Assembly: GCA_038207085.1 (NCBI GenBank)
Contig: JBBRAE010000004.1
Coordinates: forward strand, 32,001 to 96,000
Direction: 5' to 3'
DNA: 64,000 nucleotides
Origin: Armatimonadota bacterium
GTDB lineage: Bacteria > Armatimonadota > UBA5829 > DTLH01
Both the position numbers and the translations under genes were made by a program. The notes under the pieces were generated by a model that saw only the letters and a program-made list of their open reading frames with translations, made no database searches and was not told the origin of the DNA. Every line of letters begins with the position of its first letter. The first letter of the stretch is position 1. This document shows, piece by piece, positions 1 to 64,000 of the stretch.

Positions 1-29
1 CAGCTAAACGCTAATAGCCAACAGCTTCC

Positions 30-2264
30 CTACCCGCAGCGACTAAACCCGCACAGTCGGCACACCATACACCCACTTTCGTGCTCGATCACGCCGCCGC
101 AGTCGGGGCAGGCGCCCATTAGGTTGTCGAGCTTGTCGATGGATTTGTGGAGTGTCTCACCGGTCATGCCGTTTTCGTCTTTGGAAGTGAGATAACGCTC
201 CATAGCGATTCCGATCGCGTCGGCACAGGAGAGGATCGCCCCTCCCGCTCCCCAGCTCGGGCTCGGGCAGCGGATGCCCCGCAGGTGCTTCACAAGCGCG
301 CGCGGATTAACTCCGGTGCGAAGCGAGATCGACACGAGCCTGCCGATTGCTTCAAGCTGACTCGCCGCGCAGCCTCCGGCCTTGCCCATAGCGGTGAAGA
401 CCTCGCAGAGCCCCTCTTCGTCCTCGTTGATCGTGACGTAGAGGTTGCCGCAGCCGGTCGATATGCGCTCGGTCGCGCCCCATGTGCGGCTCGGCCTCTG
501 TCTCGGACCCCGAACAACCGAATCCTTATGAGCGGCTTCGGTCGCCTTCTTGTCGCCTGAGAACGAAAGCACCTGCTCGTCGCGGCTGCCGTAGCGGTAG
601 ATCGTCACGCCCTTGCAGCCCTCTTTGTAGGCAAGCGTGTAGACCTCGCGCACGTCGTCGTTGGTCGCGGTTTCAGGGAAGTTGACAGTCTTGGAAACCG
701 CGTTGTCGGTGAATCGCTGGAACGCCGCCTGCATCCTGATGTGCCACACCGGAGGAATATCAAGCGCCGTGCCAAACACACGCTGAACGTCCATCGGCAC
801 GCTGTCCAGACCCCGGACGCTTCCGCGTGCGGCGATCTCACGCATCAGTTCTTCGCTGTAGAACTCCCGCTCGCGGGCGATCTTCTCGAAGTAGGGGTTG
901 GCCTCCACAAGCTCGGCCCCGTCCATGACGCGCCGGACGTAGCTGATCGCAAACAGCGGCTCAACGCCGCTTGAGCACGCCGCAATGATCGAAAGCGTCC
1001 CCGTAGGAGCAATGGTCGTAACCGTCGCGTTGCGGACTTTCATGCCCTCGTGGGTGTCGTAGACGCTTCCTTCGAAGTTCGGGAAGACCCCGCGCTCCTC
1101 GGCAAGCTCCGCGCTCATCTTGCGGCCCTCTTCGGAGATGAAGCTCATCACCTCTTCGGCCTTCTGTACGCCTTCTTCGCTGTCGTAGGGAATGCCGAGC
1201 TGAATCAGCATATCGGCAAACCCCATCACGCCAAGCCCGATTTTGCGGTTGCCGCGGGTCATCTGGCTGATCTCGTCGATCGGGTAGCGGTTGACGTCGA
1301 TCACGTTGTCGAGGAACCGCACAGCCCTCCGCACGGTATCGCGGATCAGGTCATAGTTGACGACGAAACGCCCTTCCTCTACCACAATCATCCGTGCGAG
1401 GTTGATAGACCCCAGGTTGCACGACTCGTAAGGCAGAAGCGGCTGCTCCCCGCAGGGGTTGGTCGACTCGATCTCGCCCAGGTGCGGAGTCGGGTTGTCG
1501 CGGTTGATCCGGTCGATGAATATGATCCCCGGCTCACCGTTCGACCACGCCATGTTGACGATCAGGTCAAACACCTTGCGCGCGGAAAGCCCCTTCACCG
1601 TCTCTTTTGTGCGCGGGTTATAAAGATCGTAGTCTTTATCTGCCTCGACCGCTTCCATGAACTTCTCAGTGATTAGCACGGAGATATTGAAGTTGGTCAG
1701 CCGGCTAAGGTCCTTCTTACATGTAATAAAGTCCAAAATATCCGGGTGATCTACCCTTAGGCAGCCCATATTCGCCCCGCGCCTGGTTCCGCCCTGTTTG
1801 ATGGCCTCGGTCGCGGAGTTGAAGACGTCCATAAACGTGATGGGACCGCTTGAGACACCGTTGGTCGACTGCACCACGTCATTTGCCGGGCGAAGCCTGG
1901 AAAAGGCGAACCCGGTTCCGCCGCCGCTTTTGTGAATCAGCGCAGTGTGCTTGATCGTCTCGAATATGCTGTCCATCGAGTCGTCGATCGGCAGCACGAA
2001 GCACGCCGAGAGCTGCCCAAGCTCTCGCCCGGCGTTCATCAGCGTCGGGCTGTTGGGCAGGAACTCGAGTTTGGAGATCATATCGTAGAACTCGCCAGCG
2101 ACAGCCTTTGTGTCGGACTTGGTCCGTCCGTAGGCGCGTTCGGCCTCAGCGATCGATGTCGCGACCCTCTTGAACATATCCTCCGGGCCCTCGACAGTCT
2201 TTCCTTCTTCGTTCTTGCGAAGATACCGTTTTTCCAGCACGGTCAGAGCATTTTGCGTAAGCAT
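30..2264 (-). CDS. nrdJ: Adenosylcobalamin-dependent (class II) ribonucleotide reductase with C-terminal TSCPD/Zn-ribbon region
   Basis: PNSPTLMNAG, LSACFV, STNPCGEQPL (thiyl Cys) and TIAPTGT motifs; C-terminal CPDC...CRLCGFSRC. Confidence 0.95.
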   Translation of the reverse strand: MLTQNALTVLEKRYLRKNEEGKTVEGPEDMFKRVATSIAEAERAYGRTKSDTKAVAGEFYDMISKLEFLPNSPTLMNAGRELGQLSACFVLPIDDSMDSIFETIKHTALIHKSGGGTGFAFSRLRPANDVVQSTNGVSSGPITFMDVFNSATEAIKQGGTRRGANMGCLRVDHPDILDFITCKKDLSRLTNFNISVLITEKFMEAVEADKDYDLYNPRTKETVKGLSARKVFDLIVNMAWSNGEPGIIFIDRINRDNPTPHLGEIESTNPCGEQPLLPYESCNLGSINLARMIVVEEGRFVVNYDLIRDTVRRAVRFLDNVIDVNRYPIDEISQMTRGNRKIGLGVMGFADMLIQLGIPYDSEEGVQKAEEVMSFISEEGRKMSAELAEERGVFPNFEGSVYDTHEGMKVRNATVTTIAPTGTLSIIAACSSGVEPLFAISYVRRVMDGAELVEANPYFEKIAREREFYSEELMREIAARGSVRGLDSVPMDVQRVFGTALDIPPVWHIRMQAAFQRFTDNAVSKTVNFPETATNDDVREVYTLAYKEGCKGVTIYRYGSRDEQVLSFSGDKKATEAAHKDSVVRGPRQRPSRTWGATERISTGCGNLYVTINEDEEGLCEVFTAMGKAGGCAASQLEAIGRLVSISLRTGVNPRALVKHLRGIRCPSPSWGAGGAILSCADAIGIAMERYLTSKDENGMTGETLHKSIDKLDNLMGACPDCGGVIEHESGCMVCRLCGFSRCG

Positions 2265-2290
2265 TACAACTTTCCCTCCATGGCAAATAC

Positions 2291-2355
2291 TGGGGGATAG
2301 GGGTTAGGGGATAGAGGCTAGCAATACCAGCCCCTAACCCCCAACCTCCAACCCC
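2291..2355. repeat. Inverted pair of degenerate heptamer tandem repeats (GGGGATA/GGGGTTA vs CCCCTAA/CCTCCAA)
   Basis: Visible between nrdR and nrdJ. Similar 7-mer arrays occur at 1-27, 6990-7020/7248-7267, ~13302-13328 and ~48477-48600. Confidence 0.6.
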
Positions 2356-2841
2356 TCACTCGGGTTTTCTTATCGATGGGCGACGGCTTTTGCGTCCGCC
2401 CAGAATATCCACAATCTCTTTAAACTGCGTCACGTCCTCGAACTGTCGATAGACCGACGCAAACCGGACAAACGCTACCTGATCGAGCTTTTGCAGCGCA
2501 TTGATGACCATATCCCCGACCTCAGCCGAGCTGATCTCCCGCGGCCCCGAGTCATAGATCGACCGCTCGATATCATCGACGGCAGACTCAAGCACTTCGA
2601 TGCTCACGGGCCGCTTTTCGCAGGCTGTAATCATCCCCCGGAGCACTTTCTGCCTGTCAAACGGCTCGCGTCGCTGGTCTTTTTTTATGACCATGACCTG
2701 CATTTCCTCGATGTGCTCGTATGTCGTAAACCGACGATTGCACCGCAGGCATTCGCGTCGTCTCTTGACCGCTTCGCTGTCGCGCACGCTTCGTGAATCG
2801 AGCACTCTATCTTCAAGATGTCCGCAGTATGGGCACTTCAT
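2356..2841 (-). CDS. nrdR: Transcriptional repressor NrdR
   Basis: MKCPYC...RRRECLRC..RFTTYE Zn ribbon, ATP cone, VAFVRFASVY. Confidence 0.97.
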   Translation of the reverse strand: MKCPYCGHLEDRVLDSRSVRDSEAVKRRRECLRCNRRFTTYEHIEEMQVMVIKKDQRREPFDRQKVLRGMITACEKRPVSIEVLESAVDDIERSIYDSGPREISSAEVGDMVINALQKLDQVAFVRFASVYRQFEDVTQFKEIVDILGGRKSRRPSIRKPE

Positions 2842-2856
2842 GATACACCCGCTCTC

Positions 2857-2909
2857 CTACTACATATTGTGTGGCGGTTAAGGATATCACACCATATATA
2901 CCGTGTCAA
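2857..2909 (-). promoter_or_regulatory. Tandem NrdR boxes (2857-2872, 2889-2904) overlapping a sigma70 promoter
   Basis: CTACTACATATTGTGT and ACACCATATATACCGT match acaCwAtATaTwGtgt and start 32 bp apart; minus-strand TTGACA-17-TATCCT spans the second box. Confidence 0.85.
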
Positions 2910-3050
2910 GAGGACATATTAACAGATATGGGGAGAATTTCTCCGGTTGATTTTGCCTGTGGATATTGACAATCCCTGGGCGGTCAGATCGCTGGGGGAG
3001 CCAAGAAACACCCCCTTCACAAAACCGCGAAACGCTGCTAAAATGCGGGT

Positions 3051-3893
3051 GTGAGCGATCAATTATCGTCAACGGCAAAGTTGACAGCAAAAATCGATAG
3101 CCAAAAGCACCCGATCATTGAGCTGCTTCGTGACCTGCAGACAGAAAAAGGCAGGGAGGAGTTCGGCCAGTTCTACGTTGAGGGGCCGATGATCGTTCTG
3201 CGCGCGCTTGAATACGGCGTGCGGATCGACTCGATCATCTGCACCGACAAATACGCCGCGTCGCTTAACTCGGGACCTCTTCTTGACGTCGCAAGAGCTG
3301 CAGGCGTGCCCGCCTATGCCGTCACCGAAGGGCTGATGGGAAAGATCATCCCAGCCAAGCCCTCCCCAGGAGTCGTCGCGATAGTCGAGCGCAAACTCCA
3401 CTCACCCGCCGATATCCTCGCCGGAACCAGCCCACTTGTAGTCATGATCGACCGCTGTGAGAACCCCGACAACCTCGGGATGCTGCTGCGGTCGCTTGAC
3501 GCGGCTGGGGTCGACGGTGTGGTGTTGACCGACGACAGTGTGGACCCGTTCTCCAGGCTTTCAGTAAGAGCGTCGCGGGGTTCGGTCCTCAGCCTCAACA
3601 TGTCGGTGGTGGATCAGCCCGAGCACTGGCTTGAGGACGCGAAGCTACGGGGGTTCCAGATAATGGCGACTTCGGCTCATGGCAGCGTGGGGCTTTGGAC
3701 GGTGGACCTAAAGAGGTCGACGATCATCGTGGTTGGAAACGAGCACACCGGCGTTCGCGACAGTATCCGTCAGATGGCCGATATTCTAACGGTTATCCCG
3801 ATGTCCGGCAAGATGGAGTCGCTGAACATAGCCGTTTCCGGCGCGATACTTGCCTACGAAGCCGTTCGCCAGCGCAGCGTTTCCAGTGAATAA
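3051..3893 (+). CDS. TrmH/SpoU family RNA 2'-O-methyltransferase
   Basis: ENPDNLGMLLRS, VVGNEHTG and ESLNIAVS SPOUT motifs. Confidence 0.9.
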   Translation: MSDQLSSTAKLTAKIDSQKHPIIELLRDLQTEKGREEFGQFYVEGPMIVLRALEYGVRIDSIICTDKYAASLNSGPLLDVARAAGVPAYAVTEGLMGKIIPAKPSPGVVAIVERKLHSPADILAGTSPLVVMIDRCENPDNLGMLLRSLDAAGVDGVVLTDDSVDPFSRLSVRASRGSVLSLNMSVVDQPEHWLEDAKLRGFQIMATSAHGSVGLWTVDLKRSTIIVVGNEHTGVRDSIRQMADILTVIPMSGKMESLNIAVSGAILAYEAVRQRSVSSE

Positions 3894-3941
3894 CGCGGGT
3901 TAGCTTCGGCTGCGCCAAGGCGTTTGACGCAGCCGGGAATG

Positions 3942-4424
3942 TCAATCTGCCACTGGTTCGCCGGTGATGCGTTCGCGCGCCATCAGGACGGCCTGTTCCC
4001 GCAGGTAGTCGAGGTGGTCCTCTTCTTCTTCGAGGTTGGTCTCAAACAGACCGCAGACGTCCTCCTGCCCGATCTCCTCGCAGAGTTCGTAGAACATCTC
4101 TTCGGCATCGGCTGACTTGTATTTTGCGAGGATAGTGGCGCGCAGCATATCTATCGGGTCGTCGCTTGTCGTCTCGACGATCTTCATGCACACCTCTTTG
4201 CCGCGCTTTATGCGCTGTTCGGCGTCCGCGGGTCTCCCGATGATCTCCAGCGCGCGCTCCATGTTGCGGACGTGCTGCTGGTCTTCGTCGTGGATATCCT
4301 GAAGCTGTCGCTTCATCCCCGGTTCGAGCTGCCCATCATTTATAAGTTTGTGCTCGGCCTCTATAACCCCATACTCGTTCCCAAGTGTCTCGGCCAGCGT
4401 GGCCGACAGGTAGTTACTATCCAT
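3942..4424 (-). CDS. Ferritin-like (DUF892/YciF-like) protein
   Basis: Two ExxH motifs (EDQQH, EEEDH) in a four-helix pattern; ATG at 4424 with GGAGG RBS. Confidence 0.7.
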   Translation of the reverse strand: MDSNYLSATLAETLGNEYGVIEAEHKLINDGQLEPGMKRQLQDIHDEDQQHVRNMERALEIIGRPADAEQRIKRGKEVCMKIVETTSDDPIDMLRATILAKYKSADAEEMFYELCEEIGQEDVCGLFETNLEEEEDHLDYLREQAVLMARERITGEPVAD

Positions 4425-4627
4425 CTCGGTGTTGTCCTCCGTCGGTTTTGCAGCACAGTGTCGATACCCCGAGCAGGGATGAGCCAAACGAGCCTATTGA
4501 CATGCGCGGAAAACGTGTGATCGTGAAGGTGATCGGAGAATAAGCTGTGGGTATCGTTGTACCTCATCATTATCATGGTATAATCAAATATCGGTGTTAT
4601 TGCCGGCAGCTCTTCTGGAGTAGATTT

Positions 4628-6985
4628 ATGAGAATGTTGCTGGCGCTCGCGGCTGTGATAGCTGTTGTGGGCGCGTGTCTTGCCGATCCCCTGATCCGGC
4701 TTCAGAATACGACGTTCGATCCACTTGCCAAAGGCGCAGCGACGCAGAGTGCTGCGGCTCCGTCCGAGCGCGCCTCCGACGGCAAGGGCTACTATATCCT
4801 GCAATTTATGGGGCCGATTATCGACGCCTGGAAGTCCGACGCAGAGGCAGCAGGCGCAGAGCTCCTCGAATACATCCCCGACTTCGCCTTTATCATCCGG
4901 GCCGACAAGTCTGCCGAACCCAAACTGCGCACGCTTTCAAGCGTCCGCTGGCTCGGTGACTACGCGCCCGCTTATCGCATTTCAAAGAAGCTCAAGACCG
5001 ACTCCGAGGACGATGTGGTCATCCGCCTGTTTCCCGGCGTTGACCCCAAAGCCGTGCGCGACAGGGTCGCCAAGGCAGGCGGTGTGATCGAAGACGGGGG
5101 TACCCGCAAAGTCCGCGCAAAGCTGCACGGCAAGCGCCTTTTGGAGATCTCCCGCACCCCCGGAGTCGTCTGGATCGAACCTCGACCAAACTACGTGCTC
5201 TCAAACAGTATGGCGCGGGGCATAATCGGCGCGAACACCGTCTCCCAGTCGCTCGGGATCTACGGTGCGGGTCAAATCGTCGCCATAGCCGACACCGGCC
5301 TTGACACCGGAAGCACCGCCACCCTTTCTGCCGATTTCGCGGGCAGGCTCATCAAGGCCTACGCCCTTGGACGAACCAGCCCCGCCGACTGGAGCGATAC
5401 CAATGGCCACGGCACCCACGTCGCAGGCTCCATCCTCGGGAACGGCTCGCTCTCAGGAAGTGTCCCACTTTCCCAGAACTATGCAAGCTCCTTTGCCGGA
5501 GTAGCTCCTGAGGCCTCTCTTGTGTTTCAGTCGCTCTTGGACAGCAGTGATGGGCTTGGCGGCCTGCCGTCGAACCTGAACGATCTATTCTTGTCGCCCT
5601 ACAACGACGGCGCGCGGGTGCACAGCAACAGCTGGGGGGATAACGAAACCTCCTTAGCTGGCAACTACACCATCGACTCCCGTGAGGTCGATCAGTTTGT
5701 CTTTGCGAACAAAGACATGGTCATCTGCTTCGCCGCCGGGAATACCGGCACCGATCAAAACCCGGCCGACGGCTTTGTCGACCAGGGGAGCATAGAACCA
5801 CCGGGGACCGCGAAGAACTGCATTGCAGTCGGCGCAAGCGAAGGAAACACCACAAACGGCTATCAGGGCACCTGGGGAGCCCAGAACTGGGGGCTCACAA
5901 CAAGCCCGATATCCTCTGACAAAATGTCCAACAACCCGCTTGGGATGGCAGGTTTTAGCTCGCGGGGGCCGACCGACGACGGACGCATCAAGCCCGATAT
6001 CGTCGCTCCCGGCACAAACATCGTCTCCTGCTTCTCGCACGCACCCGGTGCAGGGACTTTTTGGGGTACCTACACAGGTAATTCTAACTACGTATACTCA
6101 GGCGGCACGAGCATGTCTACCCCGATTGTTGCCGGCGCATGCGCCCTTTTGCGCGAGTATTACTTCAACAAAGGAATTACCACTCCGTCCGCCGCTCTGA
6201 TCAAGGCGAGCCTCCTAAACGGCGCTTTTGATATGACCCCGGGCCAGTATCCATTCCCACCCGGCCCCAAGGAGATCACCCGCAGGGCGGACTTTGCGCA
6301 GGGGTGGGGTAGGCTCGACCTGAAGAACACCATCCTGCCTGCCGTTGGACGCTACGTCTACCCGAACGACGTGACGACTGGGCTTTCGACCAACGGGTCG
6401 AGGACTTTTTCCTACTATGTGGCGTCGAGCAGCGAGCCGCTTCGTGTTACGCTTGTGTGGAGCGACTACCAGGGCTCTACAGTCGGCCAAAAGAGGCTTG
6501 TGAACGATCTTGACCTCAAATTGACCACTCCCGGCGGCGTTGTTTACTGGGGAAACGACTTCACATCGGCTGGAACGGGTGACCGAAAGAACAACGTCGA
6601 GGGTATAGACATACTTTCTCCTACTACCGGGCTTTACACTCTGAGCGTGCAGGCGTATAATGTCCCAGAGGGTCCACAGCCGTTCGCGCTTGTTGTGTCG
6701 GGCGCGGTGACTGAATCACAGGCTGTCGCCGTCGGCGCACTATCGGCGGCCAAGGCTCTGCCGGACGGCTCGCTGATCAAACTTTCAGGCAAGACCGTGG
6801 TTGCCGGCACCGATTCGTTTGTAGACAGATTTTATATTGAGGAGTCAGACCGTTCTTCGGGAATCCGCGTGCAATACGGCGCTGGAGGCGGCCCGCTCGT
6901 GCGAGAGGGCGACGTTGTTACGGTTACAGGCACGCTCGCAACTGTGAGCGGGGAAAGGGTTGTCAAAGACCCCATTGTCAATTGA
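4628..6985 (+). CDS. Secreted S8 subtilase (KP-43-like) with propeptide and C-terminal beta domains
   Basis: Signal peptide; triad motifs DTG, HGTHVAG, GTSMS; FSSRGPTDDGRIKPD. Confidence 0.92.
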   Translation: MRMLLALAAVIAVVGACLADPLIRLQNTTFDPLAKGAATQSAAAPSERASDGKGYYILQFMGPIIDAWKSDAEAAGAELLEYIPDFAFIIRADKSAEPKLRTLSSVRWLGDYAPAYRISKKLKTDSEDDVVIRLFPGVDPKAVRDRVAKAGGVIEDGGTRKVRAKLHGKRLLEISRTPGVVWIEPRPNYVLSNSMARGIIGANTVSQSLGIYGAGQIVAIADTGLDTGSTATLSADFAGRLIKAYALGRTSPADWSDTNGHGTHVAGSILGNGSLSGSVPLSQNYASSFAGVAPEASLVFQSLLDSSDGLGGLPSNLNDLFLSPYNDGARVHSNSWGDNETSLAGNYTIDSREVDQFVFANKDMVICFAAGNTGTDQNPADGFVDQGSIEPPGTAKNCIAVGASEGNTTNGYQGTWGAQNWGLTTSPISSDKMSNNPLGMAGFSSRGPTDDGRIKPDIVAPGTNIVSCFSHAPGAGTFWGTYTGNSNYVYSGGTSMSTPIVAGACALLREYYFNKGITTPSAALIKASLLNGAFDMTPGQYPFPPGPKEITRRADFAQGWGRLDLKNTILPAVGRYVYPNDVTTGLSTNGSRTFSYYVASSSEPLRVTLVWSDYQGSTVGQKRLVNDLDLKLTTPGGVVYWGNDFTSAGTGDRKNNVEGIDILSPTTGLYTLSVQAYNVPEGPQPFALVVSGAVTESQAVAVGALSAAKALPDGSLIKLSGKTVVAGTDSFVDRFYIEESDRSSGIRVQYGAGGGPLVREGDVVTVTGTLATVSGERVVKDPIVN

Positions 6986-7059
6986 GACAATGCAAATTGC
7001 AAATTGAAAAATGCAAATTGACGGGATAGGTGGAGGGCGATAGGCAGTACTCCAGTTCT

Positions 7060-7217
7060 TCCGGATCTGTACCAACTGTTCGTCCGGATCTGTGATCCGG
7101 GACGTCTGGGCCGGATAGGCATCTGTGATGCTGGTAGATTGGGCACAGTCGAAAGAACGGGATCACAGATCCCTTGTTTGCCCTTGGGCCCCGGATTGCA
7201 AATCTGGGCCAACGTAC
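7060..7217. repeat. Repeat family E (CCGGAT-hairpin element), also at 13250-13300
   Basis: 30-bp TCCGGATCTGTACCAACTGTTCGTCCGGAT is identical at 7060 and 13250; the GGGCCAACGTAC tail is shared. Confidence 0.8.
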
Positions 7218-7321
7218 GCCCACCAATCTCCCAAATCTCGCCAGTCCCAATTTTGCACTTTGCATTTCCCTCCCGTGTGTGTCATAATAGTTAAAATTGT
7301 ACATTACTATGAAAACTGAAG

Positions 7322-10300
7322 GTGAAGCTATTGGTTGCTAATCGCAGCCGGTATGAGGTTACGGAAGACTGGAGCGCCAGCTGGATCTGGTGCGAGGGCG
7401 AAAGCCATCCCAGAAACTTCCATATTTACGCGCGAAAGGCCTTTAAGCTGGCGAGCAAGCCGGTGTCGGCCCGTATCAGGATCACCGCGGACAGCCGTTA
7501 CAGGTTGTATGTCAACGGGAACTACGTTGGCTGGGGGGCAGCAAACTCCATCACCCGCAGACTGACCTATGATACCTACGATATCACCCCGTTTCTAAAC
7601 AGGGGTAATAACGCCATCGCCGTTATCGCGTATCACCTCGGACACCCGGCATCTAATTACATACCTCGCCGAGCAGCGCTTATCTGCGAAGCTGACATTG
7701 AGCTAAAGAGCGGCGCCGAGAAGATCGTCACCGACGAATCTTGGCGCGTCATACCGGCAGCCGCGTGGACCGATCACGGCAGCCGCGTGGCCCGAAACCT
7801 CGGCTATCAGCAGGTTTACGACGCCGCACTCGACGCCGACGGTTGGAACGAGGCCAAGTTCAACGACTCCAAGTGGCTGGCGCCGCATGTGCTCGGCCAG
7901 CCTCCTATGTCACCGTTCGGCAGGCTTATGCCGCGCGATATCCCACGTGTAGTCGAGCAGAACATACTGCCCGTTGAGATCGTCGGGATGTACGACGCCC
8001 CTCCGATGCCTGCTGAGCTGCTTCCCCCGGACGTGCCGAGGTTTATCTCGCAGTCCGAGCTAAAGCCCATTGAAGCGGGACGGGTAGACAAAAGCGAGCG
8101 CATTCTTGCTGAAGGCGACGACGCGACGATGGTTCGCGTGCCCACTGAGGGTGGCGTCTCGATTATCCTCGACTTTGGCCGACAGGTCTACGGTTCGCTT
8201 GAGATCGCGCTCTCAAAATGCACCAGCGGCATCCTCGACATCGCCTATGATGAGACGATCGACCCCAAAAACGGCATTCGCCCCGACCGAGGCGGCATCC
8301 GCTACACCGACCGCATCATCATCAAGAAGGGCAAACAGGTCTGGAGCAGTTTTGAGCCCAGAGCCTTCCGATACGTGCAGCTCGATTTTAGGGAGTGCGC
8401 GAAGCCTTTTGCTCTGAACCACGTTTTTGTGAGGGATTCGGCGTTCCCGATCGCCCTTATCGGCGCTTTTGAGTCAAGCGATCAGACTCTGAACTATGTA
8501 TGGCAGAACGGGGTCGACTCGGTGCGTCGGGTGCTTATGGAGAGCTATCTCGACTCGCCCTGGCGCGACCGCACGCCGAGCTTTGCAGACGCAGTCGCCG
8601 CGATCAGGCCCGCGTACTCCGCATTTGGCGAGGCCCCTCTTGTAGAGGAACGCCTGCGCCACATAGCCGCCTCCCAGCGCAGAGACGGAGCGCTCCTTGC
8701 GCTTCACCCCAGCGCCGAAAACCGCGTTTTTGTCGATCTTGCGATGCTTTTTGTAATCGCAGTGTGGGACAATTACGTCTGTGGCGGCGACAAGGAGCTC
8801 TTGGCCGACCTGTACCCGACGATTGACCGCTGGCACGGCTGGATCAGCCGGTTCGTCGACGACGACGGCTTGCTTTTTGACGTGCGCGCCGACCTGCTCC
8901 TTGACTGGGGAGGCGTGAACCGCCACGCGGAGATGGCCGGTCTTAGCTGCATGTATCTTGGAGCCCTCGTTGCTATGAAGCAGATGGCAGAGGTGCTTCG
9001 TCGCGACGCCGACGCCGTCGAGTATGACCGCATCGCCGTCTCGCTTCGTGCGGCTATCGACAAGAACTTCTGGAGCGAAAAGCGCGGGCTCTACTCCGAC
9101 ACCCGGATGTATGGCAAGCTCGACGAGCATTTCTCGCGCCAGACCAACATCCTTGCGGCGCGTTTTGACGTGCCGAACCACTATCAGAAGTCGTCAATCC
9201 TCAGGCAGGTGCTCGATGAGCGCGGCCTGCCACAGGTGAACTCACCGATCTTTACCGCGATGCTTGTCGAGACGATGTGCCGCGCGGGTTACGTCGAAGA
9301 GGTCCTCGGATTTATCCGTCAGACCTGGGGGCGTAACGCCGGCGTCTCATCGTCTATTCTTCCGCCGGTCCATCAGCTGCAGGCGTACCTGCTTGGGGCC
9401 GTTCCGACGGGGAACCCGGCAAGGCTTCGCTTTGAGCCCCATATCGCAGACCTCAGGTGGGCCGAAGGGGTCATTCCGACTCCCTCAGGCCCGGTGCGCG
9501 TCCGCTGGAAAGCGGGTATCCGCGGGTTCGCAATGGACGTCGAACTCCCGAACGGTGTGACCGCTGAGATCGTCCCTCCGAGGCATGAGCTTGGGTCGCG
9601 GATAACGGTGGACGGCGCGCAGACCGGCGGCTCGGTGATCGAGCTTGGTCCGGGATTCCACAGCGTGTTGATCTCCAGATCGAGGACGCCAGGCCGCATC
9701 CCCCAGGTGCCTATTGAGGTCGAGATCGTTGAGCTGGTCGAGACGATCCATATCCCGCCAAACCGCGGCGACATCGAGACTGTCGAGCAGATGATCCAGA
9801 TCCTTACCCAGATGGAAAAGGAACATGTCTACGTCATCCCCTCAGATGACGAGGACGAGGGCGTGATAATCCCCGAGGCTCGCCTTGATGAGCCGGAGAG
9901 GAAGTCGCGCAGACGCGGCAGACGCGGTCGTGACAGGCGCGAAGAGCCAGTTCGTGAAACTGAGACCGCCGAAGTCGCTCCGGCGATTGAGACTGAGTTT
10001 ACAGAAGAAATAGAGCCATCTCTGGAGACTGCCACAACCTCCGAAGAGCAGGGCCGCGAGAATCGTCCCAGGCGAAGACGCCGCAGAGGAAGAGGTCGTA
10101 GCGGTTCTCAGCCCTTCGACGGCTCTCAGGATGGCGAGGTCACCGAATCGACCGAAACCACAGAGGCTGTCGAACCTGTCGAGCAGGCCGCAGAGGCCAC
10201 GCAGGAGACTTCCGAACCGGTGGAAGAGTCTTCAGACGAGCGCTCAGACAGCAGGCGTCCAAGACGCCGTCGCCGCAGAAGCCGCAGTGGTCAGGATCAG

Positions 10301-10915
10301 CCCGTTTCTGAATCTCCGACAGATGAAACCGTCGTCGAAGAGCCAGTCGAGGCCGAACGAGTTGCCTCAGAGGAGCCCGAAGCCTCGTCCGATCAGCCTT
10401 CGAGGCGTCCGAGGCGCAGAAGAAGGCGCTCCGGCAGAGGTGGTCAGAACTCCCAGACAGCCGAGACCGTTCAGGCCGAAGCTGCTCCGGAGCCGGTGGA
10501 AGTCGCTCCCGCTCCCGAGCCCGAGCAGACCGAACAGTCCGAGCACCGTTCGAGGTCAAGGTCCCGCTCAAGACGCAGGCGTTCGCCAAGGCCTGTTGAA
10601 GAGCAGCCCGAAGCCGTCGCGCCGGTCGTTGAACCTGCTCCCTCGGAAGCACCGGCAAGGCCCGCGAGACAGCGCACCCGTCGCGCTCCCAAGCCTGCAG
10701 AGGCCACCGAGCAGCCAGCAGCCGAACCGGTCGCAAGCCAGCCGTCAGAGAGCGACAAGGCTCCAAGGCGAAGAACCCGCAGAACTGCGAAACCCGCAGA
10801 GCCTGTCGTGGAACCGTCGTCTGAGCCTGCAGCGTCAGAATCGGCTCCAAAGCCAAGACGACGCAGACCAGCGCGCAAGCCCGCGACCTCCGAAGAAACT
10901 CCTTCGGAGGGCTAA
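7322..10915 (+). CDS. GH78 alpha-L-rhamnosidase-fold protein (probably inactive) with ~360-aa Arg/Glu/Pro-rich disordered tail
   Basis: ITADSRYRLYVNG, LDFGR, RAFRYVQ, FSRQTN and IPTPSG match the GH78 architecture; the tail has 8 Arg-rich blocks. Confidence 0.8.
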   Translation: MKLLVANRSRYEVTEDWSASWIWCEGESHPRNFHIYARKAFKLASKPVSARIRITADSRYRLYVNGNYVGWGAANSITRRLTYDTYDITPFLNRGNNAIAVIAYHLGHPASNYIPRRAALICEADIELKSGAEKIVTDESWRVIPAAAWTDHGSRVARNLGYQQVYDAALDADGWNEAKFNDSKWLAPHVLGQPPMSPFGRLMPRDIPRVVEQNILPVEIVGMYDAPPMPAELLPPDVPRFISQSELKPIEAGRVDKSERILAEGDDATMVRVPTEGGVSIILDFGRQVYGSLEIALSKCTSGILDIAYDETIDPKNGIRPDRGGIRYTDRIIIKKGKQVWSSFEPRAFRYVQLDFRECAKPFALNHVFVRDSAFPIALIGAFESSDQTLNYVWQNGVDSVRRVLMESYLDSPWRDRTPSFADAVAAIRPAYSAFGEAPLVEERLRHIAASQRRDGALLALHPSAENRVFVDLAMLFVIAVWDNYVCGGDKELLADLYPTIDRWHGWISRFVDDDGLLFDVRADLLLDWGGVNRHAEMAGLSCMYLGALVAMKQMAEVLRRDADAVEYDRIAVSLRAAIDKNFWSEKRGLYSDTRMYGKLDEHFSRQTNILAARFDVPNHYQKSSILRQVLDERGLPQVNSPIFTAMLVETMCRAGYVEEVLGFIRQTWGRNAGVSSSILPPVHQLQAYLLGAVPTGNPARLRFEPHIADLRWAEGVIPTPSGPVRVRWKAGIRGFAMDVELPNGVTAEIVPPRHELGSRITVDGAQTGGSVIELGPGFHSVLISRSRTPGRIPQVPIEVEIVELVETIHIPPNRGDIETVEQMIQILTQMEKEHVYVIPSDDEDEGVIIPEARLDEPERKSRRRGRRGRDRREEPVRETETAEVAPAIETEFTEEIEPSLETATTSEEQGRENRPRRRRRRGRGRSGSQPFDGSQDGEVTESTETTEAVEPVEQAAEATQETSEPVEESSDERSDSRRPRRRRRRSRSGQDQPVSESPTDETVVEEPVEAERVASEEPEASSDQPSRRPRRRRRRSGRGGQNSQTAETVQAEAAPEPVEVAPAPEPEQTEQSEHRSRSRSRSRRRRSPRPVEEQPEAVAPVVEPAPSEAPARPARQRTRRAPKPAEATEQPAAEPVASQPSESDKAPRRRTRRTAKPAEPVVEPSSEPAASESAPKPRRRRPARKPATSEETPSEG

Positions 10916-10920
10916 CAGAT

Positions 10921-10957
10921 AAAAAAAGGCCGCCCAACTGAATGGGCGGCCTTTTTT
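10921..10957. terminator. Bidirectional rho-independent terminator
   Basis: A7-GGCCGCCCA-loop-TGGGCGGCC-T7 between convergent genes. Confidence 0.9.
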
Positions 10958-10963
10958 GATGGT

Positions 10964-11941
10964 TTAAGCCAGAACCGTTCGAATCCCCGCTATCGCGTCT
11001 TCTACCTGAGGAATCACGAACTCCTCCATCTGCGGGCTGAAGGGTATCGGCGTGTCGGTCGTACAGACCCGCTCTACCGGCGCATCGAGGTAATCAAAGC
11101 ACTCTTTGCCGATCCTCGCCGCGATCTCACCCGCGACTCCAGCGGTAAGATGCCCCTCATCGATCACCACCGCGCGCCCGGTTTTCTTGACCGAGTTGTA
11201 GACCGTCTGCCAGTCCATCGGCACAAGCGTCCTCGGGTCGATCACCTCGCACTCGATCCCCTCTTCGGCAAGCTTTTCGGCTGCGGCCAGGGCCTTGTGC
11301 ACCATATACGAGATCGCGACCACCGTCACGTGTCTGCCTTCGCGCTTGATGTCAGCGACGCCAAAGGGCACTGTGTGTTCGCCTTCTGGCACCGGCCCAC
11401 CCTCGAAGTAGAGCTTTTTGTGCTCGCAGAAGATGACGGGGTTGTCGTCACGAATCGCCGTTTTGAGAAGCCCCTTGCAGTCGGCTGGGTTCGACGGCGC
11501 GACGACGTACAGCCCCGGAGTGTGGACCATCCACGCGTGCGGGCTCTGCGAGTGCTGGGCGGCGGTTGCGCCTCGCGCGCCGATCGTCATACGGAGCACG
11601 AGCGGCGCTATTGCCTTGCCGCCGGACATATATCTTGCTTTAGCGATCTGGTTTACGATCTGGTCCATCGCGACCGCCGCAAAGTCGCCGAACATAAGCT
11701 CCGCGATGGGTCGGCCTCCGACCAAAGCGGCCCCAAGCGCCGCTCCTACGAACCCGGCCTCGGAGATGGGGGTGTCGCGAACGCGCTCGTCGCCAAACTC
11801 CTCCCACATCCCCTTGGTGACGGTGAAAATCCCGCCGTGAGGCCCGACGTCTTCGCCCATCACAAAGACGCGCGAGTCGGCTCGCATCTCCTCGACCAGC
11901 GCCTCTCGGAGCGCCTCGGCTTGCGTCAAGTTCTTAAGCAT
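10964..11941 (-). CDS. 2-oxoacid/acetoin dehydrogenase E1 beta subunit
   Basis: MGEDVG, RVRDTPISEAG, AAQHSQ, EVIDPRTL. Confidence 0.92.
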   Translation of the reverse strand: MLKNLTQAEALREALVEEMRADSRVFVMGEDVGPHGGIFTVTKGMWEEFGDERVRDTPISEAGFVGAALGAALVGGRPIAELMFGDFAAVAMDQIVNQIAKARYMSGGKAIAPLVLRMTIGARGATAAQHSQSPHAWMVHTPGLYVVAPSNPADCKGLLKTAIRDDNPVIFCEHKKLYFEGGPVPEGEHTVPFGVADIKREGRHVTVVAISYMVHKALAAAEKLAEEGIECEVIDPRTLVPMDWQTVYNSVKKTGRAVVIDEGHLTAGVAGEIAARIGKECFDYLDAPVERVCTTDTPIPFSPQMEEFVIPQVEDAIAGIRTVLA

Positions 11942-12914
11942 AGAGGTCCTCCAGCGCCCGTTCGGGGGCTGGGAACGGCTGCGCCGCGGCCCATTCCTCG
12001 GCCTCTCTCATCTCAGACTCGACTTCGGCCTGGATACGGGCGTCCTCATCTTCTGTCAAAATTCCATCAGAAATCAGAATCGATCGGCAGAGCTTCACCG
12101 GGCAGCGCTCTTTCCAAGCGTCAAGCTCGCCTTCGGGACGATACCGCGCCGGGTCGCCCGCGTGGTGGCCCATCCACCGGTATGTCTTGCACTCGATCAG
12201 GCTTGGCCCCAGACCCTTTCGAGCCCGTTCGACAGCCCGCTTCGCCGCATCGTAGACGGCTGAAACGTCCATCCCGTCGACTACCTCGCCCGGAATGCCG
12301 TAACCGATCGCTCTGTCCGCGATGTCGACGATCTTCTGATGCCTGTTCTGCCGCACAGAAATCCCATAGAGATTGTTCTCACAGACGAACACGACGGGCA
12401 AATCCCAAAGCGCCGCAAGGTTGATCCCCTCGTGAAACGCCCCCTGGTTGGAGGCCGCGTCCCCAAAGAAACATGCGACAACCGAGTCACCGCCACGCAT
12501 CTTCATCCAAAGTCCCGCGCCCGCCGCGATAGGAATCCCCGCGCCGACGATACCGTTAGCGCCGATGATTCCAAGGGAGAGGTCGGCGATATGCATCGAG
12601 CCGCCCTTGCCCTTGCAATACCCCGCTTCGCGCCCCATAATCTCAGCCATCATAAGCTTCGGGTCGCCGCCCTTTGCAAGCACGTGTCCGTGGCCTCGGT
12701 GGGTGCTGGTGACGTAATCGTCCTCCCGAAGCGCCTCCGTCACGCCGACCGCGACTGCCTCCTGCCCGAGGTAAACGTGCGCAAGCCCCGGCATAAGCGC
12801 CGCAAAATAAACATCGCGCACGCGCTCCTCAAAGACCCGCATGCGGACGAGCTGTCTATACATTGTCAACAGGTGAGTATCCTGTGTAGGTCGAGTTGTA
12901 ACTGCTTTTGCCAT
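11934..12914 (-). CDS. 2-oxoacid/acetoin dehydrogenase E1 alpha subunit (TPP-dependent)
   Basis: STHRGHGH, GKGGSMH, FFGDAASNQG...ENN TPP motif. Confidence 0.92.
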   Translation of the reverse strand: MAKAVTTRPTQDTHLLTMYRQLVRMRVFEERVRDVYFAALMPGLAHVYLGQEAVAVGVTEALREDDYVTSTHRGHGHVLAKGGDPKLMMAEIMGREAGYCKGKGGSMHIADLSLGIIGANGIVGAGIPIAAGAGLWMKMRGGDSVVACFFGDAASNQGAFHEGINLAALWDLPVVFVCENNLYGISVRQNRHQKIVDIADRAIGYGIPGEVVDGMDVSAVYDAAKRAVERARKGLGPSLIECKTYRWMGHHAGDPARYRPEGELDAWKERCPVKLCRSILISDGILTEDEDARIQAEVESEMREAEEWAAAQPFPAPERALEDLYA

Positions 12915-13140
12915 TCCAAGCTCCTTAGCTTACATGGTCGCTCGAAGCAGCTTTGATGTCAAGGGGTTTGGATAGGGCGAACGCATCTTAGCTGTCGGGC
13001 AGCGCCGAACGCCCGTAGTGGCGGGTCGCCGCGCCCGCTTCGCCGGGACGGCCACTACGTCGGTTGCCCCCACCGATCGTTCGGGAGATTGCTCCCGAAT
13101 GCAAAGAAGAACGAGGACTTAAGTCCGGGGCAAGGGCTAC

Positions 13141-13207
13141 AGCCGACTGAGCGGGAGCTAAGCTCCCTCGCTGTTCTTTGCGTGCGCGATACACATCGCA
13201 CACGATC
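13141..13207. repeat. Repeat family C (double hairpin), copies at 13141-13207, 40500-40558 and 41590-41655
   Basis: GGGAG-N-CTCCC..GTTCTTTGC..GCGAT-N4-5-ATCGC shared by three loci. Confidence 0.85.
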
Positions 13208-13367
13208 GGGAGTCGTGAGATAGGTGAAACCGCCATCCCGAGTGCGAAGTCCGGATCTGTACCAACTGTTCGTCCGGATTTGCAATCCGGGCCAACGTAC
13301 AACCACCAACCCCCCAACCCCCAACCCTCGCTAGTCCCCTCTGGACTCTGAACTATTTCGCCTGCCC

Positions 13368-13430
13368 TTGACACAAACCTCCCTCTATCGTAATATGTAA
13401 CCAGGTTACATAACGCCAATCCCTGGGTAT
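13368..13430 (+). promoter_or_regulatory. Sigma70 promoter with perfect 19-bp palindromic operator and a possible second SigB-like promoter
   Basis: TTGACA(13368)-17-TAATAT; TATGTAACC-A-GGTTACATA at 13394-13412; GTTA-N16-GGGTAT at 13405-13430. Confidence 0.75.
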
Positions 13431-13442
13431 AAACAAGCAGAC

Positions 13443-13979
13443 ATGGATACTGCTCGGTATGTTGAGAAGATAGCGACGCTGTTTGGCAAGATAGTGGCGC
13501 GGATGAGTGTTGACTCGGAGTCCGAGGCGATGGGCCTTACGCCGTCGCAGGTGCAGGGGCTCGCGTATCTGTTTCATCACTGCGAGTCGTCGGTCGGCGA
13601 CATCGCGGCGGGGCTTGGGATGACCCACCCGGCGGCGGTCAAGCTGGTTGACAGACTGAGAAAGAAAGACCTCGCCAGCCGCGTTGAGAGCGTGACCGAC
13701 AGGCGGGTGTCGATTATCGGGCTCACCGAAACCGGCAGACTCGCGGCGGACAGGATTTTAAGCGCACGCACCGAGTCGCTTGCCAGGGCGCTTGGCACGA
13801 TGGATCAAAAACAGCTTGAAGATGTTATGCGGGGGCTCGAAACTCTCCTCGCGGCGACGCTTGCGGACCAGAAAACGGTCGAGTCGGCGTGCCTGCGCTG
13901 TGGGGACGATCACTTCGGCTGCTGCATTATCAATAGAGCTCATCTTGAGCTCACCGGAGCAACGATAGAACACACCTGA
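13443..13979 (+). CDS. MarR-family regulator with C-terminal Cys-rich motif
   Basis: LTPSQ...AAVKLVDRL...DRRVSIIGLTETG wHTH; C-terminal CLRCGDDHFGCC. Confidence 0.85.
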   Translation: MDTARYVEKIATLFGKIVARMSVDSESEAMGLTPSQVQGLAYLFHHCESSVGDIAAGLGMTHPAAVKLVDRLRKKDLASRVESVTDRRVSIIGLTETGRLAADRILSARTESLARALGTMDQKQLEDVMRGLETLLAATLADQKTVESACLRCGDDHFGCCIINRAHLELTGATIEHT

Positions 13980-13992
13980 CAGGGGGCACGAA

Positions 13993-15177
13993 ATGAACAA
14001 CGTAATCTATCTCGACCACGCGGCCACAACGCCGACGGACCCCGAAGTCCTGCAGGCGATGCTGCCGTATTTCACCGACCGCTTTGGAAGCGCGTCGACT
14101 CTGTATTCGATCGGCAAAGAGACCCGCGAGGCCGTCGAAGCCGCACGCGAAGAGGTCGCGCTCCTGATCGGAGCAAGGCCGGATGAGGTCTACTTCACAA
14201 GCGGCGGCACCGAGTCGGACAACTGGGCCGTCACCGGCACAGCCGTCGCAAAGGCCGACAAGGGCAACCATATTATCACGACCAAGATCGAGCACCACGC
14301 GATCCACGAGCCGTGTCACACGCTTGAGAAACACGGCTATGAGGTCACATACATTCCCATCGACAAGGACGGAGTAATCGACCCTGACGACGTGCGAAAA
14401 GCGATCAACGAGCGCACCATTCTGATCTCGGTCATGCACGCAAACAACGAGATCGGGACGATCCAGCCCGTTGAAGAGATCGGTCGCATCGCCCGCGAGC
14501 AGAAGATTCTCTTTCATTCCGACACCGTCCAGAGCGTCGGAAGCATACCCGTCGACGTAAACGCGATCGGCTGCGACATGCTATCGATCTCTGCGCACAA
14601 GCTCTACGGACCAAAGGGTATCGGGGCGATGTATATCCGCAAGGGCACGCGCATCGGCAAGTTCATGCAGGGTGGGGGCCAGGAGTCCAACCGCCGCGCT
14701 GGGACGCACAACGTTCCGGCGATCGTCGGGCTTGGCAGGGCCGCCGAGATCGCTCGAACCAGCATGGACGAGGTCACCCCGAGGATCGTGTCCTACAGAG
14801 ACAAGCTGATCGATGGGATACTCTCAAAGATCCCCGACGTGCGACTGAACGGGCACAGGACTAATCGCCTTCCGAACAACGTCAACGTCTCGTTTGAAGG
14901 AATCGAAGGCGAGTCGATCATCCTGCTCCTGGACATGCACGGCATCTGCGCATCATCGGGCAGCGCCTGCACCTCGGGCTCGCTTGACCCGTCGCATGTG
15001 CTCCTGTCGCTTGGTCTGAAGCACGAGGAGGCCCACGGAAGCCTGCGCCTCACCCTTGGTCGCGAGAACTCGGAGTGGGACGTGAAAAACGTGCTCGAAG
15101 CGCTCCCGGTCATCGTCGAGCGCCTGAGGATGATGTCCCCGCTCTACTCGGCGAAAAGGTCGGGAGTCGGGGTATAA
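13993..15177 (+). CDS. iscS: Cysteine desulfurase (NifS/IscS, group I)
   Basis: YLDHAATT, SAHKLYGPKG (PLP Lys), SSGSACTS catalytic Cys. Confidence 0.95.
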   Translation: MNNVIYLDHAATTPTDPEVLQAMLPYFTDRFGSASTLYSIGKETREAVEAAREEVALLIGARPDEVYFTSGGTESDNWAVTGTAVAKADKGNHIITTKIEHHAIHEPCHTLEKHGYEVTYIPIDKDGVIDPDDVRKAINERTILISVMHANNEIGTIQPVEEIGRIAREQKILFHSDTVQSVGSIPVDVNAIGCDMLSISAHKLYGPKGIGAMYIRKGTRIGKFMQGGGQESNRRAGTHNVPAIVGLGRAAEIARTSMDEVTPRIVSYRDKLIDGILSKIPDVRLNGHRTNRLPNNVNVSFEGIEGESIILLLDMHGICASSGSACTSGSLDPSHVLLSLGLKHEEAHGSLRLTLGRENSEWDVKNVLEALPVIVERLRMMSPLYSAKRSGVGV

Positions 15178-15221
15178 CTATTATCAGTGTGTTCTATCAC
15201 TCTGCCCCAGTGGCAGTGTGA

Positions 15222-15262
15222 CGCAGCGGCGGCCGTTCCCCTCCGGCCGCCGCTGCAATTTT
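15222..15262. terminator. GC-rich hairpin/terminator between convergent genes
   Basis: GCAGCGGCGGCCG...CGGCCGCCGCTGC followed by AATTTT. Confidence 0.6.
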
Positions 15263-15266
15263 AGAC

Positions 15267-17183
15267 CTAACGTTTTCCAGGCGGTATCAGCTGCCCCGAT
15301 TCCTCGATTCCCGGCGGAAGACGCCGCGCCGCTTCGCCGTTCACAGTTCGAGCGAACGACTTGCCGTAGGCGTCAAAGCTCACTAGAACAACTGTGTTGG
15401 GCCGCTTGTCTGCCGCGCTCTCTTTCGACTTTTCCGAGAAAAATTGGGGGCGTTCGATCAGCAGGTCAGGCCTGAGCGCAAGAATCCGTGTGGTGACCAG
15501 GAATATCCGCGGGTCCTGGGCGTTCGCAGTAAAGGAACCGCTGCTGTCCACATATACATAGGAGTCTTTGGGCAGAGATCGAATCAAGGGGACAAGCCCT
15601 TCCACCATCTGCCGCGTCGCTATTCCTGAGCTGCGCCATCCCCGGTTGTAGTTCAGCACCGCTCCGGCGAGTGAAGTCGTGACGATGAGCATTGCGGCGG
15701 GCACTGCGAGCTTTGTCGCCAACTCCTGCGCGCGGGCCACAAGATGGGAGCTTTTTTGGCGAAGCGTCAGACCGTTCTTTAGGAAGTCGGCGGCGAGTAT
15801 CAGTACGAGAAACAGAACAGAACCCTCAAATCTCACCCAACAAGCAAGGAAACCGCAAAGAGCGAGTTTGCAGGTGTTTGCGCCAAACCGATGCTTTCGC
15901 AAGTCGACTGCCACCAGGGCTACCGTCAGAGCTATCGGGACGACCATCGCAACTCGGGTCATGTCGGGCGTCAGACCCAAGTACGGGCTTAATAATTCAG
16001 TCAGCCGAACGGCGAGGCCGGTGAGTATGACGATCCAGGCGGGCTCTGTTTGGCCGAGGCCTTGCTGAGGCAGGACGATGAAGAGCGCCGCAAGCGCCAA
16101 GGCGGCCGCTGTTGGCAGAGTCTCCGTGCCGAGGGAGGCGACGGCGATCACAACCGTGCCCAATATCGCCCACGACGCGAGATCAAGCTTCATCTTTTTG
16201 TCCAGCGCCTTCTGGACTACCGCGGCGAGGCACAGCCCTACGCCTGCGCTTGGTATGTAGCCGTAGCGATCAGCCGGGGGCAGCTTTCCAAGTGCGACTC
16301 CGATGCCGAGAGCCGCTCCGGCAAAGACTAGAAGCCCGGGGCGAACGGTGGGGAACCCCTTCCACATCAGAGCTGCGAATAGCGCAACCGGGGCCATAGT
16401 CCAAGCCTCGAAGACCATCGGCTGGTTCAGTATCGGCGGCATAATTCCCACTGCAAGGCGCATCGCACGGTGGAGCAGACTTAGATCCATAACGAGCTTG
16501 GGGTTGCCAAATCCGCTCGTGCACTGCATCTCAAGCAGGCATATACCGGCCAATCCGAGGCCGAACAACAACAGCGTCGCGCCACTGCGCAGATATGCTC
16601 CCTTTTCACGTTTGGTAACGGCAAACAGAGGCAGAACCGGGATGATAGTGGCGAGGCTTGCCGCCTCCTGTTTGGCGAGGCACGCCGCACCCCAGAGCAT
16701 GAAAGCGACAGGCAACCGAACGGCAAACCGCCACCGGTCGTGTAGCAGCGCCAAGGCCGAAATCAGAGCAAGCATGAGCGCGAGCGGCCCGCAAAGCGCA
16801 GAGATCCAAGAGACCGCGTCGGTGTTTCTTGGGTAGAGCGCGAAGACCATTGCGCCCGCGAGCGCCGCTGCGGTTCCAAAACGCAGTTTTCTGCCGAGTG
16901 CGTACACCATCCCAACGCACGCGAGGTGGAACGCGAGGGTGATCGCGTGTGCGGGGAACGGGTTCGTCCCGAACGTGTCGTAGATATGGTTGAACGTCAG
17001 GATGAACAGCGGGCGATAAAACCAACCGCCAAAGTGCCACGGGGCTCGACCCGGGAGCCCCGCCATCATCAGGTGGCCCCAGTCGTCTGTCTGGTAGTAC
17101 GACTGCAGCGCCGGGAAGTATACGGCGGTGGTGAGAACTATCAGGACGGCGACTGCAAGCGCTGCCTTGTATCTATGCTTCAT
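15267..17183 (-). CDS. Polytopic membrane protein, GT-C (ArnT/PMT-like) glycosyltransferase-like
   Basis: N-terminal TM, DD loop, FYRP, FALYP..DAVSWIS, DRYGYIP; many TM helices. Confidence 0.65.
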   Translation of the reverse strand: MKHRYKAALAVAVLIVLTTAVYFPALQSYYQTDDWGHLMMAGLPGRAPWHFGGWFYRPLFILTFNHIYDTFGTNPFPAHAITLAFHLACVGMVYALGRKLRFGTAAALAGAMVFALYPRNTDAVSWISALCGPLALMLALISALALLHDRWRFAVRLPVAFMLWGAACLAKQEAASLATIIPVLPLFAVTKREKGAYLRSGATLLLFGLGLAGICLLEMQCTSGFGNPKLVMDLSLLHRAMRLAVGIMPPILNQPMVFEAWTMAPVALFAALMWKGFPTVRPGLLVFAGAALGIGVALGKLPPADRYGYIPSAGVGLCLAAVVQKALDKKMKLDLASWAILGTVVIAVASLGTETLPTAAALALAALFIVLPQQGLGQTEPAWIVILTGLAVRLTELLSPYLGLTPDMTRVAMVVPIALTVALVAVDLRKHRFGANTCKLALCGFLACWVRFEGSVLFLVLILAADFLKNGLTLRQKSSHLVARAQELATKLAVPAAMLIVTTSLAGAVLNYNRGWRSSGIATRQMVEGLVPLIRSLPKDSYVYVDSSGSFTANAQDPRIFLVTTRILALRPDLLIERPQFFSEKSKESAADKRPNTVVLVSFDAYGKSFARTVNGEAARRLPPGIEESGQLIPPGKR

Positions 17184-17207
17184 AAAACGTACAGACGCCC
17201 TTCAGAC

Positions 17208-18698
17208 TCAACTATTTCCAAGCAGATAGTTCACAAGCGTCGCCGTGCCAAACCCCGTTGAGCCCTTGGTAGAAAGCGCGGACTCCCGATCGAGCGTCAC
17301 CGGGCCGGCTACGTCTATGTGCGCCCAGGGGGTGCCTTTGATATGGTTCTTGATGAAAAGCGCGCCGATGATCGCGCCGCCCTCGCGGCTTCCCGCGTTT
17401 TTCATGTCGGCGGTCTCGCTTTTCAAGTTGTCGAGATAGTCTGTGTGAAGTGGAAGCTGCCAGAGCTTCTCGCCGTCCTTTGCCCCGGCCTTTATCAGCC
17501 GTTCGACGATCCCCTGATCGCTTCCAAGCACCCCGGCCATCCCCCGGCCAAGGGCGACTACACACGCGCCGGTCAGGGTCGCGACGTCGATGATCTCATC
17601 CACGCCCTCTGATTCTGCGTAGGTGGCGGCGTCGGACAGGATCAGCCTGCCTTCGGCGTCGGTGTTGTCGATCTCGACCGTTTTTCCCGAAAGCGCGCGG
17701 ATTACGTCGCCGACGTGGGTCGCGTTGCCGCCGATCATGTTCTCAGTCGCGGGAACCAGCGCAAGCACGTTGACCTCGGGTTTCAGCTCTCCGACCGCCC
17801 GCATAGCCGCAAGCACCGCCGCCGCGCCTCCCATGTCGTCTTTCATCGCGGCCATCGAGTCTCCAGGTTTCAGGTTAAGCCCGCCTGAGTCAAAGGTGAC
17901 CCCCTTGCCGATTACAGCTATCCTGCGAGTCGCGTTTGGGCTCTTATACTCAAGCCTGATGAACTTCGGCGGCTCGGCGCTTGCCCGCGCTACAGCCGTC
18001 AAAAGTCCCATGCCAAGCTCTGCGATCTCCTCGCGCTCAAAGACTCTGCACTCCATGCCGAACTCCCCTGCGATTGTCCTCGCGGTTTCGGCAAGGTAGC
18101 CCGGTGTGACGACGTTTGCGGGCTCGTTGGTGAGGTCGCGGGCAAAAGAGACCGCGTCGGCGACCGTTTTGCCGATTCTCATCCCAGCTTCGATTGCAGC
18201 GAGCTTGGATTCGTCTTTCTCAATGATCGCGAACTCTTCGACCTCGCGGGTGGGCTTGTCGGTCTTGAGCCTCGTGAACTTGTAGAGCCCGAGAAGTGTT
18301 CCAAGTGTGGTCGCTCTGGAGGCTAACGCAGGGTCAATGCCGCCGATCCCGGCTCCGTGGATGATGCTTGCGACCCGGCGAGCCGACAGGTTGCGGGCAC
18401 GGCGCGCAGCCACGGCTGAGGCTTTTCGTATGGCGTCGGCGTCGAAGGCATCGGCTTTTCCAAGACCGACGATTATGACTCGGGAGGCCCCAATCGCCCC
18501 GCCTGTGGTCAGGTCAAGGGTCTCTCCAAGCTTCCCTTCGAACCCCTCGCGCTCTATAAGCGCAGAGATCGCCCCTCCAAGCGCCTGGTCGACCGCGCCG
18601 GTTGCGCCTCCCGGGCGTTTTACACCCTCGAACAGATTAACTATAAGCACATCACAGAGCGCCTCCGTGACGGAGCCTCGAACGGTCACGACTTGCAT
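17208..18698 (-). CDS. pepA: M17 leucyl aminopeptidase
   Basis: GKGVTFDSGG, MKDDMGGAA, NTDAEGRL, WAHID; ATG at 18698 with GAGGAGG RBS. Confidence 0.95.
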   Translation of the reverse strand: MQVVTVRGSVTEALCDVLIVNLFEGVKRPGGATGAVDQALGGAISALIEREGFEGKLGETLDLTTGGAIGASRVIIVGLGKADAFDADAIRKASAVAARRARNLSARRVASIIHGAGIGGIDPALASRATTLGTLLGLYKFTRLKTDKPTREVEEFAIIEKDESKLAAIEAGMRIGKTVADAVSFARDLTNEPANVVTPGYLAETARTIAGEFGMECRVFEREEIAELGMGLLTAVARASAEPPKFIRLEYKSPNATRRIAVIGKGVTFDSGGLNLKPGDSMAAMKDDMGGAAAVLAAMRAVGELKPEVNVLALVPATENMIGGNATHVGDVIRALSGKTVEIDNTDAEGRLILSDAATYAESEGVDEIIDVATLTGACVVALGRGMAGVLGSDQGIVERLIKAGAKDGEKLWQLPLHTDYLDNLKSETADMKNAGSREGGAIIGALFIKNHIKGTPWAHIDVAGPVTLDRESALSTKGSTGFGTATLVNYLLGNS

Positions 18699-18862
18699 AC
18701 TTTCCTCCTCATTCACGCACACCGCCTGCTGTTGGGGACGGCCACCTAAATATCTATATACCCGAACTTGCTGGGAAACTCAGCCCATCGTAGTTTAACA
18801 CCGTCGGGCGATTCTGGCAACGTAACAAGGGGTACACTAAGATGATTGGACTGTGAGGACCT

Positions 18863-21091
18863 ATGCGCGTAACAGGAAGCATTCGACGGAAGCTGATACT
18901 GGCGTTTATTGTGGCGTTGATACCGCTCGTCTTGTTGCAGGTTGTCACGTTCATCGGTTGGCGACGTGTGCGAACCGATCAGATCATTACCGGCAGGACG
19001 GACTCGGCCGCCGTCGCCGGGGCTATGCTTGAGGGTTATGTGACCGATGTCTTGAACGAAAACGCCGCTATCGAGGCCGGGCTCCAGCTCGACAGCTCAC
19101 TGATGTCCTCAAGACGCCTGCCGCAGCTGCTTGACTCGGTCAGGTCGCACTATCTCACACTGTCAAGCTACGCCATCGTCAACCCCGAGGGGCGGTTCAT
19201 TGCAAGTTCCCCAAAGGGGGCTTCGACAGCAAGTGTGGCTGACAGGGATTACTTCCGGAGAATCATGTCCGGCGAGCCGTGGGTTGTCTCCGATCTGCTC
19301 ATCAGCCGACTGACGGGAAAGCCTGCGTTTGTCATAGCGAGCCAGTTGCGCGATGCCCGCGGTGTGCTGCGCGGCGCGGTGGTTGCCGTAGTCGATACCC
19401 ACCAACTTCGTAAGATATTCCCAACCCGGTTCACGTCCGGTGAAATTGCGCTCGTGGATCGGTCGGGACGGGTCGTTGTCGACAGCCGTCTTGACAATCT
19501 GTCGTGGCAGGAGCGGAACTGGTCTAATCTCGATCTGGTCCGGCGGGCGCTTGCCGGAGACTCCGCCTGGAGCAAGTCCTATGTTTCTCCAATCTCAGGA
19601 GAGCGTCTGATAGGCAGCTTTGTCTCGGCGCCGATGATCGGCTGGGCTGCTGGGTCGTTTGAAAACTACGGAAAAGCTATGGAGCCGATAAACGCTTGGT
19701 CGACTGTAATATTCATGGGCGCGGCTTCTGCGGAGATAGTCTCGCTCCTTCTGGTGTGGTTCCTCGGGACATACCTGACCCGGCCTATCAGACGGCTGAC
19801 AAGCGCGGTTAAGACGTATTCCAGCGACGGCCTTCTGCTTGCTGTCCGCGTAAGCTCGGGCGATGAGATGGAAGATCTTGCGGCAGCGTTCAACTCACTC
19901 GGACAGCGTATCACAGAGCGAGAAACCCAGCTTCTGGACTTTGCCACGCGCAACGAGCGCCTCGCAGACGCTGCCCAGGCCCGCGCCGCCGAGTTGGAGG
20001 TAGTGATCGAGCGCATCCCAACCGGTGTGGTGATCGTTGACCATCAGGGCAGGGTCGTTCAGAAGAACATCAGGGCCGACCTGCTCTATGGCATGCCGAT
20101 TGCTGTAGGCGAGACACTGAAAGAGCACGTCAAAGGGGTAAGGCTGCTAAACACAAACGGTGAGCCGTATTCGCAGGAGAGCATGCCGATCTCTCGCGCT
20201 ATTATGACCGGGACTCCGGTGATGGACGAAGAGATGATCATCGAGCACGCAGATGGCGGGCGAACTGTTCTGCTCGTAAGCGCCTCACCGATTCGCGACG
20301 ATGAAGGCGAGATCATCGGCGCGGTCGGCGTGTTGCAGGACATTTCCGAGCGCAAACGCATCGAAGAGCGCGAGCGCACAATCGCTGAAGCCCTGCAGGA
20401 CAGCCTTACTCCCAAGATTCCCTCCGAGACCTGCGGTCTCAGGATCGCCGCCAAGTATATCCCGGCGCTTGAGGAGGCCCGCGTCGGCGGGGACTTTGTC
20501 GATGTGTTTGAAATCGCAGAGGACAAGGTGGCGATTGTGATCGGCGACGTGTCCGGCAAAGGGTTGATAGCCGCCCGGATGGTCGCGATGACCAAGTACT
20601 ACGTGCGCGGATATATTTATGAGCACCCCGAGTCTCCGGAATGGGTCATGGACAGGCTGAGCGACGCGCTCCTGATCGATCAGGAGGCTGACAGGTTCAT
20701 CACCGCGTTTACCGGGATCATCGACACCAAACGCATGACCCTCGACTACGCAAGCGGGGGACACGAGCCACCGATCCTGTGGCGGGAGTCCGGTGAGATG
20801 GAGGATCTGATGCCGACCGGGATGGCGATAGGGGTGCTTGACTCGACCTACCTGCGGCGAAGTGTCGAACTGCACCCCGGTGACATGCTTGTGCTCTACA
20901 CCGACGGTGCAACCGAGGCGCGCACAGCGGGCGGCAGAATGTTGGGTTACGACGGACTGAAGTTGATGCTCGCCGGGATGCGAGGCGCGACCGTTCAGGA
21001 GATCGCAGACGCGCTGCAAGCGGGAGTCCACGATTTCGCAGGCGGCAGGTTCACCGACGACTTCACGCTGCTTGTGATCAGGCCTAAATAG
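18863..21091 (+). CDS. Membrane Cache-HAMP-PAS PP2C/SpoIIE (RsbU-like) phosphatase
   Basis: Two TM helices, ADRDYF Cache, HAMP, PAS, VGGDF..IGDVSGKG..YTDG..DD. Confidence 0.9.
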   Translation: MRVTGSIRRKLILAFIVALIPLVLLQVVTFIGWRRVRTDQIITGRTDSAAVAGAMLEGYVTDVLNENAAIEAGLQLDSSLMSSRRLPQLLDSVRSHYLTLSSYAIVNPEGRFIASSPKGASTASVADRDYFRRIMSGEPWVVSDLLISRLTGKPAFVIASQLRDARGVLRGAVVAVVDTHQLRKIFPTRFTSGEIALVDRSGRVVVDSRLDNLSWQERNWSNLDLVRRALAGDSAWSKSYVSPISGERLIGSFVSAPMIGWAAGSFENYGKAMEPINAWSTVIFMGAASAEIVSLLLVWFLGTYLTRPIRRLTSAVKTYSSDGLLLAVRVSSGDEMEDLAAAFNSLGQRITERETQLLDFATRNERLADAAQARAAELEVVIERIPTGVVIVDHQGRVVQKNIRADLLYGMPIAVGETLKEHVKGVRLLNTNGEPYSQESMPISRAIMTGTPVMDEEMIIEHADGGRTVLLVSASPIRDDEGEIIGAVGVLQDISERKRIEERERTIAEALQDSLTPKIPSETCGLRIAAKYIPALEEARVGGDFVDVFEIAEDKVAIVIGDVSGKGLIAARMVAMTKYYVRGYIYEHPESPEWVMDRLSDALLIDQEADRFITAFTGIIDTKRMTLDYASGGHEPPILWRESGEMEDLMPTGMAIGVLDSTYLRRSVELHPGDMLVLYTDGATEARTAGGRMLGYDGLKLMLAGMRGATVQEIADALQAGVHDFAGGRFTDDFTLLVIRPK

Positions 21092-21097
21092 CAGGCG

Positions 21098-22966
21098 TTA
21101 TTGGTTGTGGGCGGTTCTGCGCCGCTGTTCCAGGTGGACGGCCAGGATCGCGATGTCCGCTGGCGTCACTCCGGGCACGCGGGAGGCCTGTCCCAGGGTG
21201 AGCGGCTTGATGCGTGAGAGCTTATCCATCGCCTCGTGCGAAAGCGCGCGCACGCTCTTAAAGTCGATATCGGTGGGAACGGCTTTGCTTTCGAGCCTCT
21301 TGTGACGTTCGACCTGGGCCTGTTCGCGCTCTATGTAGCCCTGATATTTGATCGAAAGCTCCACCTGCTCGGCTGAGTCGGGCTCAATCCCGCCGTTTGG
21401 GCAGGTCTCAGATATTGCCCGGTACGACACATCAGGTCGCCTGAGCAGCTCTTCAAGGCTTGCAGGCCTTGCAAGCGACTCAAGCCCGAGCCCCTCGATG
21501 ATCTCACTGTCAGAGGGACGAACGAGCGTATCGGCGAGCCTTTTGGTCTCTCGCTCGATCTCCTCGCGCTTGGCGGTGAACGCGCTCCAGCGCAAGTCGC
21601 TTATGAGGCCTGTTTCGCGGCCGACCCCGGTCAGGCGCAGGTCGGCGTTGTCGTGCCGGAGGAGCAGCCTGTGCTCGGCGCGGGAGGTCAGGAGCCTGTA
21701 GGGGTCAAGCACTCCTTTGGTGACGAGGTCGTCGACCATTACGCCGATGTACCCAGCGCTTCTTGGGATCACGACGGGAGCGCGACCCGAAACCTTCATA
21801 GCGGCGTTGATCCCGGCTAGAAGACCCTGCGCGGCGGCTTCTTCATAGCCTGAGGTGCCGTTGATCTGGCCGGCGAAGAAGAGCCCGTGAACGGCTTTTG
21901 TCTCAAGACTCGGCCAAAGCTGGGTGGGCTGCGAGTAATCGTATTCGATCGCGTAACCGGGCCGTATCATATAGGCGTTTTCAAGACCGGGTATGGTTGC
22001 GATAAAAGCTTTCTGCACGTCTTCGGGCATCGATGTCGACATCCCCTGGACGTAGATCGAGTCGGTGTCCCAACCCTCTTGCTCAAGGAACACCTGATGG
22101 CGGGTCCTCTCGGCGAAACGAACTACCTTGTCCTCGATCGACGGGCAGTAGCGCGGGCCGACGCCTTCGATTCGTCCTCCATACATCGCCGAGCGCCCGA
22201 GGTTTTCGCGAATCACATCGTGGGTGCGTTCGTTTGTGTAGGTCAACCAGCAGGATAAGAGCCCTTTTCTTGGCGCTTTTGGAGTCATAAACGAAAACGC
22301 CAGCGGCTCTGTGTCCGAGGGCTGTTCCTCGATGCGCGACAGGTCGATCGTCTTTTTGTCGAGCCTTGGGGTGGTGCCGGTCTTGAGCCTGCCAAGCTCG
22401 ATTCCCGCCGCCCGGAGGCTGTCTGAGAGCCCATTTGACGGCGGCTCGTCGGCTCTTCCGGCGGGAAAACTGTCTTCCCCGATGTGAATCAGCCCGCGCA
22501 GGAACGTCCCAGTGGTGATGATGACCGCTCGCGCTGCAAACTCCTCGCCCTGCCCGGTCCGCACTCCCGCGACGCGCCCGCCCTCTACAATGAGGTCTTC
22601 CACCATCCCCTCGTGTATCGCGAGGTTCTCTTGCGCCTGCATAACCCTGCGCATTTCTTCCCGGTAGAGACGTTTGTCGGCCTGAGCGCGAATGGCTCGA
22701 ACTGCGGGGCCTTTGCCGGTGTTCAGCATCCTGATGTGGGTGTAGGTGGCGTCGGTGTTGATCGCCATCTGCCCGCCGAGCGCATCGATCTCACGCACGA
22801 GGTGCCCCTTGGCAGGCCCACCGATGGAGCAGTTGCAGGGCATCAGGGCGATATTTTCGATATCGGTCGTGACGGCAAGCGTCTTCATCCCAAGCCGCGC
22901 CGCCGCAAGCGCCGCCTCACTCCCCGCGTGTCCAGCGCCAACCACAATTACATCGTAGACTTGCAT
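21098..22966 (-). CDS. mnmG: tRNA uridine-34 carboxymethylaminomethyl modification enzyme
   Basis: [40 protein letters not shown]. Confidence 0.97.
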
Positions 22967-23033
22967 AACGATATATTATAGCACAGGGGGCAGTTCGTTC
23001 TTCACGCTCAAGCTTTGGCGTTTGAGTTCGTTT

Positions 23034-23112
23034 TAGCCCGCTTTATTCGTGACGCGAATAAAGCTTTCGCTAACAGAGCATTATTCACGCCACTCGTGAA
23101 TAATGAGGGTTA
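23034..23112. repeat. Repeat family A: 79-bp double-hairpin MITE/REP-like element, copy 1
   Basis: TAGCCCGC end; hairpins GCTTTATTCG-N5-CGAATAAAGC and CATTATTCACG-N5-CGTGAATAATG. Confidence 0.9.
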
Positions 23113-23373
23113 GATGATTTTTGTAATTGGGACAGATTTGGGCTCTGGGAACTCATGCTTCATGATTATAAGACACTAACTTGGGCGAAAACTGGAATCA
23201 TGGGGGAGAACTTATTGTTAAATGTTGTTCACTGGTTGTGATTGAGTGTGGGGTGGCAGGTCTCGGCGTGTCAGGGCGGCGGCGGGGTGGTCTACCGGTG
23301 TAAACTGCTTGACGGAATGCTCTTGACCATGCTATATATATTTTATGCTAAGTCCCTATGATCGGCACTCTCA

Positions 23374-24624
23374 ATGCGCCTGAAGACGCTGCTAAGTGAA
23401 CTGACAATCGACGGGCGCGTGCTTTTTGGCACGCGTGTTCTGCGACTGTTTGCGTACGGCCTGCTCTCGGTCATCCTGGTGCTTTATCTGACCAAGGCGG
23501 GGCTGGGCGAGCGGGCGATTGGGCTTCTCCTCAGTGCGACGCTTGCCGGGGACATCGTCGTGTCTCTCATCATCACGACCCGTGCGGACCGGATCGGGCG
23601 GCGGAAGATGCTTCTGCTGGGTGCTGGTCTGATGATCTTTGCCGGAGCCGTGTTCGCCTCGACTCTGTTTCTGCCGCTTCTCTTTATCGCGGCCTTTGCC
23701 GGGATCATCAGCCCGAGCGGAAACGAGATTGGGCCTTTTCTTTCCATCGAGCAGGCAGCGCTCTCTCACACCCTCCCGGACAAAAAACGCACCAGGGTCT
23801 TTGCGTGGTACCACCTCATAGGCTCGTTCGCTACGGCTCTTGGCGCGCTTGGGGGAGGCGTCATAGCCCAATTGATGCAGTCAAGAGGGGTGCCGGCAGT
23901 GGAGAGCTACAGGGTGCTGGTCTGGGTGTACGCCGGGCTGGGACTGGTTTTGGGGGTGTTGTTTCTTCGGTTGTCCCCACAGGTCGAGGTGACCCCCGCC
24001 GAGCGCCCGACTGATCAGCCGAAGGGAGCAGGCTATCTGGGGCTGCACGAGTCTCGCGGCGTCGTGCTCCGTCTGTCCGCGCTGTTCTCGCTTGATGCGT
24101 TCGCCGGAGGATTTGTCGTCCAAAGCATTGTGGCGTATTGGTTTTACGTGCGCTTCGGGGTATCTCCCGTCGTTTTGGGCAGCGTCTTCTTTGGCGCCAA
24201 TGTTTTGTCGGGTTTTTCCGCGCTCGCCGCGGCGAAGGTGGCGGAGAAGATCGGCCTCATCAACACGATGGTGTTCACCCACATACCCTCAAACGTGCTG
24301 CTGATACTCGTTCCCCTGATGCCTACCCTGCCTCTTGCGATTCTCGTCCTGCTGCTTCGCTTCAGTATTTCGCAGATGGACGTGCCGACTCGTCAGTCCT
24401 ACACCATGTCTGTGGTGACCCCGGAGGAGCGCTCTGCGGCGTCCGGCGTGACGAGCGTGGCGCGCAGCGTCGGGGCAGCGGTCTCGCCCTCCCTGGCTGG
24501 TCTCTTTATAGCGGTGCCGGCCCTGCTGAGCGTGCCGTTTTTCCTCTCTGGCGGGCTGAAGATCGTCTACGATCTGCTGCTGTACCGCAGCTTCAAAGCT
24601 CACGAACCCCGCGATGAGTCCTGA
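23374..24624 (+). CDS. MFS transporter
   Basis: About 12 TM helices; ADRIGRR motif A. Confidence 0.9.
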   Translation: MRLKTLLSELTIDGRVLFGTRVLRLFAYGLLSVILVLYLTKAGLGERAIGLLLSATLAGDIVVSLIITTRADRIGRRKMLLLGAGLMIFAGAVFASTLFLPLLFIAAFAGIISPSGNEIGPFLSIEQAALSHTLPDKKRTRVFAWYHLIGSFATALGALGGGVIAQLMQSRGVPAVESYRVLVWVYAGLGLVLGVLFLRLSPQVEVTPAERPTDQPKGAGYLGLHESRGVVLRLSALFSLDAFAGGFVVQSIVAYWFYVRFGVSPVVLGSVFFGANVLSGFSALAAAKVAEKIGLINTMVFTHIPSNVLLILVPLMPTLPLAILVLLLRFSISQMDVPTRQSYTMSVVTPEERSAASGVTSVARSVGAAVSPSLAGLFIAVPALLSVPFFLSGGLKIVYDLLLYRSFKAHEPRDES

Positions 24625-24761
24625 AATATGCTCCTCGGACGTGGCGCAGTCAATGCCTGTTTTCATATCATTCCCTTTGTACGGTATACTATCCCTGGTA
24701 GCTTGTGACACTTATGCGGCGGGAGTCGCGTATTAGTATAGGATATGCTGCTATCATCGAC

Positions 24762-24840
24762 TAACCCGCATTATTCACGAATCCCGTGAATAATGCTCTG
24801 TTAGCGAAAGCGTTATTCGTCAAGCGAATAAAGCGGGCTA
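24762..24840. repeat. Repeat family A copy 2 (inverted relative to copy 1)
   Basis: 79 bp, same two hairpins, ends GCGGGCTA just before the ahcY RBS. Confidence 0.9.
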
Positions 24841-24855
24841 AAAGGAGTTTTTGGA

Positions 24856-26271
<1,416 letters not shown>

Positions 26272-26280
26272 AGATAAGTT

Positions 26281-26311
26281 GGGCGGCGGACTCCTTTCCG
26301 CCGCCCTTTTT
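26281..26311 (+). terminator. Rho-independent terminator after ahcY
   Basis: GGGCGGCGGA-loop-TCCGCCGCCC-TTTTT. Confidence 0.85.
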
Positions 26312-26336
26312 ATATCAAGTGGACGCACTCATGTGA

Positions 26337-26488
26337 TTTGTGTAGCCACCCTTCGAGAGCCTCAGGGTGAGGGGTTTTGGTTTGGGTGGTGGGGTGAGCA
26401 ATTGTACCGCTAGCCGTAGAATTTCTCAAGGTTGATCAACCTAAAGCCAATCACGTTAAGGCTCTCGAAACGTGCGCTCCACCCAAAG
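26337..26488. repeat. Repeat family B (CTTCGAGAGCCTCAGGGTGA element); inverted copy at 33123-33314, partial copy at 51951-52028
   Basis: Both halves align by eye to the reverse complement of 33123-33314. Confidence 0.8.
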
Positions 26489-26527
26489 ATTCGGCGTCCA
26501 CCCAGGCTATCGCAGCTTTGCCCACTG

Positions 26528-27571
26528 CTAGACCAGAGCAACCCCAGACTTCTTCGATCTTCTCTGGATTCTTCTCCATGCCTTAAATCTGACGCTTGGG
26601 ACGCTTCGGGCGGGGATGCCGATTACTTCGCCGGTTACGGCGTCGGGGAGGGGGAGGCGGCTGATTAGGGCGGCCAGCTTCGCGGGCTCGAGTTCGAGAG
26701 CTTCTGAGACGGCGGGCAGGCCTACTGAGGTGATGATCGACATTACCTGCTCACCGGAGAGGCCGTAGAGTATCGCCTTGCGCTGCTTGGGGGCGAGTTG
26801 TGCGAACTCCTTCCAGAACCATTCCAAAATGTGGTCGAGCCAGCCGGCGTCGGTGATCTGACGTTCTACGTCGGTGCCGGGGTCGACTAGCCAGTCGACG
26901 GGGCTGTCGGTGCTGTCCTCACCCTCGCGCGTGGCGTCGATCGAGAGGGGATCGTTGTCACGGACCGAGGTGAGAGATGCCACGCAGGAGACCAAATCGT
27001 CAATCGGAACAGGAGCGCCGCACCAGTCCAGAATCCGGCAGATGAGCTCGGGGGTGGGGACCTCGGCGGGGTCGCGGTTGTCCAGGGACTTTCGTGCGAA
27101 TGCGCGCTCGTCCTCGGCGATCTCTTTGGCCCTGCCTGCCGCGGACTTCATACGCCCAGCCCAGCCCTCATAACCGCACAAACGCTCCGTGCTTATGTCC
27201 GAGTTCCAGATCGCAAAACCCTTTATGTTGGATTTGCCGGTGAACATGTCCAAAAGCTCGAGCTTCAGGCTATACCAACTCGGGCGTTTGCGGCGGATGG
27301 CGTCGCAGTAACGGTTGTGAACAGCTCGACGCACGAAAGCTTCGAGGTTCTCAATAGAGGTCTCGACTGTGCCGCGCTTGATGGCGTCGACTCGCGTCCA
27401 GATCGCAAGCAGACAGTCCTGCTCGAAATCTTCGAGGTCGCTCGTCTCTCGCTTCATCAGCGATCGCCGCACAAGCCTTCGGATCTCTTCCGAAAGCGGC
27501 TCCATATATGCCTCGCACCGGCCAGCCGGGAGGCTGATATACTTTTCAAGTAAATCTTGTGGGTTGCCCAT
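26528..27571 (-). CDS. Divergent ECF-type sigma-70 factor with large insertion
   Basis: Region 2-like EDFEQDCLLAIW...AFVRRAVHNRYCDAIRR; region 4-like QLAPKQRKAI...SVRFKAWRRI; ATG overlaps the CHAT gene TGA (TGATG). Confidence 0.7.
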   Translation of the reverse strand: MGNPQDLLEKYISLPAGRCEAYMEPLSEEIRRLVRRSLMKRETSDLEDFEQDCLLAIWTRVDAIKRGTVETSIENLEAFVRRAVHNRYCDAIRRKRPSWYSLKLELLDMFTGKSNIKGFAIWNSDISTERLCGYEGWAGRMKSAAGRAKEIAEDERAFARKSLDNRDPAEVPTPELICRILDWCGAPVPIDDLVSCVASLTSVRDNDPLSIDATREGEDSTDSPVDWLVDPGTDVERQITDAGWLDHILEWFWKEFAQLAPKQRKAILYGLSGEQVMSIITSVGLPAVSEALELEPAKLAALISRLPLPDAVTGEVIGIPARSVPSVRFKAWRRIQRRSKKSGVALV

Positions 27572-30500
27572 CAGCGTGGATCGCCATAAAGCGAAAAGCT
27601 CGCCCAATAAAATGGATGAGCATATTCTCCGTTAGCTGATTTTACCATACTTTCTTGCGCAAGTCTAAGTGAGCGCGCTTTTTGTCCGGTTCTTGCCAAT
27701 CCCTGGTAGAACCCGGTCATCAATCGGGTCGAGCCTTTGTCTGATACCTTCCAAAGCCCGCCGACAAACGTGGGGAACCTCGCAAGCCTCGTGAACGCTT
27801 CGGCCACGTGCGTTGTGGTCGTCGCCTCAGCGTCGGTCGAGCCGATTCCATCGCAGGCCGATAATACTGCAAGACGCATGCCGGGGTTGGTTATTCTCAT
27901 AAAGTCGGCAAGACGAATGACGCCCGCGGGACCAAGGGTGATCGACATATTGGCCGGGTCGGGGTCGGTGGCGTGATGGGTGGCGATGTGGACGATCCCC
28001 GAGGCCGAACACTGCTGCACGAACATATCTGTCGTCGCGTTGGTAAACGTCCTGCTGCCGGGGAAGCAGGCGGAGATCGCTCGGGCTTCGGCGGCGGCTC
28101 CGGGAAGCGCGCTGTTCGGGAAGATCGCGACGTTTTCTTTCCTGGGGGAGATCAGCCCGGCCCACGGCGAGACAAGCCTTCCAAAGGTGTTGGCGGTGAT
28201 GTAGCTCGTCGTATAGCTCTGCAAAATGAAGCTGACCGCGCCGGGTTTCCCCTTGACCTCGCGCGGCAGAGCGTGGAACGGGATGCTCGCGAGCTTGTCA
28301 GGGAGTGCAAATACAAGCGACGTGATCTTTTCGGCCGCAAGATCGGCTGCGATCGGCTCAAATAGCGTGTCTTCGATCGCAAACAGCGGCATAAGCATCG
28401 CCGTGACCTTGGGGTCGGTCCAGTTTGTGACCGGTGGAAGCGCCATCCCCGCGCTCACGCTCTTTTCGATATCAATAACCACGCTTCGGAACTCCTGGAC
28501 GTTTTCGATGACCTTGTCACCCGCGCCCGCGATCTTCCAGACCGTCGCCGAGCGCTTTGTCGCAAGCAGGATGAAGACGTCGGTGTCCTCGATTGCGTAG
28601 GAGACGATCGCAAGGTCAGCCGGGAGCTTTGCGCGGTCGGTGAAGATGCTGACTGCGTCGATCACCGGGCCGCCGAGCGTTCTACTGCGCGTCGGGACCG
28701 AGGAAAATGCAGGGACTTTGGCGATGACCGTCGGGTAGCCTACGGCGATCTTCTGAGGCTTGCCAGGCTCCTCGACGGGCGCTTGAGTGTCGGGTGGAAC
28801 GCTGTCCAAGAGCACGATCACGGACTTGTCGTTAGTGGAGCGAAGCCGCGCGGAAAGGTCGCTAAACCAAGTATACTGGTGGGCGGTGCGCAGGCTGCCG
28901 ATCGCCTCGTCCCGACGGGACTCCCGCACCTCAAGGACGACTAGCTGGGTGTAGAGGTCGACCAGTATCGCGGCATGATCGGGCTCAGCGGCGGGGTTGA
29001 CACCCTCTTCGTTCGCCCACTGCTCGATGCGCTGCACCATGCCGGAGAGCATCCCGATCGCTTGAGGGGTCTGATTGCTCGCGGCCGTGACCTGGGCGAG
29101 CTTTGCGACCGAGTTGGCCGCAGCCCACAGGTCGCCGACCTGATCCACGTAGATAGCGGCGGCCTGGCTTAGGTCGTCTGCTGCGCTGGCATGTCTGCCC
29201 AGGGTCATAAGAATCGTCGCCCGTTCGAAGAACAGGTCCGCGCGGGTCCGAAGATCACTCGAAATCTTGGCAACGTCGATCGCTTCCTGCAGCGACTCAA
29301 GCCCGGTGTTCGGGTCGCCTGAGGCTTTGGCGCTTGACTGGATGTCTCGCAGTATCTGGATGGCGATATCAAACCGGCTCGTCTCGCGGGCGATGGTCGC
29401 GGCAAGTGTGCGGGAGACGACTGCGCCGTGGTGGTCGCCGATGGAGTCCTGGTTGTCGGCAAGTCTTCGAAGCACCCGGATGCGGTCATCGGTCAGCTTC
29501 ATCGCCTCGTAGCCTGCGGCTGAGGAGTTCAGCGTGTCGATCGCCAACTGATAGCGTTCAAGAGCGGCGTTTGCGGCGGCGCCGGTTTCAGTCACCCTGA
29601 GCAGCCGAACACGCTCCTCGGTCGGGATCGAGGGCTTGGCGAGCTTCACTGCGGCGTCGACGCCGGTTTGCGCGAGCCTGGAGAGGATTTTCGTGCGCTC
29701 GGTGGTGGCCTGGTTTGCTCTCGGGCCTTGACCTGTCAGGCGGCAGACCTGAGAAAGCGATGCAAGAATGCGCGCGCGCAGAAGCGGGTCATAGGTTTTG
29801 GTGTCGAGTGAGGGCTCCGTAAGGAGGCTTCGGGCCTCGTCGTTTCGGCCGTTGTTGATGCAGAAACCTGCGACCTCCAGAAGCAGCTGCGCGTGTGACT
29901 CATAGCTGCCCCACTTGGTGTTTGCATAGTTGCGGCTGTAGTCGAGTCCTCTGAGCATCTGGGCGAAGGCGCGGTCTTTGCCGAGTTTGTGAAGCGCGAG
30001 GCCTGCGTTCACATACTGACGTCCGCACAGGTCGCCTCTCCCTGCCGCGAGCCACTTTTCGGCCGAATGCACGTAATTATCTCTTGCCGAGTCGTAGCGC
30101 CCGGCTTCTTCGTCGAGTCGTCCGAGGTCCTGGTAGACCCTCGCGAGCTGGGAGCGCATGTCGTAGGCCGAGAGTATAGAGCGGGCCCGTCCGTAGAATA
30201 GCTCGGCGTCGCGGTAGCGTCTGGTGGCGTAGAGGTGGCGTTCACCCAGGCGTGTGTCGACGAACGCGGCGGACACCTCCATGCGCAGGTTGTGGAGCAT
30301 CGACTCGCACGCGAGCAGGTTTTCGATCGACTTTGAAGGGGAGCTTGTCTCGATCCCCTTTGCGGTTCGAAGTTTGTGCCGTGCGTCTGTGATCGCCTTG
30401 ACGGTTTCGTCGTCGGAGTCCGAGGGAAGCGCCTTTGCGCCCCAGGACGCCGGTCCGAGTTCGGAAGCGGCCCAGATGACTGAGCGGTCTGTGCTTGCAG

Positions 30501-30843
30501 AGATAAGCGCGCCGGCGATATCGTCGAGGCGATCGATTCCGGGGTCGAGCTCCCAGGACTCGGCGGCCCATCGGTAAAATATCAGATCGAGCGCGAGTAG
30601 CCTCGACTGCTCGGGGTTTGCTTTGGTGAGCCTGGCGGCTTCCGGTTTGAGGTTTGCAGCCGGGGTGGTAGAAAGCGTCTGCAGGATCGCGGGACCGTCG
30701 ACTGGGGAGGCGTCAGCAAGTGCATGCGCGCAAATTGCGCACACCCACAGGGCCAAGACCAGAACCAGTAACTTTCTTTTCCCCAATGTCCTCGCTGCCG
30801 CTTCCTGAGCACTCGTCACGTTGGGCTCATCTATTCTACGCAC
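27571..30843 (-). CDS. TPR-repeat CHAT (caspase-like, clan CD) protease with signal-peptide-like N-terminus
   Basis: IPFHAL, LPGAAAE, VHIATH (His), VLSAC (Cys), LWKVSD, HPFYWASF; helical repeats; hydrophobic N-terminus ending AHALA. Confidence 0.88.
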   Translation of the reverse strand: MRRIDEPNVTSAQEAAARTLGKRKLLVLVLALWVCAICAHALADASPVDGPAILQTLSTTPAANLKPEAARLTKANPEQSRLLALDLIFYRWAAESWELDPGIDRLDDIAGALISASTDRSVIWAASELGPASWGAKALPSDSDDETVKAITDARHKLRTAKGIETSSPSKSIENLLACESMLHNLRMEVSAAFVDTRLGERHLYATRRYRDAELFYGRARSILSAYDMRSQLARVYQDLGRLDEEAGRYDSARDNYVHSAEKWLAAGRGDLCGRQYVNAGLALHKLGKDRAFAQMLRGLDYSRNYANTKWGSYESHAQLLLEVAGFCINNGRNDEARSLLTEPSLDTKTYDPLLRARILASLSQVCRLTGQGPRANQATTERTKILSRLAQTGVDAAVKLAKPSIPTEERVRLLRVTETGAAANAALERYQLAIDTLNSSAAGYEAMKLTDDRIRVLRRLADNQDSIGDHHGAVVSRTLAATIARETSRFDIAIQILRDIQSSAKASGDPNTGLESLQEAIDVAKISSDLRTRADLFFERATILMTLGRHASAADDLSQAAAIYVDQVGDLWAAANSVAKLAQVTAASNQTPQAIGMLSGMVQRIEQWANEEGVNPAAEPDHAAILVDLYTQLVVLEVRESRRDEAIGSLRTAHQYTWFSDLSARLRSTNDKSVIVLLDSVPPDTQAPVEEPGKPQKIAVGYPTVIAKVPAFSSVPTRSRTLGGPVIDAVSIFTDRAKLPADLAIVSYAIEDTDVFILLATKRSATVWKIAGAGDKVIENVQEFRSVVIDIEKSVSAGMALPPVTNWTDPKVTAMLMPLFAIEDTLFEPIAADLAAEKITSLVFALPDKLASIPFHALPREVKGKPGAVSFILQSYTTSYITANTFGRLVSPWAGLISPRKENVAIFPNSALPGAAAEARAISACFPGSRTFTNATTDMFVQQCSASGIVHIATHHATDPDPANMSITLGPAGVIRLADFMRITNPGMRLAVLSACDGIGSTDAEATTTTHVAEAFTRLARFPTFVGGLWKVSDKGSTRLMTGFYQGLARTGQKARSLRLAQESMVKSANGEYAHPFYWASFSLYGDPR

Positions 30844-31166
30844 AAGTCAGACTGTTCCGTTACATTATACAGCAAACAGCAGGGTTGGGCGTCCCTTTGC
30901 TGATGGGCCGATTAGACTCTTCTATTATATCTGACGATTGCTCTTGGGGGAAGGTTGCATTTTGAATCGTGACAACACTGTGGACGTGGACGGGCTTTTG
31001 TGCTAATCTTTTGTGTGAATTGCAGACCATGGGGTTTTCGGCAGGTGAGTTTGCCGTCAGTCATTCAGATCGAATGCCGAAAACCGAGTTCGACTTTCGG
31101 GTGGAAAACAGCTCGTATATACGTTAAGTCATCTCCCGAAAGTCAAAAGGAAAGTGAGCATTCCCT

Positions 31167-33026
31167 ATGAGTGAAGTCTTCTGCCCATCGGCCACGCCTA
31201 TGTTGCCGTCTGAGATCGTTCGCAGGCTCGAAAATGGCGGCCCCGAAGTGGACCGGTATCTGGGGCAGGATATATATGTCAACACCGACCCGGATTATCT
31301 CGCGCGGCAGCGAAGCCGGCTTGCATATACTGTCAAACTGCACATGGAGCGCGTCGGGGACAAGCCTACGATGCTGGTTCGAGCGCCCGGCAGGCTGAAC
31401 GCGTTCCTCGAATACCTCGATATGTGCGCGGGGGACCATATGTCGACTACGATCGACGGAGATATTCTGGTAGCGATCTCCCCTCGCGAAGACGGGGTAC
31501 TGAACGTCTTCAATTCAAGCAAACTCTTTCCCGAAGGCAAGCTGAACGTTGCAAAAGAACTCGCCAAGTTCACCAAAGCCTCATGGGACAAGTATGAAGG
31601 TGAGCTTGAGGACAACTGGGACAACCGCACGCTCGTCTATCCCCATTATGGCAGGGCGCAGGGCAGTTGGCTGAACTATGTGCTGAGCCCGTATCTTCGG
31701 TTCCTGTGGGATAACCCCGGCTTTGACCTGCGGGGCGTAGATATGACATTTGGACCGGCGACTGCGCCATTTAGGGCAGGGACGAGTTCGTCCTCGGCGA
31801 TTGTCGTGTTGTCGTTTCTCGCGATGTACCTGACCAACCGGGACCGGCTGCCAGATTACACCTCGCAGCAGGTGTGCAAACTCCTCGGGGAGGCCGAGTG
31901 GTACGTTGGGACCCACGGCGGGGCGAACGACCAGACGACAATCCTGCGAAACCAGGCGAACAGCGTCGTCTACAACCGCCACTCCTTGCCTGATTTGGAT
32001 TCAACGCCGCTTCCGTTCCTGCGGGGGGTTCATGTCGTGCTCGCAAACTCGCTTTGGGAAGTGAACAAGACCCTCGGCGGCAACCAGAGCTTCAACATGC
32101 GCAAGGGCTGGATGCAGATGGGTGACGAACTGATGAGTCTGATTATCGCCGAAGTGCGCGTGGCTCAGAAGTCCGGCACGGCAGTTGGCGCGGGCTGGCT
32201 TGCAACTCTTATCAAGGATAAGTTCGGCTTTACTCCCGGTGGGGAAGTGTCGCTTCTTGAGTCGCATCCCGAGTATTGGGAGAAGATCGAGGCGAAGTAT
32301 CACAAGTTTGGAAGCTTCCACAAAGATATTCTGGGCATCCCCTGTGCGGCGATCAACGAGCTGATTTCGCTTTTGCCGGTCAAGGTCACTCCTGAAGAGG
32401 CGGCGCGGATCTTCGGCAAAGACGCAAAAGGCATCAAGCGCACTTACACCGCGCCAAAGCGCGATATCGGTGGGTATCACATCCGAACGACCGCGAGGTT
32501 CTTCCACAAGGAGAACATCATCGGGCGCATGCTTGAAGAGATATTTCTTGAGGCCGAGCAACGGGTCACATCAGGGGAGCTTTCGCCTGACTCGCCTGAG
32601 TACGACGAGTATCGCATCAGGGTGGGGCTTATGGTGGACGAGCTTCAGGACGCGCTCTGCTTTGACTTCAGGGTCTCGAACTGGCAGCTCGACCTGCTCC
32701 TCACCATCGCACGCCGCGGGCCGGGGTATCTCGGCGGCAAACTGACCGGCGCAGGCAAGGGCGGGTGCGTCTCGCTTCTGGTGCGCGAAGGTGAGTCGGC
32801 GGCGATGTGCGAATATCTGGACCGCGAATACTACGGCAATCCCGAGCGATTTGAGTTCTACCGTCAGGTGCTAAAAGACGAGCGACGGAGCAACAAGCCT
32901 GGGACGATCGAGCACGGGTCGGCTGAGGAACGGACGGAGATTTTGAACTCCGCGCTCGCCTCAATTGAGGACCAGCGGCGGGTTATCACCTTCAGTCGGG
33001 GCGCTTGTGCGCTGGAGCTGCCTTAG
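31167..33026 (+). CDS. GHMP-family sugar kinase (galactokinase-like) with long insertion
   Basis: RAPGRLN..EYLD, PFRAGTSSSSA, GGANDQ, GKLTGAGKGG. Confidence 0.8.
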   Translation: MSEVFCPSATPMLPSEIVRRLENGGPEVDRYLGQDIYVNTDPDYLARQRSRLAYTVKLHMERVGDKPTMLVRAPGRLNAFLEYLDMCAGDHMSTTIDGDILVAISPREDGVLNVFNSSKLFPEGKLNVAKELAKFTKASWDKYEGELEDNWDNRTLVYPHYGRAQGSWLNYVLSPYLRFLWDNPGFDLRGVDMTFGPATAPFRAGTSSSSAIVVLSFLAMYLTNRDRLPDYTSQQVCKLLGEAEWYVGTHGGANDQTTILRNQANSVVYNRHSLPDLDSTPLPFLRGVHVVLANSLWEVNKTLGGNQSFNMRKGWMQMGDELMSLIIAEVRVAQKSGTAVGAGWLATLIKDKFGFTPGGEVSLLESHPEYWEKIEAKYHKFGSFHKDILGIPCAAINELISLLPVKVTPEEAARIFGKDAKGIKRTYTAPKRDIGGYHIRTTARFFHKENIIGRMLEEIFLEAEQRVTSGELSPDSPEYDEYRIRVGLMVDELQDALCFDFRVSNWQLDLLLTIARRGPGYLGGKLTGAGKGGCVSLLVREGESAAMCEYLDREYYGNPERFEFYRQVLKDERRSNKPGTIEHGSAEERTEILNSALASIEDQRRVITFSRGACALELP

Positions 33027-33032
33027 CAAGTT

Positions 33033-33064
33033 TGTAGGGGCGGACCAATGTGTCTGCCCTTTTT
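33033..33064. repeat. GTAG-type REP hairpin
   Basis: GTAGGGGCGGAC-N-GTCTGCCC; related GTAGTGGC hairpins at ~13013, ~47199 and ~63730. Confidence 0.6.
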
Positions 33065-33473
33065 CGATTACGGTGGATGCTAGGGCTTGGGTGGAACTGC
33101 ATTGGATTGGCCCGTGTTGATACTTTGGGTGGATTGCACGTTTCGAGAACCTCAACGTGATTAGTTTTGGTTGGTCAAATATGGGAGATGGTGGTCGCTC
33201 ACCCTTCGTGCTTCGAGAGCCTCAGCGGGGCTCAGGGTGACGGTACAGTCTCTCACACATCCACCCAAGCCAAATCATATCACCCTGAGGCTCTCGAAGG
33301 GTGCGCTACACAAAACAACTGGCGTAATACATACCCCGGAAGCTAATCAATCCTCCCAACTTCCAACCCCTCCCTCTGTCGCCTTGTTCGGTCAAGAAAT
33401 CACACTTTCTTCGACATATCGGGAATGGTTGGTGGCCTGATTGCGGTAATAAAAGTAGGTTACTGTAATTGAG

Positions 33474-34007
33474 GTGAACTTTATGCTGAAATCGCACAGG
33501 CCCTGGTTGGCTATCGCGCTTGTTGGGGCAGTGTTGGCTGCGTCCGCGGTGTTGGCCGCGTCGACTTCCGGCTGGCGGACCTACAAAAACACCACTTTTG
33601 GTGTCACGTTGAAATATCCCTCTCAGTGGAAACGGGTGGCTGGATACAACTACCGGTTCGCGGGCCAGAACGGGTTCTTTCAGATTGACGCGACCTGCGC
33701 AGGGGTTCCGAAGATCGATCAGGTCGCGCGAAACGAGGCCGAGCACAAGCTTCACCCCTACGGATCAAAACCCTCAATCACCAAGATCACCGTGGATGGC
33801 AAGGATGCCCGGCTGATTATGCCGTCCAAAGATCAGCCCCAGGGTATGAAAGGGCAGGCGGCGGTTGTTATCAGGATGCCCGAGCCCACCCGCATCGGCT
33901 GTGAACGCTACAACTACCTCGTGCTGTACGCCGACAAGAGTCACGTCAAGACCATCGCCGGTACGGTCAAATTTGTGAAGCCATGCGATGGCTCAGGGCG
34001 GTGCTAG
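33474..34007 (+). CDS. Secreted PsbP-related protein
   Basis: Signal peptide; WRTYKN..FGVTLKYPSQW motif. Confidence 0.6.
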   Translation: MNFMLKSHRPWLAIALVGAVLAASAVLAASTSGWRTYKNTTFGVTLKYPSQWKRVAGYNYRFAGQNGFFQIDATCAGVPKIDQVARNEAEHKLHPYGSKPSITKITVDGKDARLIMPSKDQPQGMKGQAAVVIRMPEPTRIGCERYNYLVLYADKSHVKTIAGTVKFVKPCDGSGRC

Positions 34008-34069
34008 TGGGTCAATTGCCATGCATTACGCCATTCGGGATTCGGAAATCCCGTCTTAGCTTTGGGGTG
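34008..34069. repeat. Repeat family D, inverted copy at 41737-41799
   Basis: TGGGTCAATTGCCATGCATTACGCCATTCGGGAT...CTTAGCTTTGGGG is nearly identical at both loci. Confidence 0.85.
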
Positions 34070-34134
34070 GCGATTCGGAAATCGCCACCCAACAATGGCT
34101 GATTTCATGCCAAGTGACCCACTAGTCTGCGATA

Positions 34135-34878
34135 CTATTCGCCTGAGATATCAGCTTTGCACTTGAAATGATCTACGAGGTCGGGGTAATCTGCAAGCTC
34201 ACTTCGACCTCGTTCGTTGATCGCGTAGAGGCCCGTGTCTATTCTGTCGAACCATTTGTAGACGTTTCGGTATAAGATTGACAGCGTTTTCTCGCCCGTG
34301 CCCAGAGCCCTGAGCTGCTTTGGAGCCTGCGGGCCGAGTTCTAAGAGGAGATGGGCGATCTGGATCGCGTTTTCCCTGTAGGCTGTGACGAGTTTCTGGC
34401 GCGTGCAACCTCCGGTGTTGAAGTCGCCGCTTCGGTTTTCGATCTCACGAAGAACGGCGCGCAGGGCGCGTTTCTGCTTGCGCCGCTCGGAGAGGGTGGG
34501 GTGGAAGATGATTTCGACCGGAGTCTTTACCCGTCCGGTTGCGACCAGTATCAGCCCAAGTTCCAGGCGCTTCAGTACCTTCTGGACGCCTTTTGTTTCT
34601 CTTGCCCACTTTGTTCTGTTGGATGGCCTCGGGACGGCGACGTAGACCGAATCGGTAATTTTCTGGCGCTCGACCGCCTGCACTATCAGTTGCAGATTCA
34701 GGCTGCGCTTCAGCTCAATCACTATGAGCTCTTCGCCGCGCAGGGCTGCGATGTCGCAGGACATCACCTCGCCTCGCACGGTGTATCCGTTTCGCGTGAG
34801 GTAGTCGCAGACGGGCCTATAGAGGTCCGTTTCACGCAGAACCTTGGTTTGCTTTGCCGAAGCGCGTTCTTTCTTCAT
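34135..34878 (-). CDS. DUF2161 putative PD-(D/E)xK phosphodiesterase
   Basis: ETDLYRPV..GYTVRGEV..CD..IELK..TAYRE..NVYKWF. Confidence 0.8.
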   Translation of the reverse strand: MKKERASAKQTKVLRETDLYRPVCDYLTRNGYTVRGEVMSCDIAALRGEELIVIELKRSLNLQLIVQAVERQKITDSVYVAVPRPSNRTKWARETKGVQKVLKRLELGLILVATGRVKTPVEIIFHPTLSERRKQKRALRAVLREIENRSGDFNTGGCTRQKLVTAYRENAIQIAHLLLELGPQAPKQLRALGTGEKTLSILYRNVYKWFDRIDTGLYAINERGRSELADYPDLVDHFKCKADISGE

Positions 34879-34955
34879 TCCACCATTATACCAGTATTGA
34901 CTGTGCGTTTTGAGGGGGTCTGTGCTCGGGTACCTATTAACAGGGTACAAACAGC

Positions 34956-35465
34956 ATGAACGCAGACCAGATCAACAAACTTAGAGTCGTCGAGGTAACC
35001 CTGGGCACCGATATTGGCCGGGTTTCAGGGTTATTGATCGATATACGCGAGCGACGGGTGGCGGCTATCGCGGTGACCACGGGGCACTCCTTTGGTGGCC
35101 CGGGGGCTTATGTGCCGTGGGGGAGCATCGTGTCTATCGGGCATGACGTGATCACCATTCGCTCGCCTGAGGCTGTGATCAGACGAAAAAGTTTTTCCAC
35201 CCAAGGTATGCTCGACTCGCTCGTCGGGAAGAAAGTAGTCACCGATGACGGGGTGGAACTTGGGACTGTGCGAAGCTTCAGCATTGACCCTGTGACCGGC
35301 GATATCGCGGGGGTGATGTTTGGCCGGTCGGGCGGGATGCTTGCTGGGGTCTTCGGCACCGGCAAGGAGTATCAAGCTCCGGCGACGCTTATCGAGGCGC
35401 TCGGCGACAACATCGTGGTGGATAAATCGCTTCCAAAACTCGTGGGGTATGACCAGGCGGCCTGA
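34956..35465 (+). CDS. Tandem PRC-barrel protein
   Basis: Two G..V..G..IG.V..D repeats. Confidence 0.8.
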   Translation: MNADQINKLRVVEVTLGTDIGRVSGLLIDIRERRVAAIAVTTGHSFGGPGAYVPWGSIVSIGHDVITIRSPEAVIRRKSFSTQGMLDSLVGKKVVTDDGVELGTVRSFSIDPVTGDIAGVMFGRSGGMLAGVFGTGKEYQAPATLIEALGDNIVVDKSLPKLVGYDQAA

Positions 35466-35630
35466 GTTCACCCTCCCCTCAAATTTTTCAGTCAGTTTGC
35501 TAACTGTGGAGTTTGGGTAAACGGGTCAGTGTACGGCATCCCCGCCGGAGGCCAGGAGCCATAACCAGTTCAATTATGGGCTGGAATGTGGTATCATACA
35601 CAACGCTGCAAATCATACGGAAGGATGACT

Positions 35631-35993
35631 ATGGCCTGCAGAGCAGGCTCTTGGGCGAATACAATGACAGACAGAGCAACAATCGAATTATCACGTGATG
35701 GCGAGTCGGTAACGGTAGTTGGTTCCGGTGAATTGGATCTGAGCATCTCAAGGGAGCTCGATACTATTCTATCGCAGGCCTCCTCATCGACCCACGACGT
35801 AACCATCGACCTGCGCGGCGCAATCTTTATAGATTCCGCGATTCTTGCGAGCCTTGTGAAAGTCGGCAAAGTCCTCAAACGTGACGATGCGCGGCTGAAG
35901 GTGATCGTCACCCCAGGAAGCCACCCCCAGTATGTGCTTCGGACCGTAGGTTTTGGCGCGTTGATGGATATTTCGACTACTGACGAGGAGTAG
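35631..35993 (+). CDS. STAS anti-sigma-factor antagonist (start may be 35664)
   Basis: GELD...IDLRGAIFIDSA phosphorylation-site motif. Confidence 0.85.
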   Translation: MACRAGSWANTMTDRATIELSRDGESVTVVGSGELDLSISRELDTILSQASSSTHDVTIDLRGAIFIDSAILASLVKVGKVLKRDDARLKVIVTPGSHPQYVLRTVGFGALMDISTTDEE

Positions 35994-37200
35994 CGCTCCC
36001 TGTGCGGGTGTTTCGGCCAGCGGGCATTTTCAGAAACACGCGCTTGAGCCAGGGCGGGGTGATCAGGGTAGTGATGAACACTACCAGGATGAGCTGGGCG
36101 TAAAGGTCCGAGCCGATTATCCCCTCCCTTAGCCCGATGCTTGCAAATATCAGTCCAACCTCGCCTCGTGGAACCATCCCAACCCCTACCGCAAGCTTGT
36201 TTGCCCCCGACTTTGCTACCCCAAGCCCGGATGCGAGCTTTCCAAGGATCGCCAGCACCAGGAGAACCAGCCCAAGCAGGAGAACTCTATACCCGCTGGG
36301 TTCGGTTGGGATCAGGTGTCGCAGGTTAACCTGTAGGCCGACAAGCACGAAAAACACAGGGATGAATATGTCGGCGACGGGCTTGATCTGGTCCTGGATC
36401 TTGACGCGGTCGCCTGTCGTCGCGAGTATAAGGCCCGCCGCGAACGCCCCAATGATCTCCGCGAGGCCGAAGCTCTCAGCCGTAAACGCAAGCGTAAGGC
36501 AGAACAGAAACGATATCGTCACAAGCACGCCACGGGTCTTTAGCCTCTGGGCCGAAGCGGTGAGCGTGGAGGCGTAACGTATGCCGATCACAAGCGCGCC
36601 TGCAAGAAACGCAAACGCGATCATTACCGCTTTGCCGATCGCAACTACGTCAGGGTGGCCGTCTTTGATGATCTGGAGCACCACAGCAAGTATCAAAAGC
36701 CCGAGGATATCGTCGATCACGGCAGCGCCGACGATGATCTTCGCCTCGTTTGTGTTAAGTTTTCTCATATCGGCCAGGACACGTGTGGTGATGCCGATGC
36801 TTGTAGCAGTGAGTGCGGCTCCAATGAAAAGCGCCTGCCGGTAGTCCCCGCTTACCAGGAAACTCGCCGCGTATCCACTCACAAATGGAAGCACTATGCC
36901 GATCGCCGCGACCAGCGCCGCCGCCCGTCCGACCTTCAGAAACTCCGCAAGTTCGCTTTCAAGCCCCACTTCAAAAAGAAGCAGTATAACGCCGATTGTT
37001 GCGACAAATGTGATCGCTGCGGAGGCGACGACCTCCTGGTTGGGCTCGGCTATGTGGCGCAAGGGGGTCAGGCCCAAGATTACGCCGACCAGCAGTTCGC
37101 CGAGCACAGCGGGCTGCTTCAGCCGCTCAGCCAGTTCGCCGCCGATCTTGGCTGCGCCGAGGATCAATATGAGGTAAAGTAAGGCGTGTCCGGTTTCCAT
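35977..37200 (-). CDS. Cation:proton antiporter (CPA2/NapA-like)
   Basis: LLFEVGLES, ATSIGIT, AAVIDD, GMVPRGEV. Confidence 0.92.
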   Translation of the reverse strand: METGHALLYLILILGAAKIGGELAERLKQPAVLGELLVGVILGLTPLRHIAEPNQEVVASAAITFVATIGVILLLFEVGLESELAEFLKVGRAAALVAAIGIVLPFVSGYAASFLVSGDYRQALFIGAALTATSIGITTRVLADMRKLNTNEAKIIVGAAVIDDILGLLILAVVLQIIKDGHPDVVAIGKAVMIAFAFLAGALVIGIRYASTLTASAQRLKTRGVLVTISFLFCLTLAFTAESFGLAEIIGAFAAGLILATTGDRVKIQDQIKPVADIFIPVFFVLVGLQVNLRHLIPTEPSGYRVLLLGLVLLVLAILGKLASGLGVAKSGANKLAVGVGMVPRGEVGLIFASIGLREGIIGSDLYAQLILVVFITTLITPPWLKRVFLKMPAGRNTRTGSATPRQ

Positions 37201-37299
37201 TACAGTATACTTCGCCGCCTGTTCGCTTTATCCTCCCACAGTCGTGCTGACGTGAGAGAGTCAGGGGACGGAAAACGCCTTCCGTCCCCTGACTTTATC

Positions 37300-38478
37300 T
37301 TACCACTTTGGGCGGATTTCCTCTTCTTCTGCAATTTCCTCATCGTCTTCGTAAACCTCCACCTCAGGGTCACGAAATACGGGTTCACGGCGCAGTTCTA
37401 CCGGAGCGGGGGTAAGGGCGACTTTTAGCACTCCGTCGCGCTGGTGGGAGAAGAGGTCGTAGGCTTCGAGAATATTGTCGAGCGTGAAATGGTGGGTCAG
37501 GAGCTCTCTCACGTTTAGCCTGCCGGATTTCACAAGCGACATCAGGCGGCGCATCCGTTCCTTGCCGCCGGGGCAGAGCGTCGAGACTACTTTGATGTCG
37601 CCTATCCCGTAGATGTAGGGCTCGACTGGCATCGCGACGGCGTGGGAGTAGACCCCGATGCTTGAGATGGTGCCGCCGGGGTGGACAGAGCGCAGGCAGT
37701 TCTCGAACGTTACCTGTGTGCCGAGCGCCTCGATCGCGACGTCCGCGCCTCGCCCGCCGGTCAGGCGTTTCACCGCTTCGACTGGGTCCTGCTCTTGGTA
37801 GTTGATCACAACATCGGCGCCCATCTTCTTTGACATCTCAAGGCGGGTGTCGACCGAATCGACCCCGATTATGAGCGATGCGCCCATCAGCCTCGCCCCG
37901 GCGGTCGCCATCAGACCGATCGGCCCCTGAGCGTAGACCACGACCGAGTCGCCGATCTTGATATTCGCCGACTCCGCGCCTGATATGCCCGTAGATGCGA
38001 TGTCTGCAAGAAGCACCACGTCTTCGTCGGCGAGGTCGTCGGGGATTTTTGCGAGATTGAACTGGGCGTATGGGACCCTGAAATACTCGGCTTGGACGCC
38101 ATCTATGGAGTTACCCAGCCGCCAGCCGCCGATCGCCTCCCATTGGTCGTGGTAGCCCGCGCACTGGCTCCACTTGCCGCTTTGGCAGTAGACGCAGGTG
38201 CCGCAGGGGGTGACAGCGCTCACGAGTACGCGGTCGCCGATTTTGTATCCCTCAAGGCCCGGCCCGAGCTCGTGAATCACACCGACCGGCTCGTGGCCGA
38301 TGATCCTGCCTTCCTCGACCGGGTACTCGCCTCGCATTATGTGAACGTCCGTGCCGCAGATCGTGGTCATCGTGATCCTGACGATCGCCTCACCAAATCC
38401 TGCACGCGGGACCGGCACTTCCTCGATTCGTATATCGTCCTTGCCACGGAAGACCGTGGCCTTCATAGTATCAGCCAT
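37300..38478 (-). CDS. Zinc-dependent alcohol/aldehyde dehydrogenase (MDR family)
   Basis: ICGTDVH, GHEPVG, CxxCxxCx7C, LADIASTG. Confidence 0.92.
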   Translation of the reverse strand: MADTMKATVFRGKDDIRIEEVPVPRAGFGEAIVRITMTTICGTDVHIMRGEYPVEEGRIIGHEPVGVIHELGPGLEGYKIGDRVLVSAVTPCGTCVYCQSGKWSQCAGYHDQWEAIGGWRLGNSIDGVQAEYFRVPYAQFNLAKIPDDLADEDVVLLADIASTGISGAESANIKIGDSVVVYAQGPIGLMATAGARLMGASLIIGVDSVDTRLEMSKKMGADVVINYQEQDPVEAVKRLTGGRGADVAIEALGTQVTFENCLRSVHPGGTISSIGVYSHAVAMPVEPYIYGIGDIKVVSTLCPGGKERMRRLMSLVKSGRLNVRELLTHHFTLDNILEAYDLFSHQRDGVLKVALTPAPVELRREPVFRDPEVEVYEDDEEIAEEEEIRPKW

Positions 38479-38497
38479 TTATCTACCTCCTCTTATT

Positions 38498-38549
38498 TAG
38501 CCCGCTTTATTCGTGAAGCGAATAAAGCTCTTGCTAAGAGAGCATTATT
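38498..38549. repeat. Repeat family A copy 3 (truncated)
   Basis: TAGCCCGCTTTATTCG..CGAATAAAGC..AGAGCATTATT. Confidence 0.85.
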
Positions 38550-38774
38550 TGGTGGTCTGACGGATACCCCTCACGCCGGCCTTCTCCTCTCAGGCGACAG
38601 CGTTTTCATAGAAAACGCGATAGCCCACAAGGGGTGAGGGGTGAAACTTAGTATATCCATATATTCAGTATTCCCACCGGGGCAAGATTGTGATCGGGCA
38701 TGGGATGAGACCCGGCGGTAATGGGTATAGTCAGCTTGCAATATATGAGCTGAGCAATGACTAGGAGGCATATT

Positions 38775-38963
38775 ATGAAGGCTAACGTAATTGAGGACCA
38801 GTGCATCGGCGACGGAGTATGTGTGGATATCTGCCCGCAGGTGTTTCAGATGGGCGACGACGGGCTCGCGCATGTGATTGTTGACGAAGTCCCGGCGGAC
38901 GTCGAAGACGCCGCCCGGGAGGCCGCCGAAGCCTGCCCTACGGTGGCGATTGACGTCGATTAG
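38775..38963 (+). CDS. Monocluster ferredoxin
   Basis: CIGDGVCVDICP...EACP; GGAGG RBS. Confidence 0.9.
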   Translation: MKANVIEDQCIGDGVCVDICPQVFQMGDDGLAHVIVDEVPADVEDAAREAAEACPTVAIDVD

Positions 38964-39076
38964 ACCTGTCAGCGGCCCGAAAGCATCGGGGAGAGGTGGA
39001 AGATTCACTCCGGTGCTTTCGTTTGTCCTGTTTCAGGGCAGGCCCCGAGGGGTAACCGAATGTGTGGTGATGCCTT

Positions 39077-39445
39077 ATGCGTGCCAGTAACGACTATTCC
39101 AACATTATGACGGTGAATGCTGTGGAGGCCGATCACTCCGTGGTGCTCTACCTGGTCGGCGAGTGCGATATCGGCACGGTGCCGCTTCTTACCCAGGAAC
39201 TGCGCCGGGCGATAGCCGACCTGAAACACGTCGTGCTTGAGGTCCATCTGCTCACCTACATCGACAGCACCGGCGTCTCCGCGATCGCTTCGGCGCAGGA
39301 GAGCCTCGCCCAGAGCAGGCGGCAGCTTCGTATCGTCGGGAGCCACGGGATATTTGATCGGATCCTCAGGATCACCAAGCTCGACGGCCATATTCCGATC
39401 GACCAAAACGTCGACGAAGCGCTTGCGGCGATTGCTCTTGGGTGA
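39077..39445 (+). CDS. STAS anti-sigma-factor antagonist
   Basis: GECD...LTYIDSTG motif. Confidence 0.88.
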   Translation: MRASNDYSNIMTVNAVEADHSVVLYLVGECDIGTVPLLTQELRRAIADLKHVVLEVHLLTYIDSTGVSAIASAQESLAQSRRQLRIVGSHGIFDRILRITKLDGHIPIDQNVDEALAAIALG

Positions 39446-39752
39446 CGATATCGAGCAAACACGCCGTTATGGATGAGGCTGTTTGGTAACACTCTGCGAA
39501 TTATACCTGCTTGCTCGCCACATTAGCGTCATATTCCTCCAACTTTCTGCGCACTTTGCTTTACACGTCTTGGGGGTTGTGTTACAATTGGCTTGTAAGG
39601 GCGCGTGCGACGTAGGGTGATTTCTCCCACGAGGTTGTGCTCAACTATGGATTTTCGGCAGACTGGCTGTGGCTAGCCACAGAGTCTGCGAGCCGAAAAT
39701 ATCTCTCGACTTTCCAGCGAAAGTCAATAGTAAGTGGACGCAGGTGTTGCCA

Positions 39753-40259
39753 ATGAAAGTCGTCGAAATCCTGTTCTACAACAGCCATCGAGTCAAGCTC
39801 GTGGTCGAGATGCCGGATCCTAACCGGTATTCCACGCGGCATGCTCCGCATATTCCGAACCTCCTCTTTAAGCTTTTTCCCCACCTGGCCCGTCACAGGT
39901 GCGAAAATGATGGGGGTTACAGCTTCAAGCGCGAGTGCCAGTCCACCGAAATCCCACACCTTTTCGAGCACCTGATAATCGAGCTTCAGGGGCAGGCACA
40001 GCGTTCGAGCGTGCTTAAAGGCGAGACCCAGTGGAACTGGCGAGTCGACCCCAAGGGTCGTTTCCATGTCTACGTCGACTACGAAAACGAGCTTCTCGTC
40101 GTAGGGGCGATTCGCGTAGCCGAGCGGGTCATCAACGCGCTAGACGATCGTGCGATAGACGACCTCGATATCAACGCCGAGATCGAAAACCTCCGCGCAA
40201 TCGCCAAACTCGGGCAGGGAATTCGCAAGTCTGACGAGTCCGAGAAGGCTGTGGCATAG
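39753..40259 (+). CDS. Stand-alone cyanophycin synthetase N-domain-like protein
   Basis: FPHLARHRC...HLFEHLIIELQ..GET...VYVDYENE resembles the CphA N domain; start uncertain. Confidence 0.7.
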   Translation: MKVVEILFYNSHRVKLVVEMPDPNRYSTRHAPHIPNLLFKLFPHLARHRCENDGGYSFKRECQSTEIPHLFEHLIIELQGQAQRSSVLKGETQWNWRVDPKGRFHVYVDYENELLVVGAIRVAERVINALDDRAIDDLDINAEIENLRAIAKLGQGIRKSDESEKAVA

Positions 40260-40302
40260 GGGAAGTCACTAGTTGCTAGTGGCTAGTCGCCATGTTGGTT
40301 TC

Positions 40303-40337
40303 AGGGCGGGCGGGTTCAATATTCGCCCGCCCGATTT
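40303..40337. terminator. Hairpin terminator
   Basis: GGGCGGGCG...CGCCCGCCC. Confidence 0.65.
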
Positions 40338-40339
40338 GA

Positions 40340-40500
40340 TTATACTGTCTCAAGATAACCCTCGCAGATGAACCTTTCCACGCGCCATGCTGATTTGCCG
40401 GTTTCGGTGAACTCGTATACCCCGTTTGCCCGGCTCATCAGGCCTAGCTCCACCATGTAACGACGGGTCGCGCAGTGGTCTGAACAGACTCGGGCGATTC
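40340..40500 (-). pseudogene. Probable 3' remnant of a DUF2087-like gene truncated by repeat family C
   Basis: D.ATRRYMVELGLMSR.NGVY resembles DUF2087; the upstream part of the ORF is repeat sequence. Confidence 0.45.
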
Positions 40501-40663
40501 GATTGACCGGGAGCAAACTCCCTTGCTGTTCTTTGCGCACGCGATACATATCGCGCACCCAACTCTGAAACATATTCAATCGAAGGATTTGGGCGGGTTA
40601 TTGTGGAAATGATACACATAACACGGGGGCGGTTTAGCTCTCGACAAAGGAGATGTACGCTCT

Positions 40664-41500
40664 GTGGGGAATTCGTATAAGGCAGGACTGAGGGGGCGGT
40701 TTGGGGTCGTCGCTCTTCTTTTTGTTCTAACACTGGGCAGCATTGGGGCTTGGGCGGACTCGGCCAGTGTTTCCAATACGCTTGTTTCGGCTCCAGATGC
40801 TGGCAGGGTCGAGAGTTTTGCTCCTTCGGCTCGGGTGATGCTGTTTATCCCGGGCGTTGTGCGGTGGATTCCGGCCACCTTTGAACAGGCGAAACCGGGG
40901 GACGAGTTTGTTTGCGGCGGCCAGCTTTATCGTGCGCTTGAGTCCAATCGGGCGCAGGTTGTATCAAATATCGGTGTAGGCAGGCTCGTTGAAGCCGATC
41001 TGCCGCTGGACAACACCAGTCGCCGCCCCGTATCAGGTGACGTGGTTCAGGTTTTTGACAAGGACACCCAGTTTGCGGCGCACGCGGTGCTTGAGACTGT
41101 GCAGCTGGGGGCGACCATTCGCTTTCAGGGCAAGGTCTACACCGTCGCACCCGATCGCAGTCTGACCGATACGGGCAAGGTATTCTCGGCGGCGACTTGC
41201 ACACTGCGGCGCATTGATATCACCCCTCAGGGGATGCAGCACGTTACCGAAAGGCATACCGTCGGCGGAAATGGGAACGCTGGGAAGAGTATCTTTAGCC
41301 CAGGTGAGAACATTCAGACGCTGATCAGGTACGCTCAACTCGTCTCCCCGGTTCTGGAGGCGAACGGCTATTTTAAGCGCGATTTTGAAGCCGGTCGAGT
41401 AGTGGGGACCATCGGGCAGGGAGGTCGGCGGTCCAGCGTTTACAGGGTGATAACGACGCAGACCGGGAAGCTTGTGACGGCTTATCCCGTTGTGCCGTGA
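40664..41500 (+). CDS. Secreted protein with C-terminal polymorphic-toxin-like RNase domain
   Basis: Signal peptide (..GAWA); C-terminal HVTERH..GKSIF..RDFEAGRVVG..VIT..GKLVTAYP. Confidence 0.6.
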   Translation: MGNSYKAGLRGRFGVVALLFVLTLGSIGAWADSASVSNTLVSAPDAGRVESFAPSARVMLFIPGVVRWIPATFEQAKPGDEFVCGGQLYRALESNRAQVVSNIGVGRLVEADLPLDNTSRRPVSGDVVQVFDKDTQFAAHAVLETVQLGATIRFQGKVYTVAPDRSLTDTGKVFSAATCTLRRIDITPQGMQHVTERHTVGGNGNAGKSIFSPGENIQTLIRYAQLVSPVLEANGYFKRDFEAGRVVGTIGQGGRRSSVYRVITTQTGKLVTAYPVVP

Positions 41501-42015
41501 GGTGATGACTTTGGGGCCACTCTGATCGGTCGGGATGTGTATCCCGACAGAAACAGAAAGATTAGGACATTTGTCCGGGCATTGGATTTAGCCGACTGAG
41601 CGGGAGTTAACTCCCTTGCAGTTCTTTGCGTGCGCGATGAATATCGCGCACGATCCTGTCACCGATCACGGGGGCTTCGGGACGAATGTCCCGGGAACCC
41701 GGCTCCGGATGAATATCCGGGGCCATCGGCCATCGGCACCCCCAAAGCTAAGACGGGATTTCCAAATCCCGAATGGCGTAATGCATGGCAATTGACCCAT
41801 TACCAGAGTGAGTTCCATGGAAAGTCGATGATCGCCGCCGAATGTTAATGATGTGTTTATTGTGAACTCTTGGCGACATTGTCGGTGGTCGATCGGTGGG
41901 AAACTACCCACGGAAAGTGTGAGGCTAAACGGACGTGTTTGACTTTGACGGGTTCGCTCTGCGTGGGAGGTGGTGTTTGGGGTTTGGAGGGGCTGGTTTC
42001 TGTCCGGCACATACC

Positions 42016-42044
42016 AAAAGAGCCACGGCATATGCCATGGCTCT
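42016..42044 (-). terminator. Rho-independent terminator after the riboswitch
   Basis: Minus strand AGAGCCATGGCA-TA-TGCCGTGGCTC-TTTT. Confidence 0.8.
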
Positions 42045-42061
42045 GTAATATTTTAAAGAGA

Positions 42062-42190
42062 CTTCCTCCGCGCCTGCGTGGTTAGCTGTCGGGCTAGGGT
42101 GGGAAGACACCCCTTCCTGAGCAATATCAGGAATTCGCCCCTTGTGGGATCGGGTCCCCCGCTTTCCCCGAAGGGAAACTCGGCGCTAGG
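42062..42190 (-). ncRNA. c-di-AMP (ydaO/yuaA) riboswitch aptamer
   Basis: Minus strand GCGCCGAG..GCGGGGGACCC..GGGGCGAAT..CCCGACAGCTAACCACGCAGGCG matches the ydaO consensus. Confidence 0.88.
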
Positions 42191-42335
42191 TTGTTTATTA
42201 AGTTGTTCCGCTTATTCAGTTGTAGCCTTACTTAAGCTGTTTCGATATTGAGTTTTGCCGGTATTTAGTTATTCGCGCTATTAGTTTGTTGTCGATATTC
42301 TTTTGTTGCAGAGGAGTAAGCTCCCTTGCATGTCT

Positions 42336-42365
42336 AATATAGCAAACGGCCTAAACCGTTGTCAA
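42336..42365 (-). promoter_or_regulatory. Sigma70 promoter driving the riboswitch transcript
   Basis: Minus strand TTGACA-18-TATATT. Confidence 0.7.
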
Positions 42366-42496
42366 CTGATTTCGATAAAAAAACTACTATATTTTCGGAT
42401 CGCGCCTTATCGGATGCCCGAAACGGCTCGGGCCGATGTCCAATGGAATGTTACCCAGTGGGATCTGTATTGAAACACTGGAGGCATTTCAATAGG

Positions 42497-42694
42497 ATGG
42501 CTGAATCGCCGCATTTGCCGCAGCCCGGCTTCCCGGGCCACTTGCGCCCTACGTATAGTCGCTACAGCTCCCACGCAGTTAGTCGACGCTTTCTCCCGGT
42601 GCAGTGGAATACAACGCATTCCGCTGCACCGGTAACAGGGGTTTACATTCCACCTTTCGGCAGAGCTTCATCCCCCACACGACGAATCAGCCAT
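42497..42694. ncRNA. Unidentified ~200-nt structured RNA (6S-like candidate)
   Basis: Ends pair (ATGGCTGAATCGCC / GACGAATCAGCCAT); inner AGCTC/GAGCT stem; long central hairpin CCGGTGCAGTGGAAT..ATTCCGCTGCACCGG; no credible ORF. Confidence 0.45.
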
Positions 42695-42915
42695 TAACAA
42701 GTATTCCCTTGGTGCTAAGGCTCAAACCACATAGAGCCTTTTGCGGGGCTTACAATTGTCACATTGTCCCTGGTTGAGATGTTAAGGTGGCAGCCTGCAT
42801 GTCAACTGCCGAAAACAGCCTTTGATTGGTTTGATTGGGTCGTGGAAATGCAGAAGATGTAGGAAGAGTTGCTAGTTGGAAACCCGTGGGGGGGGGGGAG
42901 TTCCAAGATGAAATT

Positions 42916-42992
42916 TGGCCCGCCTGGAGGGGCTCGAACCCCCGACCCTCTGTTCCGAAGACAGATGCTCTAATCCACTGAGCTACAGGCGG
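42916..42992 (-). tRNA. tRNA-Arg (anticodon UCG), CCA encoded
   Basis: Cloverleaf: acceptor CCGCCTG/CAGGCGG, anticodon arm TCTGT-CTTCGGA-ACAGA, T-loop TTCGAGC. Confidence 0.95.
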
Positions 42993-43008
42993 ATATTTGA
43001 CTGCGGAC

Positions 43009-43038
43009 AGTATACCATGTCCTGTCGGTGCTAGTCAA
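43009..43038 (-). promoter_or_regulatory. Sigma70 promoter of the tRNA
   Basis: Minus strand TTGACT-18-TATACT. Confidence 0.75.
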
Positions 43039-43330
43039 AATCTTAATTCGAATGCGGTCAATCTAGCTTTGGAGTGTGGTTTGCGAGAGCCGCTTTCACA
43101 AATCTTCCGGCTGGCGATAATTGGCGCTTGTGCGCCTTGCTGTCGCCCAAGAACAAAGCGGCGATTGCTTGCCGCACTCCATATAAAGCCGACAATCTTT
43201 ACATATACCTGTTCTAATATACATATAGCGGCTGTAAGGCTCCGCAAGGTGTAACCCGCTGTGTTTATGCTCGTCATATATTGTGTAAGTCCCCGGATGC
43301 AAGGACTGGTCCGGGGCAGGAGTTACTCAA

Positions 43331-43756
43331 ATGCAGAAAACGAATTTCAGGATGATGCTTTTGGCCCTTCTTGCAGTGTTCGCTATCTCGGTTTTGACGC
43401 CGCTTGCGAGCCTTGCGAGCACCAAGGGCAGGCGAAACACCGCGATCGCGCTTACGGGAGTGGCGGCGTACTCGCTGATAAGAGGGCACAACACCACCGG
43501 GTTCGTCACGGGAGCCGGTGCTGCCTATGCCTGGAGCCGGTACAAAGACAGCAAAGAGTCTGATCGGGACCGGAGTCACTACTACAACACTCGTGGTGGC
43601 CGCAGTTACTCAGACAGCCGCTGGGACAGAGACCGAGATCGCCGTGATGACAAGAAGTGGGACCGTGATAGGGATCGCAACAACAAAAAATGCGACCGCT
43701 ATCACGACAACGGTCGGCGCGTTGGGAGTCGGCAATGCGATAACAATTGCCGGTAA
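43331..43756 (+). CDS. Small secreted/membrane protein with Asp/Arg-rich tail
   Basis: AGGAG RBS, signal peptide, glycine-zipper-like segment, WDRDRDR repeats. Confidence 0.65.
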   Translation: MQKTNFRMMLLALLAVFAISVLTPLASLASTKGRRNTAIALTGVAAYSLIRGHNTTGFVTGAGAAYAWSRYKDSKESDRDRSHYYNTRGGRSYSDSRWDRDRDRRDDKKWDRDRDRNNKKCDRYHDNGRRVGSRQCDNNCR

Positions 43757-43888
43757 ATGTCAAATCAATCAAAGTGAGGGAGCCTGATGCTCGGCTGATT
43801 TGCAGAGCGAGCGATGGAGCCATTCCAGACCGGCGGCGCGTACGTCAATTTCCTCGGCAAAGAAGGGGTGGGCAGGGTGAGAGCTGCC

Positions 43889-43967
43889 TACCCCGCATTA
43901 TTCACAAGTAGCGTGAATAATGCTCTGTTAGCGAAAGCTTTATTCGCTTCACGAATAAAGCGGGCTA
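43889..43967. repeat. Repeat family A copy 4
   Basis: 79 bp, both hairpins, GCGGGCTA end. Confidence 0.9.
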
Positions 43968-44076
43968 CGGCGTCGAAACCTTAACAAGCTCGCCACATTG
44001 AAGAGGAAATACTACCCGACCAACTTCTTCCGTATGAACCAAAATATCCGGACGATGTCTGGGTGATGGTAAGTCG

Positions 44077-44904
44077 TTATGGGTGGTGCTCGGTCGGCTG
44101 GTTTCTAAACCGGCCCGGAGTGGTTCCGGTCAGCCGCTTGAAGACCCGCGAGAAGTAGTAGGGGTCGCAGAAACCAACGGTCGACGCGATCTCCTGGAGC
44201 GGTGAGCGGGTGTCGCGCAGGAGTCGCTTGGCCCACTCGACGCGCCTGCGGTTGACGTAGACCGTGGGGCTGTCACCCATCGCGCGCGTGAATAACGTCG
44301 AGAAATAGGTTGGGTGAAGGTTCGCGACGTCTGCAAGCTCGCTGAGCGTGCACCTGTCGGTCAGGTTCGCCTCAATATAGCCAAGCACCTCGTGAAACCT
44401 CGCAGCGCCCTCGATGTGCTCTGTTTCGACCTCCGCTTTGTCGATAAAGATGGCGAGAAGCTGTTTGAGCGTCCCATCTATCGCCATCGCGTTGCCCGGA
44501 CGGTCCTGCATCAGGCGCATCGTGAGATCGTCCCACTGCCCGTTCATCCATGCGGTGTCTGCGACAGGTATCTGAAAAGGCACGCGGAGGAACACGAAAA
44601 GGTCGACGCTGTAGAGCACGTGAGCCGTGAAGTGGAGCCACGAGAGGGTCATCTCCTCCGGGCAGCCGTACCGAGCGAGGGTGTCTGCTGGAATCACGTA
44701 AAGGTATCCGGGTTCGAGCCTGTAGCGAGTGCCGTGGTGTTCAGTCCAGCCTTCGCCCTGGCTTATCCAGTATATCCGGCCAAATGAGTCACTCGCGACC
44801 CCATAGTCAGCCGCCCAGTAGCTGCCGTAATTCCTGGTTTCGCCCATAATGAACGTGGTCTCAAGAGTCCCCAGTATCTGTGTGATCGAGTTCTTCTCAG
44901 GCAT
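44077..44904 (-). CDS. AraC-family transcriptional regulator
   Basis: Cupin N-domain; GFCDPYYFSRVFKR.TGTTP double HTH. Confidence 0.92.
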   Translation of the reverse strand: MPEKNSITQILGTLETTFIMGETRNYGSYWAADYGVASDSFGRIYWISQGEGWTEHHGTRYRLEPGYLYVIPADTLARYGCPEEMTLSWLHFTAHVLYSVDLFVFLRVPFQIPVADTAWMNGQWDDLTMRLMQDRPGNAMAIDGTLKQLLAIFIDKAEVETEHIEGAARFHEVLGYIEANLTDRCTLSELADVANLHPTYFSTLFTRAMGDSPTVYVNRRRVEWAKRLLRDTRSPLQEIASTVGFCDPYYFSRVFKRLTGTTPGRFRNQPTEHHP

Positions 44905-45116
44905 AGCTTCCTCGCAGGCTGCAATGAGATAATACCGTCTAGCACGAGTATACACATAAATCATAAGAATACACAATACAATCCGTGATTTGCCCATTGT
45001 CGGACACTTGCCTACGGGTTACACTGAAAAACATATTCGGATCGACGGCGCTATCTGCGCCGTCTCTTAAAGGCTGGCGCTATGCGCCACCGGTACGGCT
45101 GGAGGAGCTAATAGCA

Positions 45117-46217
45117 ATGGGTGACGCATTTTTCGAGACTTATATGGGGCTTGGGCCCCGGCGGGTGACTCACTATGAGCACTGGTCGTGCCCGGACGCC
45201 GAGACTGAGCTCACGGGGGTCGACTATTACGACCATCCCAAGCTCTGCAGAGAGAAATGGAACGAGCTATTTCCGCACTTCACGCTCCCAGTTCCTGAAA
45301 CCGACGACCCTCGCCCTCGCCCCAGGCTTTCAGCAGAGGACGGCGCGCTGACATCGAACTCTGAGCGTCATACCGTGCGCTGGGGTGACAGTGAGACCGG
45401 CACCTGGGAGCACGGTGAAGCGTATTTCAAGAACGTCGACGACGTGCTCAACTTCTCGCCGCTGGACAAGGGGGACTTCAGGGACTGGCCGCACGTCGTG
45501 ATGAACTGGGACTATCGGGACGAGGATGCGCTCTACGAAACCCTTCGGAAGGGGTACCCGGCGGAGTGGGGGGACAAAGCGCCCGCTGGTAGCTCGGCCT
45601 CAAGTTGGTTCTACAATACGCTTTTCATGTGGCCCCTACTTACGTTTGGCTGGGAGCTGTTTCTCGAGTGCTGCATGCTGCCTGAGTTCGAGCGGGTAAT
45701 GGATGAGTTCGCCGAGATCAACCGCAGGGTCTTCCGGGTGTTTGCGAGGCTGCCGATCAACTTCGTCACATGCCACGACGACATCGTCACCACCCGCGGC
45801 CCGGTCTGCTCGCCCGCCTGGATGCACAAATACATCTTCCCTCGCTATGAGGAATACTGGAGTATTCTGAAATCGGCAGGCAAGGAGCCGATCTTTATGG
45901 TAGACGGCTGCATGGATCAGTATGTCGACGATGTGATGGCCTGCGGCGCGCGAGGGATAATTACGGAGCCTTACACCGACTTCAAGGCGATCGCAAGAAA
46001 GTACGACAACCCCGTGATCGCTGGGGAAGGCGATAACCGCATACTCGGACGAAACAACCCCGGGGAGATTCGTGCGATGGTCGAGTCGATGGTTGAGACG
46101 GCGAAAATGAGCGGCGGCTACTTTATGTGCGTCGGTAATCACATCCCATGGAACGTCCCACCTGAGGCGATCAAGCTCTACCTGGACCTTTCAACGGAGC
46201 TGGCCATTCGCGGCTGA
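45117..46217 (+). CDS. Uroporphyrinogen decarboxylase/MtaA-like family protein
   Basis: HDD..GPVCSP..YIFPRY, DG motif, GGYFMCVGNHIPWNVP; GGAGG RBS. Confidence 0.75.
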   Translation: MGDAFFETYMGLGPRRVTHYEHWSCPDAETELTGVDYYDHPKLCREKWNELFPHFTLPVPETDDPRPRPRLSAEDGALTSNSERHTVRWGDSETGTWEHGEAYFKNVDDVLNFSPLDKGDFRDWPHVVMNWDYRDEDALYETLRKGYPAEWGDKAPAGSSASSWFYNTLFMWPLLTFGWELFLECCMLPEFERVMDEFAEINRRVFRVFARLPINFVTCHDDIVTTRGPVCSPAWMHKYIFPRYEEYWSILKSAGKEPIFMVDGCMDQYVDDVMACGARGIITEPYTDFKAIARKYDNPVIAGEGDNRILGRNNPGEIRAMVESMVETAKMSGGYFMCVGNHIPWNVPPEAIKLYLDLSTELAIRG

Positions 46218-46241
46218 GTGCCGGAAGACCCGCTGATCACT

Positions 46242-47096
46242 TCAGCCCTTGATCCCGCTCATCACTACTCCCTGCACGAAGTAGCGCTGGGCGAGGATGA
46301 AGATCACCAGCACGGGCAGGAGGACTACCGTTGAGGCGGCCATCAGGGAGACTATGTCGACGCCCCAGACGTCCTGGAAGGTCGCTAGGCCGAGGGCGAG
46401 CGTGCGCTTGTCTACCGAGTTCAGGTAGATCAGGGGCGTCATAAAGTCGTTCCAGTGGGCGACGAAGCTGAAGACGGCTACCGTCACAAGCACAGGCTTG
46501 GAGAGCGGCAGGAATATTTGCCAGAAGGTGCGGAACGGGCCGCAGCCGTCGATTTTGGCGGCGTCTTCGAGGTCGCCGGGGATCGTCAGGAAGAACTGGC
46601 GCAGGAGAAATACGTAGAACGCGCTTGCGAAGAACGCGGGGACGATCAGGGGCATCAGAGTGTCATACCAACCCAGGCTGCGGAAGATTACGAAGCGCGG
46701 GACCATCGTCACCTCGGCGGGCAGGATGATCGTCGAGATCATGAGCATGAACAAAAACTCGCGGCCCGGCGCTTTGATCCGAGCGAAGGCAAAGGCGACG
46801 AGCGCGCTTGATAGGGATGAGCCGATCACCGCAAACACCGTCACCTTGAGCGTGTTGAACATATACAGGTGAAACGGCATGATCGTCAAGGCCTTGGGGT
46901 AGTTCGCCCAGATAACCTTGCTCGGGAACAGGTGGAGACCCGACGCGGCGACCTCCGCGGGCGCGCGAAGGGAGATCGACACCATCCACAAAAATGGCAC
47001 GGCGAAGATCGCTGCTCCGACCAGAAGCACGATGTATCCGAGCAGCGGCCCGGTGAGTTTTGACTTCGATCTGGTTTTTGTTATGGTCTGGCTCAT
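46242..47096 (-). CDS. Carbohydrate ABC transporter permease
   Basis: EAA loop LEDAAKIDG, WNDF.PL, QRYFVQG. Confidence 0.93.
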   Translation of the reverse strand: MSQTITKTRSKSKLTGPLLGYIVLLVGAAIFAVPFLWMVSISLRAPAEVAASGLHLFPSKVIWANYPKALTIMPFHLYMFNTLKVTVFAVIGSSLSSALVAFAFARIKAPGREFLFMLMISTIILPAEVTMVPRFVIFRSLGWYDTLMPLIVPAFFASAFYVFLLRQFFLTIPGDLEDAAKIDGCGPFRTFWQIFLPLSKPVLVTVAVFSFVAHWNDFMTPLIYLNSVDKRTLALGLATFQDVWGVDIVSLMAASTVVLLPVLVIFILAQRYFVQGVVMSGIKG

Positions 47097-47407
47097 AGCT
47101 TATTTACGATCCCTCTGCTAGAATCCTCTCAATCATAGCCGAAAAGTTCTGTCAGCTCAAGTGTTTTTGGGGGAAAACATCCAGGAAGGCAGAATGCCCG
47201 TAGTGGCCGGTCTCTGACCCGGACCCCACACTGATCTTGCAGCATTCTGGTATGAGCCGCGTTTGCGAGATTTTCAGTCGGTATGGTAATTGGCAGGGAA
47301 GGAACCGGCGATAATTTCGTAGTATACTTTATGTGATAGACTACACGAGTAATGCATTCATAAATGGATTCGAATGTGTAAATGGATTCATCAAGAAAGT
47401 GAGATCA

Positions 47408-48478
47408 ATGAGCTACCGAGACGTTTTTAACGAAATAATGTTCTACGGCAACTTCGACCATATGCCCGCCGTTCACTGGCACGGTTGGGACGAGACCATC
47501 GAACGCTGGTATAAGGAGGGGCTACAGCCGGGGCAGAATATCCACGAACTGCTTGGCACTACTCCTCACTGGTCGAACCTGCAGATCAATGTGGGCCTGT
47601 TCCCTTTCTTTGAAGAGGAAATCCTCGAACAGACCGACGATTACAAGATCTTTCGGGACAGGGAAGGCGTCGTCTGCCAGGCTTGGAAGCACGCATCGAG
47701 CATTCCGCACTATATAGATTTTACGCTGAAAGATGCCAAGGACTGGCCCGAATACAAAAAGCGGCTTCAGCCCGACCCTGCGCGTATTCCAGCCGATCTT
47801 GAGGAGATCATCACTCGCACTGAGGCCTCAGGCATGCCGATTGCGGTCGGAACGGGCTCTATGATGGGGTGGATTCGCAACTGGATGGGCGTCGAGAATA
47901 TGTCCTATCTCATGTACGACGACCCGGACTGCTATGCCGACATGGTCAACACGCTCGCCGACCTCACATGCTGGGGGATAGATCAGATCCTACCCAAGAT
48001 GAAGGTCAAGCCGACGTTTGGCTTTGGCTGGGAGGATATCTGCGGCAAGGCCGGTCCTTTGGTGAGTCCAAGCATCTTCCTGAAGTGCGTTGCCTCAGGG
48101 TATACCAAGATCAGAAACAAACTGGAAGAACACGGCGTGCATCTACTTGGGATCGACTGCGACGGGGATATCACCGATCTCCTCGGCCACTGGCTCGACG
48201 CTGGCGTGAACGTGCTCTTCCCGCTTGAGGTCGGAACCTGGAAAGCCGACGGCATGGCGTTTAGAAAACAGTACGGCAAAGACCTAAGGATCATCGGTCA
48301 TTTCGATAAGATGACTCTCGAACAGGGCCGCGACGTGGTCGAAGCCGAGATACAGCGACTGATGCCCCTGATGAAGGACGGCGGATTCCTGATGATGCCC
48401 GACCACCTCATCACCCCGGGCGTCAGCCTCGAAGACTATATCTGGTACTGCCAGAGGGTGAGAGAGATCAAGCTGTAG
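47408..48478 (+). CDS. Uroporphyrinogen decarboxylase/MtaA-like family protein
   Basis: R.WMGVE..SY, WEDI..K.GPLVSP, DCDG, GGF...DH. Confidence 0.78.
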   Translation: MSYRDVFNEIMFYGNFDHMPAVHWHGWDETIERWYKEGLQPGQNIHELLGTTPHWSNLQINVGLFPFFEEEILEQTDDYKIFRDREGVVCQAWKHASSIPHYIDFTLKDAKDWPEYKKRLQPDPARIPADLEEIITRTEASGMPIAVGTGSMMGWIRNWMGVENMSYLMYDDPDCYADMVNTLADLTCWGIDQILPKMKVKPTFGFGWEDICGKAGPLVSPSIFLKCVASGYTKIRNKLEEHGVHLLGIDCDGDITDLLGHWLDAGVNVLFPLEVGTWKADGMAFRKQYGKDLRIIGHFDKMTLEQGRDVVEAEIQRLMPLMKDGGFLMMPDHLITPGVSLEDYIWYCQRVREIKL

Positions 48479-48496
48479 TCATAAGCTGTTAGCAGC

Positions 48497-48575
48497 TAGC
48501 CCGCATTATTCACGAGGAGCGTGAATAATGCTTTGCTAGCGAGAGCTTTATTCGCTTCACGAATAAAGCGGGCTA
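48497..48575. repeat. Repeat family A copy 5
   Basis: 79 bp with perfect TAGCCCGC...GCGGGCTA termini, embedded in an AGCTGTT-like heptamer array. Confidence 0.92.
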
Positions 48576-48606
48576 GCCGTTAGCTGCTAACAGCTGCCTA
48601 TTCAAG

Positions 48607-49275
48607 CTACACAGTCACGTATTTTCTCAGATCGTCGATGGTCGGTTTGTTGATCCCTGAGATCTGATCGAGATCGTCGATCTTTTTGAACTGGCCGTGC
48701 TCTCGGCGATATTTGAGGATGTGGTCGGCGATCACGGGGCCTATGCCCGGAACGTCGATCAGTTCCTGTCGGCCAGCATCGTTCAGGTTTACCTTGCCCG
48801 ACTGCCTGTGCCTTTCGGTTTCCTGCTCGTGCTCCTTGACCGCCGCCTCGCCGCCCTTTCGCCCGTGAGCCATCTCGCGTTCCTCGCGCGTGCGGATGCC
48901 GTGACGCTCCCAGTGCTCGAAGAACCCTGTGATCTCATCGGTGTCCTTGGTGTATCTCGGACCGCTCTTTAGATCGTCCTCCGAACCGTGGAACACCACG
49001 TGCTTTTGTTCGTGGTACAAGTCTACGAGCTCGAGTGGGACGAGTGTCTTTTCTCCGCCCAGCCCGAGGATTTCGTCGTATGCGACCACGATTACGGCGA
49101 CCTTGCCGAGGTCGGTATCCACCAGCAGGTCGTCGGCGCTCGCGATCTTCTTGTGCTCGTGATCTGTTAACGCCCAGCCGCGTATGTCGGGTTCGCCTTC
49201 GCGGACCTTCCAGTGGTCGAGTATGCTGAGCGGCTTCAATGTGTGCCCACGATATTGTTTGTAGTTGACGTACAT
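48607..49275 (-). CDS. PRC-barrel + ComEA-type helix-hairpin-helix protein
   Basis: EPDIRGW..DDLLVD PRC; VNLNDA..L.DVPGIG..A..I..YR..HG.F HhH. Confidence 0.8.
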   Translation of the reverse strand: MYVNYKQYRGHTLKPLSILDHWKVREGEPDIRGWALTDHEHKKIASADDLLVDTDLGKVAVIVVAYDEILGLGGEKTLVPLELVDLYHEQKHVVFHGSEDDLKSGPRYTKDTDEITGFFEHWERHGIRTREEREMAHGRKGGEAAVKEHEQETERHRQSGKVNLNDAGRQELIDVPGIGPVIADHILKYRREHGQFKKIDDLDQISGINKPTIDDLRKYVTV

Positions 49276-49500
49276 TTTTCCTAAACCCTCCCGTCCAACG
49301 GTGCTACCGGCACCTCTTGCTTCGCAAATGGCGTTTCTTGCCATTTGCGTCCCCATCGTGGTGAAGCCGGCTGCAGCGCAAACTGCGCACTGCTAGAGGC
49401 TTTACCTGCGATTCCTGGGGACACTCGCGCCACGGGTGTCAGGCGCGGGCTTTGCCAATGTACTCTTACCCACGCCCGACAGGGGTTGACTGCTTGCCCG

Positions 49501-51852
49501 TCACATCAGAACTGTGAGGGTCCAGTTTTCGGATATTGTCAGTCGTGGAAGTTTGACCCTGGCGCGGCGGGTATTCTCATCGAAAGCTGCCTCAAGCTCG
49601 CCGTCGAGATAGGAAACGCGGTTTGGAGCTTTATCAAGCACGATTTCGACTGTGTGGTCGCGCGTGTCGCCGAAGGCCTCGCCCCGGGTGCCTTTGCAGC
49701 GGACTTCGAGGGTGTCGCCGAGGTCGACAAGCTCGTAGCGTGTGGTGGCGAACTCGCCTCTGGTGTAACCCTGGGAGCGGCCGTCGTCTTCGTAGAGCGT
49801 CGTCCGTCCGTCGGCTCCTGGGAAGACCTCGAGTATCACCTCGGAGATATGACTTGCCGCGGGGGAGACGGCGTCGCTTTGGCGGGTGATGAGGCTTCCG
49901 GCGCGGACGTAGATGGGGATCTCGTCGAGCTGCGCGAACGTGTTGAACGTGCGCCCACCGGTGATCGACTCCCCAGTTCTGTAGTCGAACCACGCGCCTT
50001 CGGGCAGGTAGACGTCCCGGTCATACTTGGGCGTGAGCATCGGGGCGACGATCATCGAGTCGCCGAAGTAGAACTGGTCGAACCTGTAGCTCTCTGCGTC
50101 CTTTGGGTGATCGAAGAAGAGCCCGCGGGTGAGTGGGACGAACTCCTCGTACTGTCGACGGGCGTTTCTATATATATAGGGCATCAAGCTGTTTCGGAAA
50201 CTGAGCCACTTCTGGCAGTTTTTGTAGTTCTGCTCGCCGTAGTCCCAGGGCATGCGGCTCCCGGAGCCCGGCGAGCTGTGGAGGCGCAGCACGGGGTTGA
50301 ACGCGCCAAACTGCAGCCACCGCACGAAGAGTATCGGGTCGATTAGGGGTGTGCTGGGGTGGGCGAAGCCTCCGGTGTCGTGTGAGACGTAGGAGATACC
50401 GATGTGGCCCGCGCGGATGTTGAACTCGGCGAGCTTCTCGAGCACTTCCCACTGGCTCTGGGTGTCTCCGGTGAAGAATGTGCCGTAGCGGTGCGAACCG
50501 AACCCTCCGTAGCGGGACAGAAGCGCACCGCGGCGGTCATCGTGCTGCACGTTTTCAAAGAGCTGCTTGTTTAGTATGAGCTGGGAGTCGCTTCCGTTGA
50601 TCTTGCCGCGCGTGCCGTCCAGCCACCAGAAGTCCATGCCCTCTTTCACTTTTTCCGACAGGCAGATGTCTTCAAACACTTTGGCTTCGGCTTTGCTGCA
50701 GGGGTCGAGGTCGATCGAGTCTACGTCCTGCACATTTTCGTTCCAAGTTTTTACCCGGGACTCGCCGCCTGTCTCCGCAACGTAGGGGGCGAAGTGGGAG
50801 TCGTCGGCGACAATTCTCTCGGGGTGGACGTTTAGTGTGACCAAGAGCCCCCGATCATGGCACCACTTGAAGAACTCGGTGGGGTTGGGGTACATTTTCT
50901 CGTCCCAATCCCAGTGGCACCATCCCGCCTTGTGCCACTCCATGTCCACAACAAGCGTGGTGAGGGGCAGTCCCTCGCCAGCGAAGCGCTCGACGATCTC
51001 TTTGGCCTCCTTTTCGTCGTAGGCGGGCCAGCGGCAGAATATCAGGCCGAGCATGCTCTTTGGGGGCATCGGAGTGCGACCCGTGAGCTTGTGGAAGTTG
51101 CGCATGGCGGCTGTATAATCGTCGTTGTAGCAAAAGAAATAGTAGTCTTTGGCGCCGGGAGCGTTTCGTTCGATGGGGAAGTCTTCTTCGTCCATGACTG
51201 CTGAGATCGAGTCGTTTAGGAGGAAATACCCCGATCGGGAGAGCACCCCGACGCCGTACTCGCGCTGGTCGATGGTGTGGTTCACGGTGCGCGCCGGCAT
51301 CGCCTCAGGGATCAGCCTGACGCCTCTGTGCAGGCTCCCGATGCGGATCATCTGCTTCAGTTTGGCGTCGGCCCCGCTTCGTTTGTAGTAGGGGACGTCC
51401 TCCTCGCTGCAGAGTTGGGAGAGGTGGACGTTGGCCTTTGCGTCGGGCGCGGACTCGTCTGCGGTGTGGACGCCGTCGATGGTGGTGTAGCGCTCAAAGA
51501 TATCGAGAGATTTAACCGTGCCTCCGAGGTTCATGTGGTCGCGGTCGCCGGGCCTCCAGTAGTGCTCGAGTCCGTCGCGATTCCAGCGCACTTCGAGGTT
51601 CCCCTCGAAAAAGTCCTTGTCGTGCTCCCGTGAGATGATCGTGAGCATGCTCGTAGAAAGATAAACGCCGTCGGGCTTCTCTTCCACGGACTGAAAAGGA
51701 GTCGTCTCGCGCTCAGCGTAGGCGACGATGCTTCGCCTGTCTTGAAACTCGCCCGTAGGCGAAAACTCCATCCGAACCAGTCCCGGGGATATGCAAGTGA
51801 ACCTGCGGCGGCCAAGCGTGACCGTGTCCGCAGAAGAAATTGTGTTTGTCAT
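49501..51852 (-). CDS. Glycoside hydrolase family 31
   Basis: VVDMEWH, FWWLD nucleophile, FTGDT acid/base, LRLHS, LYEDDG. Confidence 0.92.
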   Translation of the reverse strand: MTNTISSADTVTLGRRRFTCISPGLVRMEFSPTGEFQDRRSIVAYAERETTPFQSVEEKPDGVYLSTSMLTIISREHDKDFFEGNLEVRWNRDGLEHYWRPGDRDHMNLGGTVKSLDIFERYTTIDGVHTADESAPDAKANVHLSQLCSEEDVPYYKRSGADAKLKQMIRIGSLHRGVRLIPEAMPARTVNHTIDQREYGVGVLSRSGYFLLNDSISAVMDEEDFPIERNAPGAKDYYFFCYNDDYTAAMRNFHKLTGRTPMPPKSMLGLIFCRWPAYDEKEAKEIVERFAGEGLPLTTLVVDMEWHKAGWCHWDWDEKMYPNPTEFFKWCHDRGLLVTLNVHPERIVADDSHFAPYVAETGGESRVKTWNENVQDVDSIDLDPCSKAEAKVFEDICLSEKVKEGMDFWWLDGTRGKINGSDSQLILNKQLFENVQHDDRRGALLSRYGGFGSHRYGTFFTGDTQSQWEVLEKLAEFNIRAGHIGISYVSHDTGGFAHPSTPLIDPILFVRWLQFGAFNPVLRLHSSPGSGSRMPWDYGEQNYKNCQKWLSFRNSLMPYIYRNARRQYEEFVPLTRGLFFDHPKDAESYRFDQFYFGDSMIVAPMLTPKYDRDVYLPEGAWFDYRTGESITGGRTFNTFAQLDEIPIYVRAGSLITRQSDAVSPAASHISEVILEVFPGADGRTTLYEDDGRSQGYTRGEFATTRYELVDLGDTLEVRCKGTRGEAFGDTRDHTVEIVLDKAPNRVSYLDGELEAAFDENTRRARVKLPRLTISENWTLTVLM

Positions 51853-52205
51853 CTGAAAAGTTACCTCAAGTGCCTTGGTGTCATAGAATAACTTCGAGGC
51901 GGCGGGCGCGGTTTCCTTCGGTTGGGGGTTTTGGATTGATCTATAGTTGAGAGATGGTGGTCGCTCTCATACATTTCACCCAAGCCAACCCCTCACCCTG
52001 AGGCTCTCGAACGGTGCGCTAGACAAATCTCTCAATATACTACAACAAATGTGAGCTGCAACCAATGCCGAACCACCATTGCAGAGTATGTTGATTAATT
52101 TAGTAAAGATTTATTGCTCGAATGTCTGTTAAGCTCTAGCGAAACGGAACGGTTTCTGGTATCATAAAGGGGTCTTTTGGAACCATAATGAAGGGTGCTG
52201 AGATA

Positions 52206-53096
52206 ATGAGTGAACTAGAGAAGTCAACCTGGAGAACTAAAGTCGGCCTTGCTGAGATGCTGAAGGGCGGCGTTATCATGGACGTCACCAACGCTGAGCA
52301 AGCCAAGATTGCTGAGGATGCCGGCGCGGTGGCCGTTATGGCGCTTGAGAGGGTCCCGTCCGATATCCGCAAAGATGGCGGTGTGGCCAGGATGGCTGAT
52401 CCCAATGTCATACTTGAGATTATGTCCGTCGTCACCATACCCGTGATGGCAAAGGCCAGAATCGGTCACTTTGTAGAGGCGCAGATACTTGAGAGCCTCG
52501 GCGTCGACTACATAGACGAGTCCGAGGTGCTTACCCCGGCAGACGAGATGTATCACATCGACAAGCACAAGTTCAGCGTGCCGTTTGTCTGCGGATGCCG
52601 CGATCTTGGCGAGGCGCTTCGGCGAATCGGCGAAGGCGCTGCGATGATCCGCACCAAGGGTGAGGCGGGCTCAGGCAATATCGTCGAGGCGGTTCGTCAC
52701 ATGAGAAGCGTCATAAGCGAGATGCGGCGCATTCAGGGGATGGCCAAAGAAGAACTGATGGCTACGGCCAAGAACCTCGGTGCGCCATACGAGCTGGTCC
52801 TTGAGATTCATGAGACTGGCAAGCTCCCCGTGCCGAACTTCTCGGCAGGTGGCGTTGCGACCCCGGCTGACGCTGCGCTTATGATGCAGCTTGGCGCTGA
52901 AGCGGTGTTTGTCGGCTCCGGAATCTTCAAGAGCGAAGACCCGGCCCAGCGCGCAAAAGCGATCGTTGATGCGACTACGCACTTCGACAAACCCGACATG
53001 CTCGCGGAGCTCTCCAAGGGGCTTGGAAGCGCGATGCCCGGGCTGGATATCCGCCAGATGGACGAAAAGGAGCTTATGTCGGTTCGTGGCTGGTAA
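52206..53096 (+). CDS. pdxS: Pyridoxal 5'-phosphate synthase lyase subunit
   Basis: [32 protein letters not shown]. Confidence 0.98.
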
Positions 53097-53688
53097 GGAT
53101 AGACCAATCAAAATAGGTGTTCTGGCGCTCCAGGGAGATTTCGCAAAGCATATCGAAACCCTGGAGCGTCTGGGTGTACAGGCGGTCCCGATCAGGCTTC
53201 CCGCCGAGCTGTCGCGCGTCGACGGGCTTGTTATACCCGGCGGGGAGAGCACGACCGTCGGGAAACTTATGTCGCGCTTCGGTGTGGACGAGGTGATAGT
53301 GCGTCGAGTCGAAGAGGGGATGCCCGTCTTTGGCACCTGCACGGGGATGATACTCCTCGCAAGTGGGATCGAGGGAAGCGACCAGCCCAGGCTTGGGCTT
53401 ATGAATATCACCGTGCGCCGCAACGCGTTTGGCCGCCAGGTCGACAGCTTTGAGGCCGATCTCGATGTCTCCGAGATCGGCGGCGACCCGGTGCGGGCGG
53501 TGTTTATCCGCGCGCCGCTTGTGACCGAGATGAAAAACGGCGCAAGAGCGCTTGCGCAGCTTGAGGACGGCGGGGTGGTGTTTGTCCGTGAAAACAACCG
53601 TCTTGCCGCCGCGTTTCACCCCGAACTGACCGATGACACGCGGGTTCACCAGTATTTTATTGATATGGTGAAAGAATCTTTGTCGTAG
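53086..53688 (+). CDS. pdxT: PLP synthase glutaminase subunit
   Basis: [28 protein letters not shown] start overlaps pdxS. Confidence 0.96.
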
Positions 53689-53777
53689 ACCTGTAAATAT
53701 TACCTGTAAAGGCCCGATAATCTGTTCAGGAGCAGAAAACTCTGTGTTGAGTTTTCTCAAATGCAGCCAAACGACCC

Positions 53778-53806
53778 TTGACAGTGCAGGGCTCGCATGC
53801 TATATT
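53778..53806 (+). promoter_or_regulatory. Sigma70 promoter
   Basis: TTGACA-17-TATATT with TG extension. Confidence 0.7.
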
Positions 53807-53980
53807 GAAGTTGCGTAGATTAACTGTTTTTTTTAGCATCGAGCAAGTTTTTACTTGGCCCGTGCGTGTGACTCAAACTTTGAGCGGGTATATACCAGCG
53901 TAAGCGAGGAGTCGCCGGCGATAGGGGACGCCGACAGCGGGTTCAGGAAGCCCTGCATAGGGCTGCAGGAAGGGAGAACC

Positions 53981-54715
53981 GTGAAAACCTCTAAGGGTTT
54001 CACACTTGCAGAACTGTTGGTGGTGGTGGCGATTATTGCCATCTTGGCAGCAATCCTGTTTCCTGTAATTCGGCAGGCACAGGACACTGCAAGGATGCGC
54101 GTGTGCGCCTCCAACCTAAAGCAACTTGGGCTTGCCTTCAGGATGTACCTGGACGACAACAACGGGTTTGCTACGCCTGATACTCCCTACGACAGCGATA
54201 ACCACGCTCTTCGCCCCGAACCGCTAAGGCGCTACCTGCAGGAAAGGCCTGTTTCAAGCTCTGAGAAACATCCCAAGCGTTTGTGGATATGCCCCGGAGA
54301 CAATGGGTTCGTCAATGAGCCACCAAGGTGGAAGTACAAAGATCAGTTGGCATCAAGCTACTACTACTGCTACGGAGCCTACCTCGCGAACAGCGGATGG
54401 CGTAACAGAGACGTCGTAGATCACACTACAGCGGAGTACACGCCAAGAAGACCCGACCAGTGGGCAAGGCCAAGCCGTGACCTGCTCATGGCTGACTATG
54501 GTGCGAACTTCCATCTGGGGTGGAAGAATAACGATGCCGATAGCGGGCTCTCCTACTCGGTCAAGTGCATCAACATGCTGATGCTCGACGGCCACGTGGT
54601 AGTGGGAACCTCCTGGGAAAGGCACGATGCGAACAACTATTACGCTTGCGTAGCTGACAACCCATACTCATCTAACTACGCTCCGGGCCTCGTTCGTAAA
54701 CATGTGGCGAATTAG
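53981..54715 (+). CDS. Prepilin-type N-terminal cleavage/methylation protein (DUF1559/H-X9-DG-like)
   Basis: [46 protein letters not shown]. Confidence 0.88.
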
Positions 54716-54746
54716 CAGGTTCGATCTCATATTTGTATTGAATGTA

Positions 54747-54782
54747 AAAGGGCTCTCGCACAATTGCGAGAGCCCTTTGTTG
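54747..54782. terminator. Rho-independent terminator
   Basis: AAAGGGCTCTCGCA-CAAT-TGCGAGAGCCCTTT. Confidence 0.85.
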
Positions 54783-54823
54783 ATTTTACGGCTAGTGTTG
54801 GATTAACCTGAATTTTGTGTTTT

Positions 54824-54862
54824 TAGCGAGAGCTTTATTCGCTTCACGAATAAAGCGGGCTA
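54824..54862. repeat. Repeat family A copy 6 (half element)
   Basis: TAGCGAGAGCTTTATTCG..CGAATAAAGCGGGCTA; the terminal CTA is the stop codon of the adjacent ORF. Confidence 0.85.
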
Positions 54863-55408
54863 GCTGTTTAGTGTCGGGAAACCCTTGCTGCCGGAGCGCT
54901 GCCTTTGACACGCGGGGCAGAGCGCGGCCCCGAAGGTCTTTACGCTGTAGTCGTACTGCCCCTTGGTCATCTCCCTGCCGCAGCCTTCGCTTGAACAGAA
55001 GAGTTTTCCCGACTGGCCGGACTTGGAACCTGCCTCGGCGCGTGCTGGGACGCCCATCGGCTGCGGGGTGTCTACGATCCGCTCGCCTTCCTCAAGTTCG
55101 GGGGCGAACTGGGTGCCGTAGCCGCAGACCGCGAGCGCTCGACCGATTGCTCCGGTTTCGGCTTTCTCGGCAAAGTCAGGGAAACCGCGCGCGGTTTCCA
55201 TCTTGGTGCCGGTGCCTACGGGTTTGCCTTCAGTGTTTAAGACCGTCGCCTTAAAGACCGCGTAGCCCCGCTCGATGTCTATCATCGCAGGTTCGGTCAC
55301 GATCGCCCAGTCCGGGTGCTCCTCACGGAACCACACCAGCCGCTGCGCGACCGGAAGATACTCCCTGCCGCCCTGGATTTTTATCAGTGCTTTCTTTACG
55401 TCAAACAT
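54860..55408 (-). CDS. Rad52/Erf-like ssDNA-annealing-type protein with C-terminal Zn finger
   Basis: YLPVAQRL.WF..EHP..VFKA..EKAETGAIGRAL..G; CSSEGC...CPAC. Confidence 0.55.
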   Translation of the reverse strand: MFDVKKALIKIQGGREYLPVAQRLVWFREEHPDWAIVTEPAMIDIERGYAVFKATVLNTEGKPVGTGTKMETARGFPDFAEKAETGAIGRALAVCGYGTQFAPELEEGERIVDTPQPMGVPARAEAGSKSGQSGKLFCSSEGCGREMTKGQYDYSVKTFGAALCPACQRQRSGSKGFPTLNS

Positions 55409-55484
55409 TTTGATACCTCTGGGATTAGGGAATCCCCTTTGAGCTTCGGGGAGGCGATTCGTAGATCATCTCCCATCAGAGTTA

Positions 55485-56513
55485 TTATGCCGCCGCCTGC
55501 ATGTCCTCGGTTACTTCGGACTCAAGGACCGCCGTCGGCGCTGCCTGTTCTCTGAGCTTTTGCTCGAGTTCGTCAAGGAGCGCGGGGTTCTCTTGAAGGA
55601 AGAGTTTCGCGTTTTCTCTGCCCTGTGCGAGCCTCTGCTCGCCGTAGTTAAACCACGTGCCCGACTTTTCGACAAGCCCTGCATCAACCGCCATATCGAG
55701 AATCGCGCCGGATTTGGATATGCCCCGGCCGAACATAATGTCGAACTCAGCCTGCCTAAACGGCGGGGCGACCTTGTTCTTCACGACCTTGGCGCGGGTT
55801 CGGTTGCCGACAATATCGGTCCCGGACTTAAGGCTGTCGACCCGGCGCACCTCAAGGCGCACGCTCGCCCAGAACTTGAGCGCCCGGCCTCCGGGGGTAG
55901 TCTCCGGGTTGCCGAACATCACGCCGATCTTTTCTCGTATCTGGTTGATGAAGACGACCGCCGTATTGGAGTGCGACGCTCCGGCGGCGAGCTTCCTCAG
56001 CGCCTGGCTCATCAGCCGTGCCTGCAAACCCACGTGGGTGTCGCCCATATCCCCTTCCATCTCGGCTTTGGGGACGAGCGCCGCGACCGAGTCGATGACG
56101 ATGATGTCGATCGCCCCGCTTCGCACCAGCCCGTCGACGATCTCAAGCGCCTCTTCACCGGACCCCGGCTGGGAGACGAGCAGCTCATCGATGTTGACGC
56201 CGAGGTTGCGGGCGTAGTCGGGATCTACCGCGTGCTCCGCGTCGATGAACGCCGCTACCCCGCCCGCTTTCTGTGCTTCAGCGATCAGGTGCAGGCCGAG
56301 GGTCGTCTTGCCTGAGGCCTCCGGGCCGTAGATCTCGGTCATCCTGCCGCGGGGCACCCCTCCGACGCCAAGCGCAATATCCAGTGGAAGCGCGCCGGTG
56401 CGGATGACATCCACAGCAGTTATGGTGGATTCACCAAGCTTCATGATGGAGCCTTTTCCAAACTGCTTTTCGATCTGCAAGAGTGCCAGATCAAGAGCTT
56501 TTTGTTTATCCAT
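55485..56513 (-). CDS. recA: Recombinase RecA
   Basis: [39 protein letters not shown] at 56513 with GGAGG RBS. Confidence 0.99.
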
Positions 56514-56527
56514 ATAACCTCCGGCGG

Positions 56528-56717
56528 GCACATAAGTTCGGTGCGCCGCCACTGTTTTGTGCGACTCTTCACAGATATCTGGCGCCGGACATCGGGTATT
56601 TCGAGTCGGATAATGGGGACTGAGCACTCCGATTTCAGGCGCGGATGTCGGCGTTAAATTGTCGCTATAATGTTGTTTTTACGTCTTTATTATAGCACAA
56701 ACGTTCGATTTAGGCAA
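56528..56717 (-). promoter_or_regulatory. recA promoter with two putative LexA boxes
   Basis: Minus strand TTGCCT-17-TATAAT (56717-56689); CGAAC-N4-GTGC at 56695-56707 (in the spacer) and 56528-56540. Confidence 0.75.
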
Positions 56718-57015
56718 CTGTGTGAACTGCATAGATCGCCGTTAAAAACTTAGCATAATTACCTGAGGGATTGGGCGCATTGTTCCGAATATGAAAGGTA
56801 CAGTGTGGTGTAAGCAGGAAAGCGCGTGACACACCGATGGCGCTAAATGCGCCGTCTCATAAGGCTGGCGCGGGTAGCGCCACCGGGGTCAGGTCACGGG
56901 CGAATACGAATACCTGCATCATACACTGCTACCTCAGTGGGGCGCCGGTCATTACCCCATTGCAGCAGGAAGCTGCGGGCCGCAGTGTGGCGGTTCGAGG
57001 GTTGGGGGTGTTTGT

Positions 57016-59928
57016 ATGGGCGAAGTCGATCGTAGGCGGCAGAGCTACCAGTCGGGGACAACTGTGTCACAGAAGACACTGTTGGGTGATATTGGGGAAC
57101 GGCGTCTCCTCACGGAGCAGATCGTTGTTCTTCAGTCCCTGCTTGACGCTATTCCCGCGCCAGTTTTCTTCAAGGACAAAAGCCTCAGTTACGTCGGATG
57201 CAACCAGGCCTTGTTGGAGTTTGTTGGCAAGGGCCGGAGCGAGCTTGTGGGCAGGAGCGTCGGCGACCTCGTAGATGAGAGCCGAGCTGAGCAGTTGCGC
57301 CGCGCCGATGCGGTGATTCTTTCAGGCGGCGAACCCCAGATATGTGACAGCGTCTTTACCCGTGCCGACGGGTGTGATCGCACCATAAGAATCTACAAGG
57401 CGGCGTTTCGTGATGCTTCCGGCGAAATCTCCGGGATAATCGGTGTTATGACCGACTTGACGGAGCTAAAGAACGTCGATGCCAGGCTAGACGAGGCGCG
57501 CCAGTTTATGGATACGGTCATATCAAGCGCTGGCGCTGGAGTGGTCGTATACGACAGAGAGCTTCGCCACCTTCTCTGGAACAGCTTCATGGAGAAGCTC
57601 ACGGGCCTCAGCCCCGATCAGGTGCTCGGGCGACACGCGCCAGACCTGTTTCCTCATCTCAGAAGCCCCGAAATTGTCGCGATCTTCAATCAGGTGCTAG
57701 CAGGTGAGACCATCACTGTGGAGGACGTGTCTTACTCTGTTCCTCAGACCGGTTTTTCCGGCTGGGTCTCATCGCAGTATACGCCTCACAAGGATGCAAA
57801 AGGTGAGATTATCGGCGTGATAGGCCTTGTGCGCGATGTCACCGAGCGCAAGCTCGCTGAGGAGTCGCTTCGGGAAAACGAGCGGAAATACCGCACACTT
57901 TTTGAAAACTCACCCGAAGGCCTCGTGATGATGACCGATGTGTTCCTGGACTGCAACGACGTGCTGTGCAAAATGTTCGGATGCAGCAGGGAGGACATAA
58001 TCGGCCACTCTCCAATCGACTTTTCACCAGAACGCCAACCCGATGGGCGCGCTTCGTCTGAGGCGTCGGCCAAGCATGTTGCGGCGGCTCTTTGCGGCAC
58101 GCCTCAGTTCTTCTCGTGGCAGCACAACAGGCGTGATGGGGTGACGATCGACGTTGAGATATCGCTAAACGCAGTCGATATCAAGGGCAGGCGCATTCTG
58201 CAGGCGATAATCAGGGACGTGACCGACCGCAAACGCGCCGAGTCCGAAGTCCGCGAGACGACCGCGCTTCTGCGAGGCGTCTTTGACGGCATTACCGACC
58301 CCATTTTGCTCCTGAAGCCCGACCTTGAGATCGTCAGGCTGAACCAGGCTGCGGAAAAGATGCTCGGAGCACCCTCGGAGCGGGCCATCGGGAAGAAGTG
58401 TTTTCATGTCAAAGGCAAGGAGTCTCCCTGCACCGGCTGCTCTGTTCGCACGTCAATTGGGACCGCTGCGCGCGCAAGCGCCGAGATATACGACGCGGAG
58501 TCCGACTCCTGGCTTGAGACCAACTCCTATCCTATCACGGACGAAGCAGGCCAGCTTGTGATGATCGTCGAGCACGTGCGGGACATCAGCGAAAAGAAGT
58601 CGCACCAGGCGCAGCTTCATCAGATGGCCCACTATGACCCGCTGAGCGGGCTTCCCAACAGGTTTCTCTTCAGTGAAAGGCTGCGCAACGGGCTTACCGA
58701 AGCGCGCAACCGTGGAGGTCGGCTTGCGGTACTGTTCCTTGATGTCGACGGGTTCAAGCTCGTAAACGACAGCCTTGGGCACAACGCCGGTGATGTGTTG
58801 ATCAAGCAGATCGCGACGCGGCTGCGGGCGACGATGCGTGAAGCTGATGTGGTTGCGAGGATGGGCGGTGACGAGTTCACCGTGATGCTCCCCTGCATCA
58901 GGAACAACCCGGATGCGGCCAAGGTGGCAAGAAAGATTCTCTCAGCGCTTTCCGAGCCGTTCACAGTGGGCGGCGTGGAGCACTTTATAAGCGCAAGCAT
59001 CGGGATAAGCGTGTATCCCGGCGACGGTGAGGACGCCGAAAGTCTCGTCAAGAACGCCGACACCGCGATGTATGGCGCAAAGGAACGCGGGCGCAACACC
59101 TATCACCTTTATACCGAGGAGATGAACATCGCCGCAGTCGAACGGATGACGCTCGGCAACAGCTTGCGCCACGCGCTTGAGCGGGAGGAGTTTGTGCTTC
59201 ACTATCAGCCCAGAGTAGACCTGCTCTCGGGAGACACGCTTGGGTCTGAGGCGCTCTTGCGCTGGCGGCGTCCGGGGATCGGGCTAGTATATCCCGACAA
59301 GTTCATCCCGACCGCTGAGGAAACCGGCTTGATATCAAGCATGGGCGAGTGGGTGCTTCGCGAGGCCTGCGCGCAGAATATGGAGTGGCAGCGTCAGGGG
59401 ATGCGCCACATTCAGGTCGCCGTCAATATCTCCGCGCGCCAGTTTCAGCGCCGCAACCTGCCATCGCTTGTCCGGCGGGTGCTCGGCGAAACGGGGCTTG
59501 AGTCGCGCTGGCTTGATCTTGAGCTCACCGAAAGCATCTTGATGCAGGACCCGGAGCTTACAGCGGCGCAGCTGTCGCGGCTGAAGAACATGGGCGTGTC
59601 GCTCTCGATCGACGACTTTGGGACGGGGTATTCGTCGCTTAGTTACCTGCAGAAGTTCCCCGTGGACGCGGTCAAGATCGACAAGTCGTTTATCAGAGAC
59701 ATTACGACGAACCCCGAAAGCGCCGCGATAACCAAGGCGATCGTCGCTATGGCCGACAGCCTCCATCTCCGAGTGATCGCCGAGGGCGTCGAGACGCTTG
59801 CGCAGGTTGACACGCTAAAGGAGCTCGGCTGCAGGGAGATTCAAGGGTATTTCATCAGCCGCCCGGTGCCGCAGGCGGAGTTCTCGCAGATACTTCGCGG
59901 CTCAAACGACTGGCTTCGGGCAGCTTAA
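57016..59928 (+). CDS. Multi-PAS diguanylate cyclase/phosphodiesterase (GGDEF-EAL)
   Basis: Four PAS/PAC repeats, RMGGDEF, EAL, DDFGTGYSS. Confidence 0.95.
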   Translation: MGEVDRRRQSYQSGTTVSQKTLLGDIGERRLLTEQIVVLQSLLDAIPAPVFFKDKSLSYVGCNQALLEFVGKGRSELVGRSVGDLVDESRAEQLRRADAVILSGGEPQICDSVFTRADGCDRTIRIYKAAFRDASGEISGIIGVMTDLTELKNVDARLDEARQFMDTVISSAGAGVVVYDRELRHLLWNSFMEKLTGLSPDQVLGRHAPDLFPHLRSPEIVAIFNQVLAGETITVEDVSYSVPQTGFSGWVSSQYTPHKDAKGEIIGVIGLVRDVTERKLAEESLRENERKYRTLFENSPEGLVMMTDVFLDCNDVLCKMFGCSREDIIGHSPIDFSPERQPDGRASSEASAKHVAAALCGTPQFFSWQHNRRDGVTIDVEISLNAVDIKGRRILQAIIRDVTDRKRAESEVRETTALLRGVFDGITDPILLLKPDLEIVRLNQAAEKMLGAPSERAIGKKCFHVKGKESPCTGCSVRTSIGTAARASAEIYDAESDSWLETNSYPITDEAGQLVMIVEHVRDISEKKSHQAQLHQMAHYDPLSGLPNRFLFSERLRNGLTEARNRGGRLAVLFLDVDGFKLVNDSLGHNAGDVLIKQIATRLRATMREADVVARMGGDEFTVMLPCIRNNPDAAKVARKILSALSEPFTVGGVEHFISASIGISVYPGDGEDAESLVKNADTAMYGAKERGRNTYHLYTEEMNIAAVERMTLGNSLRHALEREEFVLHYQPRVDLLSGDTLGSEALLRWRRPGIGLVYPDKFIPTAEETGLISSMGEWVLREACAQNMEWQRQGMRHIQVAVNISARQFQRRNLPSLVRRVLGETGLESRWLDLELTESILMQDPELTAAQLSRLKNMGVSLSIDDFGTGYSSLSYLQKFPVDAVKIDKSFIRDITTNPESAAITKAIVAMADSLHLRVIAEGVETLAQVDTLKELGCREIQGYFISRPVPQAEFSQILRGSNDWLRAA

Positions 59929-60099
59929 AGGCTTCGACTCACACGGGTCGAGGGTAGGGAACGGGAGGCGGCCGCCCCGGTGTACCGTGGCACGGGGAGC
60001 TTCCATTGTGGAAAACTCGTGGATTCCTGGGTAAACTTCCCCGTATGCTGTAGAGCTTGCTGATTGCCGCAGGGGCGCTTGTGCGATATAATCTATATT

Positions 60100-63000
60100 G
60101 TGTACATCAAGCGCGTAGAAATCCAGGGTTTTAAGACATTTGCCGACCGCACTCAGGTCGATCTCACGTCGGGGATTACCGCCGTTGTCGGTCCAAACGG
60201 CAGCGGCAAGAGTAACATCGCCGACGCGATTTCGTGGGTGCTCGGCGAACAGAACGTACGCAACTTAAGAGGCGTGCGAGCTCAGGACGTCATCTTCGCC
60301 GGCAGCGAAAAACGCAAGCCGCTTGGTATGGCCGAAGTCTCACTCACGCTTGATAACTCCTGCGGAACTCTCCCCGTCAACTTTAACGAAGTCACCGTCA
60401 CCCGCCGGGTGTACCGTTCGGGGGACGGCGAATACTTCATCAACAAGGCCCCCTGCAGATTAAAAGACATCTTCGAGCTGTTCCTTGATACTGGAATGGG
60501 CCGCGAGGCTTACTCGATGGTCAGCCAGGGCGAGATCGACGCGATCCTTTCAGCCAAAAGCGAGGACCGCCGCTCACTTTTCGAGGAAGCCGCGGGGATC
60601 AAGAAATACCGCCACCGCCGAAAAGAGGCCGCGCGCAAGCTTGAGAACACCGAAAGCAACCTCCGGCGCGTAAACGACATCGTCACCGAGCTTGACGTGC
60701 AGGTGGAGCCACTTCGCGAGCAGGCCGAGGTCGCAGCGCGCTACAACGATCTCACGACCAGGCTTCGGGAGATCGAGACCGGGCTTCTTATAAACGATCT
60801 TAGGCGTTGGTCGGGCGAGCTTGATCGCACCGGCAAGCTCAAGATCGAAAGCGCGGGCCGCCTTACCCTGCAGGACAAGCGAATCTCCGACCTTGAGTGG
60901 GAGAAAGACAAACTCGTCACGCAGCTCTCGGAGCTTGACCGCAGGGTAGAGACCGCGCGCACGCGCTACCAGGAGGCGCTGGCGGCCTCTCATCGCATCA
61001 AAAGCGGCCTCGCGCTCGCAGAGGAACGCAGGCGCTCTGCTGAGGACGCCAAGGTGCGGCTGGAGTCTTCGATCGAGCAGACCAACCGGCGCATCCAGGA
61101 GTCGAGCGAGCGAATCGAGCGGCTTGAGATGGAAGAGGCGGGGTGCGCCGAGCGCGAGACCTCGCTTGCCACGGAAGTCTTCGAGCAGACCAGGCAGCTT
61201 GAGCAGGTAACGGCTGATCTTGAGTCGGCATCAAGGATCGTTGAGGACCGCAAGTCGGCCTACGTCGAGCTTGCCCGGGAGCAGGCGTCCAAGCGAACGG
61301 AGCTCGATAACCTCACCGCAAGACAGGTGCAGCTTGAGACGGCGCTCGCCAAATACACCGCAGAGCTTGAATCGTTTGAAAAGACCCGCGAGGAGACGGC
61401 GGCAAAGCACGCCGAGGTAACCGCGAGGCTTGAGGAGCTTCGGGCAGAGGCGAAATCGCGCGGTGAGGAGCTTCCGCCTCTAAAAGCTCGCCGGGAAAGC
61501 GCGCAATCGAGAGCGCAGGCAGCGAGCCAGAAGCTCGACCAGATGAACCGCACCGCTGTCGGCAAGGGGTCGCGTCTTGCGGCTCTTACGGAGATGGCCG
61601 AGGCGCATGAAGGGTTCTTTGAGGGCGTCCGCTCCGTGATGCTTGCAAGGAAAGCCGGCAAGATTCAGGGGCACTTCGCAGTCGTCGCAGACGTTGTGTC
61701 GGTCCCTGAGGGGCTTGAAACGGCGATCGAGGTCGCGCTGGGAGCCGCAGTGCAGGACGTTATCTGCGAGACTACCGACGACGCCAAAGATGCTATTCGG
61801 TTCCTCAAGGAAAACAGGCTTGGACGGGCGACGTTTTTGCCGCTAAACGGCGTGCGCTCGGGGCATTCGAACGTTTCGGGGAACCTGAAGCGGCCCGGGT
61901 TTATGGGGTTTGCGAGTGACCTTGTCGATTATGACCAGAAGTATTATCCGGCTATAAACGTGCTCCTTGGCCGGGTGATGGTGGTCGACAATATCGACAA
62001 CGCCGTGCGCATTTCTCGCGAGACCTCGGGGTGGGGGAGGATCGTCACCCTTGAAGGCGAAGTGGTCGTCCCAACGGGGGCGATGACCGGCGGAACCCGC
62101 CAGAGCAAAGGGCCGGGGCTCCTTGCGCGAAAGCAGGAGATCGACACACTCACCCGCGAGCTTGCCCAGCTTGAGTCCGTGCGAGCAAAGACCGAGCGCG
62201 AGCTTGATAGCGCGCGCGAGGAGTTTGTGTCGGTTGCGGCGAGGGTCGACGAGCTTGAGAAGGCGGAGTCGGCGGGCCGGTTTGCGCTGGTCGAGGCCGA
62301 GCGGCAGTTTGAGTTCCTGGGCCGGGAGAGTATCCGGATCAAGCAGCAGATAGAGGTCGTCGGCATCGAAAAGCGCGACGTTCTGGAGTCGCTTGCAGCC
62401 GACTGCAAGGGGATCGGCGAGCTTAAAGGCCAGCTCTCCGCGGCGGGCAAGGAGAACACCGACCTCGACGAATACGTCGCAAACGCACAAAAGCGCATTG
62501 AGGAGCTTTCGGCGCGGCGCGAGGCTATCGGCGAGAGCTATATGGAGGCCTCCGTCATGCTCGCCTCGGTCAGGGAGCGGCACACCGGGCTTACGCAGTC
62601 GATCAAGCAGACCAAGACCGCGCTTGCGGAGATGATCGCAGAGCTCGCGAACAGGCAGGCCGATGTCGACAAACAGCTTTCTGAGGCCGAAGCAAATGCC
62701 CGCGAGCGCGAAACGCTTTCCACCAACATCACTGAGACCGAAGCCACGCTTGAGTCGGCCAAGGGGAACCTCGACGAACTTGTAGCCAAGCACACCGAGC
62801 TTGCCGGGATCGTTGCGACGGGTGACGCTGAGCTAAAGACGCTTCACCGGGGCCGGGCCGAGACCGCCGAAACGCTTCGTGACTGCGACGTGCGCGGCGC
62901 GCGGCTTGAGGTGCAGATAACACAGATTTCCGAGCGGCTCTTTGAAGAGTATGAGATCACCGCCGAAGAGGCGCTTGCCCGCGAGGAAGCGGTCGAGATC

Positions 63001-63696
63001 GAGCGCGGCACCGCGACCGAGGTCGGTAGGCTCAGAAAAGAGATCAAGGCGATGGGGCTCGTGAACATCGGCGCGGTTGGTGAGTATGAGCGGGTTAGAG
63101 AGCGCTGGGAGTTCCTCACAAGCCAGCGCGACGACTTGGTCGAAGCGCGCACAAAGCTGAACAACGCAATCAAAGAGATTGACGACAGCACCCGCGAGCT
63201 TTTCCTCGATACTTTCCACAAGATTGCGGAGCACTTCGACATCATGTTCAAGCGGCTCTTTGGCGGCGGCAAGACGGAGCTTGTCCTGACTGACCCCGCG
63301 AATCTGCTTGAGACCGGCGTCGAAGTCATTGTCCAGCCGCTGGGGAAGAAACTTCAGAACCTGCAACTGCTCTCAGGCGGAGAGCGGGCGCTTACGGCGT
63401 CGGCGCTGCTTTTCGCGCTTCTTATGGTGAGGCCCAGCCCGTTTGTTATGTTCGACGAGGTAGACGCGCCGCTTGACGACTCCAACGTCGAGCGCTTCGC
63501 GGACGTGCTGCGTGAGTTCACGGAGCACTCTCAGTTCATCATCGTCACCCACAACCGCGCCACAATGGAGAAAGCCGACAACCTCTACGGCGTCGCCATG
63601 CAGGAGCCGGGTGTCTCGCGCCTGCTGTCGGTGCGCCTCGCCGATGAAACAGAGCGCCACGAGCTCGGCGAAGAGATCATCATGGTCCCGGCCTGA
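60100..63696 (+). CDS. smc: Chromosome segregation ATPase SMC
   Basis: GPNGSGKSN Walker A, coiled coils, GRATFLPL hinge, [13 protein letters not shown]. Confidence 0.97.
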
Positions 63697-63906
63697 TAAC
63701 GTACCGCCCGGCGGCCTCCCGATAGCTAACGTAGTGGCCGGGCTCTGTCCCGGCCTTATGCTCTGCTGTAAGCAACCGCACATCCTCTGAGCGCAAACCC
63801 CTTACATGCCCCGCGAAAACGACAATGCAAAGTTCATATCCGGCCAAGATCACTGTAAACCCCACCGAGTATCCTGTATATGACACACTCACAGGGAGGT
63901 TGTTCA

Positions 63907-64000
63907 ATGAGAAACAGGGGAAAATGTGCAGGATTCACACTGATCGAGCTATTAGTCGTGATCGCGATCATCGCGATTCTCGCTGGGATGCTATTCCCGG
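63907..64000 (+). CDS. Prepilin-type protein, 5' part (runs off the window)
   Basis: GGGAGG RBS; MRNRGKCAG|FTLIELLVVIAIIAILAGMLFP. Confidence 0.85.
   Translation, partial: MRNRGKCAGFTLIELLVVIAIIAILAGMLFP

Follow-up and report, generated by a model that had tools for sequence, protein, structure and literature searches.

A GH78-fold protein of an Armatimonadota bacterium lacks the catalytic-base segment and carries a charge-block tail reminiscent of RNase E

Described relatives and the gene

The chitinase-like lectins (GH18) and the beta-amylase-like protein BAM9 are glycosidase-derived pseudoenzymes of eukaryotes, whose fold remained under selection after catalytic loss and was reused for binding or regulation. 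Among the matches listed in a literature search there was no such precedent in glycoside hydrolase family 78 (GH78). The condensate scaffolds described so far in bacteria are for the most part enzymes, or polar organisers from well-studied phyla. In regions of the type found in the eukaryotic helicase Ddx4, it is the order of alternating charge blocks, and not composition alone, that drives demixing. Such charge-patterned phase-separating regions are cited within work on RNase E of Caulobacter, whose C-terminal domain is the scaffold of BR-bodies and whose charge blocks are reported there to be necessary for RNA-dependent body assembly (10.1101/272286).

The closest characterised enzyme is the GH78 rhamnosidase RhaB of Bacillus sp. 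GL1 (2OKX), a multi-domain protein without a signal peptide, for which mutagenesis is reported to have identified Asp567, Glu572, Asp579 and Glu841 as crucial (PMC12524486; PMC3663046). In KoRha the base is presumed to be Glu486; rhamnose is bound by Asp229 and His508, and a His in the C-H-x-W segment contacts O-3. An Asp in the place of the catalytic acid, which needs cis-peptide geometry, is described for KoRha and BT1001, and of these KoRha is an active enzyme (PMC4690510).

The protein considered here is encoded on the + strand of the window, i.e. the whole 64,000-nucleotide stretch of DNA that was analysed. Its ORF (7322..10915, +) is open throughout for 1197 codons from a GTG at 7322, and residues are numbered from this codon. 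The likelier start is the TTG at 7331, which is preceded by AGGTGA at 7320-7325 and gives a 1194-aa product, as an identical 1194-aa database protein (P0002) begins MVANRS. A promoter-like site, identified by a consensus scan as a pattern match only, consists of TTTGCA and CATAAT separated by 18 nt with a TG ahead of the -10 hexamer (7259..7288, +), and lies approximately 35-45 nt 5' of the start codon. Directly past the stop codon is a hairpin flanked by A and T runs on either side (10922..10957), which resembles a bidirectional terminator and is common to the convergent gene for pyruvate dehydrogenase E1-beta. Its own promoter-like site and its own terminator-like hairpin suggest that the gene is a separate unit. 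The stretch 7237-11000 is reproduced without a single difference by an independent Logan contig of run X1, and a piece from a second sample (X2) matches 9234-9479, likewise with 0 differences; no RNA run is listed as holding the gene's stretch.

Comparison of 14 orthologous loci with the window revealed no consistent neighbours beyond close kin, and the surroundings therefore offer no operon clue. None of these 15 loci has an RNA-related neighbour, nor adjoining genes for sugar transport or rhamnose catabolism; in contrast to RhaB, a sugar-utilisation context is lacking. The genome encodes other GH78 paralogues, three out of four with canonical motifs, and real rhamnosidases are thus available elsewhere in the genome. 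EarP, which rhamnosylates arginine and would be a possible cytoplasmic link to rhamnose, has no match in the genome, the control genomes being silent as well.

The GH78-type core and its active site

The original prediction of a GH78 scaffold is borne out by Pfam, AF2, Foldseek and alignment to 2OKX. Residues 14-786 adopt a confident GH78 fold in which the five-domain architecture of the rhamnosidases is kept whole, and Pfam recognises four GH78 domains (PF08531, PF05592, which is just under the cut-off, PF17389 and PF17390). The domains expected of the family, among them the concanavalin-like sandwich, are thereby all recovered. The AF2 core model (pLDDT 87.4, pTM 0.83) matches 2OKX with a Foldseek E-value of 9.9e-52 (TMq 0.75) and superimposes on it with a VIA Z of 41.8 and an rmsd of 2.7 Å over 742 residues at 26% identity; the phmmer E-value against RhaB is 6.8e-58. 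The N-terminal beta-sandwich (residues ~14-226; 7361..7999, +; Pfam Bac_rhamnosid_N 9.1e-16 at 46-192) is homologous to the N domain of RhaB (phmmer: 2OKX residues 5-212) and to a lectin domain of Pleurotus ostreatus (phmmer 6kbj 4.5e-7; Foldseek rows including 6kc2 and 6t1d). The (alpha/alpha)6-barrel, the one-time catalytic domain, comprises residues ~381-691 (8462..9394, +; Pfam Bac_rhamnosid6H 1.3e-27), and its helices at 388-691 are modelled by AF2 with pLDDT mostly >88. It is followed by the C-terminal beta-sandwich of the GH78 fold (residues ~693-785; 9398..9676, +; Pfam Bac_rhamnosid_C 7.4e-9; model strands 693-785). As first noted from the letters of the DNA, and like RhaB, the protein has no signal peptide by inspection, the best 11-residue hydropathy ahead of the WIW motif being -0.03.

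Several alignments place the acid motif at residues 411-423 (8552..8590, +), where it reads DSPWRDRTPSFAD. In the HMMER alignment to RhaB 2OKX, D567 and D579 correspond to D411 and D423, whereas the catalytic acid (Glu572 in RhaB, Asp222 in KoRha) is replaced by Asp416. Furthermore, the Trp-Trp preceding D579 has become Ser-Phe and G578 corresponds to A422. The altered acid motif of the original prediction is thus present as read, but its Glu-to-Asp exchange need not be inactivating alone, going by the active KoRha (PMC4690510).

The more severe change is found at residues 666-686, RQTWGRNAGVSSSILPPVHQL (9317..9379, +). Past W669-G670 the protein reads RNAGVSSSILPPVHQL, where its relatives have (e)m(v)s(e)GATTFWE...C(H/Y)G(W/S)S. 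The alignments confirm the earlier observation that the segment with the catalytic base is missing: the net loss is approximately 17 residues, comprising GATTxWE and C-H-x-W, and with them the equivalent of E841 as well as the His and Trp of the -1 subsite. The X2 piece spans this deletion site, at which pLDDT falls to 61 in the core model and to <50 at residues 673-678 in the full-length model. Among the rhamnose-binding residues D423, the equivalent of Asp579, is present, and the His and Trp of the C-H-x-W segment are deleted. Since this is a GH78 fold without its catalytic base, the window's protein is very probably not a rhamnosidase. With the base segment the protein has also lost the His that contacts O-3 of rhamnose, so that sugar binding in the former active site, which the original prediction had entertained, is doubtful. 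This sets the protein apart from the GH18 lectins, as the partial deletion of the old sugar subsite makes a lectin role there doubtful.

The charge-block tail

Compared with RhaB the protein has a 410-residue extension made up of a linker, a helix and a charge-block tail. The junction helix (residues 816-836, within IPPNRGDIETVEQMIQILTQMEKE; 9767..9829, +) is supported by AF2, at pLDDT 56-80 in the first model and as 816-835 in the full-length model, and by alignments. This amphipathic helix, the polar face of which is acidic, is conserved within the subclade of the window's protein. The tail proper, defined by a block/charge scan and full-length AF2, comprises residues 846-1197 (9857..10912, +). 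These 352 residues have fractions of 0.20 positive and 0.21 negative charges and a net charge of -2, and in the full-length model they are without secondary structure at pLDDT 30-45 and hence predicted to be disordered.

Taking a basic block as at least five R/K in seven residues, the tail contains seven Arg blocks, at residues 859-873, 914-926, 977-989, 1027-1039, 1080-1090, 1148-1155 and 1176-1186, with spacings of 55, 63, 50, 53, 68 and 28 residues. Together with a weaker block, RPARQRTRRAPK at residues 1113-1124, they account for the eight Arg-rich blocks originally counted in a tail of ~360 aa. The acidic spacers between them are rich in Glu, Pro, Ser, Thr and Ala, and the segregation of charge is 8.8-10.4 SD above that of composition-preserving shuffles. 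Only two trivial 9-nt rows of tandem repeats were found in the DNA of the tail region, and the Arg blocks are therefore not recent duplications. When the 3.35-Mb genome was scanned in all six frames, this ORF proved to be the only one with at least four basic blocks out of 7818 open frames that reached 120 aa, and in a looser scan no other frame had two or more acidic spacers separating basic blocks. The tail region also holds long ORFs in other frames, at 10131-10922 on the + strand and 10140-10937 on the - strand.

Searches with the tail alone gave few relatives. Pfam assigned no family at E-values up to 1, and a tail-word search among proteins of 658-2095 aa returned only the window's protein and P0003. 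In the ESM Atlas the best scores were 0.82-0.87, below the meaningful level, with one low row being a cluster of RhlB C-termini. Among 1.84e9 representatives the only matches outside the clade were P0069 (2.4e-5) and P0070 (7.7e-4), both of which are RNase E by Pfam and are matched in their C-terminal domains. The resemblance to RNase E that was originally proposed is thereby put on a quantitative footing, although by E-value it is a weak likeness of composition and pattern. Like the tail, the C-terminal domains of P0069 and P0070, and the Caulobacter scaffold with them, are disordered and nearly neutral polyampholytes that alternate Arg-rich blocks of about +5 to +10 with spacers of Glu, Pro, Ala, Ser and Thr; P0069 and P0070 have similar charge fractions, some spacings of ~50 residues and segregation z-scores of 8.3-8.5. 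In contrast to RNase E, the tail is carried by a glycosidase fold and not by an RNase E/G catalytic domain, its period of ~50 residues is more regular, and it is not known to have partner-binding microdomains. The likeness to the RNase E scaffold is one of charge pattern and predicted disorder. The tail shares alternating charge blocks with Ddx4, where the blocks are shorter, and it has no equivalent in the GH18 lectins and BAM9, which are without a long charge-block tail.

The host encodes RNase E/G as a separate gene of 574 aa without a tail, and the protein described here has no match to PF10150, the RNase E/G catalytic domain, nor an S1 domain or zinc link. RNase E/G was found in 40 of 41 related genomes and is in most of them likewise short (~560-590 aa). 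A complementarity in which the tailed GH78 protein would occur where RNase E is short was rejected, as RNase E/G is short with and without the clade protein. The genome also encodes RNase Y, and a degradosome based on RNase E therefore need not exist.

The clade and its possible role

The protein belongs to a clade of 37 rows (SH-aLRT 100) whose members are named only as Armatimonadota MAGs. At least three basic blocks occur in 34 of the 37 rows and in none of 100 GH78 sequences outside. Every full-length member has a nearly neutral C-terminal tail of 165-380 residues that is predicted to be disordered and repeats a unit of ~50 residues, in which a basic block (+5 to +10) precedes a Glu/Pro-rich acidic spacer. 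All four catalytic carboxylates are present in 11/37 clade rows as opposed to 94/100 outside, where the remaining six are either gapped (four) or carry a substitution at one of these positions (two). At least one carboxylate is lost in the other 26 clade members. The minimum changes on the tree at the four positions are 4, 3, 1 and 2, and overall the losses represent at least six separate events. Nine columns, including E572, G578, D579, a substrate Trp and the His, are conserved outside the clade and variable inside it. Thus the fusion is kept across the clade, as the original prediction had asked of orthologues, but the loss of the active site is not universal. The tail is older than the catalytic loss, some tailed members keeping all four carboxylates. 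A single orthologue (L048/G035) is interrupted. In the other subclade an amphipathic peptide is conserved at the N-terminus, with a basic block behind it; the window's protein has no such peptide.

Pairs of clade members, including ones without a catalytic carboxylate, have dN/dS values of 0.083, 0.094 and 0.071 for the cores and 0.31 and 0.19 for the tails; purifying selection is strong on the cores and moderate on the tails. In the lineage of the window's protein the comparison is one of protein identity only, which to P0003 is 81% in the core and 55% in the tail. The DNA of P0003 was not found in scans of genome contigs and metagenomes, the latter yielding only a 50% relative, L028. An enzyme fold, lost catalytic residues and purifying selection on the clade cores are the hallmarks of a pseudoenzyme and are all found here, as in the GH18 lectins and BAM9. 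Because carboxylates were lost repeatedly while core and tail stayed under purifying selection, the conserved role of the clade is probably non-catalytic.

On balance, and with slightly more confidence than doubt, we favour a cytoplasmic, catalytically disabled GH78-fold protein with a tail-bearing binding or scaffold role, in which the polyanion bound is most likely RNA and the product a condensate or RNP. The job of the clade would not need hydrolysis. The folded body would act as a binding or oligomerising module, probably dimeric like RhaB, and the tail as a multivalent electrostatic binder of a polyanion, most likely cytoplasmic RNA. The tail may in addition self-associate by block-polyampholyte attraction, as does the C-terminal domain of Caulobacter RNase E, and body and tail combined would make the protein a scaffold on which a condensate or a large ribonucleoprotein complex assembles. 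Both the binding of RNA and the formation of condensates are here proposed by analogy with RNase E. With all four carboxylates intact in 11 of the 37 members, the tail has to function on potentially active enzymes as well, and the role of the clade could still involve a sugar ligand.

A target other than RNA is a weaker but credible alternative for a non-catalytic protein; the tail could bind the nucleoid or DNA, polyphosphate or an anionic membrane, or serve as an entropic spacer or hydration shell without condensates. Arg and Lys interchange across the blocks of the orthologues and the Arg share tracks GC content (rho 0.65, n = 19, kin not being independent), which favours generic charge over Arg-specific RNA recognition. 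The spacers, rich in Pro, Glu, Val and Ala, resemble elastic linkers, the gene context is devoid of RNA-related genes, and the N-terminal peptide and basic block of the other subclade could sit on a membrane. Against this, the peptide is missing from the window's protein, the closest sequence matches of the tail are RNase E tails, and a strict block-spacer period of ~50 residues with roughly self-neutralising units is more than a spacer needs.

A bolder form of the RNA-binding scaffold, which we consider rather unlikely, sees in the clade a free-standing equivalent of the C-terminal scaffold of RNase E. An oligomeric glycosidase-derived body would carry the charge-block tail that nucleates RNA-containing condensates or a degradosome-like assembly in these Armatimonadota, the RNase E/G homologue here being itself tailless. 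If true, a dead carbohydrate enzyme would for the first time be found as the basis of a condensate scaffold in bacteria.

Still less probable is a working glycosidase with changed specificity or a relocated base, the tail of which merely localises or solubilises the enzyme. D411, D416 and D423 remain, an Asp at the acid position is compatible with activity in KoRha (PMC4690510), 11/37 clade members retain all four carboxylates and the core is strongly constrained. However, the segment with the base Glu, the sugar-binding His and the Trp is deleted, sugar transport and rhamnose catabolism genes are missing from the 15 loci, and the six or more independent losses show that catalysis is dispensable in the clade. 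A decaying pseudogene or an artefactual tail (lost stop codon, wrong frame or misassembly, the first and last of which had been raised originally) is very improbable, since despite the lost catalytic residues, the long other-frame ORFs of the tail region and the interrupted orthologue, the frame is intact over 1197 codons, the contigs of two samples agree, the fused architecture recurs in 34/37 rows with dN/dS of 0.07-0.09 in cores and 0.19-0.31 in tails, and a promoter-like site and a terminator of its own flank the gene.

The clade constitutes an order-wide group in an uncultured phylum that combines a large glycosidase body with a tail bearing the charge pattern of RNase E bodies, and provides a testable candidate for the organisation of RNA or other polyanions in Armatimonadota. 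Repeated decay of the catalytic site with the rest constrained is a clean natural experiment in the passage from enzyme to scaffold. It also calls for caution in annotation, as the database label for such proteins is "family 78 glycoside hydrolase catalytic domain" although 26/37 are without a catalytic carboxylate.

Folded body and active site

The protein encoded by the open frame at 7322-10915 on the forward strand joins a glycosidase-like body, in which Pfam recognises four GH78 (rhamnosidase) domains, to a charge-block tail at its C-terminus. AlphaFold2 models residues 1-870 from a 61-sequence alignment with a mean pLDDT of 87.4 and a pTM of 0.83, upholding the GH78 fold of the original prediction. 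Structurally it comes closest to 2OKX, the RhaB enzyme of Bacillus sp. GL1 (Foldseek E 9.9e-52), which superimposes on the predicted body over 742 residues with an rmsd of 2.7 Å (VIA Z 41.8). The N domain shares homology, too, with one domain of the Pleurotus ostreatus lectin (phmmer 4.5e-7, and among the Foldseek rows).

The key residues of RhaB, according to published accounts, are Asp567, Glu572, Asp579 and Glu841 (PMC3663046; PMC12524486), and HMMER alignment equates D567, E572 and D579 with D411, D416 and D423 of our protein. The Glu to Asp exchange noted earlier in the acid motif is not decisive, because the KoRha study describes Asp as the catalytic acid of both KoRha and BT1001, and KoRha is active; the study presumes Glu486 to be the base of KoRha and assigns rhamnose binding to Asp229 and His508 (PMC4690510). 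About 17 residues are gone after W669-G670, where aligned relatives have GATTxWE and then C-H-x-W, and the deletion takes out both the catalytic base and the His. This loss, rather than the Glu to Asp exchange, is what decides against catalysis. The deletion is genuine, because P0003, the nearest relative (73% identical), shares it, a Logan contig across 7237-11000 does not differ from the window, and a contig from a second sample bridges the site; the missing base segment is therefore borne out and misassembly ruled against. That the protein is non-catalytic is well supported and very probable. The host genome encodes four other GH78 paralogues, three of which have canonical motifs.

The tailed clade and drift of its active site

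A word-indexed search yields 67 relatives, of which the nearest 20 (P0003-P0022; 981-1241 aa; approximately 30-73% identity) all carry the tail and the more distant ones have no such tail. Three or more basic blocks beyond residue 600 occur in 34 of 137 distinct GH78 sequences, and all 34 fall into a single clade (SH-aLRT 100) in a tree of 51 of the pooled sequences; the tail thus has a single origin, at the clade base. The clade of 37 rows also takes in two short-tailed rows (one ended by a contig edge) and one interrupted gene; our protein pairs with P0003 (support 100) and next with P0015 (support 84), and block spacing is typically 41-63 residues. Among 41 related genomes, a tailed orthologue is present in all five that belong to the window's family and in most members of another family in that order; it is not found in ten further genomes, two from a third family, three from one genus and five from the wider class. 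Record titles assign the holders to Armatimonadota or Armatimonadetes MAGs or to 'uncultured bacterium'.

The fusion holds in the 34 tailed clade rows, but the active-site loss is not universal, as Asp or Glu is retained at all four carboxylate positions in 11 of the 37 rows, compared with 94 of 100 rows outside the clade (of the other six, four have a gap where the base should be and may be incomplete sequences, and two have a non-carboxylate). The tree requires at least four changes for carboxylate loss at D567, three at E572, one at D579 and two at E841, or six for loss at any position. Nine columns emerge from an unbiased scan that required conservation in 80% or more of the outside sequences and in no more than 60% of clade members; E572, G578, D579, the D-W motif Trp and the His are among them, and some positions rare outside the clade, such as Y621 and R628, are invariant within it. 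Three close pairs, two of them without a catalytic carboxylate, give core dN/dS values of 0.083, 0.094 and 0.071; tail values are 0.31 and 0.19, and the core is more conserved than the tail in all six close pairs. Thus, in this clade selection acts on the fold and the tail and not on the catalytic machinery.

The interrupted orthologue at L048 (G035:C3:384564-386636) breaks off right after the base motif: the frame stops after 692 aa, and one TGA lies within the match of the genome search, so that the gene either contains a sequencing error or is a true pseudogene. Second-family orthologues (L018-L023, L035, L038, L056, P0016-P0022) share an amphipathic N-terminal peptide, ML.SLIS.LPAAVGA (about 15 residues, conserved), and after it an Arg-rich block that precedes the first GH78 strand; proteins of the window's subclade begin with VA(N/R)RSR instead. 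The peptide is possibly a membrane-targeting element.

The charge-block tail and its likely role

Body and tail are connected by a low-confidence linker (residues 795-810 of the AlphaFold2 model) and an amphipathic helix (residues 816-836) within the conserved motif IPP(G/N)RGDIETVEQMI(R/Q)IL. The final 352 residues are nearly charge-balanced (f+ 0.20, f- 0.21, net charge -2), and the eight Arg-rich blocks counted originally are recovered as seven strict blocks (+5 to +9) and one weaker one; the acidic spacers between them carry -3 to -15, with charge segregation 8.8-10.4 SD above shuffles. In the full-length model the tail has a pLDDT of 30-45 and no secondary structure. Its coding region contains no DNA tandem repeats, and the pattern recurs in no other open frame of the 3.35-Mb host genome.

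Searched in full with HMMER among 1.84 billion representatives, the tail has four matches: itself, one clade member and, within their C-terminal regions, two proteins identified by Pfam as RNase E (2.4e-5 and 7.7e-4). The two RNase E tails resemble ours in their charge fractions and equal segregation, with blocks that carry +5 to +10 and some spacings near 50 residues. In Caulobacter, the RNase E C-terminal domain is reported to have alternating charge blocks and to be necessary and sufficient for RNA-dependent bodies, with foci lost once the positive blocks are removed (10.1101/272286). The host's only RNase E/G homologue (G000:C20:31476-33200; L001 1129-2853) is 574 aa long without a C-terminal scaffold region; homologues occur in 40 of the 41 relatives, mostly in frames as short (558-588 aa), and the host has RNase Y at C5:130346-130927.

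The best account is of a glycosidase-derived pseudoenzyme with a conserved role exerted through its folded body and multivalent polyampholyte tail. By analogy with RNase E, the tail would most likely bind a cytoplasmic polyanion and self-associate. RNA is the first choice of ligand, tentatively and at somewhat below even probability. A specific RNA role is opposed by three results: Arg/Lys usage tracks GC content, no RNA-related genes lie nearby, and the N-terminal amphipathic peptide and basic block of the other subclade hint at membrane contact. DNA, polyphosphate or a membrane as ligand, or a tail that is purely a spacer, are live rivals to RNA. Separately, all three components, GH78 enzymes, pseudoenzymes and charge-block scaffolds, have precedents; among the papers listed from the literature searched, with subscription journals largely outside its coverage, there is no description of a GH78 pseudoenzyme or of GH78 combined with a charge-block tail, and nothing relevant on an Armatimonadetes rhamnosidase with an intrinsically disordered region.

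A probable gene unit and its surroundings

The frame runs from GTG 7322 to the stop at 10913-10915 (1197 codons), but TTG 7331, three codons downstream behind AGGTGA and the start of an identical database protein, is the likelier start. An extended -10 promoter-like site lies upstream at 7259-7288, and a bidirectional terminator hairpin at 10922-10957 (perfect 15-bp stem, A6 and T6 flanks) is common to this gene and the convergent pyruvate dehydrogenase E1 beta gene. The surrounding genes are all of housekeeping type: NrdR, ribonucleotide reductase, a SpoU methylase, an S8 peptidase, pyruvate dehydrogenase E1, MarR and a cysteine desulfurase-like gene. With its own promoter-like site and terminator among such neighbours, the gene therefore looks like a self-contained unit. 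In two relatives the orthologue is adjoined by a gene (L022:11492-12445 and L023:11321-12349) for a bacterial protein in which Pfam recognises arrestin N and C domains (1.1e-20 and 2.4e-19).

Elsewhere in the window, a 638-aa reverse-strand ORF (15267-17183) has no Pfam match up to E 0.001. The intergenic stretch at 7077-7213, upstream of the gene, belongs to a dispersed repeat, some 137-160 bp long and containing palindromic motifs like GGATCTGTGATCC, that resembles a MITE or an element of REP type; at least 23 copies (84-97% identity) are spread over many contigs of the host genome, and Logan contigs break there, with a word depth of 200-430 against 12 within the gene.
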